DNA of 60,843 nucleotides from a bacterium (candidate division B38) B3_B38 (GTDB lineage: Bacteria; Acidobacteriota; B3-B38; Guanabaribacteriales; B3-B38): NCBI GenBank assembly GCA_005223145.1, contig NJBL01000003.1, positions 1 to 60,843 of the forward strand. Direction: 5' to 3'. The translations under genes and the position numbers were made by a program. The notes beneath the pieces are model-generated. The model had not been told where the DNA came from. It ran no database searches and saw only the letters and a list, made by a program, of their open reading frames with translations. How positions within the stretch are numbered: position 1 is the first letter of the stretch; each line of letters opens with the position of its first letter. Of the stretch, positions 1-60,843 are shown piece after piece.

Positions 1-23
1 TACCCTAATAAATCGGTTTTTGT

Positions 24-641
24 TTAAAACCGATAGCTTAATCCTAATGTCAGTCTTCTAGTCATTAACTCATCTGGCGGATTATGAATTTTATATAATA
101 TCCTTAACGCCCAGTCCTCTTTTATATATAGCTTATAGCCGACACCAAAGCCAATTTGATAGTGAAGCTGCCCATAACCATATTTATACTGTTCCAGAGT
201 TTTAAGGTGAATATCAGTGGCTTGCATACGGTCATACATATAACCTGTGCCTATGGTGAAATATAATCCCTCAGCTCTCTTAAGCTCTGATAGTTTAAGA
301 TAGAACAAAAAATTGATATCCCAAAGGAGACGATACTTGTCTTGTGCCATACTAAATATTTCAGTCCAGTCCCAGGGCGCCTGCTTAATTTTATTGCGTG
401 GAATGTTTACAAATGCTATGTGCGGAAGATAGTTGATTTCAACATCAACACTTACACGGGGGCTAAGGAAATACTCCAGACCCAGCCCAACGAAGAGCAT
501 ATAAAAATGCTGTACTGTTCCTAAATAACCGGTTATCTCCAGCCTCTTATCATCCTCCTTCTCCTGGGCAGAAAGGTCAACCGCAAAGGAAGAGAGACAT
601 ATAGATACAGCTATTATGGTAATTAATATCCTATAGAACAT
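24..641 (-). CDS. Outer-membrane beta-barrel protein (OmpA/porin-like family)
   Basis: 205 aa. It has a signal-peptide-like N-terminus, alternating hydrophobic strands (GLGLEYF, IGFGVGYKLY) and a C-terminal Phe (LGLSYRF), typical of OM barrels. Confidence 0.75.
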   Translation of the reverse strand: MFYRILITIIAVSICLSSFAVDLSAQEKEDDKRLEITGYLGTVQHFYMLFVGLGLEYFLSPRVSVDVEINYLPHIAFVNIPRNKIKQAPWDWTEIFSMAQDKYRLLWDINFLFYLKLSELKRAEGLYFTIGTGYMYDRMQATDIHLKTLEQYKYGYGQLHYQIGFGVGYKLYIKEDWALRILYKIHNPPDELMTRRLTLGLSYRF

Positions 642-717
642 TTTTAAATATTATAACCAGTTTTTAACATTAAATCAATATATTTTCTGATATCTATTTT
701 ATCACCTCGGCAAAGGC

Positions 718-771
718 ATGATTCTTGGCTGCAGGCGAATCCGCCTAACATTCGGGTGGTCTGCAGATCAT
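718..771. repeat. Imperfect intergenic inverted repeat
   Basis: Nested complementary blocks ATGAT/ATCAT, CTGCAG/CTGCAG and CGAAT/ATTCG surround a 9-nt loop. Confidence 0.45.
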
Positions 772-890
772 TGTTTATAGAAAATCAGCATCCCGCAGAA
801 AAGCATCATAACATCACTGCTGGTATGAGACCGCTCACCAAGCTCAAAGGACAAACCTTATAAGGGACCTTAATCGGATAATAGCAAGTA

Positions 891-1826
891 TCACTTCTTC
901 ACCAGAGTAATATCCATATTGGTCAGCTTTTCTCCCGGCTTAAGAGCCAAAACTCCCAGAGAGCAGGGCTGGTAATCGGGATGGTGGACTTCTATGAGAA
1001 GCTTTTTGTCTGGATTGATATTTCTGATGAAGAAAACACCATCACCCCCGGTGGTCTTTCTCCCGCTGTGCCAGTCTATTCGCAGAGAAGATTTTATCTC
1101 ATCAATGTAGGTAAGCTTTATCTCAGCACCGGCTATTGGTATGTTGGATTCGTCCCTTACTACACCCTCTATTTCCACTGCCTGAGGAAGCGATATAAAG
1201 AGGTTTCCCACCAACTCGCCCATTTTCACATCAAGCTGCTGAACCTGGCACCCATATCCACTGGCTCTGATAATGACCTCTTTGGCTCCCTCATTCAGCT
1301 GCCGGGCTTCGAAGGACCCATCCTCATCGCTCACCACGGTCTTAATCTCTACACCGGAGTCAGTCCTCTCGGTAATGGTGATGTTGGCATCCTGGATGTG
1401 GATACCGCTCTGCTCGTCGGTTACCATTCCCCTGATGATAGCCTCAGGCTGGAGATGGAAATCCTTGGTAATCCTGTCTGATTTGGCAAATCTTACCACA
1501 CACCTTTTCACGGCATACCCTTCGGCTTTAATGGTGAGGATGACCACATCGTAGAGGGAAGTTATCTCAAAGGAGCCCGAGGAATCGGTAGATACGGGCA
1601 GGGTGACAAGCTCATCATCCTCAGCGGCACTGCCGGGCTCTATCTCTATTACCGCTTTTTCTATGGGAGCACCACTGCGGGCATCATATACCTTACCCGA
1701 AATGGTCCCTCTGCTTTGCCAGGAGGATGCGGATTCCCCTAATGACAATGCCAGGGGGATTAAAATCACCAGACTCCACAGCATTGCATAAGATAAATTT
1801 GAAGTGAAGATAGCTTTTCTTCGCAA
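891..1826 (-). CDS. Secreted protein with tandem carboxypeptidase-regulatory-like (Cna-B/transthyretin-like) domains
   Basis: 311 aa with a signal peptide and three repeats of the pattern I(S/R/E)GxVxD...PIxxAxI...xTxxDGxF. The TTG start has an AGGAGG RBS. Confidence 0.8.
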   Translation of the reverse strand: MRRKAIFTSNLSYAMLWSLVILIPLALSLGESASSWQSRGTISGKVYDARSGAPIEKAVIEIEPGSAAEDDELVTLPVSTDSSGSFEITSLYDVVILTIKAEGYAVKRCVVRFAKSDRITKDFHLQPEAIIRGMVTDEQSGIHIQDANITITERTDSGVEIKTVVSDEDGSFEARQLNEGAKEVIIRASGYGCQVQQLDVKMGELVGNLFISLPQAVEIEGVVRDESNIPIAGAEIKLTYIDEIKSSLRIDWHSGRKTTGGDGVFFIRNINPDKKLLIEVHHPDYQPCSLGVLALKPGEKLTNMDITLVKK

Positions 1827-1883
1827 TTTAACTCGCCTCCTTTTTTAACAAAACTTACCCCATCTTAATTTAAAATATTATTC

Positions 1884-2648
1884 TTATGGTATACCTTCTT
1901 CCCACTTGAGCTCTGCACCATATACTTTTAATCTGATTTTTGCGTCTAATATATGACCACTATCCCAGGCTGTTGGATTCTTCCATTCCGTGATCGCTGG
2001 ATTACAGCTACCATAGATGCAATCCAATATTATACTGCAGTCGGGGTAAGTCATTTTTTCTATATAATCATCTGTACCTGGCCAGTCTAGTTCCCAGGCC
2101 TCCATACGATTTCCACTTATGGTGAAGACCTCACCGTCAAGAGCCCTTCACCCATCATCCCATTCTTCTCGATCAATATCAATACCACGATGTCCACCTC
2201 CATATGTATTTATCCCCTTCGATGTCTTCTGTTGCCAGCACATACCCCAAGGATCCGCATCATAATTATAATATTCGTCGCATTCTGATGGGGGTCCATA
2301 TATATGATGTTTTACAGTGCAACTATTCCAATCCCAATGATGCCATGTACTATTCCAATGCCACCCCTGAAATTGATGATCATCCCATTTATCCTGTATA
2401 TTAGATCTTATACCCCAATTCCCAAAGGGCGCAGTATGACAAAGGGGCCCATCTGGCCATGGCCAACATTCATCTCCACATTCTGCTTCTAAATCATCTC
2501 CATAACAATATCTGTCTTGGTTCTCCATTGAAAAAGACACATCGCAGTAAGGTCGCATAAGCGCAGAGGATGAATTTTTATAGTAGAAAATGGATAGAAA
2601 AGCGATGGCCAACCCACCAATTACCATTGCTTTGGTTAAACTTTTCAT
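1884..2648 (-). CDS. Secreted Cys/Trp-rich protein with one in-frame TGA (candidate selenoprotein, 254 aa if read through)
   Basis: ORFs 2148..2648 and 1884..2105 share a frame. The only interruption is TGA at 2148-2150, and the 14 intervening codons (RALDGEVFTISGNR) are open. There is an AAGGAGG RBS before ATG 2648 and an N-terminal signal peptide. Confidence 0.75.
2116..2147 (-). promoter_or_regulatory. Candidate bacterial SECIS hairpin
   Basis: After the UGA comes AGGGCU then CUUG-AC-GGUGA-[GGUCU]-UCACC-A-UAAG. The apical loop begins 17 nt after the UGA and starts with G. Confidence 0.55.
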
Positions 2649-2749
2649 CTTAGCCTCCTTTCTTTAGAAATAACTATCCTTATTTATGTTATAAAATTTC
2701 TTATTTAATATATGCTACTGAAATATTGCTTTATTTTATACTTATATTG

Positions 2750-3124
2750 CTATTTGATATTATTTTGTTGTATTTTTCTATATTTTGAGGGAGCCACGCC
2801 TGCTATTTTTTTAAAGGTTCTATTAAAGTTTGAAATGTTAGTAAAACCTACTTCAAAGCAAATCTCCGTGATACTAAAAAACGTTTTCCGTAATAGCTCT
2901 TTCGCCTTCTCTATTCTTATATTATTAACATATTCCATGACAGTTTGACCAGTCAAGGTCTTGAATACTCTGCAAAAGTGATGTTTACTCAAACAGGCTC
3001 TTTTTGCAATTTCACCAAGATATAGCTTCCTTGTATAATTATTTTCAATATATTTATACACATCTTTCAGGAAGGAAGGCCAATATTTCCTATCTAGGTC
3101 TTTTATTAATCTATAAGCATTCAT
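2750..3124 (-). CDS. AraC-family transcriptional regulator (DNA-binding domain only)
   Basis: Motifs LGEIAKRACLSKHHFCRVFK and SITEICFEVGFTNISNFNRTFKKIAGVAPSKYR. It is 124 aa with no N-terminal sensor domain. Confidence 0.85.
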   Translation of the reverse strand: MNAYRLIKDLDRKYWPSFLKDVYKYIENNYTRKLYLGEIAKRACLSKHHFCRVFKTLTGQTVMEYVNNIRIEKAKELLRKTFFSITEICFEVGFTNISNFNRTFKKIAGVAPSKYRKIQQNNIK

Positions 3125-3625
3125 GAGAAAAATGGTTATATAGAATGGTTATGGGAGTTAATTCTTCTATTTAACTGTTAAAGGCTTTGGAACCTAGCAG
3201 GATTCTTTTATATGAGATTTCAAACCATATAGCTGCGCAAATCTGAGGCGGGGATAGAAATTTGCTGCTTCCTTGGCTTACAATGATTTTCTCTTCTTGG
3301 TTTGATTTTCACCAGGTGAGCGCTGATTATTCCCCGGTTTTTCAAGCTCGCAATAATCTTAATAATATACACTCATAACAAAAGCTCTTACCACCGATTT
3401 ACTCTTATAATAACTTGCCTTTTATTTTATATTTCTTCTATTCACCCCCTGTGTAAAAGGAATATAAATATTAACAATACATATTCCCATCACCAATAAT
3501 CTTAAACGACATATTAAGCATTTATTACAACTTTATTATCTTAATTTCAAAATATATATCGGGAAATGTCAATTATTTTTTTTGAAACCCTAAAGAGCAA
3601 ATGGAATCTACTTTTTTATCTTCCT

Positions 3626-3850
3626 CTACCATTCAATGCTCATGCGGGAGGTAAGGAAGTATTCCAGCCCCACGCCAAAGCCGAGCACATCAAAAGCAGA
3701 GCCCTGCCCACCTTCGGTGGCTTGCCCCCCTGTTCCGAAATAACCGCTTATCTCCAATCTCTTATCATCCTTCTTCTCCTGGGGAGATAGGTCATCCCCA
3801 TAGCATAGGAGAACAATACTTATACTTAATATGGCTATTAAAGACTTCAT
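3626..3850 (-). pseudogene. Truncated paralog of the OM beta-barrel gene at 24..641
   Basis: From ATG 3850, DLSPQEKKDDKRLEISGYFGT...GVGLEYFLTSRMSIEW* aligns with DLSAQEKEDDKRLEITGYLGT...GLGLEYFLSPRVSVDV. A TAG follows after 74 aa, then further stops. Confidence 0.7.
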
Positions 3851-4319
3851 AGAGGCTATGGCTCCATTAAAGCCGATTTCCCTTTTAACCGCCTCCTTAG
3901 AGTTGAGCGGATTCAGTGTGACAACAAATTTATTTTTTATCAAGAGAAGAATGCAATGAGATGGCATTTTGATAATGAGCAAGATTAACACAATACGCAG
4001 AGTGCTACTTTTCTGCCATTTTTCTCTCTTTGATAAATAATTGAACAAGGCAGGCAGACCATAGATATTTATTTATTGGGTAGAATTCCTTGTGCTAAAC
4101 TTATTAAAAAATTGCTAGATAATTTTTTTTGAGCAAGTTGGTGAAAGATCAAACAAAAATAGGAAAAAATGAAAGAATGAAGGATAAGAGAGCTTCTTTT
4201 TCAATAATTAAAAGCTATCTGTATTTCACATTAAAATGACCCTTTAATTTGCTATGCTTTAAGGTTATTGAAGATAGCATTTTAGTCGCAGAAGCCTTAA
4301 ATTTCTTTTTTATCCTCTT

Positions 4320-5618
4320 TTAGAGTAGGGGGGCAATTTTTTCCGCAGTTTCTTTGCCATCGAGAATAGCGTCTTCCATGGAGGAATATTTCCATCCCCC
4401 AAATCTTCCGATAGAAAAAATCCGGTTTCGCTGCAAGAACTGATGAATGAGCCTGACATTCTTCCGGTAGGTGTGGTCGTATATCACATAGGCATACTTT
4501 ATGTCAAAGACCTGTTCGGCGATGACCTCTTTGGGGCTTTTAAGGATACCTGCTCGTTGCAGGTCTTCTTTCACTTTGTTGACAATGGTCAGCTTATCCA
4601 CAGGTCGGGAAGGGGAATAAGATACCTCGGTGTACACAGAGCTTGCCCGGGGTGGGACCATATGTGGAGAGAAGTTAGCCGGGAAGCCCACCCGATAGAA
4701 GGAGAATTCTTTTTCGGGGAAATATACCCAGTGCTTATCGCTGAGATTCTTTCGGCTGATGCCAAAGTTTATGTTATAAACGGAGCAAAACCTCAGCTCT
4801 GCTGCTGCTCGCTCCAGGCTATCGGGGAAAGGGTTGAGCATCCTTATGAGTTCGGGGAGTGGTATGGCGGAGATGAGATAGTTGTAAGGGGCTTCCGCAC
4901 CGTTGGCAAATCTGATGAGCCGCCGCTTCCAGTCAATAGCCTCCGCCCGGTAGCCGGTATGGATTGGTTTAACACCTTTAGCCATGGCTCTGACCAGAGC
5001 CTCAATGCCCCCTCGGCGAGGGTAGAAGAACTCGGCATTATACCCGAAGGGTTTCTCCTGGTCGGTCAAAGCCCCCATTACAACGTCTTTGAGCGATGGG
5101 CGGGGGACATAGGGACTTAGCCATTCGGTGGTGAGCTCCCTGGGGGGCAAGGTCCACATTTTTTCATTATAGGGGAGCATAAAGTGAGCGGCGATGCCTC
5201 GCCCGAAATTTCGCAGAATCCAATCTTCAAAGTTTTTATACCTGGTGCTGGCGGTTATATGGTATCTCTTTTTCGCTTCAATAAAGCCCAGCAGGCAGTC
5301 GGTTGCCACCTCGACGGGTAAGCCGTAAGTATTAGCCTGGAAGGGATAGCGGGTATAACGCCCTTTGGAATAGACCCAGGCTCTTCGTCTATGGGCGATC
5401 AGGTTCCCTTTAAGGAGCCTGTGCACCAGTTTGCGGACATAGTCATTTCTGAAGTGGAGCAGATGCCCACTGCGATCAAAAAGGAAGCTCTCAAGCTGGT
5501 CGCTTCTGCATAAGCCTCCAGGGCGCACCTCCTTTTCGTAAAGGGTGTATCCCCCTCTGAGGTGATAGGCAACGCTAAGCCCTGCCAGTCCTCCACCCAA
5601 GATAATCAGAGGAGCCAT
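4320..5618 (-). CDS. FAD-dependent oxidoreductase (protoporphyrinogen oxidase/UDP-galactopyranose mutase-like)
   Basis: N-terminal GGGLAGLS FAD motif, EKEVRPGGLCRS, FDRSGHLLH and a C-terminal GRFGGWKY. Confidence 0.85.
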   Translation of the reverse strand: MAPLIILGGGLAGLSVAYHLRGGYTLYEKEVRPGGLCRSDQLESFLFDRSGHLLHFRNDYVRKLVHRLLKGNLIAHRRRAWVYSKGRYTRYPFQANTYGLPVEVATDCLLGFIEAKKRYHITASTRYKNFEDWILRNFGRGIAAHFMLPYNEKMWTLPPRELTTEWLSPYVPRPSLKDVVMGALTDQEKPFGYNAEFFYPRRGGIEALVRAMAKGVKPIHTGYRAEAIDWKRRLIRFANGAEAPYNYLISAIPLPELIRMLNPFPDSLERAAAELRFCSVYNINFGISRKNLSDKHWVYFPEKEFSFYRVGFPANFSPHMVPPRASSVYTEVSYSPSRPVDKLTIVNKVKEDLQRAGILKSPKEVIAEQVFDIKYAYVIYDHTYRKNVRLIHQFLQRNRIFSIGRFGGWKYSSMEDAILDGKETAEKIAPLL

Positions 5619-5755
5619 TTTCGCGGACCTTTCTCTTTATAGCTTTAAGGCAATCAAAACTATTTTGTATTATACCAGAAGATAGCGGATTAGCCATTAA
5701 AAAGGTGTTGTAATTTTGGCAAGGGAGTGGTAAAGTTATGTTTTAAAAGAGGGGT

Positions 5756-6751
5756 ATGGTCTTTATGGTCTCTAAGGATGAGAGGAACAATCGGATTATA
5801 GAAGAAGCGAAGAAGGTTCTCTCTATTGAATACCAGGTAGTCCGTTCGCTGATTAGCAAAATAGACGAGAGTTTTGTGCGGGCCATAGATATACTTTACA
5901 ATTGTGAAGGAAGAATCATTGTCACCGGGATGGGCAAATCGGGACTTATAGGTAAGAAGATTTCTTCCACCTTCTCCAGCACTGGTACACCCACCTTCTT
6001 CCTGCATCCGGCTGAGGGGGGGCACGGAGATATCGGCGTTGTAACTGCCGACGATGTGGTGATTGCTATATCTCACAGCGGAAACACCGAAGAGGTGATG
6101 TCTCTGCTACCTTTCTTTAAGAGATTTGGCATTAAGGTCATCGCCATCACCGGAGATCCTGACTCCATCCTGGCGAAAAACAGCGATGTATGCCTCGATG
6201 TGGGGGTGGAAAAAGAGGCATGTCCTCTGGGGATAACCCCTACCGCGAGCACTACCGCCACGCTTGTTATGGGGGATGCTTTGGCTATGGTGTTGTTGAA
6301 GCTGAGAGGGTTCAAAAAGGAAGACTTCGCCCTGTTCCACCCGGCAGGGAGCCTGGGCAAGAGGCTCCTTCTGCGGGTGGGCGACCTGATGCATCGCAGT
6401 TCGGAGAACCCCGTTGTCAACTATAAAGTTTCTTTGAAGGAGGCTATCTACGAGATGACCTCCAAGGGGCTGGGGATGACATCGGTGGTCGACGATCAGA
6501 ATCGCCTGGTGGGTATTGTAACCGATGGAGACCTGCGCCGCATTCTGGAGAGGGAGAAGGACCCCCTCAATATCCCGGTGGGTAAGTTGATGATCCGAAA
6601 TCCTAAGGTAATCGGGGAGGATGTTCTGGCTGCCGAAGCTCTCAGGGTTATGGAGTATCACTCCATTACCTCTCTTATTGTCATCGACGATGAGAATCGC
6701 CCCTATGGGACCCTCCATTTGCACGATATACTGAAAGCGGGCATCGCCTGA
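5756..6751 (+). CDS. kdsD: Arabinose-5-phosphate isomerase (KpsF/GutQ family, SIS + CBS)
   Basis: Motifs VTGMGKSG, HPAEGGHGD, PTASTT and FHPAGSLG, plus a C-terminal CBS pair. Confidence 0.92.
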   Translation: MVFMVSKDERNNRIIEEAKKVLSIEYQVVRSLISKIDESFVRAIDILYNCEGRIIVTGMGKSGLIGKKISSTFSSTGTPTFFLHPAEGGHGDIGVVTADDVVIAISHSGNTEEVMSLLPFFKRFGIKVIAITGDPDSILAKNSDVCLDVGVEKEACPLGITPTASTTATLVMGDALAMVLLKLRGFKKEDFALFHPAGSLGKRLLLRVGDLMHRSSENPVVNYKVSLKEAIYEMTSKGLGMTSVVDDQNRLVGIVTDGDLRRILEREKDPLNIPVGKLMIRNPKVIGEDVLAAEALRVMEYHSITSLIVIDDENRPYGTLHLHDILKAGIA

Positions 6752-6965
6752 CGCCTATTCATTATTTAAGAGGTTCCTCATTTGCTTCGCTGACAGCGTT
6801 GAAATGCCACAAAGGGAAGCTTTCGGCTTTTGTCCCACAGGGTTGCTTTCTTTAGCTCAGGACAGAAGGGAACCCCCTTTATTTTGGTGTAAGATAAATT
6901 ACAGAAAACCGTATATTAAAATGTTAAAAGATAAGCACTTAAACATCTCGTCTCGCCTCCTGATT

Positions 6966-7012
6966 AGCCAATCGGGGAGGGTTTCGACCCACTCCGATTG
7001 GCTTCCTTTTTT
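6966..7012 (+). terminator. Intrinsic terminator-like hairpin
   Basis: AGCCAATCGG...GGGT-TTCG-ACCC...CCGATTGGCT followed by a T run. Confidence 0.7.
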
Positions 7013-7055
7013 ATGCCTCTTTTCCCGGGTTAAATAGGAGCAGGGGAGTGAGTAT

Positions 7056-7095
7056 AAATAAAAGGGCTGGCCAAGCCAACCCTCTTAGCCAGCCC
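7056..7095 (-). terminator. Intrinsic terminator (minus strand)
   Basis: An 8-bp GGGCTGGC/GCCAGCCC stem, extended by TAAG/CTTG, is followed by TTTTATTT on the minus strand. Confidence 0.75.
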
Positions 7096-7166
7096 AGGGT
7101 AAAGGGAGGTGATGTTAGGGTAATTAGAGGTATGGGGCTGGAAAAATCATTGCATTAACCTCATCA
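7056..7166 (-). ncRNA. Candidate sigma54-dependent small RNA with anti-Shine-Dalgarno motif
   Basis: It lies between a -24/-12 promoter match and a terminator. It contains ATCACCTCCCTTT (7101-7113 minus) directly before the terminator, and I found no plausible ORF. Confidence 0.5.
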
Positions 7167-7175
7167 AATATAAAT

Positions 7176-7192
7176 AAGCATAATTTATGCCA
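7176..7192 (-). promoter_or_regulatory. Sigma54 (-24/-12) promoter candidate
   Basis: TGGCATAAATTATGCTT, with GG (7191-7190) and GC (7179-7178) at canonical spacing. Confidence 0.6.
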
Positions 7193-7661
7193 TAAAGTCT
7201 CCCTTGAATCCGACTTCCTTAGCTTACTATTCATATGATGCTCTAAAAATTTAAGGTTACACGCTTAGCACATTCTCCCTTCTATTTATTTAGACGCTCT
7301 ATGAGGTAAAAGAGTTCCCTAAAATGTCCTCTTTTAGGGAAAGAAGTACTATAAAGATGCCACTATTCATTGTAAAAAATAAGCATTGTGGTAGGATATA
7401 AAGAGCGAAGAGGTTATTAATATCCATTCTCACCTTTTGCTTCAGGATGGGAGGAAGGAGAATAAAACTATAGCATAGAGAAGGGTTAAATTTTCCTTGA
7501 TTTTTTGCGTAATCTGGTATACATTATTTGAGATTTCTGGTGAATCAGATTCTTCTAATAACAAGAACTATGGAAGGAGGGTATTTATAGTATAATAAGG
7601 CTATCCAGGATAATGGTAACTTTATTGGTGAGTTTATCCGTATTAAGAGAGGAGAGGGACG

Positions 7662-9656
7662 ATGGCTGATAAGGAATTCAAACCATATGTTCCCGCAGTG
7701 ACTACTCTGAAAGAGTTCACCTTAAAGGCTATCCTGCTGGGAATTGTCTTATCAATAGTCTTGGGTGCAGCCAATGCTTATGTGGGCTTGAAAGCTGGTA
7801 TGACCGTAGCCGCCACCTTCCCCGCAGCGGTCATTGCCATGGCGGTACTCCGAATCTTTAAAGGGAGCATCCTGGAAGAAAACATCACCCGAACCACCGG
7901 TGCAGTGGGCGAAGCCCTGGTGGCAGGAGCTATTTTCACCATCCCCGCTTTCATAATGACAGGTGTCTGGGAGAAGCTGAGATACTGGGAGAGCACCGTA
8001 CTTATGCTTATCGGGGGAGTGCTGGGGGTTCTATTTGTTATCTTTCTCCGGCGGATACTCATTGAGGACACAGAGTTACCTTTTCCCGAGAGTGTTGCCT
8101 GTGGGGAGATAGTAAAAGCGGGACAGAAGGGACAAACCGGAGCGATGTATGTCTTTGGTACCATGGGAGTAGCCGCTCTGATCGAGCTATTCAAGAACAG
8201 TCGGGGGATTCAACTGTTCAGTGAGTCGGTTTCGGGATTTTTCAGGTTTAGCAGGTCTATCCTTCAGCTATTTACCGGGGAATTGAAACCGGTAGGGGGG
8301 GCAGAAGGGTACTCTGGAGGTGTTTTTCTCCGTTCGCCTGCCGCTTCGCCAGCTATGATAGGGGTAGGTTACATTATCGGACCGAGGTTAGCGGCAGTGG
8401 TCTTTTCTGGAGGGGTGTTTGGTTGGATATTGCTGGTGCCCTTACTGCTGTTTATCAATCCCGCCTTTGCCAATTTAGTAGGTGGCTATCTCCCCGATGG
8501 GGAAACCGTGAGTTGGCTCACTCTGAGCGAGTCGGTATGGTTCACCATGGTGAGGCCGTTAGCAGTGGGTGCTATGCTGGTGGGAGCCTTTTATACCCTG
8601 TTCAAAATGAGAAAGTCACTCACCAAGGGGGTTGGCCGCGCATTTCGGGATATAAAGAGGGTGAAGATGGGCGAAATCACCCCCAATCGGCTGGAAAAGG
8701 ACCTTTCCTTCAAGCCGGTGATCACCGCTATTTTGTTGCTGATGATACCGATATTTTTCATCTATTATTATTTCAGCCAGAGTATAGGGGGCGCCCTTCT
8801 TTCAACGGTGGTAATGACGGTGGCGGGTTTCCTTTTCGCCGCGGTGGCCGGATATTTAGTAGGCTTGATAGGGAGTTCCAATAACCCTATCTCCGGTTTG
8901 ACCCTGACCACTCTGATAATAGCCGCCCTATTAATGGTTCTCATTGGACTGAAAGGTCCTCTGGGGATCGCTGCTGTGCTGGGTGTAGCTGCCGTGGTTT
9001 GTTGTTCCTCAGGAGTAGCAGGCGATATAATGCAAGACCTCAAGGTGGGGCATATTTTAGGTGGAACTCCATGGAAGATGGAGATTGCCTGTATCATAGG
9101 GGTTATAGCCGCCAGCCTGGTAATGGTATTCCCCCTCAGTATCCTCCATCGAGGCACCCCTGGAGGGATAGGAGGACCCGGCCTCCCTGCGCCTCAGGCA
9201 GGTTTGATGTCGATGTTGTCCCAGGGGATTGTTGGCGGGACTATGGCTTGGGCGCTGGTGCTGGTGGGGATGGTCTTCTCCATTGGGTTGATCCTTATTA
9301 AATCCCCTTCCCCTATGCTGATCGCAGTGGGTATGTACCTTCCCCTGCAGACCACAGCCGCTATTTTCGTGGGAGGAGTGATCAAGTATATCGTGACCAG
9401 AACATATCAGCGCCGAAAGCTCAGCAAAGAGCTGGCTGGTAGAGGGGAGAATGTAGGGATTCTCCTCGCCTCAGGGCTTATTGCCGGGGAGGCGTTGACC
9501 GGAGTCTTGATAGCAGCCCTGGTAGTAGCGGATATCCACCTACCAGCTATAGGGCAGAATCCCTTGGGGGGGCTGGTGGTATTTGCCCTATTGGCAGCTA
9601 TTCTGATAGGCATACCTCTGAGGAGTTTAAAAGGTGGCACAGCGCAATCTTCTTGA
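7662..9656 (+). CDS. OPT-family oligopeptide transporter
   Basis: 664 aa polytopic membrane protein with motifs AANAYVGLKAGMTV, LPFPESVAC, SNNPISG, MQDLKVG, PAPQAGLM and LASGLIAGE. Confidence 0.93.
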   Translation: MADKEFKPYVPAVTTLKEFTLKAILLGIVLSIVLGAANAYVGLKAGMTVAATFPAAVIAMAVLRIFKGSILEENITRTTGAVGEALVAGAIFTIPAFIMTGVWEKLRYWESTVLMLIGGVLGVLFVIFLRRILIEDTELPFPESVACGEIVKAGQKGQTGAMYVFGTMGVAALIELFKNSRGIQLFSESVSGFFRFSRSILQLFTGELKPVGGAEGYSGGVFLRSPAASPAMIGVGYIIGPRLAAVVFSGGVFGWILLVPLLLFINPAFANLVGGYLPDGETVSWLTLSESVWFTMVRPLAVGAMLVGAFYTLFKMRKSLTKGVGRAFRDIKRVKMGEITPNRLEKDLSFKPVITAILLLMIPIFFIYYYFSQSIGGALLSTVVMTVAGFLFAAVAGYLVGLIGSSNNPISGLTLTTLIIAALLMVLIGLKGPLGIAAVLGVAAVVCCSSGVAGDIMQDLKVGHILGGTPWKMEIACIIGVIAASLVMVFPLSILHRGTPGGIGGPGLPAPQAGLMSMLSQGIVGGTMAWALVLVGMVFSIGLILIKSPSPMLIAVGMYLPLQTTAAIFVGGVIKYIVTRTYQRRKLSKELAGRGENVGILLASGLIAGEALTGVLIAALVVADIHLPAIGQNPLGGLVVFALLAAILIGIPLRSLKGGTAQSS

Positions 9657-9987
9657 CCTGATTCCTATGAGGAATCGTCAATGGGAAATGGGTGATGGTG
9701 ATAAGGTCGTCATCCTCAGACCGAAATTTGAAGACCATTGGCTGGGGAGATGGCTATTGCCCCGTATGAAAAATTCCCACTACAGGGTCAGATTGGATTC
9801 CTATGGCAGCTGGGTGTGGAGAAAATGCGATGGGCGCTGTACGGTTAAGGAGATTGCAGATGGCCTTGAAAGGCACTTCGGAGATTCCATAGAGCCAGTC
9901 TATCAGCGTCTTGCTCTGTTCCTTAACCAATTGTGGAGGGGTAGATTTATTGTCTATCAGGACAGCTCAGGCAGGCTGGTTAAGTGA
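9634..9987 (+). CDS. PqqD-family (RRE-like) protein
   Basis: Pattern LDSYGSWVWRKCDGRCTVKEIADGLERHF...LALFLNQL. It overlaps the OPT stop, suggesting coupling. Confidence 0.75.
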   Translation: MAQRNLLDLIPMRNRQWEMGDGDKVVILRPKFEDHWLGRWLLPRMKNSHYRVRLDSYGSWVWRKCDGRCTVKEIADGLERHFGDSIEPVYQRLALFLNQLWRGRFIVYQDSSGRLVK

Positions 9988-10088
9988 GAGGATTCAGGGG
10001 AATGCCCCCTGTTCATCTATAAATCAGACGACCACCCCTGGTGAAGGGGTGAGATTTTTAGTTTGGAAAGAATCATCGGAGGAGAGGT

Positions 10089-11006
10089 ATGTTTGGAAGA
10101 AGAGGTTTGAGGTGGGGATGGTTTATCCTTTTTATCCTCTTTTTTATCACCACCGAATGTTCTGAAAAGGAGAAAGAAAATGTCCAGGCTCTCATTACTC
10201 CTGATATTAAACTAAGTGCCACCGAATTCCCTATAGGTTCCCCTCTGGAGATAAGCTATCAATGGATGATTGGTTCCCAGATGACACCCCTCCAAAAAGA
10301 TTACACCGTTTTTGTCCATTTCCTGGACCAGGAGGGGAAGCTCATCTTTACCGATGACCATGCTCCACCACTTCCCACCAGCCAATGGAAGCCTGGCGGA
10401 CGAGTAGAATATCAAAGAACCCCGTTCATTCCTTATACTCCAATGGTGGGAGAGCTTAAGGTTAAAGTTGGGCTTTATCACATAGAAAGTGGGACAAGAT
10501 TGACCTTAGCAGGAAAAGACGAGGGAGGGGATAGGGCTTATCTTGTGGGAAAGGTCAAGCTCCTTCCGGAAGATTTAAATAGTTTGCCAGTTTATAAAGA
10601 CGGATGGTACGACCTTGAAGTGGTCTCCGAAGACACCCTTAAGGAGTGGATATGGTCGCAGAAAGAAGCTGAGGTTTCCTTTGTCAACCCTCGAAGGGAT
10701 GCCATCCTCTATCTTCGTGCCCTATCCCCGGCGGCTTATTTAGGCTCACCCCAGCAGATTACCCTCTATTTAAATGATCAGCCCCTGGAATCCTGGCAGT
10801 GCACTTCCTCAGAAGATTTTCTGCGGAAGATAACTATAGAGAAAGAGAGGCTGGGACGGGACAATTGGATTGACATCAGGATTGAGGTGGATAAGGTCTT
10901 CATCCCCATTGAGCACGGAGAAGGGAAAGACACCCGGGAGCTTGGGGTGAAGGTTTATAATCTGCTGCTTAAACCTGCCTCGGTAGCTTCTGTTACCAGG
11001 AGATAA
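10089..11006 (+). CDS. Hypothetical exported protein
   Basis: 305 aa with a hydrophobic N-terminus, beta-rich domains and an RBS (GGAGAGG). Confidence 0.65.
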   Translation: MFGRRGLRWGWFILFILFFITTECSEKEKENVQALITPDIKLSATEFPIGSPLEISYQWMIGSQMTPLQKDYTVFVHFLDQEGKLIFTDDHAPPLPTSQWKPGGRVEYQRTPFIPYTPMVGELKVKVGLYHIESGTRLTLAGKDEGGDRAYLVGKVKLLPEDLNSLPVYKDGWYDLEVVSEDTLKEWIWSQKEAEVSFVNPRRDAILYLRALSPAAYLGSPQQITLYLNDQPLESWQCTSSEDFLRKITIEKERLGRDNWIDIRIEVDKVFIPIEHGEGKDTRELGVKVYNLLLKPASVASVTRR

Positions 11007-11096
11007 AAGTGGTTCGGAAGGATTAATCCTTAAAAGAGAGAATATTTTTTGTAATTTCCAGAGAAAAAATCCTATCAGAGGGGCTTTCCATAAACA

Positions 11097-11864
11097 ATGG
11101 CTTCTATTGGCGAGCAGTTTAAAAGGGAAAGAATAGGGAAGAAAATCTCTTTAGAGGATGTTGCCCGGGAGACGAAGATCAGGGTTAGCTTCCTTCGGGC
11201 TATCGAGGAAGATAGGTTCGACCTTCTACCCGGCGGGGTTTTTACCAGGAATTTCCTCCGGGCGTATGCCATATACTTGCGGATGGATGAGGATGAGGTG
11301 GTGAAAAGCTTTGTTCAACTGTCCCCCCCGAGCGAAGAGAAGAAGTTATCCCCTTTGCTGGTGGTTGAGGAGCATAAAAGGAGGCGTTATTTCTACCAGA
11401 TAGCCATTCTCATACTCCTTATATTGCTTCTGGGCTATATTCTGTGGGTAAAAGGCTGGGATTTTAAAGGGGAGAATGTATACAACCTCCAGCAGAATGA
11501 GAAACCCTCGACTATCAAGGAGGAGACAGCGGTTATTCCTGAGAGGCGGGAGGTCTTACCATCTGCCAGAGAGCCTTCTTCTGAAGCATCTGAGCTTTCC
11601 ATGGAGCTTAGAGCTATCGACTCGTGCTGGGTAGAGATTTTGGCGGATGATAGATTGGTTGCTTACAAACTTCTTCAGCCGGGCGAGAAGCTCACTTTTG
11701 TCGCTCGTCAGCGCTTCTCACTCACCTTAGGCAATGCCGGCGGGGTGGAAGTTAGTCTCAACGGTAAGAGATTACGCCGCCTGGGTAGACTGGGGGAGGT
11801 TAAACGAAGTTTTGAATTGGATGTCGAAAATTGGCGTCAATATGCCACAGAGGATAATCAGTAA
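11097..11864 (+). CDS. rodZ: RodZ-like protein (HTH + TM + DUF4115)
   Basis: HTH SLEDVARETKI...RGFLRAYA-like segment, one TM helix and a C-terminal LGNAGGVEVSLNG. Confidence 0.8.
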   Translation: MASIGEQFKRERIGKKISLEDVARETKIRVSFLRAIEEDRFDLLPGGVFTRNFLRAYAIYLRMDEDEVVKSFVQLSPPSEEKKLSPLLVVEEHKRRRYFYQIAILILLILLLGYILWVKGWDFKGENVYNLQQNEKPSTIKEETAVIPERREVLPSAREPSSEASELSMELRAIDSCWVEILADDRLVAYKLLQPGEKLTFVARQRFSLTLGNAGGVEVSLNGKRLRRLGRLGEVKRSFELDVENWRQYATEDNQ

Positions 11865-11899
11865 AAGGTGAAGTCATACCTTTACAGAGGAGTTTCCCT

Positions 11900-12907
11900 T
11901 TGACCACTTACCCCAAGGAGGACATTAGGAGACAAAAAGAGAGAGAGGCTAAGGAGATAGTCTATAGACTATTAACAGAGAAAAAAGCTCCTTTGAGTCT
12001 GCGTCTGGCTATAAGTAGAGGGGAATTGCCCTTAGCAAAGGTTGAGCTTCTGAAGATGCTCTTTCTCCTGAGGGATGACCCCGACGAGGAGGTCCAAAGC
12101 TCCATAAGAACAACCTTAGAAGCCATAGAAGGAAGAGAGCTGGCGGAGCTCATCCAGAGGACGAACTTCACATCCAACCAGCTCGACTTTCTCAGCCGCT
12201 ACTCTCTTTCCAAACGGGATGTACTGGAGACCATTGTGCTTGACTCCTCCACCTCTGATAAAACCATCGAGTTCTTGGCTGATAAAATCGGAGCAGAGGA
12301 GCTGGAGCTAATCCTCATGGATCAACTCCGGTTGAGGCGTTGCCCTTCTATTCTGAACAGGATAAAGCATAACCCTCTGCTTTCTCCTGAAGAGAGGGAG
12401 AGGTTGTTGCAGATGGGTCAAGCATCGTCCCAATCCCAGGATGTCAAAGATAAAAAAGAAGAGGTGCGACGCACCGTGCTGCAGAAGATAGCCTGCCTCA
12501 CTGTGGGACAGAAGATTATCTTAGCCCTAAAGGGCACCCGGGGGGAAAGGGTCATCTTAGTTCGCGACCCTAATCGGACAGTGGCTACTATGGTTCTTAA
12601 AAGCCCTAAACTGGGAGACCAGGAGGCAGAGAGCATCGCTAATATGCGCAATGTGTGCGATGAGGTGTTACGTGGCGTTGCTGAAAACAGGGAGTGGATG
12701 GGCAAGTATCCCATCGTTCACAACCTGGTCAAAAACCCCAAAACCCCCGTAAATGTCTCCATGGGTCTAATCTATAAGCTAAACAATGTCGACCTGAATA
12801 AGTTGAAGAACAACCTTGATGTCCCTGAAGTGATAAGACGGAAAAGTTCCCAAACCTTAAGGAGCAGGTTACATATCGATCACCAACGCCGGGGGAGGGA
12901 GCGGTAA
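11900..12907 (+). CDS. Conserved helical-repeat hypothetical protein
   Basis: 335 aa all-helical, with motifs LALKGTRGERVILVRDPNR and NLVKNPKTP. Confidence 0.7.
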   Translation: MTTYPKEDIRRQKEREAKEIVYRLLTEKKAPLSLRLAISRGELPLAKVELLKMLFLLRDDPDEEVQSSIRTTLEAIEGRELAELIQRTNFTSNQLDFLSRYSLSKRDVLETIVLDSSTSDKTIEFLADKIGAEELELILMDQLRLRRCPSILNRIKHNPLLSPEERERLLQMGQASSQSQDVKDKKEEVRRTVLQKIACLTVGQKIILALKGTRGERVILVRDPNRTVATMVLKSPKLGDQEAESIANMRNVCDEVLRGVAENREWMGKYPIVHNLVKNPKTPVNVSMGLIYKLNNVDLNKLKNNLDVPEVIRRKSSQTLRSRLHIDHQRRGRER

Positions 12908-12970
12908 ACTCAGCCAAGGACAAAACTGAGGGTGCGCTCTGGAACGAGGGAGATGATTCTTCTAATTAAG

Positions 12971-12999
12971 TTGACATGGGAAAGGAATTGTTTTAATAT
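12971..12999 (+). promoter_or_regulatory. Sigma70-type promoter for recA
   Basis: TTGACA-17 nt-TAATAT. Confidence 0.65.
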
Positions 13000-13027
13000 A
13001 TATCCAAATTAAAAGAAAGGAGGCAAA

Positions 13028-14074
13028 ATGGTTTCTGATCCTGATAAGCGCTCCAAAGCGATTGATATAGCTCTGCTCCAGATTGAGAAGCTGTTTGGCA
13101 AGGGGTCTATTATGTGGCTGGGCTCCAAGGGTGCGGTGATAGATGTTCCTGCTATCTCTACCGGCTCCATCTCATTAGATGCTGCTCTGGGGGTAGGAGG
13201 TATCCCTCGGGGGAGGGTCACCGAAATTTTTGGTCCCGAAGCCTCGGGAAAGACAACCCTGGTCCTCCATATTATTGCCGAGACGCAGAAAGCGGGGGGG
13301 GTAGCTGCTTTTATTGATGCGGAGCACGCGTTAGACGCCGGTTATGCTGGGAAGTTGGGGGTGGATATAGAAAATCTGCTGGTTTCACAGCCCGATAACG
13401 GGGAGCAGGCTCTGGAGATTGCTGAGGTGCTGGTCAGAAGTAGTGCCATTAGTGCGATTGTGATTGACTCGGTAGCTGCTTTAGTGCCTCGAGCGGAACT
13501 TGAAGGGGATATGGGGGATGCCCATATGGGACTGCAGGCGCGGTTAATGTCTCAAGCTCTGAGGAAGCTGGCGGGACTGGTATCCAAGTCGAACACTTCC
13601 CTGATATTCACCAACCAGATTCGAGAGAGAATCGGCATCTTCTTCGGCAATCCCGAGACAACTACCGGTGGGCGAGCCCTGAAATTTTATTCCTCAGTCC
13701 GTCTCGATATCCGCAGGATCGGCACCATAAAAGAGGGCGAGGAGATTATCGGCAGTCGGACCAGAGTCCGAGTGGTGAAGAACAAAGTAGCCGTCCCCTT
13801 CAAGGAGGCGGAGTTTGATATTCTTTACGGGGAGGGAATCTCTAAGGAGGGGGACCTTCTGGACCTTGCAGTTCAAAGACAGATAGTGACCAAAACAGGT
13901 GCTTGGTACTCCTTTGGCGAAGAGCGTATCGGTCAGGGAAGGGGAAATGTCCGTACATTTCTCAAGAATAATACTGAGATTCGGGAGACTCTGGAGAAAA
14001 AGATAAGAGAGGAGCTCAAACTGAAAGCCACGCAGGACAAGGAGACCGAGACGCAGAAAGAGAAAGGTCCTTAG
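13028..14074 (+). CDS. recA: Recombinase RecA
   Basis: Motifs [29 protein letters not shown] and [12 protein letters not shown]. Confidence 0.98.
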
Positions 14075-14148
14075 GGTACGGAAACTTTGGGTTAATTCGC
14101 CTCCTTTACTGCTGTTGGCAGTGGGGGATTATTTTTTGGTAAAAGGAG

Positions 14149-14832
14149 ATGGGAGTATTTGCTGTTCTTGGTCTGGGGGGATTTGGCTATCATGTTACCG
14201 CAACCCTCGCCACTGATGGACACGAAGTAATAGCTATCGATTCCAACAAAGAGAAGATTCAAAGCGTCAAGGAGATTGTTACCCAGGCCATCCTGACCGA
14301 TGCCACTGACAAGGAGACTTTAAAAGCTATCGGAATACAAGATGTAGATGCCGCCATTATCAGCCTGGGGGAGGAGGGGTTTGAGAGCGCGATGATGGTG
14401 ACTCTCTTCCTCAAAGAAGCCGGGGTTAAAAATATCATAGCAAAAGTGGCTAATGAAGACCAGGCTAAGATTCTGACCCAGATAGGGGCTACAGAGGTCG
14501 TCTTCCCGGAGAAGGATATGGCAATCCGACTGGCTAAAAGGCTGGGGAGCCCCAATGTTTACGACCAGATAGATATAGGGGAAGACCTTCAGATGGTGGA
14601 GCTGAGAGCTCCCTCCTCCTTTATAGAAAAGACAGTTCGGGATCTCGACCTGAGGCGCAAACACAATATACAGGTCATCGTTATCAAGCGAGAAAATCCC
14701 AAAGCCACCGGGGAGAGGAAATCCTGTTATAATGTTATTCTCCCTTTGCCCAATGAGATTATCCGGCCGGGAGATCATCTGACAGTAATGGGGAACCATA
14801 AAGCTCTGAACAAGATAAAGAAGCTAAAATAG
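14149..14832 (+). CDS. TrkA/KtrA potassium-uptake regulatory subunit
   Basis: GLGGFG nucleotide-binding motif, with TrkA-N and TrkA-C domains. Confidence 0.9.
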   Translation: MGVFAVLGLGGFGYHVTATLATDGHEVIAIDSNKEKIQSVKEIVTQAILTDATDKETLKAIGIQDVDAAIISLGEEGFESAMMVTLFLKEAGVKNIIAKVANEDQAKILTQIGATEVVFPEKDMAIRLAKRLGSPNVYDQIDIGEDLQMVELRAPSSFIEKTVRDLDLRRKHNIQVIVIKRENPKATGERKSCYNVILPLPNEIIRPGDHLTVMGNHKALNKIKKLK

Positions 14833-14882
14833 TTGCGGTTTTTATCAGGCCTCCCAAGGAGGAGACACCTTAACACTACTGG

Positions 14883-16892
14883 TTGACGAAGAGGACAACT
14901 CGCTTCGCAGTTCTACCTCTGGGGATTAGGTGGATGTCCAACTTTTCGCCAAAGTCAAAGCTATGCCTGTTATTCTTTATAACCTTTTTTATTTTGTTCC
15001 TCAACAAACCTCTCCTAAAAGGGGATGAGGTCGAAGCTTACCCCTATAATTATCGCCTCGAAGCCCCTCGGGTAATCTTATCTAACGTCCCCTTCACGGT
15101 CACCATACAAGCCGAAGGAGCCCCTCCGGAAGCGGTAATCCCTTTCACACTCAGCTTCTCCAGAGAGGGGGTGCTTATCAGGGGGGAGCTGAAGGGGTCG
15201 AATCCTTACGAGTCTGAGGAGATACGACTGTCCGATAGTGGCAGGGTGCAGCTCACCCTGCAGGTGGGCGAGCAAGAGATCATTAGACAAAATCGGGTGA
15301 TTCCCGGAATTTTGTCCATCCTACCCCCTCTGCTGGCTATCGTTTTTGCCCTGAGCTTCCGTGAGGTCATTGTCGCTCTTTTTTCTGGTGTATGGTTGGG
15401 GGCTTTATTCATATATGACTTTCGTCCCTTTGCTGCCTTCCTCCGCGTGGTAGACCACTATTATCTGCAGGCGATGACCGACCGAACCCATGCCCTTATC
15501 ATTATGTTCTCCCTTATTCTGGGAGGAATGGTGGGCGTTATCTACCGGTCGGGAGGTATGCACGGGGTGGTGGAGAAGATAAGCAAGGTCGCCCGTACTC
15601 CCCGCAGTGGTCAAATCGTTGCCAGGATAGTGGGTGTACTGATCTTCTTTGACGACTATTCAAACACCCTTATTGTGGGCAACACCATGCGCCCCTTTAC
15701 CGATAAGCTGCGAATCTCGCGGGAAAAGCTCTCTTACATAGTCGACTCCTCAGCCGCCTGTATTGCCAGTATTGCTGTTATATCCACCTGGATTGGGTTT
15801 GAGCTTTCATTGATAAGCGACGGCTTTGTCGCCCTGGGGGTGAGCCGCAATGCTTATATCACCTTCCTCCAGACTATCCCCTCCCGCTTTTACCCAATCT
15901 TTACTTTTATCTTTGGCTTTGCGGCTGCCATAATGGTTAGGGATTTCGGCTCCATGTATAAGGCTGAGAGAAGATGCCGGACTACTGGTCAGGTAATAGC
16001 TCCCTTTGCGGTGCCCATTGCCGACCCGGAGACAACCCTGACCCCGCCCCCTAAAGAGGCGCCCCGCAGATGGGTTAACGCTGTGGTTCCTTTTGCAGCG
16101 GTAATTGCTATAACCTTTTGCGGGCTCTACCTCACCGGATTGTCCAATCTGAAAGCGGAAAGGGGGGCTGCCTATGTTCGCAGTGCCCCAGGCTATGAGA
16201 TTTTCGGCGCCGGGGACTCCTTTGAAGTGCTCCTGTGGGCTTTCACTATTGGCTCCGTGCTTGCCATTGTTATGGCCATGAGTCAGAGGATTTTGAACCT
16301 TCGGAGGTCTTTAGAAGGCTGGGTTCAGGGGATAAGGTCGATGATTATGGCATGCATTATCCTGCTGTCTGCCTGGGCTATCGGGGGGATATGCGAGGAG
16401 TTGGGAACGGCTAATTATGTGGTGGAGGTCAGCAGAAGCATCTTGTCACCTCATCTTATTCCTATGGTTTCTTTCATGTTGTCATGTGCCATCGCCTTTG
16501 CTACAGGAACCTCCTGGGGGACTATGGCTATCCTCATGCCTATTGTAATTCCTCTGGGGTACAAAATGCCTTTGGCGGCGGGTTTAAGTCCTGCGATATC
16601 GGAATCAGTTCTCCTTGGCGCCATCGCTGGGGTGTTAGCCGGGGCGGCTTTTGGTGACCACTGCTCACCTATCTCTGATACCACCATACTCTCTTCCATG
16701 GCATCCGGCTCGGACCATATAGACCATGTGAAAACCCAGATTCCCTATGCCTTTACCGTGGGTGTGGTGAGCGCCCTTATAGGCTATTTGCCCATGGGCT
16801 ATGGGATAAGTCCCCTCATTACTGTTCCCATAGGGGGAATATTGTTGATCCTTATCTTGAGGTTTATAGGGAAGAAGACCGATACCTTTTAG
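14883..16892 (+). CDS. Na+/H+ antiporter NhaC-family protein
   Basis: Motifs IFFDDYSN, YIVDSSAA, FATGTSWGT and GDHCSPISDTT. The start codon is uncertain. Confidence 0.88.
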   Translation: MTKRTTRFAVLPLGIRWMSNFSPKSKLCLLFFITFFILFLNKPLLKGDEVEAYPYNYRLEAPRVILSNVPFTVTIQAEGAPPEAVIPFTLSFSREGVLIRGELKGSNPYESEEIRLSDSGRVQLTLQVGEQEIIRQNRVIPGILSILPPLLAIVFALSFREVIVALFSGVWLGALFIYDFRPFAAFLRVVDHYYLQAMTDRTHALIIMFSLILGGMVGVIYRSGGMHGVVEKISKVARTPRSGQIVARIVGVLIFFDDYSNTLIVGNTMRPFTDKLRISREKLSYIVDSSAACIASIAVISTWIGFELSLISDGFVALGVSRNAYITFLQTIPSRFYPIFTFIFGFAAAIMVRDFGSMYKAERRCRTTGQVIAPFAVPIADPETTLTPPPKEAPRRWVNAVVPFAAVIAITFCGLYLTGLSNLKAERGAAYVRSAPGYEIFGAGDSFEVLLWAFTIGSVLAIVMAMSQRILNLRRSLEGWVQGIRSMIMACIILLSAWAIGGICEELGTANYVVEVSRSILSPHLIPMVSFMLSCAIAFATGTSWGTMAILMPIVIPLGYKMPLAAGLSPAISESVLLGAIAGVLAGAAFGDHCSPISDTTILSSMASGSDHIDHVKTQIPYAFTVGVVSALIGYLPMGYGISPLITVPIGGILLILILRFIGKKTDTF

Positions 16893-16916
16893 AGCAAGGT
16901 TCTTCTGCTACCTATT

Positions 16917-18080
16917 ATGAAAGTCGCTATTGTCGGGGCTGGGGTGGCTGGTGCTTATCTGTCGGGTCTATTGGCTGAGAAAGGATGCTCCAACCTACTC
17001 TTTGACTATCTTGCCCCTTATGAGAAGCCCTGCGGTGGTGGGATTGCCTCAAAAACTATCAGGGAGTTCCCCTTTTTAGACAGTCAGGAGATAGCTAAAA
17101 GAGAAGTCCACTCTGTTGAGTTTGTCTCTCCCAGAGGGAGAGCTTATACCTTTTCGCTTCCTTCTCCTTTTTATGTCTTCTCCCGTAAGGAACTGAGTCG
17201 ATTCCTTATAGATAGGGCCATGCGGTTAGGGGCAAGCTTTATCCCGGAAAAGGTGGTGAGGGTGGAAAGAAGGAAAAGGGGATGGGAGGTTATTTCTGAC
17301 CATGGGAGCTATTCGGCAGACCTACTGGTAGGAGCTGATGGGGTAAAGAGCATTGTCCGTCGGCAGCTGTGGAGGAACTTTGACCCCCGGGACCTGAGCC
17401 TTACAGTGGTGAGTTATATTAAGGGGGATTTTGAGGGAAGGGTAAAGGTCTGTTTCCTTTCGGGAGTGGAAGGGTATATCTGGTGGTTTCCCCGCCCGGG
17501 CAATGCCTCGGTGGGCATAGGCTCCCCTCTGGGACAGATAGAGAGCCATCAGCTGGAAACTCTCCTCCGAAAGTTCACCTCGGAATATTACCCCTCAAGA
17601 GGGAAAAGGGGAGTAAGCTTCAAATGGGCGTTGGTTCCCTCGCTGAGGGCAGAGGAGCTCTCGCGCCAGAGGTTTTCGGGCGAGCGCTGGGCGCTGGTGG
17701 GGGATGCCGCCGGGCTGGTTGACCCTCTTACCAGAGAAGGGATTTACTATGCATTGAAATCTGCTCAGCTTCTGGCTGAAGCTATCCTCAAAGGGGAACT
17801 TGGGGAGTATGACAGGATGCTGGAGGAGGAATTTTTAGGTGAGCTCCGGAAGGCAGCTCGCTTGAGGAGACGGTTTTATTCCCCCTGGTTTTTAGAGATG
17901 GGGTTAAGACTGGCAGCTGCTAGTGGCAGCTTCAGGGAGATTGCTTTCCAGCTCCTCCTGGAAAAGCCAGCCTATACCAGGCTCAAAAAAAGGCTCCTGT
18001 GGAAGGGGGTTCCCGGAGCTGCTCAATTCATCTGGTACTACTCGACCAGACCTCTGAGGCGAAAGAGCTCTCTCCAGTGA
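16917..18080 (+). CDS. Geranylgeranyl reductase-family FAD oxidoreductase
   Basis: Motifs GAGVAG, KPCGGG, GADGVKS, GYIWWFP and VGDAAGLVDPLTREGI. Confidence 0.88.
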   Translation: MKVAIVGAGVAGAYLSGLLAEKGCSNLLFDYLAPYEKPCGGGIASKTIREFPFLDSQEIAKREVHSVEFVSPRGRAYTFSLPSPFYVFSRKELSRFLIDRAMRLGASFIPEKVVRVERRKRGWEVISDHGSYSADLLVGADGVKSIVRRQLWRNFDPRDLSLTVVSYIKGDFEGRVKVCFLSGVEGYIWWFPRPGNASVGIGSPLGQIESHQLETLLRKFTSEYYPSRGKRGVSFKWALVPSLRAEELSRQRFSGERWALVGDAAGLVDPLTREGIYYALKSAQLLAEAILKGELGEYDRMLEEEFLGELRKAARLRRRFYSPWFLEMGLRLAAASGSFREIAFQLLLEKPAYTRLKKRLLWKGVPGAAQFIWYYSTRPLRRKSSLQ

Positions 18081-18500
18081 TCAAACCTCAAGGAGGTTCA
18101 TCTTCAGGTGGGGCTCATAGAACCTCTTCAACTCCTCTCCTGAGGTATGAACCCACAGTTCGACCGTGGCGCTGACTTTTGAAGATAACAGATGTCCTCC
18201 ATAGGCTTTGAAATCATCCCCCGCTAAGACCGCATGAGCATGGATGAAGGGCTTACCTTCCAGCCAGCTTATGGTACCCTGCAGACTCACTAATTCTTTG
18301 CTCTCCTGAAGGTTTTTCTTCTGATATTGTTTAGTTTCGGTATTGAAATACCCGATAACTGACTCCTCCACCGCCCCAATCCCCCAGAAAGTTCCCCCCT
18401 TTATCCCTTCCTGGTGGGTAAGATGAGAAAGGCTGGATATTACCTCATCTTCTCCCTCTAATCTGAGAATATATCCCCATTCGGTCTTTCTCCATTTCAT
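18081..18500 (-). CDS. PPC-domain (DUF296) protein
   Basis: Motifs GIGAV, ELVSLQGTI, HAHAVL and GGHL. Confidence 0.88.
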   Translation of the reverse strand: MKWRKTEWGYILRLEGEDEVISSLSHLTHQEGIKGGTFWGIGAVEESVIGYFNTETKQYQKKNLQESKELVSLQGTISWLEGKPFIHAHAVLAGDDFKAYGGHLLSSKVSATVELWVHTSGEELKRFYEPHLKMNLLEV

Positions 18501-18724
18501 AGTTTTTTCTCCTGGCGATAAAATGCCCTTCTGAGGTAAATAGCATTTCCCCCTTTTTTCATCCAGTTTGTCCTGCTTTTCTCACCAAGTGGAGTTTATC
18601 AGAGGAAGAGAGGCAATGCAATCTTTTCATCTCCTCTGAGTTTCGCTGGAGAATGCTCATTCACCAGAAATTGCTTGATTTTAACCCCCTCTTCTTTGTA
18701 TAATTTGCACCATAGGAGAGAATT

Positions 18725-20275
18725 ATGAGTATTGAAAAGAAGATAGAAGAATTATATCAAAAGATAAAAGCAGCAGAGGAGGGGGGTGGAAAGGAGCGGG
18801 TCGAACGGCAGCATAAAAGTGGCAAGCTGACCGCCCGGGAGCGCATAGCTCTTTTGCTTGATGAAGGGAGCTTTCAGGAGCTGGACAAATTGGCGACCCA
18901 TCGTTGCATCGATTTCGGCATGGAAAAGAACAAGATTCCCGGGGATGGCGTAGTCACCGGCTACGGAACCATAAACGGCAGGCTGGTCTATGTCTTCGTC
19001 CAGGATTTCACAGTCTTTGGTGGTTCCCTGAGCGAGACCTATGCGGCTAAGATATGCAAGATAATGGACCTGGCGATGAAGATGGGTGCCCCCATAATAG
19101 GACTTAATGATTCCGGTGGTGCTCGCATCCAGGAGGGTGTGATGAGCCTGGCAGGCTATGCTGATATATTTCTGCGCAATACCCTTGCCTCAGGGGTAAT
19201 CCCCCAGATATCTGCCATCATGGGTCCCTGCGCCGGGGGTGCGGTTTACTCTCCCGCCATCACCGATTTTATCGTCATGGTCAAAGATACCAGCTATATG
19301 TTCATAACCGGACCCGATGTCATAAAGGCGGTAACCCATGAAAAGGTAACCAAGGTCGAGCTGGGGGGTGCCCTCACCCACAATAAGACAAGCGGGGTTG
19401 CTCATTTCGCCGTAGAAGACGACCGGGCTTGTCTGGCTACCATCCGCGAGCTCTTAAGCTTCATCCCCGACAACAATCGGGAGGACCCGCCCCGGATTCC
19501 CACCGAAGACCGCCCCGACCGTCTTGAGGAAGCGCTGAACACCAATGTTCCCGACAACCCCAATCTCCCATACGATATGAAGGAGATAATCAAGCTGGTG
19601 GTGGATGACAACTATTTCTTTGAGGTTCATGAGCACTTTGCTCAGAACATGATCGTTGGGTTTGCCCGGCTAAACGGCTATTCGGTGGGAGTGGTGGCTA
19701 ACCAGCCGGCGGTTCTGGCAGGAACCCTTGATATCAACGCCTCGCTTAAGGGGGCTCGCTTTGTCCGCTTCTGCGATGCCTTCAACATCCCTCTGATTGT
19801 CTTTGAGGATGTGCCAGGGTTCCTTCCCGGGACCGACCAGGAGTATGGCGGGATTATCAAGCATGGGGCGAAGCTCCTCTATGCTTTTGCCGAAGCCACC
19901 GTTCCCAAGATAACGGTCATCACCCGGAAAGCCTATGGGGGTGCCTATTGTGTTATGGCGAGCAAACATATCCGCACCGATATCAACTACGCCTACCCAA
20001 GCGCCGAGATCGCCGTTATGGGTCCTGAGGGAGCGGTCAATATAATATATCGCCGGGAGATAAGTGATGCTGCAGACCCCACCTCTTATGAAGAGAATAA
20101 GGTCGCTGAATTCCGGGAGAAGTTCGCCAACCCGTATGTGGCAGCCGAACGGGGATTTATAGATGAGGTGATAGAACCCAAATACACCCGCCCCAAGTTA
20201 ATCGCAGCTCTGAATTCCCTGCTCAACAAGGTCGACCGGAACCCACCAAAAAAGCACGGTAATATCCCTCTCTAA
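18725..20275 (+). CDS. pccB: Acyl-CoA (propionyl/methylmalonyl-CoA) carboxyltransferase beta subunit
   Basis: Motifs [36 protein letters not shown] and PKKHGNIPL. Confidence 0.9.
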
Positions 20276-20330
20276 CATTTTCTTCTATCTTTTCTACCTA
20301 TGGTGAGCTTTTTTTAAGGAGGGTGAATGC

Positions 20331-20852
20331 ATGGATGTGATGGAGGCTATCTGCAAAAGGTGGAGTGTCCGCCACTACCTCGATAAACCTGTAGAGGAGG
20401 AGAAGCTAACCAGGGTGCTGGAAGCCGCCCGCTTGGCTCCCTCTGCCTGCAACTTGCAGGAGTGGCGTTTTGTGGTGGTCCGCTCTGCGGAGACCCGCCA
20501 GAAGCTGATGGTGGCTGCCAATCGCCAGAAATTTGTGGCAGAGGCTCCCGTGGTAATAGCCGCCTGCGCGGAGACCGATAATTATGTGATGCGCTGTGGA
20601 CAGCTCGCCTATCCAATTGATGTGGCTATTGCGGTGGACCATATCACCATGAAGGCGGTCGAGGAGGGGCTGGGCACTTGCTGGGTCGGCTCCTTCTACG
20701 AGGATGAGGTGCGTAAAATCCTCGGCATACCACCGCAGATAAGAGTGGTGCAGCTCCTTACCCTCGGTTATCCTGCAGAGGAGCCGCCGCGAAATAAGTC
20801 GCGCAAAGCTTTGGGGGAGATTGTAATGCGGGAGAGATGGGGAGGTAAATAG
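20331..20852 (+). CDS. Nitroreductase-family protein
   Basis: Motifs RWSVRHY, APSACNLQEWRF and GLGTCWVG. Confidence 0.9.
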   Translation: MDVMEAICKRWSVRHYLDKPVEEEKLTRVLEAARLAPSACNLQEWRFVVVRSAETRQKLMVAANRQKFVAEAPVVIAACAETDNYVMRCGQLAYPIDVAIAVDHITMKAVEEGLGTCWVGSFYEDEVRKILGIPPQIRVVQLLTLGYPAEEPPRNKSRKALGEIVMRERWGGK

Positions 20853-20900
20853 CTCCCCCTTTTCCAAAAAGTGCTTTCTTCTTGGGGAGGATTTTTGCTA

Positions 20901-21635
20901 ATGGCAAGAGTGAAGATAGTTCATCTGTCCGATATACATGTCAGCAGGCAATACTTCAGCGATGAGCTGGGGGAGAAGGTCATCCGTCAGGTCAACCAGA
21001 TGGAGCCCTCATGCGTGGTCTTGAGTGGCGACCTGACCGACGATGGCTACTATCCTGAATATGTAGAAGCCAAAAGCTACATCGACCGAATTGAGGCGGA
21101 GAACAAAGTCATCGTCCCGGGGAATCACGACTCCCGCAATGCGGGCGACAAGCTGTTTGACGAGCTATTCAGCACCCGCTATCCGGTCTGCACCTTGGAT
21201 GATGTCAAGATTGTGGGGGTTGACTCCAGCGAGCCCGACCTTGATGATGGGCACATCGGCAGGATAGCCTATCCATTTATAAAGGAGAACCTCAGCGGTG
21301 AGGACTTCAAGATTCTGGTTCTCCACCACCACCTGATTCCGGTTCCCGACACCGGAAGGGAGCGGAACATACCGGTTGATGCCGGTGATGTGCTAAAGCT
21401 GATTTCCGAGCTAAGGGTCGACCTGGTGCTGTGCGGGCACAAGCATGTCCCCTGGCTGTGGGTTCTCAACGGTATCGTCTTCCTTTACGCCGGCACCGCA
21501 ACCACCCTGCGCATCAAAGCCCACATTGAGCAGTCTTACAACTACATTGAGCTTGAGCCCGGCAGGGAATTGACAATCTACCGCGTCTCATCTGCCACTG
21601 GGCAAAAGAAACTTGTATATAAAATACAACTTTGA
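20901..21635 (+). CDS. Metallophosphoesterase (calcineurin-like)
   Basis: Motifs HLSDIH, SGDLTD, PGNHD, LHHH and GHKH. ATG 20901 follows a GGAGG. Confidence 0.9.
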   Translation: MARVKIVHLSDIHVSRQYFSDELGEKVIRQVNQMEPSCVVLSGDLTDDGYYPEYVEAKSYIDRIEAENKVIVPGNHDSRNAGDKLFDELFSTRYPVCTLDDVKIVGVDSSEPDLDDGHIGRIAYPFIKENLSGEDFKILVLHHHLIPVPDTGRERNIPVDAGDVLKLISELRVDLVLCGHKHVPWLWVLNGIVFLYAGTATTLRIKAHIEQSYNYIELEPGRELTIYRVSSATGQKKLVYKIQL

Positions 21636-21676
21636 TACAATAGCACACAAGATTTACTTACTGCTTTTCATTACTT

Positions 21677-22054
21677 GTGATGAAAATAGAAGCCGAGAGA
21701 TGGTGGAAACAGGCGGAGTCTGACCTGGAGACTGCTGAGTTCAATTTGAATGGGAGAAGACTTAGCGCGGCAGCTTTTTATATTCAGCAAAGTGTTGAGA
21801 AGGCTTTGAAAGCTTTATACTTAGAGATGTTCAGCGAATTGTTAAAAACTCATAATATAGTATTCTTGGCAGGGAAGTTAAACCTTCCTGAAAATTTAAT
21901 AAAGATATGCGATAATATCAATCCTATTTATACGGCAACACGGTATCCAGATTCAGCGGAGTTTATCCCTGAGGAGAATTTATTTGAAGAGGATTTAAAA
22001 ATGATGTTAGAGGGAGCCCAGGAAATTCTAAAATGGATAAAAAAAAGGCTTTAA
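21677..22054 (+). CDS. HEPN-domain protein
   Basis: Pattern QAESDL...QQSVEKALKAL...KTHN...RYPD. Confidence 0.85.
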   Translation: MMKIEAERWWKQAESDLETAEFNLNGRRLSAAAFYIQQSVEKALKALYLEMFSELLKTHNIVFLAGKLNLPENLIKICDNINPIYTATRYPDSAEFIPEENLFEEDLKMMLEGAQEILKWIKKRL

Positions 22055-22353
22055 TACAACAACTTAAAGAGTTTAAGAGGAAATTATCCCGGAAATTGCC
22101 GATTGAGAAGATGATTCTCTTCGGCTCTCGGGCGAGGGGGGAGTTCAGAGCTCACAGCGATGTAGACCTGCTTATCGTCTCCCCTGAATTTAAGGGGGTA
22201 AAATCCTATAAGAGACCTCTATCTTTTTATGAAGAATGGCACATAGATTTGCCTTTTGAGTTCATCTGCCTTACACCCGAGGAGCTCAAAGAGAAAAGCC
22301 AGCAGATTACCATCATCAGAGAGGCAGTGAACGAAGGGATAGAGATTTTATAA
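22033..22353 (+). CDS. Minimal nucleotidyltransferase (MNT)
   Basis: Motif LFGSRARG...DVDL. It overlaps the HEPN gene by 22 nt. Confidence 0.88.
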   Translation: MDKKKALIQQLKEFKRKLSRKLPIEKMILFGSRARGEFRAHSDVDLLIVSPEFKGVKSYKRPLSFYEEWHIDLPFEFICLTPEELKEKSQQITIIREAVNEGIEIL

Positions 22354-22366
22354 TTTTTATTTTAAA

Positions 22367-23425
22367 ATGAAAGAATTCATCTATAAATATAGAGAATATC
22401 AAATTACAGGTGGATTTATAAAAGGGGAATCGCGTCCAATTCCATTGCATATATATGAATATAATGTTTATAGTAATGGCAAACATCTATTTAGTTTTCT
22501 TTTCGCAGTTGTTATACCTTGGTCATGGCATAGATTTCCTGATGAAAAAACTCGACCTGATTTGATAAGAAAAGAAGGCTTTGACTTAGCTTGCGGGTTG
22601 ATAGATACTGAAAAATATAATGAATCTAAGAAATATAAATCTGAAATAGTAGATGAATTTCCAAGATTTAATGCCCAAAGATATGAATTACCAAAGGAGA
22701 GTGAGATAGCGGATGACGTGAAAATACGATTTGAGATTTTAAAGGCTCTATGCAAAATACGAAGAGAAAACCCAGAGTCTTTTGAAACAGCAGAATTTAA
22801 TGAAGATGGATTTTGCAAGGTATTAAGAATTTCAAAAGCTGATTTTTCATATGCTATTGGCTGTCTTGAAGAGGAAGGGTTGATTAATATTAAAAACGAT
22901 AAAAAATCTATAACGATAAAGGGAGTTAGGGAGGTTGAGCAAGGAAACTATAAATATAGAATCATTGACCATATTACCTCGGAGATTCAGAAATCTGTGC
23001 ATAATAGATTAAATGAAATTAACCCAGATATTTTTAATAGATTAGTAAATATTAAACAGCAGTTAATTGAAGAAAAGAAGGATTTTAAATGGCAACAGGT
23101 GGCTTTTGAATGCAGAGATATAATTCAAGACTTTACACATTATTTATATAGACCAGAATATTTACTTGAGGGTGAAAAAGCCCCCAAAAAATCTGAAACA
23201 AAAAGGAAACTGAAGTTTATCTTGCAAAATAGGCTCAATAACTCTGAAAATACTGAAAGAGAGCTGCTTGAAGGCTTAATTGAATATCTTTATAAGTATT
23301 TTGATTGCCTAAATGAATTGATTCAAAAGGGAGTTCATGAAGATATTGAAAAACCCAATGCCCAAAGATGCCTTATATATACATATTTGTTCATTGGAGA
23401 TGTTCTAAGATTAACTAAGATATAA
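22367..23425 (+). CDS. AT-rich hypothetical protein, possible anti-phage/Abi-like
   Basis: 352 aa. It has a central winged-helix-like segment (CLEEEGLINI...ITIKG) and a helical C-terminal domain (WQQVAFECRDIIQDF...ETERELL). It is visibly more AT-rich than its flanks. Confidence 0.6.
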   Translation: MKEFIYKYREYQITGGFIKGESRPIPLHIYEYNVYSNGKHLFSFLFAVVIPWSWHRFPDEKTRPDLIRKEGFDLACGLIDTEKYNESKKYKSEIVDEFPRFNAQRYELPKESEIADDVKIRFEILKALCKIRRENPESFETAEFNEDGFCKVLRISKADFSYAIGCLEEEGLINIKNDKKSITIKGVREVEQGNYKYRIIDHITSEIQKSVHNRLNEINPDIFNRLVNIKQQLIEEKKDFKWQQVAFECRDIIQDFTHYLYRPEYLLEGEKAPKKSETKRKLKFILQNRLNNSENTERELLEGLIEYLYKYFDCLNELIQKGVHEDIEKPNAQRCLIYTYLFIGDVLRLTKI

Positions 23426-23433
23426 TTATAATC

Positions 23434-24948
23434 ATGTTTAAAAAGGTTCTGGTTGCCAATCGGGGGGAGATTGCCATCCGGGTCATGCGTGCCTGTCGGG
23501 AGATGGGCATGGGGACGGTGGCGGTTTATTCCGAAGCCGACCGGCAGGCGCTCCATCTGCGCTTTGCCGACGAAGCCTACCTCATTGGTCCGCCGCCATC
23601 GGCGGAGAGCTATCTCCGCACTGATAAGATAATAGAGGTAGCCAAAAGCTCCGGTGCTCAGGCCATTCATCCCGGCTATGGTTTTCTGGCCGAGAATCCC
23701 AAATTTCCCCTCGCCTGTCAGGAAGCCGGTCTGGTGTTCATCGGTCCCTCGGCGGAGTCCATCCGGCTGATAGGGAGCAAGCTCACCTCCCGGCGTATGA
23801 TGACCGAAGCCGGCGTGCCCGTGGTGCCGGGCACCTGCGAGGGGGTAGGTTCCCTGGAGCAGCTCGGGGATATAGCCAGCAAGGTCGGTTTTCCCCTGAT
23901 GCTTAAGGCGGCTACCGGCGGAGGGGGGAAGGGCTTGCGCCTGGTGCATGGCGAGGAGGAGCTTGCCAGCGCATACCGGGCCACCCGTTCTGAATCCCAG
24001 TCCTCCTTCGGCGATGACACCATCTATGTGGAGAAGTATCTTGATTGCCCCCGGCACATCGAGTTCCAGGTGTTAGCCGACCAGCACGGCAACTGCATCC
24101 ATCTGGGCGAGAGGGAGTGTTCCATCCAGCGCCGCCATCAGAAGATTATAGAGGAGTCCCCCTCGCCGATGATGACCCCCGAACTCAGGAAGAAGATGGG
24201 GGAGATGGCCATACGGGCAGCCCGGGCGGTTTGTTATTACAGCGCCGGCACAGTGGAGTTTCTGGTGGATGGTAACGGGGACTTCTATTTTCTGGAGATG
24301 AACACCCGCTTGCAGGTGGAGCACCCGGTAACCGAGCTGGTGACCGGCATCGACCTGGTGAAAGCCCAGCTGCTGATAGCCGAGGGGAAGCCGCTACCTT
24401 GGAAGCAGGAGGATATTCACCAGCGAGGGGCGGCTATTGAGTGCCGTATCTACGCTGAAGACCCCGACAACAACTTCCTCCCCTCACCGGGAAAGATTTT
24501 AGGGCTGACCATCCCTGCTGGTCCCGGCATCAGGGACGATGGGGGAATTTACGAAGGCTACGAGGTTCCCATCTATTACGACCCCCTTCTCTCCAAACTG
24601 GTCGCCTGGGGCAGCGACCGGCAGGAGGCAGTCCAGCGGATAAGGAGGGCGTTGCAGGAATACAAGATTGTGGGAATTAAGACCAATCTCCCCTTCCTGA
24701 GGAAGATACTGGAGCACAAAGCCTTTATAAAAGGGGAGATTGATACGCATTTCATCAACCGCCATATAACCGCGGGGACGATGGAGGAGGTGCCCGCCGC
24801 CCTGAGGGAGGTGGCGGTCATCGCGGCTGCCATCCATGCCTACGAGCGGGAAATTAACCGAACTCAACAGCCTGCCCGTTCATCTCAGCAAAAGATAAGC
24901 CGCTGGAAGGAAGCAGGGCGACAAGCATTTCTTCACCAGAATAGGTGA
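23434..24948 (+). CDS. accC: Biotin carboxylase
   Basis: Motifs ANRGEIA, HPGYGFLAEN, GGGGKG, RECSIQRRHQK and EMNTRLQVEH. Confidence 0.93.
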   Translation: MFKKVLVANRGEIAIRVMRACREMGMGTVAVYSEADRQALHLRFADEAYLIGPPPSAESYLRTDKIIEVAKSSGAQAIHPGYGFLAENPKFPLACQEAGLVFIGPSAESIRLIGSKLTSRRMMTEAGVPVVPGTCEGVGSLEQLGDIASKVGFPLMLKAATGGGGKGLRLVHGEEELASAYRATRSESQSSFGDDTIYVEKYLDCPRHIEFQVLADQHGNCIHLGERECSIQRRHQKIIEESPSPMMTPELRKKMGEMAIRAARAVCYYSAGTVEFLVDGNGDFYFLEMNTRLQVEHPVTELVTGIDLVKAQLLIAEGKPLPWKQEDIHQRGAAIECRIYAEDPDNNFLPSPGKILGLTIPAGPGIRDDGGIYEGYEVPIYYDPLLSKLVAWGSDRQEAVQRIRRALQEYKIVGIKTNLPFLRKILEHKAFIKGEIDTHFINRHITAGTMEEVPAALREVAVIAAAIHAYEREINRTQQPARSSQQKISRWKEAGRQAFLHQNR

Positions 24949-25000
24949 TACAGAGGATAAGGTACATGTCTCCGGAGAGAAAGATAGTTAGGGATTAATT

Positions 25001-25501
25001 ATGATTTTTGAGGCAAACCTTGGTCAGGAACGCTACCTGGTAGAGATAGCCAGGGAAGGTGAGGTTTACAATATAAAGATAAAAGATAAAGAGTATGTAG
25101 CCGATGTCAGAAAGATAGGCGAAGCCCTTTACTCCCTTCTGATAAACAACCATTCCTATGATGTGGAGATAAGGTCAAACAGATACTCACATTCGGTGGT
25201 TCTGCGAGAGGGGTGTTTTCAAGTGGATGTTTACAGCCAGAGGGAAGGGAGGATGGGGGTGAGTGGAGCCCCACTGGAGATGCTGGGAAAGGTGGATGTG
25301 TGCTCCCCTATGCCCGGGCGAGTGGTGAAGATATTGAAAGAGGTTGACGAGCAGGTGAGAGAGGGGGAGGGGGTTATCGTGGTGGAAGCGATGAAGATGG
25401 AGAACGAACTCCGCTCTCCCAAGGAAGGAAGGGTGCTCGAAATTCGTGTTGCTGAGGGAAAAGCGGTAAATGCTGGAGAGGTGCTGGTGGTGGTGGAGTA
25501 A
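25001..25501 (+). CDS. Biotin carboxyl carrier protein
   Basis: Motifs SPMPG and EAMKMENE. Confidence 0.92.
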   Translation: MIFEANLGQERYLVEIAREGEVYNIKIKDKEYVADVRKIGEALYSLLINNHSYDVEIRSNRYSHSVVLREGCFQVDVYSQREGRMGVSGAPLEMLGKVDVCSPMPGRVVKILKEVDEQVREGEGVIVVEAMKMENELRSPKEGRVLEIRVAEGKAVNAGEVLVVVE

Positions 25502-25570
25502 TGAATGGGAAAATTTTTTGGTATTTTCAAGAAAAAGATTAAAGGTCGGCAATTGAGAAAGGAGGCGAGC

Positions 25571-26374
25571 ATGATAAGGAAACCGGCGGTCGGGGATAGG
25601 TTCTATCCGGCAGACCCTCACCTCCTGCGGGCAGAGATTGCCCGATATGTGGCAGAAGAAGTGAAGAAGAAGCCAGTAATAGCGCTAATGGCACCTCATG
25701 CCGGTTATATCTATTCGGGGGAAGTTGCTGGAGTTGCCTATTCCGCTGTGAAGCTGCCCGGCACATTCGTTATACTCTGCCCGAACCACACCGGTATCGG
25801 AAGCCCGGCTGCCATAATGACCGAAGGAGTCTGGCGGATGCCGATGGGGGATGTGTCGGTTAATGAAGGGTTAGCCAAGGATATTCTGAGCAGCTCAACG
25901 CTGTTAAAAGATGACCATAGGGCTCATCTCCACGAGCACTCTCTGGAGGTGCAACTCCCATTTATCCAGTATTTCGTCTCCGAGCTCAGCCTTATACCCA
26001 TCAGCCTCATGACCCAGCAATGGGGGGAGCTGAAGGAGATTGGCGAAGCGGTAGCGGCAGGGGTCAAGGGATTCGGAGAAGAGGTGATGCTGGTAGCCAG
26101 CAGTGATATGACCCATTACGAATCCCAGGAACAGGCAGAGACAAAAGACCGCATGGCGATAGATAAAATACTCACCTTAGACCCCCAGGGTCTTCTGGAG
26201 ACAGTGAGGTTTAATAATATATCCATGTGTGGGGTTGGTCCTATGGTGGCAACCCTGGTTGCCGCCAAGGAGCTGGGGGCGAGCAAAGCCGAGCTGGTTA
26301 AATACGACACCTCAGGCAGAGTAAGCGGTGATTACGACCAGGTGGTGGGCTACGCGGGTATCATCATTTACTGA
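25571..26374 (+). CDS. AmmeMemoRadiSam protein B (MEMO1 family)
   Basis: Motifs PHAGYIYSG, PNHTG, EHSLEVQLPF, SSDMTHY and SMCG. The likely start is ATG 25571. Confidence 0.88.
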   Translation: MIRKPAVGDRFYPADPHLLRAEIARYVAEEVKKKPVIALMAPHAGYIYSGEVAGVAYSAVKLPGTFVILCPNHTGIGSPAAIMTEGVWRMPMGDVSVNEGLAKDILSSSTLLKDDHRAHLHEHSLEVQLPFIQYFVSELSLIPISLMTQQWGELKEIGEAVAAGVKGFGEEVMLVASSDMTHYESQEQAETKDRMAIDKILTLDPQGLLETVRFNNISMCGVGPMVATLVAAKELGASKAELVKYDTSGRVSGDYDQVVGYAGIIIY

Positions 26375-26376
26375 AA

Positions 26377-27039
26377 GTGGGGATTTTCCTGTTGCCACGA
26401 CATAAGGGAAAGTTCATAACCTTTGAAGGGGTGGAGGGCTCTGGTAAGACGACACAAGCTCGTTTGTTAGGGGAGTATCTTTCCTCCCTGAGGATACCGG
26501 TAGTGGTGACCAGGGAGCCGGGGGGGACGGACATAGGGGAGCAGATCAGGCAGATTTTGTTAGATTCGGACAACAGGGGGATGACCCCAGAGACAGAGAT
26601 TTTGCTCTATGCCGCCAGCCGAGCGCAGCATATTAGGGAGAGGATAATTCCCGCCCTGGACAGCGGTCGATGGGTAATATGCGACAGATATTCCGATGCG
26701 ACCATTGCCTATCAGGGATATGGACGGGGGTTGGACCTGGGATTGATAGCCGAACTTAACCGTTTGGTCTCATTGGAGTTGGAGCCCGATTTGACCATCT
26801 TGCTGGACCTCGATGTGCAGGAAGGACTAAAGCGGGCAAGGAAAAGAGGAGAAGGGGGAAACCTCCGGGAAGGGAGATTTGAAGAGGAGGGAGTAGCCTT
26901 TCATCAACGGGTTAGGGAAGGGTACCAGGAGCTGGAAAGACGATATCCGGAGCGAATAAAGACCATTTCGGCGGAGGGGAGCATCGAGGAGGTTAACAGG
27001 AGGGTAATTGAGATTGTGTCTGTCCTTTTGAAGAGCTGA
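26377..27039 (+). CDS. tmk: Thymidylate kinase
   Basis: Motifs FITFEGVEGSGKTTQ, TREPGG and CDRY. Confidence 0.95.
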   Translation: MGIFLLPRHKGKFITFEGVEGSGKTTQARLLGEYLSSLRIPVVVTREPGGTDIGEQIRQILLDSDNRGMTPETEILLYAASRAQHIRERIIPALDSGRWVICDRYSDATIAYQGYGRGLDLGLIAELNRLVSLELEPDLTILLDLDVQEGLKRARKRGEGGNLREGRFEEEGVAFHQRVREGYQELERRYPERIKTISAEGSIEEVNRRVIEIVSVLLKS

Positions 27040-27055
27040 CAGGGTTTAATTAACG

Positions 27056-28087
27056 ATGTCCTTTGCTACTTTTATCGGCAACCAGCATATCAGGGATGGG
27101 ATACAGCAAGCTTTGAAGAGCAACTCCCTCCCTCATGCCTATATCTTCCACGGACCCGAAGGGGTGGGCAAGAGGACTCTGGCATTAATTCTGGCTAAGT
27201 CCCTTAATTGCTTGAACCTGAAAGACGATTGCTGCGACAAATGTAACAGTTGCTACAAGATAGATAAGGGTCTTCATCCCGATGTCCGCCTTTTGCTTCC
27301 CGGGGGGAAAGTAAGCATCTCAATAGAGCAAATGAGGGGAGAGATTAGGCGAACTATCTATCTCAAGCCCATGGAGGGAAGGAAGCGGGTTTATATCATA
27401 GATGAGGCGGAGAGGATGACCGCCGAGGCAGCCAATTCTCTGTTGAAGACCCTGGAGGAGCCTCCGTCAGCCGCTATTCTTATCTTGCTCACCACGTCCT
27501 ACCTTTCGCTTCTCCCCACCATCCGCTCCCGGTGTCAGGCTTTGAGATTCTCCTCTATAAGGAGGGAGGAGCTCAGGGATTTTCTGGTTAAGACGTACGA
27601 CTACTCTGAGGAAAAGGCTTCTCATATCTCTGAGCTGTCAGAGGGGAGTGTGGGGATAGCCAGCGCTATGGACCCGCATCTTATGGCTCTTCAACAAAAG
27701 AAGATGGTCTCTCTGGTAGAGCTGCTCCTTGAGGGGGATAACCTGAAGGTGGTTTTAGAGGAAGCATCCCGCTTTGTGAGAGAGAAGGGCGAGAAGAGGG
27801 AGCTGGAGGAGATGGAGGCGAAACTTCTCAACCTGGGGGGAGTCTTTCGTGACCTGATGGTCCTCTCCTCCGGAGGGGATAGGAACCTTCTCGTCAACAA
27901 GGGTGGGGAAGAAGAATTGGCACGATTGGCAAAAAAAGTCGATAAGGAGGAGGCTCTCCAGATAGTTGAAGAAGTCTACCAGGCTCTGGTAGCTCTGAGA
28001 AGAAATGCAAATCCTAAGCTGCTGGCAGAAGCTCTCTTTCTCCATATAAACCAGATTACCCGGAGAAGGGGGGTTGCCAGCAAATAA
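27056..28087 (+). CDS. holB: DNA polymerase III subunit delta'
   Basis: GPEGVGK, a Zn-cluster Cys motif, DEAERMT...ANSLLKTLEEP and TIRSRC. Confidence 0.92.
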   Translation: MSFATFIGNQHIRDGIQQALKSNSLPHAYIFHGPEGVGKRTLALILAKSLNCLNLKDDCCDKCNSCYKIDKGLHPDVRLLLPGGKVSISIEQMRGEIRRTIYLKPMEGRKRVYIIDEAERMTAEAANSLLKTLEEPPSAAILILLTTSYLSLLPTIRSRCQALRFSSIRREELRDFLVKTYDYSEEKASHISELSEGSVGIASAMDPHLMALQQKKMVSLVELLLEGDNLKVVLEEASRFVREKGEKRELEEMEAKLLNLGGVFRDLMVLSSGGDRNLLVNKGGEEELARLAKKVDKEEALQIVEEVYQALVALRRNANPKLLAEALFLHINQITRRRGVASK

Positions 28088-28117
28088 GCTCATTTTTATA
28101 AAAATAGGTTAAAATAT

Positions 28118-28756
28118 ATGGTAAAAATTGCAGGTGTGCGGTTTGATAAGGAGGGTATAGTATACTTTTTTCGATCGGATACCATCGAGGTAAGAAAAGA
28201 GGACTGCTGTATTGTAGAGGAGGAAGATGGGGAGAAGCTGGGCACTGTGGTGATGGGAACCATGTCGGCAGCGAAAGCGTGCATCGTGGAGGCTCTGCCC
28301 TCGATAGTCCGATTGGCAACCGATACGGACAGAGAGAATTTTAATAAGCTCCAGGAAAGGGAGAGAAAGGCTTTTGATTTTTGCCAAAAAAGAATCCTGC
28401 AGAGAGACCTCCCTATGAAATTGGTCAAGGTCAAGTATATCAACAATGGAGAGAAGGTTATCTTCTATTTCAGGGCAGAGGGGAGGGTCGACTTCCGGGA
28501 TCTGGTGAAGGACTTAGCTCAGAGGTTTAGGGTGAGGATTGAGTTGAAGCAGATTGGAGTAAGGGACGAAGCTAAGGTTCTCCAGGGGTTTGGTCCCTGC
28601 GGGCGTCCCTTTTGCTGTGCCTCTTTCCTTAAAGAATTTTGCCCTATTTCCATAAGGATGGCAAAAAAGCAAAACATGATATTGAACCCCTCCAAGATTT
28701 CCGGAGTATGTGGGAAACTGATGTGTTGTCTAAGTTACGAGAATAGGGAAGAGTAA
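28118..28756 (+). CDS. PSP1-domain (RicT/YaaT-like) protein
   Basis: Motifs RVDFRDLVKDL, QIGVRDEA, GPCGRPFCC and SGVCGKLMCCL. It sits in tmk-holB synteny. Confidence 0.9.
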   Translation: MVKIAGVRFDKEGIVYFFRSDTIEVRKEDCCIVEEEDGEKLGTVVMGTMSAAKACIVEALPSIVRLATDTDRENFNKLQERERKAFDFCQKRILQRDLPMKLVKVKYINNGEKVIFYFRAEGRVDFRDLVKDLAQRFRVRIELKQIGVRDEAKVLQGFGPCGRPFCCASFLKEFCPISIRMAKKQNMILNPSKISGVCGKLMCCLSYENREE

Positions 28757-28812
28757 AGGGAGGGAAATAAAGGCTTCTCCATATCCGAAAGGCCTAAGAT
28801 AAAACTTTTTTC

Positions 28813-28841
28813 TTGCATTAAGCTAAATTTTATATTATACT
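28813..28841 (+). promoter_or_regulatory. Sigma70-type promoter upstream of Hfq-like gene
   Basis: TTGCAT-17 nt-TATACT. Confidence 0.7.
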
Positions 28842-28878
28842 AATAAAGTATTAAAATTGTGCAATAAATTGCCGTGCT

Positions 28879-29014
28879 CTGAGATTTTTGCGAGCCTTCA
28901 GACTCGCTAACCCCTCAGGAGAAATAACCTCCCGAAAGAAGGGAGGAATAGGCTTTATCCTTCGCGAAAAAGCCATTTCCGAGCTAAAGGGGTAGAGATG
29001 CCCCAAAGACGGAA
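28879..29014 (+). ncRNA. Candidate structured leader/cis-regulatory RNA
   Basis: Four consecutive helices: CTGAG/CTCAG enclosing GCGAG/CTCGC; CCTCCC/GGGAGG; GGCTTT/AAAGCC; and TTCCG/CGGAA enclosing GGGG/CCCC. Confidence 0.4.
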
Positions 29015-29107
29015 GTGTTTGATTCTTTGCTTATTAGAAAGAGAATATAAGGAAGATTCTCCCTTGCGAAAATGGAGGAGGGAGCTTGAAAGGGAGGGAA
29101 GCATCCT

Positions 29108-29428
29108 ATGGCTAATCGGAAGCTTATCAGACCAAATTTATCTGAATTTAAGGGCCGGATGTCTCATCAAGATGCGCGCAGGAAGCACGCTCCAATTGAC
29201 CAGACAAATGCAGAGAGCTTCTACTATATGAAGCAGATGAATAACAAAACCCCCATGGTGCTGGTGCTGAACGACGGTGAAGAGATTTACGGGATAATAG
29301 AGTGGTATGACAGGAACTGTATCAAGATAAACCGGCAGAATGCCCCGAATCTGCTAATTCCGAAACATAGCATCAAATATATGTATAAAGAAGAGGATGC
29401 TAAAGAGGAGGTTGAATCAGAGTCGTAG
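29108..29428 (+). CDS. Hfq/Sm-like RNA-binding protein
   Basis: Sm1-like [24 protein letters not shown] and Sm2-like [11 protein letters not shown], with an N-terminal extension. Confidence 0.7.
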
Positions 29429-29562
29429 AGGCTCTTACTCTCCTTTAGGAATTAATGGGGTATTGATCGTAACCCAGCCAGTTTTTTAGCAGAGGGACCA
29501 AAAATTCATTTGCTATCCCATCTTCTGTAGATTAAAATGCCAAAAAGAGGGAGAGTTTTAAT

Positions 29563-30573
29563 TTGCCCGATAAACCCTTGATAGGTATTACCATAGGAGA
29601 TCCAGCGGGGATAGGCGGTGAGGTGACCTTGAAGTGTGTGGCTCATCCGTCAGTGAGGGAGGTCTGCCATCCTATTGTCGTGGGTGATGCCAGGTTGCTG
29701 AGGCGCCTATCTGATGAATATCGTCTTCCTTTTCCCTTCCGTATCATTGAACAGAAAGAGAGAGTCGACCGCAAGCTGACAGCTCCCCTGTTAATGGATC
29801 TGGATAACCTACCCCCTCAGATAGAGATGGGCTCGGTCAAGAAGGAGTATGGGCGAGCAGCAGGACAATATCTGGAGGTGGCTGTATCCCGGGCACTAAA
29901 GGGGGAAATAGATGCCCTGGTAACGGGACCCATCAATAAGATTGCCTTTAAGTTGGGAGGGTACGATTACTCAGGGCATACGGAGTATCTGGCAACACTG
30001 ACCCGGAGCAACTCTTATGCCATGATGTTTGTAGCCGAGAGCCTCAAGGTTGCTTTTCTTACCACCCATTTGAGCCTATCAGAGGCGGTCTGCCAGGTAA
30101 AAAAAGAGAAGATTATTCCCTTGGTTAGGCTAACTAATCAGGAGATGAAGCGCTTCGGTTTCTCCCAGCCCAGGATAGCCATTGCAGGTCTTAATCCCCA
30201 TGCTGGTGAAAATGGTATGTTCGGCAGGGAGGAGGTAGAGGAGATCGTTCCCGCCGTTGAGGAGTGCCAGAGAGAAGGGATAGACATCAAGGGTCCCTAC
30301 CCTGCTGACGCCCTCTTCTCCTCTAATAAAAATGGAGAACTTTTTGATATTATCATAGCCCTTTACCACGACCAGGGCTTGGTCCCCGTAAAGCTGTATG
30401 ATTTCCAAAAAGCGGTAAATATTACCTTAGGTCTCCCCATAATCCGAACCTCGGTGGGACATGGAACCGCTTTTGACATTGCAGGAAAGGGGATAGCCGA
30501 CCCCAGCAATATGATTGCGGCTATTAAGTTGGCTGTTGCTATGACCAGGAACTCCCTTTCCACCAATAGTTGA
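29563..30573 (+). CDS. pdxA: 4-hydroxythreonine-4-phosphate dehydrogenase
   Basis: Motifs GDPAGIG, GHTEYL, GLNPHAGE, YHDQG and HGTAFDIAG. Confidence 0.93.
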   Translation: MPDKPLIGITIGDPAGIGGEVTLKCVAHPSVREVCHPIVVGDARLLRRLSDEYRLPFPFRIIEQKERVDRKLTAPLLMDLDNLPPQIEMGSVKKEYGRAAGQYLEVAVSRALKGEIDALVTGPINKIAFKLGGYDYSGHTEYLATLTRSNSYAMMFVAESLKVAFLTTHLSLSEAVCQVKKEKIIPLVRLTNQEMKRFGFSQPRIAIAGLNPHAGENGMFGREEVEEIVPAVEECQREGIDIKGPYPADALFSSNKNGELFDIIIALYHDQGLVPVKLYDFQKAVNITLGLPIIRTSVGHGTAFDIAGKGIADPSNMIAAIKLAVAMTRNSLSTNS

Positions 30574-30594
30574 TTCTGCAAAGAGTGATCTCCA

Positions 30595-31248
30595 ATGAAA
30601 TACTATGCCATCATTATTACCTTTGCCTTCTGCTGCTTCCTCTCACTATCTTTGGCTGAAGAGGTTGAGGAGGTAACTTCTCGACTTCAGGAGAAATACA
30701 ACACCCTGGAGAGCTTCTCCGCCACCTTCACCCAGACCCTCATTAACAAAGCTCTCAACCAGATTCGGGAGGAGGGGGGTGTTCTGTATATGAAGCGAGA
30801 CGGGATGATGAGGTGGGAATATCAGTATCCAGAGGAGAAGCTTTTTATATCGGATGGGATAACTGTTTACTGGTATCTGCCAGAGGAGAAGATGGTACAG
30901 ACAATGAAGTTAGCGGAGATGGAAGGGGAACAGACGCCGGTGTTGTTTTTAGCTGGCAAGGGGAATTTAAAAAGGGACTTTATTGTAGAGCCTTTACCTC
31001 CTGGCTCCACTGCTCCAGAGGGTAGTTACCAGTTGGTGCTTACCCCTCGAAGAGGAAGGGAGAGCTATCAGAAGCTGATCCTGGAAGTTGACATCCAAAG
31101 CTACCAGGTGAGAAAAATGGTTCTACTTGACCTTATTGGTAATATTAGCGAATACAGCTTCAGCAATATCAAAGAAAACTTGAAGCTCCCCAAAAGCTTT
31201 TTCCAATTCAAGGTTCCTAAGGGTGTGGAGGTTTCTCCTATAAGGTAG
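30595..31248 (+). CDS. lolA: Outer-membrane lipoprotein chaperone
   Basis: Signal peptide and the pattern FSATFTQ...MRWEYQYPEEKLFISDG. Confidence 0.85.
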   Translation: MKYYAIIITFAFCCFLSLSLAEEVEEVTSRLQEKYNTLESFSATFTQTLINKALNQIREEGGVLYMKRDGMMRWEYQYPEEKLFISDGITVYWYLPEEKMVQTMKLAEMEGEQTPVLFLAGKGNLKRDFIVEPLPPGSTAPEGSYQLVLTPRRGRESYQKLILEVDIQSYQVRKMVLLDLIGNISEYSFSNIKENLKLPKSFFQFKVPKGVEVSPIR

Positions 31249-31294
31249 ATAACCCCACCTTCCAATACCAATCCTTCCATAGTTTAAAAAAGGT

Positions 31295-31323
31295 TTGAAT
31301 TTAAGCCTTTTAGGTGATATTAT
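31295..31323 (+). promoter_or_regulatory. Sigma70-type promoter candidate
   Basis: TTGAAT-17 nt-TATTAT. Confidence 0.5.
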
Positions 31324-31378
31324 ATTTTGAAAAAATAAGCGAGGATTTATCGGCTGCTTAGGATGGTAGAGTATTCTG

Positions 31379-31486
31379 ATGAACTCCTTTGATATTGTTT
31401 CATGGGTTAACCTTCAAGAGGTTATCCGGGCTTTAAGGGATAGGGACCTGGGCATTAATACGGCAATTTACCAATTATCGCCCTAA
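31379..31486 (+). pseudogene. N-terminal remnant of a YajQ-family gene
   Basis: MNSFDIVSWVNLQEV matches the YajQ N-terminal signature SFDIVSxVDLQEV. The frame stops after 35 aa. Confidence 0.6.
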
Positions 31487-31498
31487 CTGAGGAGAATA

Positions 31499-32230
31499 TT
31501 GAACAAGAGAACTTACCAGATGGATATTTGCTGTTACGGGAGTAAGCCCCTCCAGTGGGCTGCTTTCGGAGCCCTCGTTATCGTTTTATCAGTCTTGCTG
31601 GGGGTGGCTGGTTTTCAGCAAGGAGTCGGATTAAAAACCAGAGAGTTGGTGATAAGGGGGGCGGTGGTCAACGAGAGCGGTTATCCTGTCCCCAGTACCC
31701 CCGTAAGGATAATTTCCCAGAGGGTGGAGGAGAAACTCCAAGCTTCCACCCCCTCCGTATTAGAGAAGAAAGTAATAGAGACCAGGACTGATAGCAAGGG
31801 GCTTTATGAGATCGTAGCTCTAATAGACCCTTATTATAATCGTTATCTGCTAAGCTTTTATAGCGAGAATCAATTTGATTCCATATTATACACTATACCC
31901 CCCAATGAAGACATCTCCAGTGCTGTTTTTAAAGAAGGGATTGCTGAGATAACTGTCAATAGAACTTTAAGATACAATCCTCAGTGGCCTGAGATCAAAG
32001 CCCGGATAGAAGAGCTGGGAGCCAATAGCGACCAGGGGAGAATCCTCCGTTTAAGGGGTATGCCCGATAAGGTGGAGAACTTCACCTTAAAAAAGGGGGA
32101 GAATGGGGAACTATGGTGGTATTACTCAAAGGGTTTCTGTTACCGCTTCCTTAAGGGGAGGTTGGATAAGCTATTCTCTTTCACTCCGATGAATCCTCCC
32201 AAGGAAGGAGTGAAGAAACGAGCAATATGA
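31499..32230 (+). CDS. Hypothetical exported protein
   Basis: 243 aa with an N-terminal TM/signal, a beta-sandwich-like segment and a C-terminal GMPDKVE...WWYYSKG motif. Confidence 0.6.
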   Translation: MNKRTYQMDICCYGSKPLQWAAFGALVIVLSVLLGVAGFQQGVGLKTRELVIRGAVVNESGYPVPSTPVRIISQRVEEKLQASTPSVLEKKVIETRTDSKGLYEIVALIDPYYNRYLLSFYSENQFDSILYTIPPNEDISSAVFKEGIAEITVNRTLRYNPQWPEIKARIEELGANSDQGRILRLRGMPDKVENFTLKKGENGELWWYYSKGFCYRFLKGRLDKLFSFTPMNPPKEGVKKRAI

Positions 32231-32266
32231 TCAAGTTATCCTTAGGGTGTTACAAGAGAAAAGATT

Positions 32267-33253
32267 GTGAGTAATCAGTTGGAGCCAAAGGCTATATTTC
32301 ATCTAATTAATGGCAAGCTTCTCCAGCTGGAGAGCGAGATTGAGAATAGACTCGATTCCCACATAGATATAATATCCAGGATTGGTGAGCATATATACCA
32401 GAGTAAAGGGAAGAGGATACGCCCTGCTTTGGTTCTGCTGAGTGCCCGTCTTGGTGGCTACCGGGGAGACAAGGACATTCTGTATGGGATGATTATGGAG
32501 TTTATCCACACCGCTTCCCTGATTCATGACGACATTGTTGATGGGGCTGCTATACGCAGGGGTATGCCCTCAATCAACTTTCGCTGGGGAAATGACCTTA
32601 CAGTTCTGCTGGGCGATTACATATACATTAATTCTATAGACATAGCCCTCCGACAGGATAATCTGAACATTCTAAGGCTTATCTCTTCGATCACCAAAAA
32701 TATGATAGAAGCAGAGCTTATCCAGACCACCAAAAGGGCTGATATAACTATCAGCGAGGAGGAATACACCGAGATTATCAAAGGTAAAACCGCCTATCTG
32801 TTTTCAGGCTGCAGCCAGATTGGGGGGATATTAGCCGATGTTTCCTCCCAACAGGAGCAGGCTCTGAGGGCTTATGGGCTGAATCTGGGCCTCGCTTTCC
32901 AGCTTATAGACGACCTGCTCGATTATTTTGCCACCGAAGAGGAATTGGGCAAGCCGGTAGGGACCGATCTTAAGGAGGGAAAGGTTACCCTACCCCTTAT
33001 ATATCTGCTCCAAAAAGCGGATAAAAGCTTACTAAAGATGATGAAGAAGGGCTTACAAGGGAAGGAGCCTTACCCCCTTTTCTGGAAGGATATTGTCCAA
33101 CTGATGCGGGACTATGGGATTGAAGCAGCTATCCAGCAAAAGGCGCTCCATTATGCCACAATAGCTAAGCATAGCCTGACCCCTTTTGACAAATCCCCGG
33201 CTCGGCAGGCAATGGAGGGGCTGGCTGATTTTGTTGTTTACAGGGATAGGTGA
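32267..33253 (+). CDS. Polyprenyl diphosphate synthase (IspB/HepT-like)
   Basis: Motifs GKRIRP, HTASLIHDDIVD...RRG, GKTA and FQLIDDLLD. Confidence 0.93.
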   Translation: MSNQLEPKAIFHLINGKLLQLESEIENRLDSHIDIISRIGEHIYQSKGKRIRPALVLLSARLGGYRGDKDILYGMIMEFIHTASLIHDDIVDGAAIRRGMPSINFRWGNDLTVLLGDYIYINSIDIALRQDNLNILRLISSITKNMIEAELIQTTKRADITISEEEYTEIIKGKTAYLFSGCSQIGGILADVSSQQEQALRAYGLNLGLAFQLIDDLLDYFATEEELGKPVGTDLKEGKVTLPLIYLLQKADKSLLKMMKKGLQGKEPYPLFWKDIVQLMRDYGIEAAIQQKALHYATIAKHSLTPFDKSPARQAMEGLADFVVYRDR

Positions 33254-33331
33254 ACCCCTCTAAGGTTCTTCTTCAAAGGTCATTCTAAGCAGTCATTTTC
33301 TCGGAAAGGCATTTTCCCTTCAAGAGCTTAC

Positions 33332-35335
33332 ATGAAAAGAAGAGCATTATATTCAATAAAAACCTTCCTCAAAATACTGGTAGTCTGCGGAATAGCCTTG
33401 ATTATAACCTGGGAAGCAAAGGAGTATTATGGCAGAAGGAGGTTCGAGCAACTGCTCCTCCAGCGCGAGCATTACGCCCGGTACACCACCCTTTTCTCCT
33501 GGGAGATGAACCACCAGGGAGATATACTTCCCGATACCAGCGACCTTGGGAATGTAACCTTTGAGAACGGGGTTCTTGCTTTCACCACCGGGAAAGACCC
33601 CTATTTTTATCTGAACCTGAAAAGGGAGAAGCTCGATCCGAAGCGATTCTATCTCTTATCACTCAGAATGTATTCCGAGCAACCTGGTGAGATGCAGATA
33701 TTCTTCTGGTGTGATACCCCAAATTCCGGCAAAGAAGGTGCCTTTTCTGCACCTCTGAAGGTAGCATCGGGATGGAAAGAGTATAGCATTGACCTGTGGA
33801 AGACCGATTTCTACCCTTTGCGCGAAGCCAATAGGCATAAGACCCAATGGGGGGGGACCGTTGGCTTTATCAAAACACTTCGCTTCGACCCCCCTGAAGG
33901 GAAGCCGGGCAACAGTGTGAGGATAGATTGGATAAAGTTCCACAAAGGGGTCACCCTCACTTATTCGATGCCATATTATCAGACCCTCGGGGTCATCCAG
34001 GGACTGGAATACCATCCACCCTCTCGCTCCCTCCGGATTATCCCCGGAGCAGAAAAGGGGGAGTTTATCTCCCATCCCATAGGGGTGGGCACAATTAGAG
34101 CCTTCTGGGACATCAGCTGGACGGGAGAAGAGGGTATATATGTGCAAACCAGAACTGGTCACACCCCCAATAGCGAGGATCCCTCCTGGTCCCCGTGGTC
34201 GCCACTTTCTGGCTCCTGGCGGAGTAGCTCAATTGGCAGTCCCCCTGATAAATATCTCCAGTACCAGGTAGGTTTGCGTCGGACAGAGCAGAAAGCAGCC
34301 CCCAGTCTGCAATGGGTAAGAATCAGGTATCTAGACCCATCCCCGCCGGGTGAGAACAGTTTGCTGTGGGGAACAAATCCCCTTCCTACGGTATCCAAGC
34401 CAGAAGAGGTCGAGGGGAGGATTGCGGGTCTGACCAATAGCCCTTGGGTGAGGGTACCTATGGAGGGGGATAGGGTATACGATACCGTCAATCGATTGGT
34501 CGCCGAAGATATCAATGTGATCGGCTCATGGGACCTGAGCTCTTCCAGCCGCAGCACAATACTGTCTGCCATCTGCCTTTACCAGCAGCAGGTCAAATGC
34601 TGGGAATTCTGCCAGGGGGAGCAGCAAACCCCCTCGGCGCTGGTGCAGCTGTTTCGTGATGTGAAGCGTATTGACTCCTTCTCCCTTATTATTCCTTCCC
34701 GCATTGACAGGGATTATTTCGCCCAGGTGGGATTGGATGCCATGGTCGATTTCGTGAGGGAGCGGCCCCCTTCGGAACTCAACCTTGATCGAGGACCGGG
34801 ATGGTATGTTGTCATGGCGCTGGTTTTTTTCCTCCTTATCATCGGTCTCCGCAGGGAGATAGGGTATAATTTTCACTTTGGCTTTCAGGAGCTCTCTTTA
34901 GCTGGTATTACTCTGGGTGTGCTATTAGGGTTGAGCCTACCATTGATGTATCTGTGGGGGCTGGGGTCCCTGAAATTCCCTACCTTGGTGGAGTTGACCG
35001 CCGCTCTTAATCGTTATCCGGCAAGTGCCATCATCCAGGAGTTTGGTAGAGCTCTGCTTATAGTAATCATCTACCGTCTGCTGGGGAAAGTGGTGAGTCC
35101 TGCGAGGTGGAGGTGGGTCATCACCCTGATAGCTACCAGTCTGATTTTCGCCCTTGGACACTTAGGATATCCCGGTCTATCACCCTCTGAAGTAAGGGGA
35201 TTTATAAGCTTGACCTTCATTGCTGGGCTTCTTTTCGGTTGGATTTATATTAAGAGCCAGAGCTTAACCGCTACTTTTTTAGTGCACTTGTTAGCCAATA
35301 TAACTCTATTCACCTGTACCACCTTCCAGGCTTGA
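33332..35335 (+). CDS. Large extracytoplasmic domain fused to CPBP (Abi/CAAX) intramembrane protease-like domain
   Basis: 667 aa. An N-terminal TM precedes a ~450-aa soluble region with Trp-rich sugar-binding-like motifs. The C-terminal TMs carry FALGH and HLLAN. Confidence 0.7.
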   Translation: MKRRALYSIKTFLKILVVCGIALIITWEAKEYYGRRRFEQLLLQREHYARYTTLFSWEMNHQGDILPDTSDLGNVTFENGVLAFTTGKDPYFYLNLKREKLDPKRFYLLSLRMYSEQPGEMQIFFWCDTPNSGKEGAFSAPLKVASGWKEYSIDLWKTDFYPLREANRHKTQWGGTVGFIKTLRFDPPEGKPGNSVRIDWIKFHKGVTLTYSMPYYQTLGVIQGLEYHPPSRSLRIIPGAEKGEFISHPIGVGTIRAFWDISWTGEEGIYVQTRTGHTPNSEDPSWSPWSPLSGSWRSSSIGSPPDKYLQYQVGLRRTEQKAAPSLQWVRIRYLDPSPPGENSLLWGTNPLPTVSKPEEVEGRIAGLTNSPWVRVPMEGDRVYDTVNRLVAEDINVIGSWDLSSSSRSTILSAICLYQQQVKCWEFCQGEQQTPSALVQLFRDVKRIDSFSLIIPSRIDRDYFAQVGLDAMVDFVRERPPSELNLDRGPGWYVVMALVFFLLIIGLRREIGYNFHFGFQELSLAGITLGVLLGLSLPLMYLWGLGSLKFPTLVELTAALNRYPASAIIQEFGRALLIVIIYRLLGKVVSPARWRWVITLIATSLIFALGHLGYPGLSPSEVRGFISLTFIAGLLFGWIYIKSQSLTATFLVHLLANITLFTCTTFQA

Positions 35336-35348
35336 AAGGGGGCAGAAA

Positions 35349-36158
35349 GTGGAAGACTTCGCTCAGAAAACCTGGCAGAATATTGAAACCCTGCGGAAGA
35401 AGAGACCCTTGATCCACCACATCACTAATATGGTGGTGATGAACACCACCGCCAATGCTACGCTGGCTATTGGGGCCTCGCCGGTAATGGCTCATAGCCC
35501 CGATGAAGTGGAGGAGATGGTGAGCTTTGCCGGGGCTCTGGTGCTCAATATCGGGACTCTCACCCGGGACTTAGTCCAGTCGATGATAAAAGCGGGGCAG
35601 AGGGCAAATCAGCTATCTATCCCGGTGATATTCGACCCCGTGGGTGCGGGAGCCACCTCCCTGCGCACTTCCGAGGCACTGAGGATATTAGAGAAGGTCA
35701 AGATGCAAGTTATTCGAGGCAACCCGGCTGAAATCCTCTCCCTGGGAGGGGAGAAAGGGCATATTAAGGGGGTGGAGTCCTTCCAGGAGACAATAGAGGC
35801 GGTGGAGGCAGCTACTTTATTAGCGGCAAAATTGGGGACGACTTTAGCGGTAACCGGTAAGGAGGACTTTGTTACCAATGGGAACCGCTCGGTCTGGGTC
35901 TCCAATGGGCACCCTCTTATGAAGCAGGTTACCGGCACAGGCTGCATTGCCACCACTGTGGTGGCAGCTTTCACCACCGTCGACCCCGACCCGTTATCCG
36001 CCGCGGCTACTGCCCTGGGGTACTTCGGTTTAGCAGGGGAGAAGAGTGCACAGAGAAGCGGCTCCCCAGGGAGCTTTCAGGTTGCCCTCTTCGATGCCCT
36101 CTATGACCTTGCAGAAGAGGAGGTCAGAAAGGGCATAAGGATCAGGGAGCATCAGTAA
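35349..36158 (+). CDS. thiM: Hydroxyethylthiazole kinase
   Basis: Motifs PLIHHITNMVV, NIGTL, DPVGAG and TGTGC. Confidence 0.95.
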   Translation: MEDFAQKTWQNIETLRKKRPLIHHITNMVVMNTTANATLAIGASPVMAHSPDEVEEMVSFAGALVLNIGTLTRDLVQSMIKAGQRANQLSIPVIFDPVGAGATSLRTSEALRILEKVKMQVIRGNPAEILSLGGEKGHIKGVESFQETIEAVEAATLLAAKLGTTLAVTGKEDFVTNGNRSVWVSNGHPLMKQVTGTGCIATTVVAAFTTVDPDPLSAAATALGYFGLAGEKSAQRSGSPGSFQVALFDALYDLAEEEVRKGIRIREHQ

Positions 36159-36162
36159 AATT

Positions 36163-36798
36163 ATGTTAGACCTGACGCTTTATGTCATTACTGACCGAAA
36201 GCTATCTTTAGGAAGGGCAAATATAGAGGTAGTCGCTAAAGCCCTGGAAGCAGGCGCCAGCGTAATTCAACTGAGAGAGAAGGATATCTCCGACAGGGAG
36301 TTCTACCTTGAGGGGTTGAAGATAAAACCTCTGGTTCGTTCTTATGGCAGAGTTTTTTTGGTCAACGACCGGGTGGATATCGCCCAGGCACTGGATGCCG
36401 ACGGGGTTCATCTTGGGCAGGAAGACCTCCACCTGCCGGTAGCTCGCAGGGTGCTGGGAAAAGGTAAAATCATCGGCATATCGGTTCGCTCTGTGGAAGA
36501 GGCGAAAAGAGCCGTCCGGGAGGGAGCAGATTACCTGGCGGTTAGCGGAGTCTTTCCCACCGAAACCAAGAAGGATGTGGGAGAGACGCTGGGCGTGGAA
36601 GGGGTCAGGAGGATAAGAAAGGCGGTTAAACTTCCTCTGGTGGGGATTGGCGGAATCAACTCTCACAACGCTGCTGAGGTGATCCGGGCGGGGGCTGATG
36701 GGGTAGCTGTGGTTTCTGCGGTGACTATGGCACCAGATATTATTGCAGCATGTCGGGAACTTCTGGAAGTTGTTCAGCAGGCTCGCCGGGAGGGTTAG
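36163..36798 (+). CDS. thiE: Thiamine-phosphate synthase
   Basis: Motifs QLREK, NDRVDIA, GVHLGQED and GIGGI. Confidence 0.95.
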   Translation: MLDLTLYVITDRKLSLGRANIEVVAKALEAGASVIQLREKDISDREFYLEGLKIKPLVRSYGRVFLVNDRVDIAQALDADGVHLGQEDLHLPVARRVLGKGKIIGISVRSVEEAKRAVREGADYLAVSGVFPTETKKDVGETLGVEGVRRIRKAVKLPLVGIGGINSHNAAEVIRAGADGVAVVSAVTMAPDIIAACRELLEVVQQARREG

Positions 36799-36822
36799 AG
36801 CCCCCATCATAAAAAAGAGTAA

Positions 36823-37353
36823 TTAAGGAGCTTTTAAGGGCAGGGGTTTCCTCTCCTTTAAAATAGCTATTAAATCATGCTCTATGGAGATGCGAGGGTG
36901 CTCTATTATTCTCCCTATCTCATCACCATTACGATAAATGATAAAAGTGGGAACAAACTTTACCCCTTTCCCTTGCAGAAGGTGAGCTGGTTCCTTCTTG
37001 TCCCTGCTTACACCGATGAAGATGGTGCTGATATTGGGATTAGCTGCCTCCTGAATGACCTTGATGAAAGGAGGAAGGTGTTCCCGACAATCGGGACACC
37101 AACTTCCAAAGAAAACCTCAATGGTCAAAGGTTTGTTGTAAGATTGCAGATGTCGTATTGCTTCGGGGTCAGGCTCGTAGAGGATAACGCGGGCTTTATA
37201 CTCCTCCAGCCTTTCCAGAAGTTGCTCCGCGGATAATTTGCCCAGCAGTACTGGCTCATTGCTCGGTGATATACAGCAACAGCCAGCATAGGATAATATG
37301 GTGACCAACAAAAAGAGTGCTAATCCTCTTATATCACAATTCGGTTTGTCCAT
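36823..37353 (-). CDS. Thioredoxin-fold lipoprotein
   Basis: Lipobox-like YAGC, FGSWCPDC active site and VPTFI. Confidence 0.85.
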   Translation of the reverse strand: MDKPNCDIRGLALFLLVTILSYAGCCCISPSNEPVLLGKLSAEQLLERLEEYKARVILYEPDPEAIRHLQSYNKPLTIEVFFGSWCPDCREHLPPFIKVIQEAANPNISTIFIGVSRDKKEPAHLLQGKGVKFVPTFIIYRNGDEIGRIIEHPRISIEHDLIAILKERKPLPLKAP

Positions 37354-37541
37354 GGCATCCTCCGCAATTGGTCTCTTTGCTTAACAAATAAAACTGCTGA
37401 TATTATAAATGACTTCGGCAAATTTTTCCATTAATAATTTAAAAGCTATGGTAGATTATTATTTTTTACTATATAATATCAATAAGAAGAGAAATAAAAT
37501 ATCAGGGTAAGGGGTTAGATTTGTAAACATTTTAATAGGGG

Positions 37542-38897
37542 GTGATAGCCGTGTTCTTCAGTTATCCGAGAAACAAAAGGCTTATTTTTATTATCTTTAT
37601 TATAATCTCCATTGGGCTCTTATTTATCAAGAGTGAGCTTTTACTTGCTCAGAAGGCGAGAAAGGCTCTTCTCCGCCATGTGGAGTATCTCTCTGAGCTG
37701 GGTAATCGTTTAGCCGGTAGTGAAGGCGATATGCAAGCTGCTCAATACATCAGCGAGCAAATGTCGGACTATGAATTACAGGTTAAAAAGGAGAATTTTC
37801 ATTTTTCCATCTACAACCCTCTGAGCGTCTCGCTGCGCCTGGCCGAAGAGAGAAAGATAGGCTTAGAGGTGATATCCTGGGATCCCTTTATGAACGGCAA
37901 CCAGATAGAGGGTTCAATCTTATGCGTATCCAGTGCCACTGCAAGCTCTGCGGAGGAAATTTCCAAGCTTCAAGTAAGCGGTAATATAGTGGTTATCAAT
38001 CCCCTGGGGGATAAGGAGTTCAACCTTGGCATGCTTAACAGAGCATTATTACTGATAAATACGAATATGCCCAAAGCAGTAGCAGTGGTTGCCGCTTCGG
38101 ACCAGGAAGCCGCCAAAGACCTGGTAGGACAGAGCGTTATTGAGGGTGTTATTGAGCTGGAATCGGAGCAGAAGGAGTATAACTCGTGCAATATTATAGG
38201 ATTGTTACCAGGCAAATCAGCAGCCTTGGAAGATATAATTATCTCTGCTCATTATGATTCGGACATTTATCCGGGGAGCAATGATAACGCATCGGGAGTT
38301 GCGGTAATGCTGGAGATAGCCAAGCACTTCTCTTCCGAGAAGAATAAGCCAAACAAGAGCCTGAGGTTTTGTGCCTGGGGTGCAGAGGAGTCGGGCTTCG
38401 TCGGGAGCCGAATCTATGTCAGCCGCCACTCTGCCCACCTCAAGAACTTATGTCAGGCAGTCATCAATATAGACTGCGTGGGTGGAGGAGGGGAGATTTT
38501 TGTTGAGATGGAGGGCGGAGTGGAAAATATCTCGCCTATTAAGGGAAGCCTTTCCATTCCTTTTCATATCGTGGACAAGGCTCTCCATAACCGGATACTC
38601 CATACTGATATATTATGGATATTACCCCAGCTTATTCTCGCCTCTAATGTCGATGAAAGTTTTAAAGGAACGATAAACAAGGCGGTGGAGTTATCTGGCT
38701 ACACCGTAATGCCGGCTCGTTATCAGGGCTCTGACCATCTGGTCTTTGCTCGAGCGGGCGTTCCCGCCACCAACTTCGCTACCTCTGAAGGATATACTCA
38801 TAGTGAAGAGGATAATCTCACCAATATCAAGGTAGAAAATATGGAAAAGGTAATGAACATTATCATAAAGCTGGTGGAGCTGTTAGACAAAGAGTAG
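37542..38897 (+). CDS. M28-family metallopeptidase (exported)
   Basis: Motifs SAHYD, NDNASG, AEESG, NIDC, SDH and HSEED. Confidence 0.88.
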   Translation: MIAVFFSYPRNKRLIFIIFIIISIGLLFIKSELLLAQKARKALLRHVEYLSELGNRLAGSEGDMQAAQYISEQMSDYELQVKKENFHFSIYNPLSVSLRLAEERKIGLEVISWDPFMNGNQIEGSILCVSSATASSAEEISKLQVSGNIVVINPLGDKEFNLGMLNRALLLINTNMPKAVAVVAASDQEAAKDLVGQSVIEGVIELESEQKEYNSCNIIGLLPGKSAALEDIIISAHYDSDIYPGSNDNASGVAVMLEIAKHFSSEKNKPNKSLRFCAWGAEESGFVGSRIYVSRHSAHLKNLCQAVINIDCVGGGGEIFVEMEGGVENISPIKGSLSIPFHIVDKALHNRILHTDILWILPQLILASNVDESFKGTINKAVELSGYTVMPARYQGSDHLVFARAGVPATNFATSEGYTHSEEDNLTNIKVENMEKVMNIIIKLVELLDKE

Positions 38898-38977
38898 GGA
38901 TGAAGAAAATCGGCTAATTATTTGGGGAGATTGGCATCATTCTTTTTATAATGTGATTAAATAGATAGGTATTTTTA

Positions 38978-39382
38978 ATGCGGACTTCAACTGCTAAATT
39001 AATAGTCTTTGTCATCATCCCTGTCATCGTCCTGATAATAATAGGGGGATTTTATCTTCTCAAGATCAAACCCATTCGCTTTACTGCTGTTAACTATGCG
39101 CTTAAATATAGCATGAACAAATTAGTAGAAGAGGGAAATATCACCAGGGAAGCAGCTGCCAGGCTGCAATACGCCCTCAGGGATCTGGTAAACACAGCCG
39201 AGGAAACCAAGCTTACCAAAGAGGAAGAGAGGTTGTTCAGCCAGGAGGTCTTGAAGTTCGTCGAACCGTTAGAAAAGCTTGATAAAAAGGAAAAGCTGAC
39301 CGATGAGGAAGTTCAGCAAATAATTGATGCCATTGGGGAGATGAAGCTTAAAATCATTGAAATCGTGAAGCAAAGGGAGTAA
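38978..39382 (+). CDS. Hypothetical membrane-anchored protein
   Basis: 134 aa with one N-terminal TM and a helical body. Confidence 0.6.
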   Translation: MRTSTAKLIVFVIIPVIVLIIIGGFYLLKIKPIRFTAVNYALKYSMNKLVEEGNITREAAARLQYALRDLVNTAEETKLTKEEERLFSQEVLKFVEPLEKLDKKEKLTDEEVQQIIDAIGEMKLKIIEIVKQRE

Positions 39383-39424
39383 GGATAGCCTTTCGATCCT
39401 CCCACCCTAATATAAGGAGAAAAA

Positions 39425-39919
39425 ATGGGGGAACGATTTTCCAGCCAATTTGCTGCCCCGGTAGTTATTGTAGGGGTAGCTACCGCTCAAAAGAGAAACA
39501 TCATGACTGCCGCCTGGGTCAGCACGATTTCCTTCGACCCACCGATTGTTATGGTCTCTATCTCTCCCCGGCGCTACACTCACGACCTCCTGCTGGAAGC
39601 CAAGGAGTTTACTCTGAGCATCCTCACCGACCAGCAGAGGCAGCTCTCCACCACCGCCGGGGTCTCCAGCGGCAGGAAGAGCGATAAGCTAAAGCTTGAT
39701 ATCTTTAAGACCCAGCAGGGTAAAAAGGTCAAAGCCCCCCTTATCATGGATAGCCGGGCGATGCTGGAATGCAAGCTGATAAAGCACCTCACCATGGGGG
39801 ACCATACTCTTTTTCTGGGGGAGGTCGTCCATTTCACCTGCGACAAGAGCAAGTCCCCTTTGATTCTATTTGACAGGAAATACTACTCCCTGGGAGAGTA
39901 TTTAGCTGATTACCCCTGA
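39425..39919 (+). CDS. Flavin reductase-family protein
   Basis: Motifs NIMTAAW, DPPIVMVSI and GDHTLFLGEV. Confidence 0.88.
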   Translation: MGERFSSQFAAPVVIVGVATAQKRNIMTAAWVSTISFDPPIVMVSISPRRYTHDLLLEAKEFTLSILTDQQRQLSTTAGVSSGRKSDKLKLDIFKTQQGKKVKAPLIMDSRAMLECKLIKHLTMGDHTLFLGEVVHFTCDKSKSPLILFDRKYYSLGEYLADYP

Positions 39920-40028
39920 GCCTCATTCCGTCCTATGGCATGGATTCTTATTATCAGATAGCTCGAAAGTAAATATGCTCTTATAAAATCTCACCCCTAC
40001 CTGCAATAAAATATATCTTTCAAAAAGA

Positions 40029-40408
40029 GTGCTGCGGAAGGAAAACTATCTAAAGGAGGAAGTCGATAGAGCTGCTACAGCGGAAAAGGACTTGTCGACC
40101 GGTTGGGGAAGGGGATTCCCATCACCGTGCTGGACTCTTACACTATTTCCCATCCCCTGTTGGTCACCTGTCTGCAGAAAATTGCCGAAGAGAAGGGGAT
40201 TCCCTATCAAATGGAGGTAATGACCCGGGGAGGGACTGATGCTGGCGGTATGCAGCGCACCAAAACAGGGGTTCCGGTAGCTACTATTTCCGTCCCCCTT
40301 CGTTACGCTCACTCCTCGGTGGGGATGGCTCACCGGAGAGACATTGAGGGCGCCATCCGCTTGCTTAATTCCTTTCTGGAGCAAGCTCATCAGGCGGAGC
40401 TGAAATAA
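40029..40408 (+). pseudogene. C-terminal fragment of an M42-family aminopeptidase
   Basis: GGTDAG and PVATISVPLRYAHS are in frame 40103..40408. A KEEVDRAA segment (EEVG-like) lies in another frame, and the N-terminal two-thirds are absent. Confidence 0.75.
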
Positions 40409-40469
40409 GGGAGAAGCCCTTCTCGCCATCTGCAGAGAAGGATCGCCATCAGAATAGTTGAATTTTTTC

Positions 40470-40498
40470 TTGACAGCTCATTTTTGCAAGTGTAAAGT
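40470..40498 (+). promoter_or_regulatory. Sigma70-type promoter candidate
   Basis: TTGACA-17 nt-TAAAGT. Confidence 0.55.
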
Positions 40499-40564
40499 TA
40501 AATGATGCTAAATAGCGGTGAATATATTTATATGGGTTTAAATTTTCAATAGAGAGATGGGCCT

Positions 40565-41575
40565 ATGAGAAGCGTCAAGTTGCCAGAAGCTCTCAGGCTT
40601 ATTAACCGGGGGACAGTTAATTTTATCATTGGTAAGCCCCTGGCAGTATCTTACGAGGTGACCCATTCCTGCACCGGAGGGTGCAAACACTGCGATAAGG
40701 GAGGGCTCAAAAAGGAGGCTAACCTGATGCAGCCAGAGGATTATCGGCTTTACCAATCGACTTTAAAGCCGATGGTAGTGCAGATGTCCGGCGGGGAGCC
40801 CCTCCTGCGGAAGGACATAATTGAGATCGCTCGCGCCATTAAGAAGCCTAACGGTTTGCCCTACCTCATTCTGGTTACCAATGGGAAGCTTCTCACAGTG
40901 GAGAAATATCAGGCACTGCGGGAGGTGGGGGTGAATCAGTTCTCCATATCGTTAGATTTCTCCAATTCGCTGCACGATGATTTCCGAGGCTCCCCCGGAT
41001 TATATGCCCATTTGGAATCCCTTGTTCCTGAATTAGCCTCCTTGGGGAACAATGACATTGTCCTGAACACCGCCATAACCCGCGATAACCTCCATTATAT
41101 ACTAAATAATTACAGAGAAGCCTGCCAATGGGGTGTTGATATATCCTATAGCGCCTATACCCCTTTGAGAACCGGGAGCATGGAGCATTTCATCTCTTCC
41201 CCAGAAGAGCTGGAGGAGTTGAGGTCTTCTATTGCCCAGCTAATCAGGCTCAAGAAGAATGGTCGCGTATTAAATTACGAGTGGACTCTGTGGGGCACCT
41301 ATCAGTATTTCAAAAATGGCACCGTCCCGGGATGTAAGGCAGGGAGAAGGTTCCTGGTGGTGACCCCTGATGGGCAGATTCAGCCCTGCTCTATGCATAA
41401 AAAAACCTATCCCACTCGCAAGGAGATGCTCCGGGCTTTCCTGCCCACCAATACCTGTGGTGAGTGTTATGTTGCTATCAGAGCCTACCTCAACCAGTCC
41501 TTCTGGAAATTGCTATGGGACAACTTCTCCTCCCTTGTTCTCTCCAGGGGGAAAGATGAAAAGCCTCCCTGTTAA
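40565..41575 (+). CDS. Radical SAM protein with C-terminal twitch/SPASM-like Cys motif
   Basis: CTGGCKHC, SGGEPLL and C-terminal GCKAG...QPCS...CGEC. Confidence 0.9.
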   Translation: MRSVKLPEALRLINRGTVNFIIGKPLAVSYEVTHSCTGGCKHCDKGGLKKEANLMQPEDYRLYQSTLKPMVVQMSGGEPLLRKDIIEIARAIKKPNGLPYLILVTNGKLLTVEKYQALREVGVNQFSISLDFSNSLHDDFRGSPGLYAHLESLVPELASLGNNDIVLNTAITRDNLHYILNNYREACQWGVDISYSAYTPLRTGSMEHFISSPEELEELRSSIAQLIRLKKNGRVLNYEWTLWGTYQYFKNGTVPGCKAGRRFLVVTPDGQIQPCSMHKKTYPTRKEMLRAFLPTNTCGECYVAIRAYLNQSFWKLLWDNFSSLVLSRGKDEKPPC

Positions 41576-41809
41576 AGGGTATGCTTCTATTTATTCCCAC
41601 AATAAGTTCCTCTTTACAGGGAGAAAGGGGAGAGTTATTTATCCATTTTGTCAGTTGCCAGGGGTGATATAAGGCTTTCCATTCCTCCTTGAACCCCTCT
41701 TTGAGTTCTTTTTTTATAACTTGGCGGGTAATTGCCGTATAATAATATATAGCACTATATTAGTAGTAGTATGAAGAGTCAAAAATCAATGTAAAAGGAG
41801 GGTTTTCTC

Positions 41810-42628
41810 ATGAAGTTTTCCTTTGAACCTCTCTATGACTGGTTTCTGACTCATGGGCTGAGGATAGTCTTCATTGGGATTTCCTGGCTAGTTCTGCTTA
41901 AGATTTCAAGAAGGCTGATCAATAGGTTCGAAGAGAAGCTCTGTAAGGGACAGGAGGAGGATAGAAGGAAGAGAATCCAGACCCTGGGAAGAATTCTTAT
42001 GAACACGGCAGCAGTAACTGTAGGGATTGTTTTTGGTCTGATCATCCTTAAGGAGTTCGGTCTGGATATAGGACCGATATTAGCTGGTGCTGGCATTCTC
42101 GGTCTGGCCATAGGGTTCGGTGCTCAGAACTTGGTCAAAAATGTCCTGAGCGGACTGTTTATACTTCTGGAGAACCATTTTCGAGTAGGAGATGTAATTA
42201 AGGCAGGTAAGGTCAGCGGGTTGGTAGAAAGCATCAGCCTACGGGTTACCACCCTGCGAGACATAGAGGGAAAAGTTCATATCATCCCCAATGGGGATAT
42301 AGGGGTGGTCAGCAATATGACCAAGGAGTGGTCCCGAGCTGTGTTAGACATAGGGATTGCCTATAAAGAAGACCCTGATTATGCAATGGAGGTTATCAAA
42401 AAAGTGGGCATGGAGATGATGGGAGATGAAGAGTACAAGAAGTTACTTCTGGAGCCGGTAGAGGTCTTGGGGGTGAATGCTTTCAATGAGTCAGCAGTGG
42501 TTATTAGGGCTATGATCAAGACTCCCCCCCTGAGGCAGCGGCAGGTGGCTCGAGAGTTCAGCCGTCGGCTGAAAAAAGTCTTTGATAGTGAGAATATAGT
42601 ATTGAGACACTTTTCTCCGGTAGAATAA
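41810..42628 (+). CDS. Mechanosensitive channel MscS family
   Basis: GAGILGLAIGFGAQ, FRVGDVI and HIIPNG. Confidence 0.92.
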   Translation: MKFSFEPLYDWFLTHGLRIVFIGISWLVLLKISRRLINRFEEKLCKGQEEDRRKRIQTLGRILMNTAAVTVGIVFGLIILKEFGLDIGPILAGAGILGLAIGFGAQNLVKNVLSGLFILLENHFRVGDVIKAGKVSGLVESISLRVTTLRDIEGKVHIIPNGDIGVVSNMTKEWSRAVLDIGIAYKEDPDYAMEVIKKVGMEMMGDEEYKKLLLEPVEVLGVNAFNESAVVIRAMIKTPPLRQRQVAREFSRRLKKVFDSENIVLRHFSPVE

Positions 42629-42694
42629 TTTACATGAGAGGGGCTGCTAATTGAGGGAAGTTAGCAGCGCACACCTATGGGAGGTATATGGAAC

Positions 42695-43582
42695 CTAACC
42701 CTTTTTGGCATTCGGAGGAGGGGGGAGCTCGGAGAGCCTCTTTTTCATATCATCGAATTTAGGTGAGCCTTGGAAAACTCTCCCTTTATGGTCAAACTTG
42801 CTTAGCTCCTGTCTCGTGCTCTCTATCCTCTCATCGGTATTGGGATGGGAGAGGAAGAACTGCTCGAAGCGGCTCGGATTGCGTTTATGCAACTTTTTAA
42901 ATTTATCGAACAGGGTTACCATTCCCTGGGGATTATACCCTGCCCGATAAATCTCGTTTATAGCCAGCCAGTCGGCTTCCCGTTCATCGTCCCGGGAATA
43001 TTTCATCATTCCCAGAAAAAACCCCAGAGAGCCGGCAACCTGGGTGATGGCTCCCCATTTCTCGCTTTTCCGGCCAATGGCTTCGCTTGCACCAATCAGT
43101 ATGCCGGCTAAGACCAGCTGTTTGGAGAGCTGTTTGGTGCCATGACGGGCTACAACATGCCCTATTTCATGTGCCATGACCCCTGCCAGCTCACTTTGGT
43201 CATGCACCAGGTCCAGCAGACCCCGGTTGATGTAAATGTAGCCTCCGGGCAGGGCAAAAGCGTTGACTGTTTTGGTATCCACTACCTTAAAATGGTAAGG
43301 GATATCTGGTCGCTTGGAATGGCGAGCTATATTCTGCCCCATTTCATCAACATAACGGGTTATGAATTGGTCTTTAAGAATGGGATTCTCCTTTTCTATT
43401 TCCTCGGAGAAGCCCTCTCCCAGTTGGATATCTTCCTCCATGCTGAAGAGGTTAAACCCGCCTCCGACCTCCGCCTCTTCATAGGGTTTGGTGTAAGGCT
43501 TTCTACCTGCGCAAGAGAAGGAGATAAGAAATGGAAGCAGAATTAACAGACAGACATATTTTTTTAGCTTCTGAGTATACAT
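42695..43582 (-). CDS. M48-family metalloprotease lipoprotein
   Basis: Lipobox SFSC, NAFALPGG, HEIGH, SRDDEREAD and SHP. Confidence 0.9.
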   Translation of the reverse strand: MYTQKLKKYVCLLILLPFLISFSCAGRKPYTKPYEEAEVGGGFNLFSMEEDIQLGEGFSEEIEKENPILKDQFITRYVDEMGQNIARHSKRPDIPYHFKVVDTKTVNAFALPGGYIYINRGLLDLVHDQSELAGVMAHEIGHVVARHGTKQLSKQLVLAGILIGASEAIGRKSEKWGAITQVAGSLGFFLGMMKYSRDDEREADWLAINEIYRAGYNPQGMVTLFDKFKKLHKRNPSRFEQFFLSHPNTDERIESTRQELSKFDHKGRVFQGSPKFDDMKKRLSELPPPPNAKKG

Positions 43583-43859
43583 AGCATCTCACCTCTTCTT
43601 AAAGGGGCAAAGCCTCTTTATAAGATAGATTTTGCCACTTAGACAACAAAATTATAGCAAAAAGTGGGCACAATCTCAATTTAAATCCACTTTCCTTGTT
43701 TGGAGAGTAAAAAATCCTCACTCTATGATAAATTTTCTCTTGACTATTATTTTCAAGTAATGTATTTTATTAGTAATTAGAGGAGATAAAACCCATTAAT
43801 AAGGGGGAAAGTGAGTTTTTTATTAACTATTAGAGAAAATGAGGAGGTGATGTAGTTAG

Positions 43860-44723
43860 ATGAGGAAGAATTATTTTACCTTTATGCTCTTTTCCGTCAT
43901 AACCGTGGGGTTAATTGCTTTTTCAGGATGTTGCCGCAAGCCCCCTGAGGAGGTAGCAGATGCCGAGGCGGCTTTAGCCAGTGTGAAAGAGAAATGTGCT
44001 GAGGACTATGTGCCCGAAGATTTCCAGAAAGCCCAGGATAAGATGAAGGAGTCTCATGACTGGTTCGACAAGAAAAAGTGCAAGGAGTCCAAAACCGCCG
44101 CTTTAGAGGTGATTGCCCTGTCTGACGAGATTGAGAAGAAAGCCGAAGAGACTCAGCAAGAGGCTAAGGTAAAAGCTGGAGAGTCTATCGAGAAAGCGAA
44201 ATCGTCTATTGCAGAAGCCGAAAGGGCGAAAGCAGCAGAGTATGCCTCCGCTCTTCTCTCCGAGTCGAAGAATCTGTTAGCAAAGGCAGAGGAGACGATG
44301 AAAGATGAGTGCGCCTACCTGAGAGTTCCCCAGCTAGCGGATAGTGCGGCAGCTAAAGCCGGACAGGCCAAACTGGCTGCGGAGGAAGAGATAAGGCGCA
44401 TTGAGGAGAGAAAGCGAGCAGAAGAGGAAGCCCGGAGAAAAGCCGAAGAGGAGGCTCTTAGGGCAAAACCGAGGAACTGGGTGGTTCAGAAAGGCGAATG
44501 CCTGTGGAAGATAGCCGAGTACGAAAAGATATACGAAGACCCCTTCCAATGGCCCCTCATCTACAATGCTAACAAAGACCAGATAAAAGATCCCGACCTT
44601 ATCTTTCCCGATCAGAACTTCGCCATTCCCAGAGATGTTCCTGAGGAAGAAGTGAAAGCCGCCATTAAATTCGCTAAAAACAGACCCTGGCCAGTTCCAA
44701 ACTACCTCTTTGATGGAAAGTAA
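43860..44723 (+). CDS. LysM-domain lipoprotein with coiled-coil
   Basis: Lipobox FSGC, an Ala/Glu/Lys-rich helical region and LysM VQKGECLWKIA...DPDLIFPDQ. Confidence 0.88.
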   Translation: MRKNYFTFMLFSVITVGLIAFSGCCRKPPEEVADAEAALASVKEKCAEDYVPEDFQKAQDKMKESHDWFDKKKCKESKTAALEVIALSDEIEKKAEETQQEAKVKAGESIEKAKSSIAEAERAKAAEYASALLSESKNLLAKAEETMKDECAYLRVPQLADSAAAKAGQAKLAAEEEIRRIEERKRAEEEARRKAEEEALRAKPRNWVVQKGECLWKIAEYEKIYEDPFQWPLIYNANKDQIKDPDLIFPDQNFAIPRDVPEEEVKAAIKFAKNRPWPVPNYLFDGK

Positions 44724-44743
44724 GCAACTTTTCAACTAAGGTG

Positions 44744-44792
44744 AACTCTTGCCCCCTGTTTGTTTGAAAGCGGGGGGCAAGAGTTATTTTTT
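44744..44792 (+). terminator. Intrinsic terminator
   Basis: AACTCTTGCCCCC / GGGGGCAAGAGTT stem followed by a T run. Confidence 0.85.
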
Positions 44793-44809
44793 ATTTGTTA
44801 GGGTTAAGA

Positions 44810-45769
44810 ATGAAGAGCATTTGCCTGCCAGATGAAGGGATTGAATCGCTTTACGGGATTCATGACGAGAACCTTAAGCTACTTGAAGGGGACTTGAGGG
44901 TTCACATCTCAGCCCGGGGAAATCGCCTTACAGTTGATGGAGATGAGCAAGGGGTCCGCATAGCGGAGAAGATTTTGAAGGAGTTCTCCCAGCTTATAGC
45001 AGAGGGATACACCATCAGAAACGGCGATTTCAAAGTGGCTATCAGGCTTTTAAGGGATAATATGAAGGTATCCCTCGGGGAGTTCTTCTTAAAGACGAGG
45101 ATTTACCCCTCCGACAAGAAGCAAGTCATCCCCAAGAGTTTAAACCAAAAGAGATACATTGAGGCGATTAAAGAGCACGATATTGTCTTTAGCATAGGGC
45201 CGGCAGGCACGGGGAAAACCTACCTGGCAGTGGCTATGGCAGTGGCGGCTCTTCATAATAAGACGGTGAGTCGAATCATCCTTACACGTCCGGCGCTGGA
45301 AGCCGGGGAGAAGCTTGGCTTTCTGCCCGGAGATATTGCCCAGAAAGTGGACCCCTTCATAAAACCCCTCTACGATGCCCTCCACGAGCTGATAACTCCA
45401 GATAAGGTGCACCGGCTTCTGGAGAGAGGGTGGATTGAGATTGCCCCCATTGGATTTATGAGAGGGCGGACCATAAGCGATGCTTTCATCATCATCGATG
45501 AGGCGCAAAATACCACTACGGAACAGATGAAAATGTTGCTGACCCGAATAGGTCTGAACTCCAAGGCGGTCATAACCGGGGATATAACACAGATAGACCT
45601 CCCTCCAGGCAAGAAGTCAGGACTAAAGGAGGCGATAAAAATATTAGACGAGATCAAGGGGATATCCTTTATCTACTTCGACCGGGGCGATGTCGTCCGT
45701 CATAGATTGGTTCAGGATATTATCCAGGCTTATGAAAACTACTCCCAGCAAGAGGAACCCAAGAGTTAA
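44810..45769 (+). CDS. phoH: PhoH-family ATPase
   Basis: Motifs GPAGTGKT, GEKLGFLPG, RGRT, DEAQN and GDITQIDL. The start is ATG 44810 or TTG 44795. Confidence 0.93.
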   Translation: MKSICLPDEGIESLYGIHDENLKLLEGDLRVHISARGNRLTVDGDEQGVRIAEKILKEFSQLIAEGYTIRNGDFKVAIRLLRDNMKVSLGEFFLKTRIYPSDKKQVIPKSLNQKRYIEAIKEHDIVFSIGPAGTGKTYLAVAMAVAALHNKTVSRIILTRPALEAGEKLGFLPGDIAQKVDPFIKPLYDALHELITPDKVHRLLERGWIEIAPIGFMRGRTISDAFIIIDEAQNTTTEQMKMLLTRIGLNSKAVITGDITQIDLPPGKKSGLKEAIKILDEIKGISFIYFDRGDVVRHRLVQDIIQAYENYSQQEEPKS

Positions 45770-45794
45770 CCTTTTTTAAATAAAAGAGAAATAA

Positions 45795-46823
45795 ATGTCT
45801 AGAATATTCTCAATGAGGATTAAAAGCATTTTTGTTTTGCTTAACTTATTATTTTTCTGTCTAATTCTCGTAAATGTGGTTTTTCCTCAAGAAAAGTCCG
45901 CTTCATTTAGAATTATTTCCTTTATGCCTGATTTTTATCATTTCTGGCAAGAAGCAAAAGATGAGCCATTGGAGAGGAAGGTGGCTTTATGGGATAGGCT
46001 TTTTGAATCCCGGCATTCGGAATTCTATCAACAAGTTATTTATGAGGGACTGAGTGGAGAACAATTAAGTCAATTTAAGGCTCGGAAATTAAAGGACTTT
46101 TTAGGTTCTCTGAAAGAAGATGATGTTGAAAGAATGAAAATTAAAGAAGAAGAGTTGAAAAGACTAATACCTCAGGGATTAGAGGATCTTAAAAAATTGT
46201 TTCCTGAAGGAAAGATAGTCCTCAATTATTACATAATACCTTCTTTAAATACTTCAAGCGGGGCTGGCAGACCGTATAAGGGGGAGTTAATACTTTACTT
46301 TGGCTTGGAAATAATGAGCCAGATTAGCAATCCAGATTTCATTAAACCAATTATTGTGCACGAAACATTTCATGCTTTGCATTTTAAAAATATTATTGCT
46401 ATTATCATGGAAAAATATGGAGAAAATGTCAATATTTTTGCTTTTATACAGCGTGAAGGTCCGCTGTTTATAGCTTTTTTTGAAGGGTTGACTGTCTATG
46501 CTACGGAGAAGGTTTACCCTGGGATTCCTCGACCTGGTATTATGGAGGATTATGTTGACCAATACCAGGAAAATTTTATCCTTTATACTAAAGAATTTCT
46601 CAAAGACTTAAAAGGTTTTGATTATCAGAAGTACAAAAAATATTTCATTGACCCATCAGATGACCCTTTGATTCCAGCTAAGTTTGGTTATTGGTTGGGA
46701 TATAAAGTGATAGAATCCTTAAGCAAGGATTTATCTGTTCAGCAAATGATGGAATGGGCCCCTGAAAAAGCAAACCAGATGGTAGGGAAAGAAATTAATC
46801 ACATTCTTAATACCAAGGAATAA
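45795..46823 (+). CDS. Exported HExxH protein (DUF2268-like putative Zn peptidase)
   Basis: Signal peptide, VHETFH, FEGL and C-terminal GYWLGY. It is AT-rich. Confidence 0.65.
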   Translation: MSRIFSMRIKSIFVLLNLLFFCLILVNVVFPQEKSASFRIISFMPDFYHFWQEAKDEPLERKVALWDRLFESRHSEFYQQVIYEGLSGEQLSQFKARKLKDFLGSLKEDDVERMKIKEEELKRLIPQGLEDLKKLFPEGKIVLNYYIIPSLNTSSGAGRPYKGELILYFGLEIMSQISNPDFIKPIIVHETFHALHFKNIIAIIMEKYGENVNIFAFIQREGPLFIAFFEGLTVYATEKVYPGIPRPGIMEDYVDQYQENFILYTKEFLKDLKGFDYQKYKKYFIDPSDDPLIPAKFGYWLGYKVIESLSKDLSVQQMMEWAPEKANQMVGKEINHILNTKE

Positions 46824-46824
46824 G

Positions 46825-49239
46825 GTGAAAGAGAGGAAATTTAACAATTACAGCGGTCCCGGGAAGAAACCTCCGGGCAAGCGTCGTCCCTTCAGGAGGA
46901 GGGAGTGGCATAAGGGTTTATTCCTCCAGAGGTTTCTCGATATTTTATTCAAGACACCGTATTTTATTAGCCTTGTCTTCTTGGTCATAATGACCTTAAT
47001 ACTGCTCCCCCGGCAGAGCCTACCCGTCCGGAAGTACAGTATCAACCAGATTGCCACTTCGGATATCAAAGCCCCTTATAATTTCAATGTAGAAGATAAG
47101 GAAGCCACTGCCGAAAAGAGAAGGAAGGCTGAGGAGAAAGTTCTCCCGGTGTTTGATTACGATAGCAGGGCGTTGCCGGAAGTGGAGAATAAGATCAATA
47201 TGGTATTTAAAACGGGCAGGGAGAGGCTGGAGGAGATTTCCAAGGCAAAGCCATCCCCAGCCACCAGAAAAGGGGAAGGCCCGGCTGTGGTTCCACCGAG
47301 CCTCGGTGATGCTCTCCGCCAGAGCATAGCTTTTCCCATATCGGAAGAGGTGCTGGAGCTATTTGGTCAGAAGAAATTTGATGAGAAGCTGGAGGAGTAT
47401 CTTCTCACTACTGTAAAAACCATTATGAGCCAGGACATCGTCAGCAATCTTCTCCTTTTAGCTCCTTACAGGGAAAAGGGAATTATAAGAAGGGATGTCT
47501 CCAGTTTCCAGGAGGTTGAGGTCAAGAGATTAGAGCAGATAATCGACCTGATGCAGGTCAGAGACCAATTGGAGAGACAGTTGAGAGAAGAGCCCACCCT
47601 CTCCAGCCGGCAGCGTCCACTGCTATTATCCTTTCTGCAGCCGCTGATTACTCCCAATCTGATTTTTAATCGGGTGGAGACTGACAATAGGATGGAGATA
47701 GCCCGCCGAGATGTGGAGCCGGTCTTTTATCAGGTTACCAAGGGTGAGATTATCGTCCGCGAGGGGGACCGTATCAATGAGCTCGTCCAGTTGAAATTGA
47801 ATACTCTGGCAAAAGGTATGAAACCGGGTAGAAGCCTCTTTACCATTATAGGGGTGACCCTCTTCGTTCTTATACTCCTTTTCTCTATGTGGAGATACAT
47901 CGAATATTACCAGAGGCGACACACTAAGCTCAAGAACCTTTATTTAATGGTAGGGGTGATTTTAGTGACTACCCTGTTGGTAGCCAAATTCTCCATCTAC
48001 TTCGCCAACTCCCTGGGCGACTACTTTGGTCGTCCCCCCTTCAATAATGTCAGCTCTTATCTCTATGCCATACCCTTTGCCGCCGGGGCAATGCTGGTCG
48101 TCTTGCTGGTCGATGCCCAAATAGCGGTAGTCTTCTCCCTCATTTTCGGCATTTTCGTCGGTATTATGACTAAGGGGGACTTCTTTCTCACCTTTTATTC
48201 CATCGCTGGTAGCTTGACTGCCATCTACGGTATTTTCCAGTACAAGGAGCGCTCCTCCATATTCAAGTCGGGTTTGATCATCAGTTTGGTAAATATAGTG
48301 GCTATATTGACCATCGCCTCCTTCAGGGACCAGTTACAAGACCTACAGCGGACCTCATTTGATCTCTTCTGTGGATTCGCCGGGGGAGTGGCAGTAGCTG
48401 TGGTAGCCTCGGCTCTTCTGCCGCCGCTGGAATCTTTCTTCCATATAACCACCGATGTTAGGCTGTTGGAGTTATCCAATTTAGACCGACCCCTGTTGAG
48501 GGAGTTAGCCATCCGGGCTCCAGGGACTTATCATCATAGTATTATAGTGGGGAATCTTGCCGTAGAGGCAGCCAAAGCTATTCATGCTAACTCCCTTTTT
48601 GTGAGGGTAGCTACCATTTACCATGATATCGGAAAGATGAACAAGCCGGAATATTATATCGAAAATCAGGCTGGCTTCGAAAACCGGCACGATAAACTCA
48701 CTCCCCATATGAGCGCCCTGGTGATCATAAGCCATGTGAAGGAGGGGGTTGAGATGGCGGAAACACATCACCTACCCCCCTCCATTATTGATATAATCCC
48801 CCAGCATCACGGCACAAGGTTGATAAGCTACTTTTACGAGAAAGCAAAGCAGATGGAGGATCCCAAAATTCAGGAAGTGGACGGAAAAGATTTCCGCTAT
48901 CCTGGTGCTAAGCCTCAAACTAAAGAGGCTGCTATTATAATGATAGCCGATGCCGTGGAGGCAGCTTCCCGCACTTTAGCCGACCCCTCCCCTGCTCATC
49001 TTAAAGGATTGGTGAAGAGGGTTATTAACGACATATTTATTGATGGTCAGCTGGATGAGTGCGACCTGACTTTCAGAAACCTCCAGAAGATCTCCCTTAG
49101 TTTTATCCAATTTTTGCCCAATATATATCACGAGCGGGTTGGTTATCCGGGATATGAATTTGAGGCCAAGCAGAAGAAGGTTGGCAATGGAAGTATTGGT
49201 AAAAAGCAATCTCCAAAAGCCGCGCATCGCCCCGAATAA
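46825..49239 (+). CDS. 7TM-HD phosphohydrolase (PgpH-like)
   Basis: An extracellular domain and 7 TMs precede APGTYHHS, YHDIGK, HHGT and ADAVEA. Confidence 0.9.
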   Translation: MKERKFNNYSGPGKKPPGKRRPFRRREWHKGLFLQRFLDILFKTPYFISLVFLVIMTLILLPRQSLPVRKYSINQIATSDIKAPYNFNVEDKEATAEKRRKAEEKVLPVFDYDSRALPEVENKINMVFKTGRERLEEISKAKPSPATRKGEGPAVVPPSLGDALRQSIAFPISEEVLELFGQKKFDEKLEEYLLTTVKTIMSQDIVSNLLLLAPYREKGIIRRDVSSFQEVEVKRLEQIIDLMQVRDQLERQLREEPTLSSRQRPLLLSFLQPLITPNLIFNRVETDNRMEIARRDVEPVFYQVTKGEIIVREGDRINELVQLKLNTLAKGMKPGRSLFTIIGVTLFVLILLFSMWRYIEYYQRRHTKLKNLYLMVGVILVTTLLVAKFSIYFANSLGDYFGRPPFNNVSSYLYAIPFAAGAMLVVLLVDAQIAVVFSLIFGIFVGIMTKGDFFLTFYSIAGSLTAIYGIFQYKERSSIFKSGLIISLVNIVAILTIASFRDQLQDLQRTSFDLFCGFAGGVAVAVVASALLPPLESFFHITTDVRLLELSNLDRPLLRELAIRAPGTYHHSIIVGNLAVEAAKAIHANSLFVRVATIYHDIGKMNKPEYYIENQAGFENRHDKLTPHMSALVIISHVKEGVEMAETHHLPPSIIDIIPQHHGTRLISYFYEKAKQMEDPKIQEVDGKDFRYPGAKPQTKEAAIIMIADAVEAASRTLADPSPAHLKGLVKRVINDIFIDGQLDECDLTFRNLQKISLSFIQFLPNIYHERVGYPGYEFEAKQKKVGNGSIGKKQSPKAAHRPE

Positions 49240-49660
49240 AATAAAGGGATTGAGCGAAAGAATCCTCCAATTGCTGAATGTCCAAGCTGATGAGGTGAGC
49301 GTAATTTTTGTCTCAGACGAGGAGATGAAGTATTATAATCAGACCTTTCGGAGTGTTCCGGAGCCCACCGATGTGCTATCCTTTCCCTTGGAGGGACTAA
49401 CCCCGGAGGGGAAGAGGAATTTAGGGGACATCATCATCTCCCTGGAGACTGCCTCTCGTCAGGCGGAGGAATTGGGACACAGTTTAGAACGGGAAGTTAA
49501 GATATTATTGATTCATGGGCTCATCCATCTGCTGGGCTACGACCATACCACCAACCAGGGAGAGATGGAAGCAAAAGAGAGGGAGGTACTGAGAAGCTTG
49601 GAAAAGGATTCCCAGCCCTCGTCAGGGTTTAATAAGAGCGAAGTGAAGGGTCAGGGTTGA
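49187..49660 (+). CDS. ybeY: rRNA maturation RNase YbeY
   Basis: Motifs TDVLSFP, LGDIII and HGLIHLLGYDH. The likely start is ATG 49187. Confidence 0.93.
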   Translation: MEVLVKSNLQKPRIAPNKIKGLSERILQLLNVQADEVSVIFVSDEEMKYYNQTFRSVPEPTDVLSFPLEGLTPEGKRNLGDIIISLETASRQAEELGHSLEREVKILLIHGLIHLLGYDHTTNQGEMEAKEREVLRSLEKDSQPSSGFNKSEVKGQG

Positions 49661-50907
49661 GTTATCCTGTCACAAAGCTGATAGGTTTTGCGGCGGCATT
49701 GGTTTTGTCGGCGCTTTTTTCCTTGCTGGAGGAGGCATATTCCTCCTTACCGGAAGGTGCCAGGTGGCAGTTATCGGAGCGAAGAGTAGGGAAGGGGCTT
49801 TTTTCCCGGCTTCATATCCTCCGCAGCCCGGTCCATTTCGCTGTTATTCTCCAGTTGGGAAGGCTCCTCTTTCTGGGTATTTTGCTTATTCTCATAGCCG
49901 ATTTCAGCTTCCGCAAGTTCCCCCTTCACCCATTCCTTACAGCTTCACTTCTGGGGGGAGGGGTGGTCTTTGTTTTCAACCTCCTGTTGCCCCGGCTTTT
50001 CTCTTTTATCTCTCCGGCGGTTTCTCTGACAGTTTTCTTACCACTTCTTCGGCTTAGCTATCTTTTGCTCTACCCCATAACTCAGCTCCTCTCCTTTGTC
50101 GGCGAGGCTGTGACCAATAGAGTGAATAGAGAGGTCACCGAGGAGGCTGAAGAGGCTGCCCGAGAGGAGATAAAGGCATACATTGATGTGGGAGAGGAGA
50201 AGGGATATTTTGAGAAGGGCGAGGGGAAGCTAATCAAGAGCGCAGTAGAGTTTGGCGATACTATGGTTCGCGAGGTAATGACCCCGCGGGTAGATATGGT
50301 CTCCATAGAAAAGGAGGCTACCGTGGGTGACCTCAAGAGGCTCCTCAAGGAGAAAAAATTTTCCAGGATACCGGTTTATAGTGGTCAGATAGACAATATA
50401 ATCGGCATCATCAGTAGCAAGGAGGTATTTGATTACCTGGATGAAGGGGATGATGATACCCCACTTGCCCCCCTTATGCGACCTCCTTATTTCGTGCCTG
50501 AAACCAAGAGGGTAGAGGACCTTCTGAGGGAGCTGCAAATAGAGAAGAGGCATATTGCTATCGTGGTGGACGAATATGGAGGGACGGCTGGGCTGGTGAC
50601 CATTGAGGATATATTGGAGGAGATTGTAGGGGAGATCTGGGACGAATATGACCAGGAGGCTGAGCCGATAGTCAGGGAGGGGGATGGCGTTGTAATTGCT
50701 ATGGGGAAGACCGATGTGGATGAGATCAGCCGAGCATTAGGGGTTGACCTCCAGGAAGAGGGATTCGAAACTATTGGAGGGTTGGTGTTCAATACACTGG
50801 GCAGGATACCCAAAAGCGGAGAGAGTTTCGAACACCGGGGGGTAAGAATCGATATATTAGAGGCTGACCAGCGACGTGTTCGTAAGGTCAGGGTCATCAG
50901 GCTATGA
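49657..50907 (+). CDS. Hemolysin/CorC-family protein (DUF21 + CBS + CorC_HlyC)
   Basis: Motifs VREVMTPR, FSRIPV, VVDEYGGTAGLVTIEDILEEIVG and ETIGG. Confidence 0.9.
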   Translation: MSYPVTKLIGFAAALVLSALFSLLEEAYSSLPEGARWQLSERRVGKGLFSRLHILRSPVHFAVILQLGRLLFLGILLILIADFSFRKFPLHPFLTASLLGGGVVFVFNLLLPRLFSFISPAVSLTVFLPLLRLSYLLLYPITQLLSFVGEAVTNRVNREVTEEAEEAAREEIKAYIDVGEEKGYFEKGEGKLIKSAVEFGDTMVREVMTPRVDMVSIEKEATVGDLKRLLKEKKFSRIPVYSGQIDNIIGIISSKEVFDYLDEGDDDTPLAPLMRPPYFVPETKRVEDLLRELQIEKRHIAIVVDEYGGTAGLVTIEDILEEIVGEIWDEYDQEAEPIVREGDGVVIAMGKTDVDEISRALGVDLQEEGFETIGGLVFNTLGRIPKSGESFEHRGVRIDILEADQRRVRKVRVIRL

Positions 50908-51794
50908 GCCAGTTCAAATCGGGCTTTGTCAGCATTGTCGGGTGGACCAATGTAGGGAAATCTTCTCTGTTGAACAACTATGTGGGGGAGAAGGTTGCCA
51001 TCATCTCCGATAAGCCCCAAACCACCCGCTGGCGCATCCAGGGGGTAAGAACCTACCCCGAGGGGCAGATTGTATTCATTGACACTCCAGGGATTCATAA
51101 GCCTAAATATAAACTCAGCCAGAGGATGGTGAAGCTCTCCCTTCAGTCCCTCAAGGATGTCGACCTGATACTTTTGATGGTCGATGCCAGCCAGCCCCTG
51201 GGGAAAGGAGACCAATTTGTAATTGACCAATTACAGAAGATAAAAATCCCTGTGTTTCTCCTTCTGAACAAAATCGACCTCATAAAAAAAGAGAACCTGC
51301 TTCCCCTCATTGATGAATATCAAACCCTCTTCCCCTTTGCCGAGATCATCCCTATCTCAGCCTTAAAGGGGGACAATCTTGATCGGTTGAGAGATAAGAT
51401 ACTGGAATATCTCCCCCCAGGTGCTCCTTATTTCCCCCCCGACTACCTCACCGACCAATCAGAGCGGATGGTGGTTGCCGAACTCATCAGAGAGAAAATT
51501 CTTTTCCATACCAGGGAAGAGCTCCCTTATTCCACCACCGTAATAGTCGATAGTTTTAAGACTGACGAAGAGAAAAAGCTGATAAGGATTAAAGCCATTA
51601 TCTATGTGGATAAGGAATCCCAGAAGGGGATTATCATAGGCAAAGATGGTTCCCTGCTGAAGCGCATCGGCACCCAAGCCCGCCAGGATATAGAAAGGAT
51701 TCTCAACTCCAAGGTCTTCCTCCAGCTCTGGGTGAAGGTGAAAAAGGGGTGGCGGCAGGACGAGCGCTTTTTGGAAAGACTCGGCATGCGATAG
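50904..51794 (+). CDS. era: GTPase Era
   Basis: GWTNVGKSS, PQTTR, DTPG, NKID and a C-terminal KH domain (QKGIIIGK). Confidence 0.95.
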   Translation: MSQFKSGFVSIVGWTNVGKSSLLNNYVGEKVAIISDKPQTTRWRIQGVRTYPEGQIVFIDTPGIHKPKYKLSQRMVKLSLQSLKDVDLILLMVDASQPLGKGDQFVIDQLQKIKIPVFLLLNKIDLIKKENLLPLIDEYQTLFPFAEIIPISALKGDNLDRLRDKILEYLPPGAPYFPPDYLTDQSERMVVAELIREKILFHTREELPYSTTVIVDSFKTDEEKKLIRIKAIIYVDKESQKGIIIGKDGSLLKRIGTQARQDIERILNSKVFLQLWVKVKKGWRQDERFLERLGMR

Positions 51795-52264
51795 ACAAGG
51801 GGGCTTCTAAGCTCTCCACTTTGAATGAAAAGGTTACTTACCCTCTCTTATTTTAAAGTTTGGCCGGCGTGCGATGTTCTCGTATTTGACCAGTGAGCTG
51901 GGCTATCTATTTCATAATTATCTGCTTGCTGCCCATATTTTTGGTAGGGTTATAGACATCCAGACTTTTCTCGCCTTCAACGGTTTTCAGCTGCAAGTGA
52001 GCTTTGCCTTCCTTCATACAGAGTTTTCAGCTCAATAATTCCCTTGTCAATGATCAATTTCCTTTCGAGGGAGACGGGGGGAAGTTTCTGCATTTGAACT
52101 TGGCATGGGAGCTATCTTTGGTGCTGTCAGCTTCATATTTTTTGATAAGAAAGCGTGTTTAATGGAAGTAAGCGCAGGGATAAATCAGGGTAAAAAATAG
52201 ATTCCCTTTTTTATTGAGTTGTGCTATCATAAGTGGACAAAATAAAGGGGGAGAAGAGGGGAAA

Positions 52265-53623
52265 ATGTATCAGCCTAATGTACTGGTTCTGTTGGAGCCA
52301 CTCAGGAAGTTGCTCCACCGAGGGGCGGCTAAAAGGGTGGTGCATCTACTGAGCAATGTGCGGGCGGTCGATATCGCCCGCATCATGACCAGCCTGAGCG
52401 ACCACGACCGGAAGACTCTCTTTACCATCCTCTCAGCTCAAAACACCAAGCTGGCAGCGGATATTTTAGGGGAGATTTACCCTGCAGTTGGTATCTCCTT
52501 TCTTGATGATTGCAGCAAGGAGGAGTTAGTCAGTATTCTCCAGGAATTGCCCTCTGACGACCGGGCGGAAATTATGGGGGATATGTCCGATGAGATGAGG
52601 GAGGAACTTCTCGAGCTCATGCGGGAGAGAGAATCGGTGGAGGTTCAAGACCTCCTCCGCTACGGGGAGAAAACCGCCGGCAGGATTATGATCCCCGAAT
52701 TCTTTGCCCTGCCCGAAGATGCCCAGGTGAAGGAAGCCATCGAATATCTGCAAAAGTCTGCCAATGTGGAGATGGCTTTTTACCTCTATGTGGTTAGCAA
52801 ATATGACCATTTATTGGGGGTGATCTCCCTGCGGCAGTTGCTCCTGGTTCCCCCTGAGACCAAACTGAGGGATGTTATGAGCCCCGATGTGATAAGTGTC
52901 CACCCCGATACCGACCAGGAGGATGTTGCCCGCATTGTTGCTCGATACAATCTGCTGGCAGTCCCGGTGGCGGATGAACAGGGAAAATTGTTGGGCATCA
53001 TTACCGTAGATGATGTTGTAGATGTCATCCGGGAAGAAGCTACCGAGGACATCTTGAAGTTGGCTGGAGTAGGAGCGGAGACCATTTTAGATAAATCGAC
53101 CTTAAGGAATTTTCTTACCAAGCTCCCCTGGCTTTTCGTCCCCTGGCTGGGGCAGATAATTGCCGCTAATATTATTAACTCCTTCCAGGGGCTGTTAACC
53201 AAGATCATTGCTCTGGCTGCTTTTATCCCGGTAGTTATGGGTATGGGGGGTAATGTTGCCACCCAGTCCTCTACCATAGTAAGTAGAGGATTGGTCACCG
53301 GGAGGGTTAATACCAAAAATTTCTGGAAGGTCATGCTTAGAGAATTGATGGTGGCGGTTCTGCTGGGAGCTGTATATGGGGTGATGCTGGGGTTCATTAC
53401 CAAGCTTCAGATGGGGAGCATTCCCTTTCTGTCCTTCACCGTCTCCCTGAGCGTCTTTTGCGCTATGATTGCCGCCGCTGCTGTGGGGAGCTTCGGACCG
53501 TTAGCCCTGCAGAAGATGGGAGCAGACCCTGCTGTTTCCGGCGCACCCCTGGTGACTACCACCGCCGATATTATAGGCTTAGCCATCTACTTCGGCATCG
53601 CTTACCTCTTACTTCTGCGTTAA
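52265..53623 (+). CDS. mgtE: Magnesium transporter MgtE
   Basis: TAGRIM, a CBS pair, GMGGNVATQ and DPAVSGAPLVTT. The likely start is ATG 52265. Confidence 0.93.
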   Translation: MYQPNVLVLLEPLRKLLHRGAAKRVVHLLSNVRAVDIARIMTSLSDHDRKTLFTILSAQNTKLAADILGEIYPAVGISFLDDCSKEELVSILQELPSDDRAEIMGDMSDEMREELLELMRERESVEVQDLLRYGEKTAGRIMIPEFFALPEDAQVKEAIEYLQKSANVEMAFYLYVVSKYDHLLGVISLRQLLLVPPETKLRDVMSPDVISVHPDTDQEDVARIVARYNLLAVPVADEQGKLLGIITVDDVVDVIREEATEDILKLAGVGAETILDKSTLRNFLTKLPWLFVPWLGQIIAANIINSFQGLLTKIIALAAFIPVVMGMGGNVATQSSTIVSRGLVTGRVNTKNFWKVMLRELMVAVLLGAVYGVMLGFITKLQMGSIPFLSFTVSLSVFCAMIAAAAVGSFGPLALQKMGADPAVSGAPLVTTTADIIGLAIYFGIAYLLLLR

Positions 53624-53637
53624 GGGAGAATGCTACC

Positions 53638-54213
53638 ATGAAAAAGCTTCTTTTTCTTATCATTTTTTTAGGGGTCATAGCCATCGGTTACCTCTATTTT
53701 TATCAACAACGGTCCCCCTCCTCTGACCTTCAGGTGGTTAAAGAGAAGATGGAGGATGCCAGGCTCAGCATGGCGGTGAAGACCGCTATCGGACTTAACA
53801 AACACTTCAGAGCCTTTGACATAAAAGTGACCGCTCAGGAGGGGATGGTAACTCTGGAAGGGGAGGTAACCTCAAAAGCGCAGAAGGAGTTAGCCTACGA
53901 AATAGCCAGCCAGGTGAAGGATGTTGACAGCGTGAAGAACCTCATCCGGGTCAATCCGAAAAAAGCGGAGAAAAAGGAACGCCGCACTCTGGGGGAGACC
54001 ATTGATGACGGGAAAATTATGGCTTCGGTTAAATCAGCCTTCTCCCTTGATAGAAGGTTGGAAGGAACCCACATCAAGGTGAAGGTCTATAAAGGTGTGG
54101 TCGTTCTGGAGGGGACGGTCAATGAAGAGGCTCAGAAGCGATTGGCAGTGCGGATTGCCAGGGATATAGACCAGGTCAGCGATGTAAAGGACGGTATCAA
54201 AGTAGTGAAGTAA
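53638..54213 (+). CDS. Dual BON-domain protein
   Basis: Two repeats of the DAxxxxxVK...IxVx...GVVxLxGxV pattern. The signal/TM begins at ATG 53638. Confidence 0.9.
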   Translation: MKKLLFLIIFLGVIAIGYLYFYQQRSPSSDLQVVKEKMEDARLSMAVKTAIGLNKHFRAFDIKVTAQEGMVTLEGEVTSKAQKELAYEIASQVKDVDSVKNLIRVNPKKAEKKERRTLGETIDDGKIMASVKSAFSLDRRLEGTHIKVKVYKGVVVLEGTVNEEAQKRLAVRIARDIDQVSDVKDGIKVVK

Positions 54214-54506
54214 AAGAAGATTAATCCCCGCCTGCTTTAAGAACTCCTATCAAATATCAGCAGATGATATAAAAAATTATATTTTCCGATAATTGCGAGC
54301 TTTCGATTTTTCCCTTCCTTTTTTGTTATCACCGTTTCCCCCGAGATTAGGTGAGTTTTTATCGGAGGCAAACATTTTTGGCTTTCAGAGCGGTAAACAA
54401 AAATAATCTTGCATTTCACATGCAAATCCACCATCCTATAAAGGTGGTTAGTTCTCATAATGGAGACAGAAATAGCGTGATGGACAATTAGCCGTGGAAG
54501 AGTCTG

Positions 54507-55145
54507 ATGATCAAAGTAATCTCTTTTGATATGGATGGCACCCTCATCGACAACGAGTTTAATCTTTATATATGGTATCAAGCCGTCCCGGAGATTTATT
54601 CCCGGCAGTTTAACATGGATTTCCAGAAGGCGAAGGAATATGTCTCTGATGAATACGACCGCATTGGGATGAACGCTCTGGAATGGTATGATATCAAATT
54701 TTGGTTCCGCCATTTCGGGCTGGAAGCCGATTGGAAGGAGATTCTCCAGGAAAATGCCCACTGGGTAAGCCTCTATCCCGAAGTAAAGCCGGCTCTGGCG
54801 AAGTTGAGCAAATATTATAAGCTGATAGTCACTTCCCTGGTCTCCAGGGAGTTTCTGGAAGTAGAAGCGCAGGTGGTGGGCAATTATTTTCAGCACCTCT
54901 TTTCGGTGACCTCTGATTTCCACCTGGTTAAGAAGACCTCTGAGGTATACCACTCGATTTGCCGCCTTCTTAAAATAACCCCCGGCGAGATGGTCCATAT
55001 AGGAGACGACCATATGTCCGATTTCCTCCTTCCCCGTGAGGGAGGGGTTCGCTCTTTTTACCTGGACCGCCAGAGGCAGACAAAAGGGAGGGATGTGGTT
55101 CACAGCCTCGAAGATTTAACCTGTAAGCTCCTTGGGGAGCGCTAG
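54507..55145 (+). CDS. HAD-family hydrolase
   Basis: Motifs SFDMDGTL, VTS and HIGDD...D. Confidence 0.9.
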   Translation: MIKVISFDMDGTLIDNEFNLYIWYQAVPEIYSRQFNMDFQKAKEYVSDEYDRIGMNALEWYDIKFWFRHFGLEADWKEILQENAHWVSLYPEVKPALAKLSKYYKLIVTSLVSREFLEVEAQVVGNYFQHLFSVTSDFHLVKKTSEVYHSICRLLKITPGEMVHIGDDHMSDFLLPREGGVRSFYLDRQRQTKGRDVVHSLEDLTCKLLGER

Positions 55146-55620
55146 AGGGGTGATGACCCCTTTGCAATAATCGGATATGATTATAGCCTATACCTTGTCT
55201 GTCACCGAGTCGTCAAAGGAGATGAGCTCTTCTTCTATTTGAGGGGAAATCCTCTCCAACTTTTCCCAGTCAATGCGGACCACATTCTATTCGGCTGCAA
55301 TGATGCGGGCTTTCAAAGTGGTTGGGCGAGCAGCGTCTTGGATAATGCCTGTGATTGGGTTTTTGATTTCTTCAAGCAGTCCAGCTTTCCTCTCTGCCTC
55401 CCTATCCTCACACACCGAGCCTGCCAGCATGGGAACCTCCCCTCGGACGGCGAATGTTATGGGCTGCATTCCCCGCTTCTCCCAGAAGAAAGGTCTCTTT
55501 TACTAATTCAACAATCGGTAACCGGTGCTTCCGGGGGGAAGCAGAAACCGCTTCCCCAAAAAGGTGGTCTAACATGATCTCGCCACCACTAAGACCCTGA
55601 GGTGATGGAGATTATCCATG
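55146..55620 (-). pseudogene. Decayed HldE/RfaE heptose-7-phosphate kinase (PfkB family) 5' half
   Basis: Across frameshifts it reads RVLV.GEIMLD...PEAP..PIVE..KETFLLGEAGNAAHNI...RPTTLKARIIAAE*NVVRID...DKV*AIIISDYCKGVIT. TAGs lie at 55287-55289 and 55188-55190. Confidence 0.8.
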
Positions 55621-55656
55621 GGCTGAGGTAGTATCTCTCTGGGAACCTCTATTTTT

Positions 55657-56769
55657 TCATACCGCCCGCACTTGTTTGCCAAGCTGGTCAATCTGCTCCA
55701 TCACCCCCCTTTTCACCTCTTCTATTCCGATTAAGCGGATGCAGGGGTAGGGTGGCTGCTGGGGGCACTTTTTCCCGGGGCAAGGGCTGCAAGGCAAGGG
55801 GTATCTTATCAGCGAGTAGCTGGTCTTCCAGGGGTGCCATTGACGAGGGTCAGAGGCTCCGAAGATGGCCACAATATTCTTTTTTAAAGCCGCTGCCAGG
55901 TGCATGGGTCCGCTGTCGTTCCCTATAAAGAGCAACCCCTCATCAATAAGGGCGACCAGCTCATCCAGAGGGGGAGCGATGAGGCAGGTAAGAGGCTTAC
56001 GCATCTCTTTGGCAATTTCATGGGCGATATGCGCCTCCCCCTCTCCCACCACCACAACTGCCGGGTAGCCGTATCGCTTCCGCAGCCAATCTGCCAGGCG
56101 GGCAAAATTAACCGCAGACCACCGCTTGCTGGGAAAGGTAGCAGCGGGATGAATCAGGAAGAAGGGGTCCCCCCTTTTAATCCCCATAGAGCTGAGCTTA
56201 GCCCTTAAACGGTCTTTGCTATCCTCATCTACCGGTATAAAGAGCTCGTCGCTGTTGATGGGCACCCCCAGGTATTTGATTAAAGCGAGTTGGTTCTTTA
56301 CCGTATGGAGAGGGGGTTTTTCCAGCCATACCTCCTCAGGAGGAGGGACCGCAATATCGTAAACATAGCCATGTCGGAAGCTCTTCGCTCCTACCTTATA
56401 ACGGGCTTGACTAAAATAGGTACAAAGTACGCTGCGAGAGCCTCCATGAAGATTGATGGCTAAATCAAACTTATAAGAGGGCAGCAAACTCCATAAAAGC
56501 TTCGGATGGTAAAAATATCCTTTTTCCGCAGGGGGTTTTCCCCGGTAGGTCACTATGACCTGGTCAAGATATGGATTGTGATTGAAGAGCTTTTGGAGAG
56601 GATGGTCAATTATAAGGGCTAAAAATAGCTCCTTTTTCCACTCCTTGAGGGCTCTCAGGCAGGGGGTCATCAATACCGCATCACCCAAGGAGCGCAGTCT
56701 GATCAGTATTGCCTTAGAGATAGCAGACCAGTCGACTGACTCGTCAGGAGGGGGTGTGCTCTTCCTCAT
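55657..56769 (-). CDS. Glycosyltransferase family 9 (LPS heptosyltransferase-like)
   Basis: Motifs LRSLGDAVL, HPAAT..SKRW and FIGNDSGPMHLAAAL. Confidence 0.9.
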   Translation of the reverse strand: MRKSTPPPDESVDWSAISKAILIRLRSLGDAVLMTPCLRALKEWKKELFLALIIDHPLQKLFNHNPYLDQVIVTYRGKPPAEKGYFYHPKLLWSLLPSYKFDLAINLHGGSRSVLCTYFSQARYKVGAKSFRHGYVYDIAVPPPEEVWLEKPPLHTVKNQLALIKYLGVPINSDELFIPVDEDSKDRLRAKLSSMGIKRGDPFFLIHPAATFPSKRWSAVNFARLADWLRKRYGYPAVVVVGEGEAHIAHEIAKEMRKPLTCLIAPPLDELVALIDEGLLFIGNDSGPMHLAAALKKNIVAIFGASDPRQWHPWKTSYSLIRYPLPCSPCPGKKCPQQPPYPCIRLIGIEEVKRGVMEQIDQLGKQVRAV

Positions 56770-56932
56770 CTATAGTCGCTTCGTCAACAAGCATTATAGG
56801 TATATCGTCCTTTATGGGGTAAACCCGATGGCACTTGGGGCATCGAAGCCCCTTCTGGTCGCCCGTGAGTTCCACCCCTTCTTTGCACAAAGGGCAGGCT
56901 AAAATTTTCAATAGCTCAGGATCAATAGACAT
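56744..56932 (-). CDS. Trm112-like protein
   Basis: ILACPLCK...CPKCHRVYPIKDDIPIML. Confidence 0.9.
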   Translation of the reverse strand: MSIDPELLKILACPLCKEGVELTGDQKGLRCPKCHRVYPIKDDIPIMLVDEATIDEEEHTPS

Positions 56933-56988
56933 CTTTAACCTCTCCCCTTAAGACATTCTCACCTGATGACTATGGTAAAAAAGAGGGG

Positions 56989-57288
56989 CTATGTTTCTTC
57001 AACATCTTCATCCTTAACGCTTATCTTCAGCGATTTGAGAAACTCTCTATCCAGTGCGTTGATCTTCAGTTTAATGGGTTTCCTGTCTCCCTTGCCCCTG
57101 GAAGAGGTTTTCGCTCCAGAGGTTGCCTTATCAATCCCTATGGTGGCTTCGATCACCAGAAAGATGTCGTAGCCCCTCCCCTTTATCTTCTTGATGGCGT
57201 CCCTTATAGCATCGGAACTGGAAAGGGATTCGTTAATAGCACTGCTCAATTCCTTTATCAACCATTTGATATTTTCGTCAAGTTGCAC
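56989..57288 (-). CDS. Conserved hypothetical protein
   Basis: Coding-like frame from GTG 57288 (ELSSAINESL...GYDIFLVIEATIG...DREFLKSLKI). The ORF-track start at 57411 is probably too far upstream. Confidence 0.65.
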   Translation of the reverse strand: MQLDENIKWLIKELSSAINESLSSSDAIRDAIKKIKGRGYDIFLVIEATIGIDKATSGAKTSSRGKGDRKPIKLKINALDREFLKSLKISVKDEDVEET

Positions 57289-57532
57289 CCCAGTCCCCCT
57301 TTGCCGAAGCAGGGTTAAATTATATTTCCCTTTTAAGAGATGAATTTTTACAAGCCATTTTCCATCTTTATAACATATCCTCCCCATAAACGCAAGAAGT
57401 AGTTGCTTCATCTTTCTAACACCGCCTATTCGTCCGCATACCGAGGAAAATCGTTTGTTTTTATCCCGCGGCTATGATAACATTTAGCTGAAATAACCCG
57501 TTCAGCAAAAAGGGAGATGTTCGCAGCTCAAA

Positions 57533-59032
57533 ATGAAAGTTTCCATCCCTTCCCAGGTGACCGATTTTCTAATTATTGGGTCTGGCATTGCTGGTCTGCG
57601 AGCCGCTATTGAGCTGGCACCCTACGGAGAAGTCTGTCTCCTGTGCAAGGATGAGCCTTCCGAAAGCAACACCGAATACGCCCAGGGGGGGATTGCCGTA
57701 GCCCTGAGCGACGAGGACGAGGTCCGCCTCCATTATCAGGACACCATGGCCGCTGGCGATGGGCTGTGCAATCCTGAAGCGGTGGAAATTTTGGTAGAGG
57801 AAGGACCTCATTACATAATAGAGCTGATTGACTGGGGAACTGAATTTGACAGAGAGGGGACCAAACTGGATTTCACCAGAGAGGGGGCGCACAGCAAGAA
57901 CCGCATCCTCCACGCCCACGGCGATTCTACCGGCAAGGAGATAGTTCGCGCCCTGCTAAAAAAGGCGAAGTCCTACCCATCAATCCATTTTTATCCCCAG
58001 TGCTATACTAAGGAGCTCCTGGTCGAAGATGACCGCTGTCTGGGGGTTATTTATCTCAATGAAGATGAGAAAAGCTTTCATTCCCTCTATGCCTCGGCTA
58101 CCCTTCTGGCTACCGGTGGGGCTGGGAGGGTATATTCCCAGACCACCAATCCCCCCTTTGCCACCGGCGATGGGATGGCTATCGCCTTTCGTGGCGGGAC
58201 GACCATGATGGATATGGAGTTCGTCCAGTTTCATCCCACCTCCCTCTTTCTGCCCCATAGCCCGAGATTTCTTCTCTCCGAATCTCTGCGAGGGGAAGGG
58301 GCGTATCTCAAAAACATACATGGCAAGAGATTTATGGAAAACTATCATCCCTTAGCGGAGTTAGCCCCGCGGGATGTGGTCAGCCGGGCGATAATCTCCG
58401 AGACAAAAAAGACCAACGCCAGCTGGGTCTATCTTGACTTAACCCATCTCAAACCCTCCTTTGTTCGCAACCGTTTCCCTAAGATTTTTAATACCTGCCT
58501 CACTTACAGCCTCGACCTCACCAAAGACATGATCCCCGTTCATCCAGCAGCGCATTATATGATGGGCGGTGTCAAAACCGACCTCTGGGGGAGGACTACC
58601 TTAAGGGGTCTCTATGCGGCGGGCGAGATTGCCTGCACTGGAGTCCACGGAGCTAATCGATTAGCCAGCAACTCCCTGCTGGAGGGCTTGGTCTATGGTG
58701 CCCGCAGTGGTAAGGCTATGGCTTCCGACAAGAACCCCCGCCCTTCTATCCCGCCAAGATATATTCTGGAAGAGGAGCAGGGCTCACTGAAGAGGAAAGA
58801 TTTTGAGCAAATCCGCCGGGAAATAAACCAGATGATGTGGGGCAAAGTGGGAATCATGAGAGATAAAGTGGGGATGGAGGAGGCCATTGAATATTTGAAA
58901 AAATATGGCTACTTCTCCCAATACCACCCTCTGGACAGGTATGAGATGGAGACCATAAACATCTACCTGGTAGGGTTGCTAATAGCGTTCTCAGCCCTCC
59001 GCCGTGAGGAGAGCCGCGGGGCTCACTACTGA
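57533..59032 (+). CDS. nadB: L-aspartate oxidase (ends at a TGA; conserved tail continues in frame to 59107)
   Basis: Motifs GSGIAGL, AQGGIA, EGAHS, QFHPT, PAAHYMMGG, GANRLASNSLLEG and ESRGAH. Confidence 0.92.
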   Translation: MKVSIPSQVTDFLIIGSGIAGLRAAIELAPYGEVCLLCKDEPSESNTEYAQGGIAVALSDEDEVRLHYQDTMAAGDGLCNPEAVEILVEEGPHYIIELIDWGTEFDREGTKLDFTREGAHSKNRILHAHGDSTGKEIVRALLKKAKSYPSIHFYPQCYTKELLVEDDRCLGVIYLNEDEKSFHSLYASATLLATGGAGRVYSQTTNPPFATGDGMAIAFRGGTTMMDMEFVQFHPTSLFLPHSPRFLLSESLRGEGAYLKNIHGKRFMENYHPLAELAPRDVVSRAIISETKKTNASWVYLDLTHLKPSFVRNRFPKIFNTCLTYSLDLTKDMIPVHPAAHYMMGGVKTDLWGRTTLRGLYAAGEIACTGVHGANRLASNSLLEGLVYGARSGKAMASDKNPRPSIPPRYILEEEQGSLKRKDFEQIRREINQMMWGKVGIMRDKVGMEEAIEYLKKYGYFSQYHPLDRYEMETINIYLVGLLIAFSALRREESRGAHY

Positions 59033-59195
59033 AAGGATTTCCCTCAACCCGATGATAAAAAATGGAAGCTACATTCTACCATCCATAAAGGGAGAATAGA
59101 ATTTTAATCCTTATAGCATATGTGTTTTTTTGAAGTCAATCCCTCAGTGGTAGTTGAATTGAGTTACTTTTTTATCTAAAAACTACTATTAGGTT

Positions 59196-60152
59196 ATGAG
59201 CAGAACAGGTCTTGTCTATCACCCCGATTACCTGAAGCACAATCCCGGAGGTGGACATCCGGAGAACCCGCAGCGGCTGCAGGGCATCATCGAGCACCTC
59301 AAGAAGGTCAGCATATGGACCCAGTTAGTGCACATCGAGCCCGCCATGGCTTCGGAAGAGTTGCTTGAGCTGGTTCATACCAAAGAGCACATTGAACGAG
59401 TCAGGTTGACGAGCCAGCAAGGCTTCGGCTGCCTCGACCAGGGTGACACCCTCGTTTCCACACTGTCCTTTGCCGTCGCCCGTCTGGCAGTGGGGGGTGT
59501 GCTCAAGGCGGTGGATGCTGTTATGCAAGGGACTGTGGATAACGCCTTCGCCGCCATTAGACCCCCGGGGCATCATGCCGAACGAGACAGGGCAATGGGC
59601 TTCTGCCTCTTCAACAATGTGGCTATTGCCGCCCGCTATCTGCAGCAGAACTGGAAAATCGAGAGAGTTCTCATTGTTGATTGGGATGTCCACCACGGCA
59701 ACGGCACCCAGCATATCTTTGAAGAGGACCCCACCGTCCTCTACTTCAGCACCCATCAATACCCCTACTATCCGGGAACTGGCTCAGCCGCGGAAAAGGG
59801 GAAGGGTAGGGGCGAAGGGTATACCCTCAACATACCCCTCGCCTACGGAAGCGATGAGGAGGACTACCTCAGAGCTTTTCAGACAGAGCTGCTTCCTGCT
59901 GCCCTTTCCTTTAAGCCCGATTTCATTCTCATATCCGCCGGCTTCGATGCTCACCAAGACGACCCGCTGGCTGGAATGAAGCTTACCGAGAACTCCTATT
60001 ACCAGTTCACACGGATAATAAAGAACATAGCCTCCGATGCCTGCCAGGGCAGAATTGTCTCCATGCTGGAAGGGGGATATAACCTGATTAGCCTCAGCCG
60101 CAGCCTGGAGAGTCATCTCAAAGCCCTGATGGAGGATGAGGGCACCCGATAG
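59196..60152 (+). CDS. Histone deacetylase-family (AcuC/AphA-like) protein
   Basis: Motifs HPENPQR, RPPGHHA, DVHHGNGT, GFDAH and LEGGY. Confidence 0.93.
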   Translation: MSRTGLVYHPDYLKHNPGGGHPENPQRLQGIIEHLKKVSIWTQLVHIEPAMASEELLELVHTKEHIERVRLTSQQGFGCLDQGDTLVSTLSFAVARLAVGGVLKAVDAVMQGTVDNAFAAIRPPGHHAERDRAMGFCLFNNVAIAARYLQQNWKIERVLIVDWDVHHGNGTQHIFEEDPTVLYFSTHQYPYYPGTGSAAEKGKGRGEGYTLNIPLAYGSDEEDYLRAFQTELLPAALSFKPDFILISAGFDAHQDDPLAGMKLTENSYYQFTRIIKNIASDACQGRIVSMLEGGYNLISLSRSLESHLKALMEDEGTR

Positions 60153-60204
60153 GGGAAGAAGGGTTTAATATAATGGTGGCTGAAAATCAGGGACAATCTT
60201 TTTC

Positions 60205-60234
60205 TTGACATTATCAGTAGTTGTAGGCTAATAT
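60205..60234 (+). promoter_or_regulatory. Sigma70-type promoter candidate
   Basis: TTGACA-18 nt-TAATAT. Confidence 0.5.
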
Positions 60235-60475
60235 TTTAATATATTTTATATATCAAGAAAGGAGATGAGAGAGGCGAGGTTAATCAAAGATTACAAAAAG
60301 GTTTTTCACTCTGAGTTTTTACCAGATTATTATTCTGCTCAGAGCTGTTGGGGATAAGCATAAATTGCGTAGAACTCATTTATCATTCATACAAATAGCA
60401 AATGATCTGTAATTCTCCTCACCGCGGTGGTGGGGGAATAATTTTAACCAATTTTAAAAAAATGAGGTAGCTAAA

Positions 60476-60843
60476 ATGTCAAGGCGGAATGGTTTTATCG
60501 TTTCGGTTTTTCTGGTCTTTAATCTTGCCCTCTCCGGGGTACTTTGTGCTCAGCGGGTGATTGACCTGGATAAGGTGTGGGGCGATATGCGTGTTCTGGG
60601 GCGTAATGTAGAAGATATATTTGGCGCCAAGCTGGACCGTGGAGATATCAACGGTGATGGCTATCAGGACATCATCATCGGTGCCTACTGCGCTGACCCC
60701 AAAGGACGCAACTTTGCCGGTGAGACCTATGTCATCTTCGGCTCCAGCAGCCCACCTTCAACTTTAGACTTGGCCTTCCAATCCGCCGACATCACCATCT
60801 ATGGGGCTGCTGCCAATGATTACCTTGGACATTCAGTGGCCAG
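60476..60843 (+). CDS. FG-GAP/integrin-alpha repeat protein (partial, runs off the window)
   Basis: A signal peptide precedes GDINGDGYQDIIIGA...AGETYVIFG. The frame is open to the window end. Confidence 0.85.
   Translation, partial: MSRRNGFIVSVFLVFNLALSGVLCAQRVIDLDKVWGDMRVLGRNVEDIFGAKLDRGDINGDGYQDIIIGAYCADPKGRNFAGETYVIFGSSSPPSTLDLAFQSADITIYGAAANDYLGHSVA

What the first reader, a model, noticed from the sequence alone, without database searches (positions are those of the whole stretch)
2116..2150. SECIS-like hairpin at canonical distance downstream of the UGA
Seen (minus strand): UGA, 6 nt, then CUUG-AC-GGUGA-[GGUCU]-UCACC-A-UAAG. This is a perfect 5-bp upper stem starting 12 nt after the UGA, a 5-nt loop beginning with G 17 nt after the UGA, and a 4-bp lower stem. 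Established: the E. coli fdhF SECIS has its SelB-binding upper hairpin about 11 nt after the UGA, and general bacterial SECIS models need a G at the start of the apical loop. Inference: this is a functional SECIS, independent evidence for recoding. The nadB UGA in this window has no such hairpin and acts as an internal control.
Basis: partly seen in the sequence, partly recalled or inferred. Interest (0 to 1): 0.72.

Follow-up and report, generated by a model that had tools for sequence, protein, structure and literature searches.

The report
Selenocysteine insertion hairpin, new exported selenoprotein
The small RNA hairpin just after an apparent stop codon is very probably a genuine bacterial selenocysteine-insertion signal, and it marks the only selenium-using branch of an uncharacterised family of exported proteins found across Acidobacteriota.

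Summary
The hairpin is in the sequence exactly as described: minus strand, UGA at 2150-2148, a 12-nt spacer, then GGUGA[GGUCU]UCACC at 2135-2121.

Alone it is weak evidence. About 0.2-4% of all TGAs in the window have a similar hairpin, and synonymous-codon resampling of this one sequence is unremarkable. Comparison with relatives makes the case:
- All eight distinct close relatives, from Aminicenantes-type sediment metagenomes, keep the in-frame TGA and about 85 conserved in-frame codons after it.
- Seven of the eight pair 5/5 in the same register. Three stem pairs show compensatory changes, some through amino-acid changes.
- 149 more distant homologue loci have Cys at the UGA position, an invariant column. 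None of 128 distinct Cys sequences has the hairpin.
- The loop GGUC(U) and its spacing match the E. coli fdhF SECIS to within 1 nt.
- An AlphaFold model (pLDDT 92) makes one domain across the UGA.
- TGA is otherwise a normal stop in the window.

Verdict: a functional, canonical bSECIS (about 0.85) in a selenoprotein family absent from Pfam, NCBIfam and the 2026 catalogue.

The protein's function is unknown.

The parts
1884..2648 (-). Complete selenoprotein gene. ATG at 2648, in-frame UGA (codon 167), TAA at 1886-1884. It encodes a 254-aa exported Cys/Trp-rich beta-sandwich protein.
   Evidence: Searches give the frame. Searches show the part after the UGA is as conserved as the part before it in 7 homologues, with no conserved internal start codon. 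AlphaFold2 model, pLDDT 92.1, pTM 0.84, one domain spanning the UGA.
2654..2660 (-). Shine-Dalgarno sequence AAGGAGG, 5 nt upstream of the ATG.
   Evidence: Read directly.
2148..2150 (-). UGA read as selenocysteine (U167).
   Evidence: TGA is kept at this position in 8 distinct homologues. Cys (TGC/TGT) sits there in 149 loci. The column is invariant in a 103-sequence alignment. The base is unchanged in independent DNA and RNA contigs.
2136..2147 (-). 12-nt spacer between the UGA and the upper stem. Its last two bases, AC (2137-2136), extend the stem in relatives by pairing with G/A-U at 2120-2119.
   Evidence: A-U in 8/8 sequences; C-G in 6/8, with a C.A mismatch in the window; a metatranscriptome variant has U at 2136, which restores a U-A pair.
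2131..2135 (-). 5' arm of the SECIS upper stem, GGUGA.
2126..2130 (-). Apical loop GGUCU, the putative SelB contact (G22, U23 counting from the U of UGA).
   Evidence: The loop reads xGU[CU][UC] in 7/8 homologues. The E. coli fdhF loop is GGUC, 1 nt further from the UGA.
2121..2125 (-). 3' arm of the SECIS upper stem, UCACC.
2116..2119 (-). Its partner is CUUG at 2141-2138. The register is uncertain.
   Evidence: pairing is kept but varies on one side only. RNAalifold prefers a different lower stem, alignment columns 18-20 with 46-48.
2145..2152 (-). 5' arm (GGUGAAGG, including the UGA) of a competing helix that uses the same 3' arm (2128-2121). It is the MFE structure of the free RNA in the window.
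   Evidence: -18.4 kcal/mol; only 81.8% of cells paired across homologues, and 86 of 500 shuffles do as well, so it is not supported as conserved.
891..1826 (-). Downstream partner gene encoding an exported protein with three CarboxypepD_reg domains. It follows the family gene in both Sec and Cys loci.
   Evidence: for the window. for Sec relatives; seven of eight Cys loci tested have it.
2750..3124 (-). Upstream AraC-type HTH regulator gene, conserved next to the Sec forms.

Best explanation
The hairpin at 2137-2119 (core 2135-2121, minus strand) is a canonical bacterial SECIS element.

Proposed mechanism:
1. The ribosome places UGA167 (2150-2148) in its A site and has unwound the mRNA up to about 11-12 nt downstream.
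2. The stem GGUGA/UCACC, with its GGUCU loop, then stands at the mRNA entrance.
3. SelB.GTP.Sec-tRNA(Sec) binds the loop through G22/U23 and delivers selenocysteine.
4. Translation continues through the hairpin, read as G-E-V-F-T, for 87 more codons.

The product is a 254-aa exported beta-sandwich protein with Sec at a position that is an invariant Cys in the rest of the family.

Shown here: the in-frame UGA, conservation of the downstream frame, the Sec/Cys pair, hairpin covariation confined to the UGA-bearing members, and one predicted fold across the UGA.

Inferred: SelB binding, Sec insertion, and export.
For: - Anatomy is as described. A strong RBS precedes the gene and the 254-codon frame is open.
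- All 8 distinct close homologues keep TGA at the same codon and a conserved in-frame C-terminal part, with no conserved internal start.
- Stem statistics: 92.9% of cells paired, 3 pairs with compensatory change, 1 of 500 shuffles as good, and slid registers give 16-55% paired.
- The compensating changes are partly non-synonymous: E/F (GAG/UUC), K/L (AAG/CUU), I/Y (AUA/UAU).
- Codon choice favours pairing in each lineage. P(5/5 pairs given the protein sequence) is 0.02-0.25.
- 149 loci in Acidobacteriota and a few other phyla have Cys at the UGA position, in a D-x-G-G-C motif. The column is invariant in 103 sequences.
- None of 128 distinct Cys sequences has the hairpin. Mean z is +0.07, against -2.28 for the TGA group.
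- The Sec forms are one clade, SH-aLRT 99.
- The fdhF SECIS letters were verified: UGA, 11 nt, GGUUGCA-GGUC-UGCACC. The window's AGGUCU.CACC is the same apical motif, 1 nt closer to the UGA.
- The element meets the published bSECIS constraints on loop, stem, loop G and 16-37 nt spacing (PMC13188914).
- TGA is an ordinary stop in the window. It ends 6 of 12 confident genes, including pdxA and ispB.
- The AlphaFold2 model has pLDDT 92.1 and pTM 0.84, with pLDDT 95-99 after the UGA.
- A 641-nt metatranscriptome contig spans 1938-2575 with the TGA intact. It carries a C-to-U change at 2136 that repairs the window's C.A mismatch.
Against: - Support for Sec use in this genome and phylum comes only from unchecked earlier notes.
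- The window's own hairpin is weak: -6.3 kcal/mol, above the -7.5 threshold of the bSECIS model.
- The hairpin is out-competed in the free RNA by a helix that includes the UGA.
- Single-sequence codon resampling is unremarkable.
- One homologue (L007) does not form the stem in this register. It has 3/5 pairs, and only a shifted hairpin fits the model.
- The 8 sequences are one clade, so there are only about 3-4 independent compensatory events.
- No Rfam model exists for comparison.
Confidence: 0.85

Rival explanations
1. The UGA is read as Sec, but this hairpin is mainly a by-product of the conserved peptide G-x-V-x-T. The real SelB target would be another structure, such as the shifted hairpin (loop C-R-U-R-A, about 26 nt from the UGA) or a longer helix.
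For: Three of the five pairs follow from the amino acids alone, and single-sequence resampling is unremarkable. L007 forms only the shifted 9-bp hairpin. The shifted helix is 86% pair-compatible across homologues.
Against: The shifted helix shows no covariation: 283-361 of 500 shuffles do as well. [quoted passage not shown] The first hairpin has compensatory changes achieved through amino-acid changes and consistent codon choice. Cys homologues with the same L-[DN]-G-x-x-x-T peptide spacing lack it.
Confidence: 0.06
2. SelB-independent programmed read-through. A near-cognate tRNA (Trp, Cys or Arg) reads the UGA, and the hairpin 12 nt downstream acts as a general read-through stimulator or pause site.
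For: Sec machinery was not verified in this genome. One homologue (L002) has a second in-frame TGA at an invariant Trp position, which hints at UGA leakiness in that organism. The window's nadB also carries an in-frame TGA.
Against: The UGA sits at an invariant Cys column, the classic Sec/Cys signature. The loop GGUC(U) and its spacing match the SelB-binding fdhF element. The nadB and L002 extra TGAs have no hairpin. Earlier notes report a Sec-MvhD in this genome and selABD plus selC in other Aminicenantes (unchecked).
Confidence: 0.05
3. The UGA is a true stop. The gene is split or decaying, the 166-aa product is the protein, and the hairpin has no recoding role.
For: Gene callers annotate 140-167-aa products in all relatives. 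In soil metagenomes, L155 and L164 carry a TAA near this position.
Against: Eight lineages keep about 85 in-frame, equally conserved codons after the TGA, with no conserved start codon or RBS. The predicted fold needs both halves. Genome-wide recoding is also excluded, because TGA ends ordinary genes.
Confidence: 0.03

Closest known systems
E. coli fdhF SECIS (the SelB-binding minimal hairpin of formate dehydrogenase H mRNA)
   Same: It lies inside the coding region immediately after the UGA. It has a short upper stem ending ...CACC and the apical loop GGUC with G and U in the same loop positions. The loop starts 17 nt after the UGA here and 18 nt in fdhF.
   Different: There is no bulged U in the upper stem. 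The stem is 5 bp (7 bp in relatives), against 6 bp plus a bulge. The spacer to the stem base is 12 nt, or 10 nt to the extended stem, against 11 nt. The host gene is an exported protein of unknown function, not a molybdoenzyme.
Consensus bSECIS model of Zhang and Gladyshev (bSECISearch), as summarised in PMC13188914
   Same: The loop is 3-9 nt, the upper stem is at least 4 bp, G is the first loop base and is followed by G/U, and the spacing is 16-37 nt. All are met.
   Different: The window's isolated hairpin energy (-6.3 to -6.5 kcal/mol) is above the model's -7.5 cut-off. Relatives with the C-G or U-A extension reach -8.5 to -11.8.
Catalogued prokaryotic selenoprotein families (119 families and subfamilies in PMC13188914, Table 1)
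   Same: A single Sec replaces a conserved Cys, Cys homologues greatly outnumber Sec forms, and the SECIS is in the ORF.
   Different: The protein and its Cys homologues match no Pfam-A or NCBIfam model. Nearly all catalogued families are defined by such models. The fold is a beta-sandwich with no significant PDB neighbour, not thioredoxin-like. The Sec context is D-D-G-U-x-x-L-D-G, not UxxC or CxxU.

Membership tests
Bacterial SECIS (bSECIS consensus model) | Stem-loop inside the ORF, directly downstream of an in-frame UGA | tested here: met
   UGA at 2150-2148, hairpin at 2135-2121, same reading frame continuing to 1884.
Bacterial SECIS (bSECIS consensus model) | Apical loop of 3-9 nt and upper stem of 4-16 bp | tested here: met
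   Loop GGUCU (5 nt) and a 5-bp stem, 7 bp in six relatives. Criterion taken from PMC13188914.
Bacterial SECIS (bSECIS consensus model) | G in one of the first two loop positions, usually followed by G or U | tested here: met
   The window loop is G-G-U-C-U. Seven of 8 homologues have xGU in the loop. L007 meets this only in a shifted hairpin.
Bacterial SECIS (bSECIS consensus model) | 16-37 nt between the UGA and the apical loop | tested here: met
   17 nt (12-nt spacer plus 5-nt arm). The value is identical in all 8 homologues, with no indels.
Bacterial SECIS (bSECIS consensus model) | MFE of -7.5 kcal/mol or lower | tested here: inconclusive
   The window hairpin alone is -6.3 to -6.5 kcal/mol. 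With the first 17 nt held single-stranded the fold is -8.5. Relatives reach -8.5 to -11.8.
Bacterial SECIS (bSECIS consensus model) | Structure conserved with covariation in orthologous UGA genes and absent from Cys orthologues | tested here: met
   92.9-94.4% of cells paired, 3 compensatory pairs, 0-1 of 500 shuffles as good; 0 of 128 Cys sequences have the hairpin.
Bacterial SECIS (bSECIS consensus model) | Host genome encodes SelA, SelB, SelD and tRNA-Sec | not testable with these tools
The window has no tRNA genes. Only unchecked earlier notes are available: a Sec-MvhD in this genome, and selABD plus selC in other Aminicenantes.
Bacterial SECIS (bSECIS consensus model) | Binds SelB and directs Sec insertion | not testable with these tools
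   Needs EMSA, a reporter assay or 75Se labelling.
E. coli fdhF-type SelB-binding hairpin | GGUC apical loop at a fixed distance (spacer about 11 nt) from the UGA | tested here: met
   GGUC(U) loop. The loop G/U lie 1 nt closer to the UGA than in fdhF.
E. coli fdhF-type SelB-binding hairpin | Bulged U in the upper stem (U17) | tested here: not met
   No bulge in the window or in any homologue. The element works like the fdhF element but is not a copy of it.
Selenoprotein (Sec/Cys-pair criterion) | In-frame UGA aligned with a conserved Cys in homologues, with sequence conservation on both sides | tested here: met
   149 Cys loci and an invariant column; the downstream part is conserved.
Any catalogued selenoprotein family | Match to the family's Pfam or NCBIfam model | tested here: not met
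   No Pfam-A or NCBIfam hits for the Sec protein or for five or six Cys homologues. The exception is an unrelated C-terminal TIGR03437 domain in one long form.

The most novel reading that the evidence does not exclude
The hairpin marks the single Sec-using branch of an uncatalogued family of exported beta-sandwich proteins. The family has about 445 clusters at 50% identity, lies mostly in Acidobacteriota, and has no Pfam or NCBIfam model and no PDB fold neighbour.

In this reading, the invariant Cys/Sec167 together with the invariant E56, C57, H71, N77, W78 and Q140 forms a new extracytoplasmic redox or catalytic centre. That centre would work with the always-adjacent CarboxypepD_reg partner protein. 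This would be a new class of selenoenzyme outside the thioredoxin fold.

A smaller side reading concerns the UGA-containing helix and the SECIS stem, which share one 3' arm. Ribosome arrival at the UGA would then switch the RNA into its SelB-binding form.
Probability: 0.35. Interest if true: 0.75.

Novelty: new member of a known kind. Interest (0 to 1): 0.55.

Why it matters
Gene callers cut this gene at the UGA in every public assembly I found, giving 140-167-aa "hypothetical proteins". One record read the codon as Trp. Recognising the SECIS restores a 254-aa protein and adds a selenoprotein family that the 2026 catalogue of 119 families does not list.

The use of Sec points to Cys167 of the roughly 445-cluster Cys family as a functional residue, probably redox or catalytic. 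This gives a first handle on a widespread exported Acidobacteriota protein of unknown function and on its conserved CarboxypepD_reg partner.

The SECIS itself is ordinary, which is useful. Its fdhF-like GGUC loop means read-through could plausibly be tested in standard laboratory E. coli.

Tried and rejected
- **Rfam.** No match at gathering threshold over the whole window, and none at E up to 10 over 2060-2200. No Rfam family matched, so this is uninformative.
- **Protein families and fold.** Pfam, NCBIfam and PDB sequence search gave no family for the protein. Foldseek against PDB gave only weak C2-like beta-sandwich hits, best E 2.5e-3 and TM 0.27 or lower, so it gives no functional lead.
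- **Genome-wide recoding of TGA as Trp or Gly.** Rejected. pdxA and ispB, and 6 of 12 confident genes, end in TGA. The long "read-through ORFs" at 29563-31248 and 32267-35428 are simply adjacent genes.
- **Independent translation of the 73-codon ORF (2105-1884).** Rejected. Its ATG is not conserved: L002 has TTA and L007 has ATT. Conservation also runs through the 14 codons between the TGA and that ATG.
- **The MFE helix containing the UGA.** Present in the window but not supported across homologues.
- **A shifted second hairpin.** No covariation.
- **Single-sequence codon shuffle.** Not significant. Replaced by per-lineage and Cys-versus-TGA comparisons.
- **Other TGA-truncated lineages.** The top 150 hits of the 1.84-billion-protein search contained none. 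Short hits there were contig-truncated Cys forms.
- **Sec machinery and the window's own record.** A literature search for Aminicenantes plus selenocysteine found nothing relevant.

Full report
**1. Observation**

On the minus strand the sequence reads ...GAU GAU GGG UGA AGG GCU CUU GAC GGU GAG GUC UUC ACC AUA AGU GG....
- UGA at 2150-2148
- a 12-nt spacer
- GGUGA at 2135-2131
- loop GGUCU at 2130-2126
- UCACC at 2125-2121
- the outer CUUG (2141-2138) / UAAG (2119-2116) pairing

The UGA ends a 166-codon ORF that starts at ATG 2648 behind an AAGGAGG Shine-Dalgarno sequence. The same frame stays open for 87 more codons, to TAA at 1886-1884.

**2. Strength of the hairpin on its own**

It is not strong.
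- The free 56-nt RNA prefers another helix (-18.4 kcal/mol, z -2.9). In it GGUGAAGG, which includes the UGA, pairs with the same 3' arm.
- Of the 2045 TGA trinucleotides in the window, 4.2% are followed by a loosely similar hairpin and 0.24% by a strictly similar one.
- Resampling synonymous codons for the peptide R-A-L-D-G-E-V-F-T-I-S-G-N-R-M places the MFE at the 53rd percentile and the fixed-hairpin energy at the 7th. G-E-V-F-T fixes three of the five pairs.

One sequence alone therefore proves little.

**3. Close relatives**

A protein search found only seven clusters. All are metagenomic, and one is named Candidatus Aminicenantes. All were called as 140-167-aa products, or read through with TGA as Trp.

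I fetched their contigs and later scanned the genome and metagenome collections. Together these gave 19 loci with 8 distinct sequences.
- All have TGA at the same codon.
- All are followed by about 85 in-frame codons that are as conserved as the N-terminal part.
- The ATG of the window's 73-codon ORF is not conserved. L002 has TTA and L007 has ATT.

**4. Hairpin in the relatives**

There are no indels in the 66 nt around the UGA. The stem reads:
- GGUGA/UCACC in the window, L001 and L013
- GGCGA/UCGUC in L002 and L003
- GGUAA/UUACC in L006
- GGUAU/AUACC in L010

This gives compensatory changes at three of the five pairs. Some are achieved by amino-acid changes: E/F, K/L and I/Y.

| Structure tested | Cells paired | Shuffles (of 500) reaching the observed % of cells paired |
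|---|---|---|
| Stem with A-C/G-U extension | 92.9% | 1 |
| UGA-containing MFE helix | 81.8% | 86 |
| Shifted second hairpin | 86.1% | 283 |

- With the partner slid by 1-3 columns, the extended stem drops to 16-55% paired.
- The shifted second hairpin shows no covariation.
- RNAalifold independently returns the extended stem.
- L007 is the exception. It has 3/5 pairs in this register and a well-formed shifted hairpin instead.
- Given each lineage's protein sequence, the chance of 5/5 pairs under random synonymous codons is 0.02-0.25. Over five lineages this is about 2e-6 jointly.

**5. Sec/Cys pair**

The wider scans recovered a family spread over Acidobacteriota (Bryobacterales, Vicinamibacterales, Terriglobia), with a few Nitrospira, Binatia and other MAGs.
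- At the position of the UGA, 149 loci have TGC or TGT, within a D-x-G-G-C-x-D motif. Two loci have TAA.
- In a 103-sequence alignment the column is one of 13 invariant columns: E56, C57, H71, G76, N77, W78, G79, F93, G95, W107, C110, Q140 and C/U167.
- The Sec forms make one clade, SH-aLRT 99, needing one change of state.

**6. Specificity of the hairpin**

None of 128 distinct Cys sequences has 5/5 pairs in the register, against 7 of 8 TGA sequences. A stem of at least 6 bp anywhere 9-16 nt downstream occurs in 8.6% of Cys sequences and 87.5% of TGA sequences. Mean fold z is +0.07 against -2.28, although the Cys group is more GC-rich. The 12 Cys homologues with the same C-x-x-L-[DN]-G spacing have 1-4 pairs.

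**7. Comparison with known SECIS elements**

I confirmed the E. coli fdhF letters by a 100% match in 5,413 genomes: UGA, then CACGGCCCAUC (11 nt), then GGUUGCA-GGUC-UGCACC. The window has AGGUCU.CACC in common with it. The loop G/U are 1 nt closer to the UGA, and there is no bulged U.

The published bSECIS constraints are a loop of 3-9 nt, a stem of 4-16 bp, G in the first two loop positions followed by G/U, 16-37 nt spacing, and MFE of -7.5 or lower (PMC13188914). All are met except the energy in the window itself. Relatives reach -8.5 to -11.8 kcal/mol.

The window's weakness is a C.A mismatch between 2136 and 2120. L001-type strains have C-G there. A metatranscriptome variant has U-A.

**8. 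Other readings of the UGA**

- TGA ends pdxA, ispB and 6 of 12 confident genes in the window. The code is therefore standard.
- The AlphaFold2 model built on the 103-sequence alignment has pLDDT 92.1 and pTM 0.84. It is one beta-sandwich whose most confident part (95-99) lies after the UGA. U167 sits at the end of a short helix spanning residues 160-170. A 166-aa product would be a partial domain.
- A 641-nt metatranscriptome contig covers 1938-2575 with the TGA unchanged, so both halves lie on one RNA.

**9. The protein**

It has no Pfam or NCBIfam model, no PDB sequence relative and no significant fold neighbour. The family has 445 clusters at 50% identity.

A gene for a roughly 310-aa protein with CarboxypepD_reg domains follows the family gene in the window, in the Sec relatives, and in 7 of 8 Cys loci tested. 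All 119 catalogued prokaryotic selenoprotein families carry a domain model identifier. This protein matches none of those in Pfam or NCBIfam. Its function is unknown. I infer a redox or catalytic role for C/U167 from its invariance and from the use of Sec.

**10. Limits**

I therefore could not look for selA, selB, selC or selD, or compare SECIS elements within this genome.
- The window has no tRNA gene.
- Earlier notes of this scan report a Sec-MvhD with a SECIS on another piece of this genome, and selA-selD-selB plus tRNA-Sec in other Aminicenantes genomes. I did not check them and count them only as leads.
- The eight TGA sequences are one clade, so independent compensatory events number about three or four.

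**11. Verdict**

This is a canonical bacterial SECIS (confidence about 0.85) in a previously uncatalogued, exported selenoprotein family. The element is a new member of a known kind. The interest lies in the protein it reveals.

Noticed in passing
window 59030-59032 (+), within nadB 57533-59107: nadB has an in-frame TGA inside its conserved C-terminal motif...ESRGAHY-[TGA]-KDFPQPDDKKWKLHS. From my own knowledge of NadB/SdhA, the residue there is normally Arg, so CGA to TGA would be one transition. Twenty-five conserved-looking codons follow. There is no downstream hairpin (z +0.20). This is not a Cys position, so it is a nonsense mutation, an assembly error or a tolerated truncation rather than Sec.
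   Followed up: partly
L002 398-400 (NCBI GCA_975967795.1, 1169-bp contig): This Sec-form homologue carries a second in-frame TGA at a Trp position that is invariant in the family (W107). No SECIS-like hairpin follows it. The record's protein is translated with TGA as Trp. Possible causes are a sequencing error, a pseudogene, or UGA leakiness in that organism. It remains unexplained.
   Followed up: partly
L155 814-816 and L164 2129-2131 (soil metagenome contigs): A family member with TAA, not TGA, a few residues from the conserved Cys position. In-frame family sequence follows it (YAFDGSIWGSS...). It may be a split gene or a pseudogene.
   Followed up: no
window 24-3124 (-) and loci L001, L003, L006, L008, L010, L017, L034, L044, L053, L063, L073: A conserved cassette: the family gene is followed by a roughly 310-aa exported protein with two or three CarboxypepD_reg domains. 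In the Sec lineage it is preceded by a solo AraC-type HTH gene and followed by an OMP beta-barrel gene. Long Bryobacterales forms fuse the domain to the TIGR03437 Soli_cterm domain.
   Followed up: partly
window 1938-2575, run X6 (sediment metatranscriptome) and X3: A close strain variant of the gene, about 93% identical, is assembled at high word depth (about 440) in a metatranscriptome. This suggests strong expression in situ. The variant carries small in-frame indels in the Trp-rich middle part, at 2243-2305, 2348 and 2440.
   Followed up: no
L013 and L014 (MAG JAOUOQ01, Candidatus Aminicenantes bacterium 8_1_Oct_SF_Bin20): One MAG carries two Sec-form paralogues on different contigs. Each has its own TGA and hairpin: GGUGA-GGUUC-UCACC in one, and the L007-type in the other.
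   Followed up: no

What the first reader, a model, noticed from the sequence alone, without database searches (positions are those of the whole stretch)
7056..7192. Candidate sigma54-dependent sRNA carrying a near-perfect anti-Shine-Dalgarno
Seen (minus strand): TGGCATAAATTATGCTT with exact -24/-12 spacing, a predicted start near 7166, an A/U- and C-rich ~70-nt body, then AUCACCUCCCUUU (7113-7101) and a strong terminator (7095-7056). The plus-strand reading (RBS + ATG TTA GGG TAA) is only three codons, so it is not a real gene. Established: the 16S rRNA 3' end is typically GAUCACCUCCUU, and sRNAs with anti-SD seeds repress translation by pairing to RBSs, often with Hfq. Inference: this is a ~110-nt trans-acting sRNA that could target many GGAGGUG RBSs. 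An Hfq-like gene lies at 29108 in this window.
Basis: partly seen in the sequence, partly recalled or inferred. Interest (0 to 1): 0.65.

Follow-up and report, generated by a model that had tools for sequence, protein, structure and literature searches.

The report
Probable sigma54-driven anti-Shine-Dalgarno small RNA
The gap between two genes of an uncultured sediment bacterium (Aminicenantes) most likely holds a new small regulatory RNA gene with a sigma-54 promoter, a ribosome-like C-rich stretch and a terminator; it is an ordinary kind of regulator but uncatalogued, and the strand of the RNA seen in the field is not yet proven.

Summary
On the minus strand there is TGGCATAAATTATGCT (7192-7177) with exact -24/-12 spacing. 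It is followed by AUCACCUCCCUUU (7113-7101), whose first nine bases equal this genome's own 16S 3' tail, and then a 12-bp terminator with a U-run (7095-7054).

The genome has rpoN, eight sigma54 activators and an Hfq-related gene. Among relatives the 16-nt promoter is an island of conservation, and its only change, TGGCAT to TGGCAC, fits the consensus. The seed AACAUCACCUCCCU never varies. The terminator helix is fully paired only on the minus strand. No reading frame is conserved, and there is no Rfam match, no paralog and no homolog outside one genus-level lineage.

Two metatranscriptomes hold a discrete RNA over 7001/7004-7161, ending 5 nt from the predicted start, with nothing over 7162-7635.

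Three caveats remain:
- The contigs carry no strand, and library artefacts lean towards plus sense.
- The RNA runs about 55 nt past the terminator.
- One diverged relative (L013) has lost the -24 element.

The best target lead is a 19-nt match in the 5' UTR of a very highly expressed outer-membrane barrel gene on contig C73.

Verdict: a probable new member of a known kind. Confidence about 0.55, interest moderate.

The parts
7177..7192 (-). Sigma54-type promoter TGGCATAAATTATGCT, with GG at -25/-24 and GC at -13/-12.
   Evidence: Pattern count against shuffles. Identical in 3 congeners. In diverged populations 1 of 16 positions varies (7187, T>C, giving TGGCAC), against 10 of 16 just upstream and 6-7 of 16 just downstream. 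Lost by deletion in L013.
7161..7166 (-). Predicted transcription start (7166, by the -12 rule) and the observed right-hand end of the RNA contigs (7161, primer junction).
   Evidence: At two other sigma54 motifs of this genome, RNA contigs start 18 and 40 nt downstream of the predicted start.
7127..7162 (-). Weak 5' hairpin GAGGU(7162-7158)/ACCUC(7131-7127).
   Evidence: MFE fold. One compensatory change in G002 (AAGGU/ACCUU), but broken in G001. Support is weak.
7096..7142 (-). C/U/A-rich, G-poor body with a single G. It includes CCAGCCC (7141-7135), which can pair with GGGCUGG (7095-7089) as an alternative to the terminator.
   Evidence: Sequence. RNAalifold consensus. Unpaired probabilities mostly 0.7-1.0 for 7126-7110.
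7103..7116 (-). Invariant seed AACAUCACCUCCCU.
   Evidence: The 16S tail. No variant in any congener, in L013 or in the metagenome populations.
7054..7095 (-). Intrinsic terminator: stem GGGCUGGCUAAG/CUUGGCCAGCCC, loop AGGGUUGG, then UUUUAUUUAU.
   Evidence: The helix is fully paired in every lineage only on the minus strand, through G.U pairs at 7095/7064 and 7087/7072. Fold energies minus against plus: -24.0/-19.2, -21.6/-15.4, -21.9/-20.0 kcal/mol.
7001..7053 (-). Less conserved stretch that the RNA contigs still cover. It is read-through of the terminator, or part of a plus-sense RNA.
   Evidence: RNA contigs span 7001-7068 and 7039-7161 (X21) and 7004-7136 (X22), with snap-back joints at 7001 and 7004. 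Many variable sites.
7315..7341 (.). Perfect 10-bp palindrome TTCCCTAAAA-N7-TTTTAGGGAA, 149-175 bp upstream of the predicted start. Candidate activator binding site.
   Evidence: Unique in the genome. Conserved in 3 congeners and degraded in L013, which also lost the -24 element. Its function is inferred.

Best explanation
This is an orphan small-RNA gene on the minus strand.

Proposed mechanism:
1. Sigma54-RNA polymerase binds TGGCAT-N5-ATGCT (7192-7177). An unlinked enhancer-binding activator turns it on, possibly through the palindrome at -149 to -175.
2. Transcription starts near 7166.
3. Most transcripts should end at the terminator near 7056, giving an RNA of about 110 nt. Some read through to about 7001.
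4. The G-poor middle part displays AACAUCACCUCCCU, a close copy of the 16S rRNA 3' tail with one extra C.
5. This stretch pairs with purine-rich Shine-Dalgarno-like sequences in mRNAs, probably with help from the Hfq-related protein.

The best candidate targets are the extended SD-like elements (AAAGGGGGGUGAUGUU) near the 5' ends of very abundant outer-membrane barrel mRNAs, and the leader of an exbB-like operon. Pairing there would displace 30S subunits and change translation or mRNA stability.

Shown here: the sequence signals, their selective conservation, the absence of coding potential, the presence of rpoN, activators and Hfq, and the existence of a discrete RNA over the unit.

Inferred: the strand of that RNA, sigma54 dependence, the activator site, action in trans, and the targets.
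For: - The motif is enriched over chance. rpoN and 8 activators are present.
- Motifs of the same form precede genes. At C1 and C75, RNA begins 18 and 40 nt after the predicted start, with no RNA upstream.
- The promoter is an island of conservation, and its one change is consensus-compatible.
- The seed and terminator are invariant in 3 congeners and almost so in L013. The flanks differ by up to 16%.
- The terminator helix keeps all 12 pairs only on the minus strand, and the U-run is kept.
- The 8-codon and 3-codon frames are not conserved.
- RNA contigs in two metatranscriptomes cover 7001/7004-7161 and nothing in 7162-7635. The right end is 5 nt from the predicted start. No RNA links the unit to kpsF: coverage is 0 over 6923-6969.
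- An Hfq_1-family protein is encoded and its gene is transcribed.
- There is a 19-bp complement with one G.U at C73 7873-7891, in the 5' UTR of an outer-membrane barrel gene with RNA depth 1237 and 857. The site is conserved in both congeners.
Against: - The contigs have no direction. In this library, snap-back chimeras mark RNA 5' ends at three places where the sense is known: OPT at 7636, position 29349, and C75. At this locus they sit at 7001/7004, the left end, and the primer sits at the right end. That is the pattern expected of a plus-sense RNA.
- The RNA runs about 55 nt beyond the terminator at similar depth, and it ends where no minus-strand signal explains an end.
- L013 lacks the -24 element.
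- The -12 element is ATGC rather than TTGC.
- There is no covariation, because the sequences are too similar.
- There is no paralog, and no homolog in 400 genomes of the phylum.
- The target match is only modestly significant: 32 of 1000 shuffles reach a 19-bp helix when G.U pairs are allowed. Any anti-SD sequence pairs with SD-like elements by construction.
Confidence: 0.55

Rival explanations
1. The RNA seen in the field is plus-sense: a roughly 160-nt transcript or processing product running from about 7001-7004 to about 7165. It would carry the SD-like element GUAAAGGGAGGUGAUGUUAGGG, the same motif family as in the outer-membrane protein leaders. In that case the minus-strand sRNA gene is silent in these samples, or the plus-strand motif is the functional one.
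For: - The snap-back joint is at the left end in both runs and the primer is at the right end.
- At three places of known sense, snap-backs lie at the RNA 5' end. Primers lie on the 3' side in 6 of 8 cases.
- The motif AAAGGG(A/G)GGUGAUGUU is on the mRNA strand in the C73 leader, three times.
Against: - There is no plus-strand promoter upstream of 7001, and no terminator near 7165.
- There is no RNA over 6912-7000, so it is not read-through from kpsF.
- The hairpin has one or two mismatches on the plus strand in most lineages.
- The conserved T-run and the sigma54 island would have no role.
- The plus-strand mini-ORF is not conserved.
Confidence: 0.25
2. A real minus-strand small RNA exists, but it is not sigma54-dependent and not a general anti-SD repressor. 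It would be driven by another promoter and act as an antisense or interference element against the convergent kpsF 3' region, or as a sponge or decoy.
For: - L013 keeps the RNA body without the -24 element.
- Read-through to 7001 abuts the convergent plus-strand terminator at 6965-7016.
- TTTATG-18-TATATT (7196-7167) is a weak sigma70-like alternative, consistent with the contig end at 7161.
Against: - The sigma70-like -10 is not conserved: positions 7167, 7173-7174 and 7176 vary, whereas the sigma54 element does not.
- The upstream palindrome and the -24 element are lost together in L013, as expected if they work together.
Confidence: 0.12
3. There is no dedicated function. A chance sigma54-like motif lies next to the antisense of a decayed ribosome-binding site and a terminator that merely insulates the convergent genes.
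For: - About half of the 16 strict sigma54 motifs in the genome look like chance.
- ATCACCTCC occurs 79 times.
- The lineage is so narrow that conservation has limited power.
Against: - The promoter, seed and terminator are islands of invariance inside flanks that vary by 10-16%.
- The seed survives even in L013, where the flanks no longer align.
- RNA is present.
Confidence: 0.08

Closest known systems
Qrr1-5 of Vibrio (sigma54 plus LuxO, Hfq-dependent); more broadly the sigma54-driven sRNAs GlmY/GlmZ (PMC4152352) and the RpoN-dependent sRNA of Campylobacter jejuni (PMC11187230)
   Same: An orphan gene of about 100 nt with a -24/-12 promoter and an intrinsic terminator, in a genome with rpoN, activators and an Hfq-like protein. 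A conserved single-stranded seed.
   Different: No sequence or structure match: no Rfam family reaches its threshold, and even at E up to 10 only four chance-level hits appear. No activator gene lies next to it. It is restricted to one genus-level lineage of Aminicenantes. Sigma54 dependence is untested, and the -24 element is absent in L013.
RsaE/RoxS and other C-rich-seed sRNAs of Firmicutes (from general knowledge)
   Same: An unpaired, G-poor, C-rich stretch that is complementary to Shine-Dalgarno sequences.
   Different: There is one long 16S-tail-like tract rather than repeated UCCC loops. The promoter type and the phylum differ. There is no Rfam match.
sRNAs that control outer-membrane proteins: MicA/RybB and OmrA/OmrB of enterobacteria (general knowledge), and NcS25 of Burkholderia, whose SD-complementary seed represses a porin linked to sigma54/NtrC (PMC10117139)
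   Same: The best predicted target is the 5' UTR of a very abundant outer-membrane barrel mRNA. Related genes carry sigma54 promoters.
   Different: The predicted site is an upstream SD-like element about 150 nt before the start codon, not the ribosome-binding site itself. Nothing has been tested experimentally.
STAB-SD 5' stabilisers of Bacillus mRNAs such as cryIIIA (general knowledge). This comparison concerns the target motif, not the sRNA
   Same: SD-like sequences with long complementarity to the 16S tail lie near the 5' ends of highly expressed mRNAs, far from any start codon.
   Different: A stabilising role is only inferred here. The organism is a diderm of a different phylum.

Membership tests
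Sigma54-dependent promoter | GG at -24 and GC at -12 with exact spacing (TGGCAC-N5-TTGCW). | tested here: met
   TGGCAT-AAATT-ATGCT at 7192-7177. The -15 position is A instead of T.
Sigma54-dependent promoter | rpoN and enhancer-binding activators are encoded in the genome. | tested here: met
   Sigma54_DBD, 208.6 bits, on C74. Eight full Sigma54_activat proteins. None lies in the window.
Sigma54-dependent promoter | The promoter element is conserved in relatives. | tested here: inconclusive
   It is invariant, or consensus-compatible, in 3 congeners and in several metagenome populations. It is deleted in the L013 lineage.
Sigma54-dependent promoter | An upstream activator site, and activator- and RpoN-dependent transcription from the predicted start. 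| not testable with these tools
   A candidate palindrome lies at 7315-7341. The RNA contig ends 5 nt from the predicted start, but without strand information.
Intrinsic (Rho-independent) terminator | A G+C-rich hairpin directly followed by a U-run on the transcribed strand. | tested here: met
   12 bp, 8 of them G-C, then UUUUAUUUAU. The helix is better on the minus strand in all lineages. However, the RNA contigs continue about 55 nt past it.
Trans-acting base-pairing sRNA | Non-coding: no conserved reading frame. | tested here: met
   The 8-codon frame loses its ATG in G002. The frames downstream are 15, 15, 7 and 2 codons long.
Trans-acting base-pairing sRNA | Expressed as a discrete RNA from the proposed strand. 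| tested here: inconclusive
   A discrete RNA covers 7001/7004-7161 in two metatranscriptomes. The strand cannot be read, and the artefact pattern leans towards plus.
Trans-acting base-pairing sRNA | A conserved, accessible seed with a conserved complement in a target mRNA. | tested here: inconclusive
   The seed is invariant and mostly unpaired. There is a 19-bp complement at C73 7873-7891, kept in G001 and one G shorter in G002. Shuffle test p is about 0.03. No compensatory change was seen.
Described RNA families (Rfam 15, including Qrr, GlmY/GlmZ, RsaE) | A match to the family covariance model at its gathering score. | tested here: not met
   No hit at gathering threshold in the window. The best sub-threshold hit is sbrA at 19.9 bits against a gathering score of 45, E 0.31.

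The most novel reading that the evidence does not exclude
The RNA is a sigma54-controlled mimic of the 16S rRNA 3' tail. Its extra C and its AACAU extension make it pair better than the ribosome itself with the extended SD-like elements (AAAGGGGGGUGAUGUU) that sit near the 5' ends of the cell's most abundant outer-membrane barrel mRNAs and in the exbB-like leader. By competing with 30S subunits for these 5' 'stabiliser' sites, it would switch a whole TonB-type uptake regulon up or down. That would be a regulatory logic not described for any sRNA, in a phylum with almost no characterised sRNAs.
Probability: 0.15. Interest if true: 0.7.

Novelty: new member of a known kind. Interest (0 to 1): 0.42.

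Why it matters
A 2022 review counted only four annotated sRNAs for Acidobacteria (PMC9029176), and no sRNA is known from the uncultured Aminicenantes that are common in anoxic sediments. If real, this would be a first handle on post-transcriptional control in that lineage.

It would also tie the sigma54 regulon to the cell's most highly expressed outer-membrane uptake proteins, several of which have sigma54 promoters themselves. The recurring SD-like leader motif found on the way may be of wider interest than the sRNA. Signals of sigma54 promoters and anti-SD seeds are simple enough to predict similar genes in other uncultured bacteria.

Tried and rejected
- **Rfam.** Searches at gathering and at permissive thresholds gave nothing.
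- **Paralogs in the own genome.** BLAST and motif grammar (GAGGTTAA...CAYCACCYCC) found none. Only short islands of similarity turned up in the C73 intergenic region.
- **Homologs elsewhere.** A covariance model built from the 3 congeners found nothing credible in 400 genomes of the phylum or in the 5-genome class. A scan of all species genomes with the core pattern returned the two congeners plus one chance hit inside a Rhodanobacter coding region.
- **Synteny in metagenomes.** Of 80 KpsF loci, only L013 (89% KpsF identity) carries the RNA. The locus at 65% identity (L015), which holds about 2.5 kb downstream of kpsF, does not. L014 (75% identity) holds only about 260 nt downstream of kpsF, too little to reach the RNA.
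- **Coding potential.** The 8-codon frame at 7140 and the 15-codon frame with a strong SD at 6946-6899 were both rejected, because frame and length are not conserved.
- **A sigma70 promoter instead.** TTTATG-18-TATATT was rejected because its -10 varies among relatives.
- **Strand from library artefacts.** The primer (...ACTTTGTGTTTGA) occurs at both ends of fragments, so it is not decisive. Snap-backs lean towards plus.
- **A sigma54-like motif on C73 (8219-8204) as promoter of the target gene.** There is no RNA between it and about 7909, so it is not the active promoter in these samples.
- **Covariation.** None can be had, because the sequences are too similar.

Full report
**1. What is there**

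The finding lies in a 910-bp gap between two plus-strand genes. One is a KpsF-type sugar isomerase (5756-6751; SIS plus CBS domains). The other is an OPT-family transporter (7662-9656).

On the minus strand the sequence reads as follows:
- TGGCATAAATTATGCT at 7192-7177;
- an AT-rich start region;
- a body that has a single G between 7142 and 7096;
- AACAUCACCUCCCUUU at 7116-7101;
- a 12-bp hairpin GGGCUGGCUAAG/CUUGGCCAGCCC at 7095-7064;
- UUUUAUUUAU.

With C7178 at -12, the start falls at 7166. The organism's own 16S rRNA ends in GGAUCACCUCCUUUCU. Nine bases (AUCACCUCC) are therefore identical, and the RNA then has CCC where the rRNA has CC.

**2. Is it more than chance?**

The pattern TGGCAYN5WTGCW occurs twice in the window against 0.23 expected, and 16 times in the genome. 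Seven to nine of those 16 lie just upstream of genes. They include three paralogous ORFs of about 900 aa whose N-termini resemble the C73 outer-membrane barrel protein.

The genome encodes rpoN and eight full-length sigma54 activators. Some of the activators lie next to such motifs.

At two of these other motifs, the same metatranscriptomes show RNA contigs beginning downstream of the predicted start. At C1 the contig begins 18 nt downstream and nothing covers the 355 nt upstream of it. At C75 the RNA ends 40 nt downstream of the predicted start and nothing lies beyond it. Promoters of this form are therefore in use in this organism, in these samples.

The 9-mer ATCACCTCC alone is common (79 copies). 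It is the context that matters, not the motif.

**3. Conservation**

The lineage is thinly sampled. Its class holds five species genomes. One congener is titled Candidatus Aminicenantes.

BLAST and a covariance model find the element only in the two congeners and in one metagenome contig, L013, whose KpsF is 89% identical.

In the three species the promoter is identical. The 53 nt from ACAUCACC to GCCAGCC are also identical, while the flanks differ.

Contigs from four other sediment metagenomes carry several diverged strains. Their flanks differ by up to 16%. In these strains:
- only one of the 16 promoter positions varies, changing TGGCAT to the consensus TGGCAC;
- 10 of the 16 positions just upstream vary;
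- 6-7 of the 16 positions just downstream vary;
- the seed 7116-7103 never varies.

The terminator stem varies at only two of its pairs. Both changes keep pairing on the minus strand through G.U, and they create or leave C.A mismatches on the plus strand. Accordingly the hairpin is 2-6 kcal/mol better on the minus strand in all three sequence types.

No reading frame is conserved. This pattern is what a promoter, seed and terminator unit on the minus strand predicts.

L013 is the exception. A deletion of about 40 nt removes the -24 element, and the upstream palindrome is degraded. Yet CCAGCCCCA, AACAUCACCUCCCU and the hairpin are all kept. Either that lineage uses another promoter, or sigma54 control is not essential to the RNA.

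**4. Expression**

Two metatranscriptomes from the study that also holds near-identical DNA contain contigs over the unit. One covers 7001-7068 and 7039-7161 (depths 31 and 27). The other covers 7004-7136 (depth 16). DNA runs cover the whole gap.

Neither RNA run has anything over 7162-7635. One of them also has nothing over 6923-6969. Coverage elsewhere in the window is patchy and follows the genes, so DNA carry-over is low.

The right-hand end, at 7161 with a library primer attached, is 5 nt from the predicted start.

Two points limit this evidence.

First, the RNA is about 160 nt. It runs through the terminator to 7001-7004, where no minus-strand signal explains an end.

Second, the contigs carry no direction. 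The library has the same primer at both fragment ends, and it often shows snap-back chimeras. At three places where the RNA sense is known, the snap-back sits at the RNA 5' end: the OPT mRNA at 7636, position 29349, and the C75 mRNA. At this locus the snap-backs of both runs sit at 7001 and 7004.

Taken alone, that pattern favours a plus-sense RNA. I put the likelihood ratio at roughly 10.

Against it:
- a plus-sense RNA would have neither promoter nor terminator;
- it is not read-through from kpsF, because there is no RNA over 6912-7000;
- it would leave the conserved sigma54 island, the U-run and the strand-specific G.U pairs unexplained.

I therefore count the RNA data as proof that the unit is expressed as a discrete species, and not as proof of strand.

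**5. How it most likely works**

The fold leaves UAAUUACCCUAACAUCA mostly unpaired. The CC/CCC part is partly engaged in weak alternative pairings. CCAGCCC (7141-7135) can pair with the 5' arm of the terminator.

A genome-wide search for complements of the seed found one outstanding site, GUAAAGGGGGGUGAUGUUA at C73 7873-7891. It forms 19 bp with one G.U pair. My own estimate of the chance expectation for such a site is about 0.007. With free G.U pairing, 32 of 1000 shuffles reach 19 bp.

The site lies about 150 nt upstream of a 959-aa CarboxypepD_reg / outer-membrane beta-barrel gene. It is within about 20 nt of the 5' end of that gene's RNA contig. This gene is one of the most highly expressed loci I looked at, with depths of 1237 and 857.

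The site and a second copy are conserved in both congeners.

Similar SD-like elements (AAAGGRGGUGA) sit 37-148 nt upstream of six large ORFs of 614-985 aa. Only the C73 protein was checked against Pfam; the C1 and C75 proteins have similar N-termini. Two of these elements lie directly behind sigma54 promoters.

A further pair of overlapping 13-nt and 12-nt complements covers the ribosome-binding site of a 35-codon leader ORF in front of an exbB/tolQ-like gene.

I propose that the RNA pairs with these purine-rich elements in place of the 30S subunit. The extra C and the AACAU extension fit the C73 site better than the 16S tail does. This is inference. Any anti-SD sequence will match SD-like motifs, and no compensatory change was observed.

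**6. Comparison and novelty**

The architecture is that of the known sigma54-driven sRNAs (Qrr, GlmY/GlmZ, the Campylobacter RpoN-dependent sRNA). The seed type is that of C-rich anti-SD sRNAs (RsaE/RoxS). The predicted target class recalls sRNAs that control outer-membrane proteins, such as NcS25 (PMC10117139).

It matches none of these by sequence or structure. This scan has noted similar sigma54 plus anti-SD candidates in other Acidobacteriota, but none is related by sequence.

It is thus a new member of a known kind.

**7. Verdict**

A real, selectively conserved, expressed non-coding unit. Most likely (about 0.55) it is a minus-strand, sigma54-dependent sRNA with an anti-SD seed. The main rival (about 0.25) is that the RNA observed is plus-sense. 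Interest is moderate.

Noticed in passing
window 6941-7016 (+): A second conserved block. AAACATCTCGTCTCGCCTCCTGAT (6941-6964) is invariant in all four lineages. It is followed by a hairpin (6965-7003) with compensatory changes, then TCCTTTTTT. This looks like the 3' end of a convergent plus-strand sRNA, or a 3'-UTR element carrying its own CCUCC seed. No RNA was seen there in the two runs. A 16-nt match, AGGAGGCGAGACGAGA, occurs on contig C86 at 9906-9921.
   Followed up: partly
genome contigs C1 6862-6873, C28 11981-11992, C73 7877-7889, C75 20047-20058, C79 2-13 and 67-78, C90 6922-6933 and 9098-9110: A recurring SD-like element, AAAGG(A/G)GG(G)UGA(U/A), lies 37-148 nt upstream of six large ORFs of 614-985 aa (C1, C28, C73, C75, C79, C90 6922). 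It is close to the 5' ends of their RNA contigs. The C73 protein is a CarboxypepD_reg / outer-membrane barrel by Pfam; the others were not checked. The copy at C90 9098-9110 follows a sigma54 motif, with no large ORF behind it. Possibly a 5' stabiliser or ribosome standby site.
   Followed up: partly
genome contigs C1 6811-6826, C53 14074-14089, C75 20090-20105: Strict sigma54 motifs precede three paralogous ORFs of about 900 aa whose N-termini resemble the C73 outer-membrane barrel protein. At C1 and C75, RNA contigs start 18 and 40 nt downstream of the predicted start. These ORFs seem to form a large part of the sigma54 regulon.
   Followed up: partly
genome contig C25 74482-74541 (-): A consensus TTGACA-17-TATAAT promoter, then a leader with tandem GGUGAUGUUAGGG and AGGGAGGUGAUG sites, then a 35-codon ORF in front of an exbB/tolQ-like gene. 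Both sites are complementary to the sRNA seed.
   Followed up: partly
window 7315-7341: A perfect palindrome, TTCCCTAAAA-N7-TTTTAGGGAA, unique in the genome. It lies 149-175 bp upstream of the predicted sRNA start, in a roughly 360-bp stretch between the two divergent promoters that is conserved but not transcribed.
   Followed up: partly
window 30007-30022 (-): The second strict sigma54 motif of the window, TGGCATAAGAGTTGCT. It lies inside, and antisense to, the 336-aa ORF at 29563-30573. It is probably chance or an intragenic binding site.
   Followed up: no
window 13341-14674: In both metatranscriptomes this is by far the most highly expressed stretch of the first 40 kb of the window (the part laid), with contig depths around 1330 and 760. 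The gene was not identified here.
   Followed up: no
runs X21 and X22 (study P2): These libraries carry a constant primer, ...ACTTTGTGTTTGA, at both fragment ends, and they show frequent snap-back chimeras at RNA 5' ends. This helps in reading ends from these data, but the contigs give no strand.
   Followed up: yes
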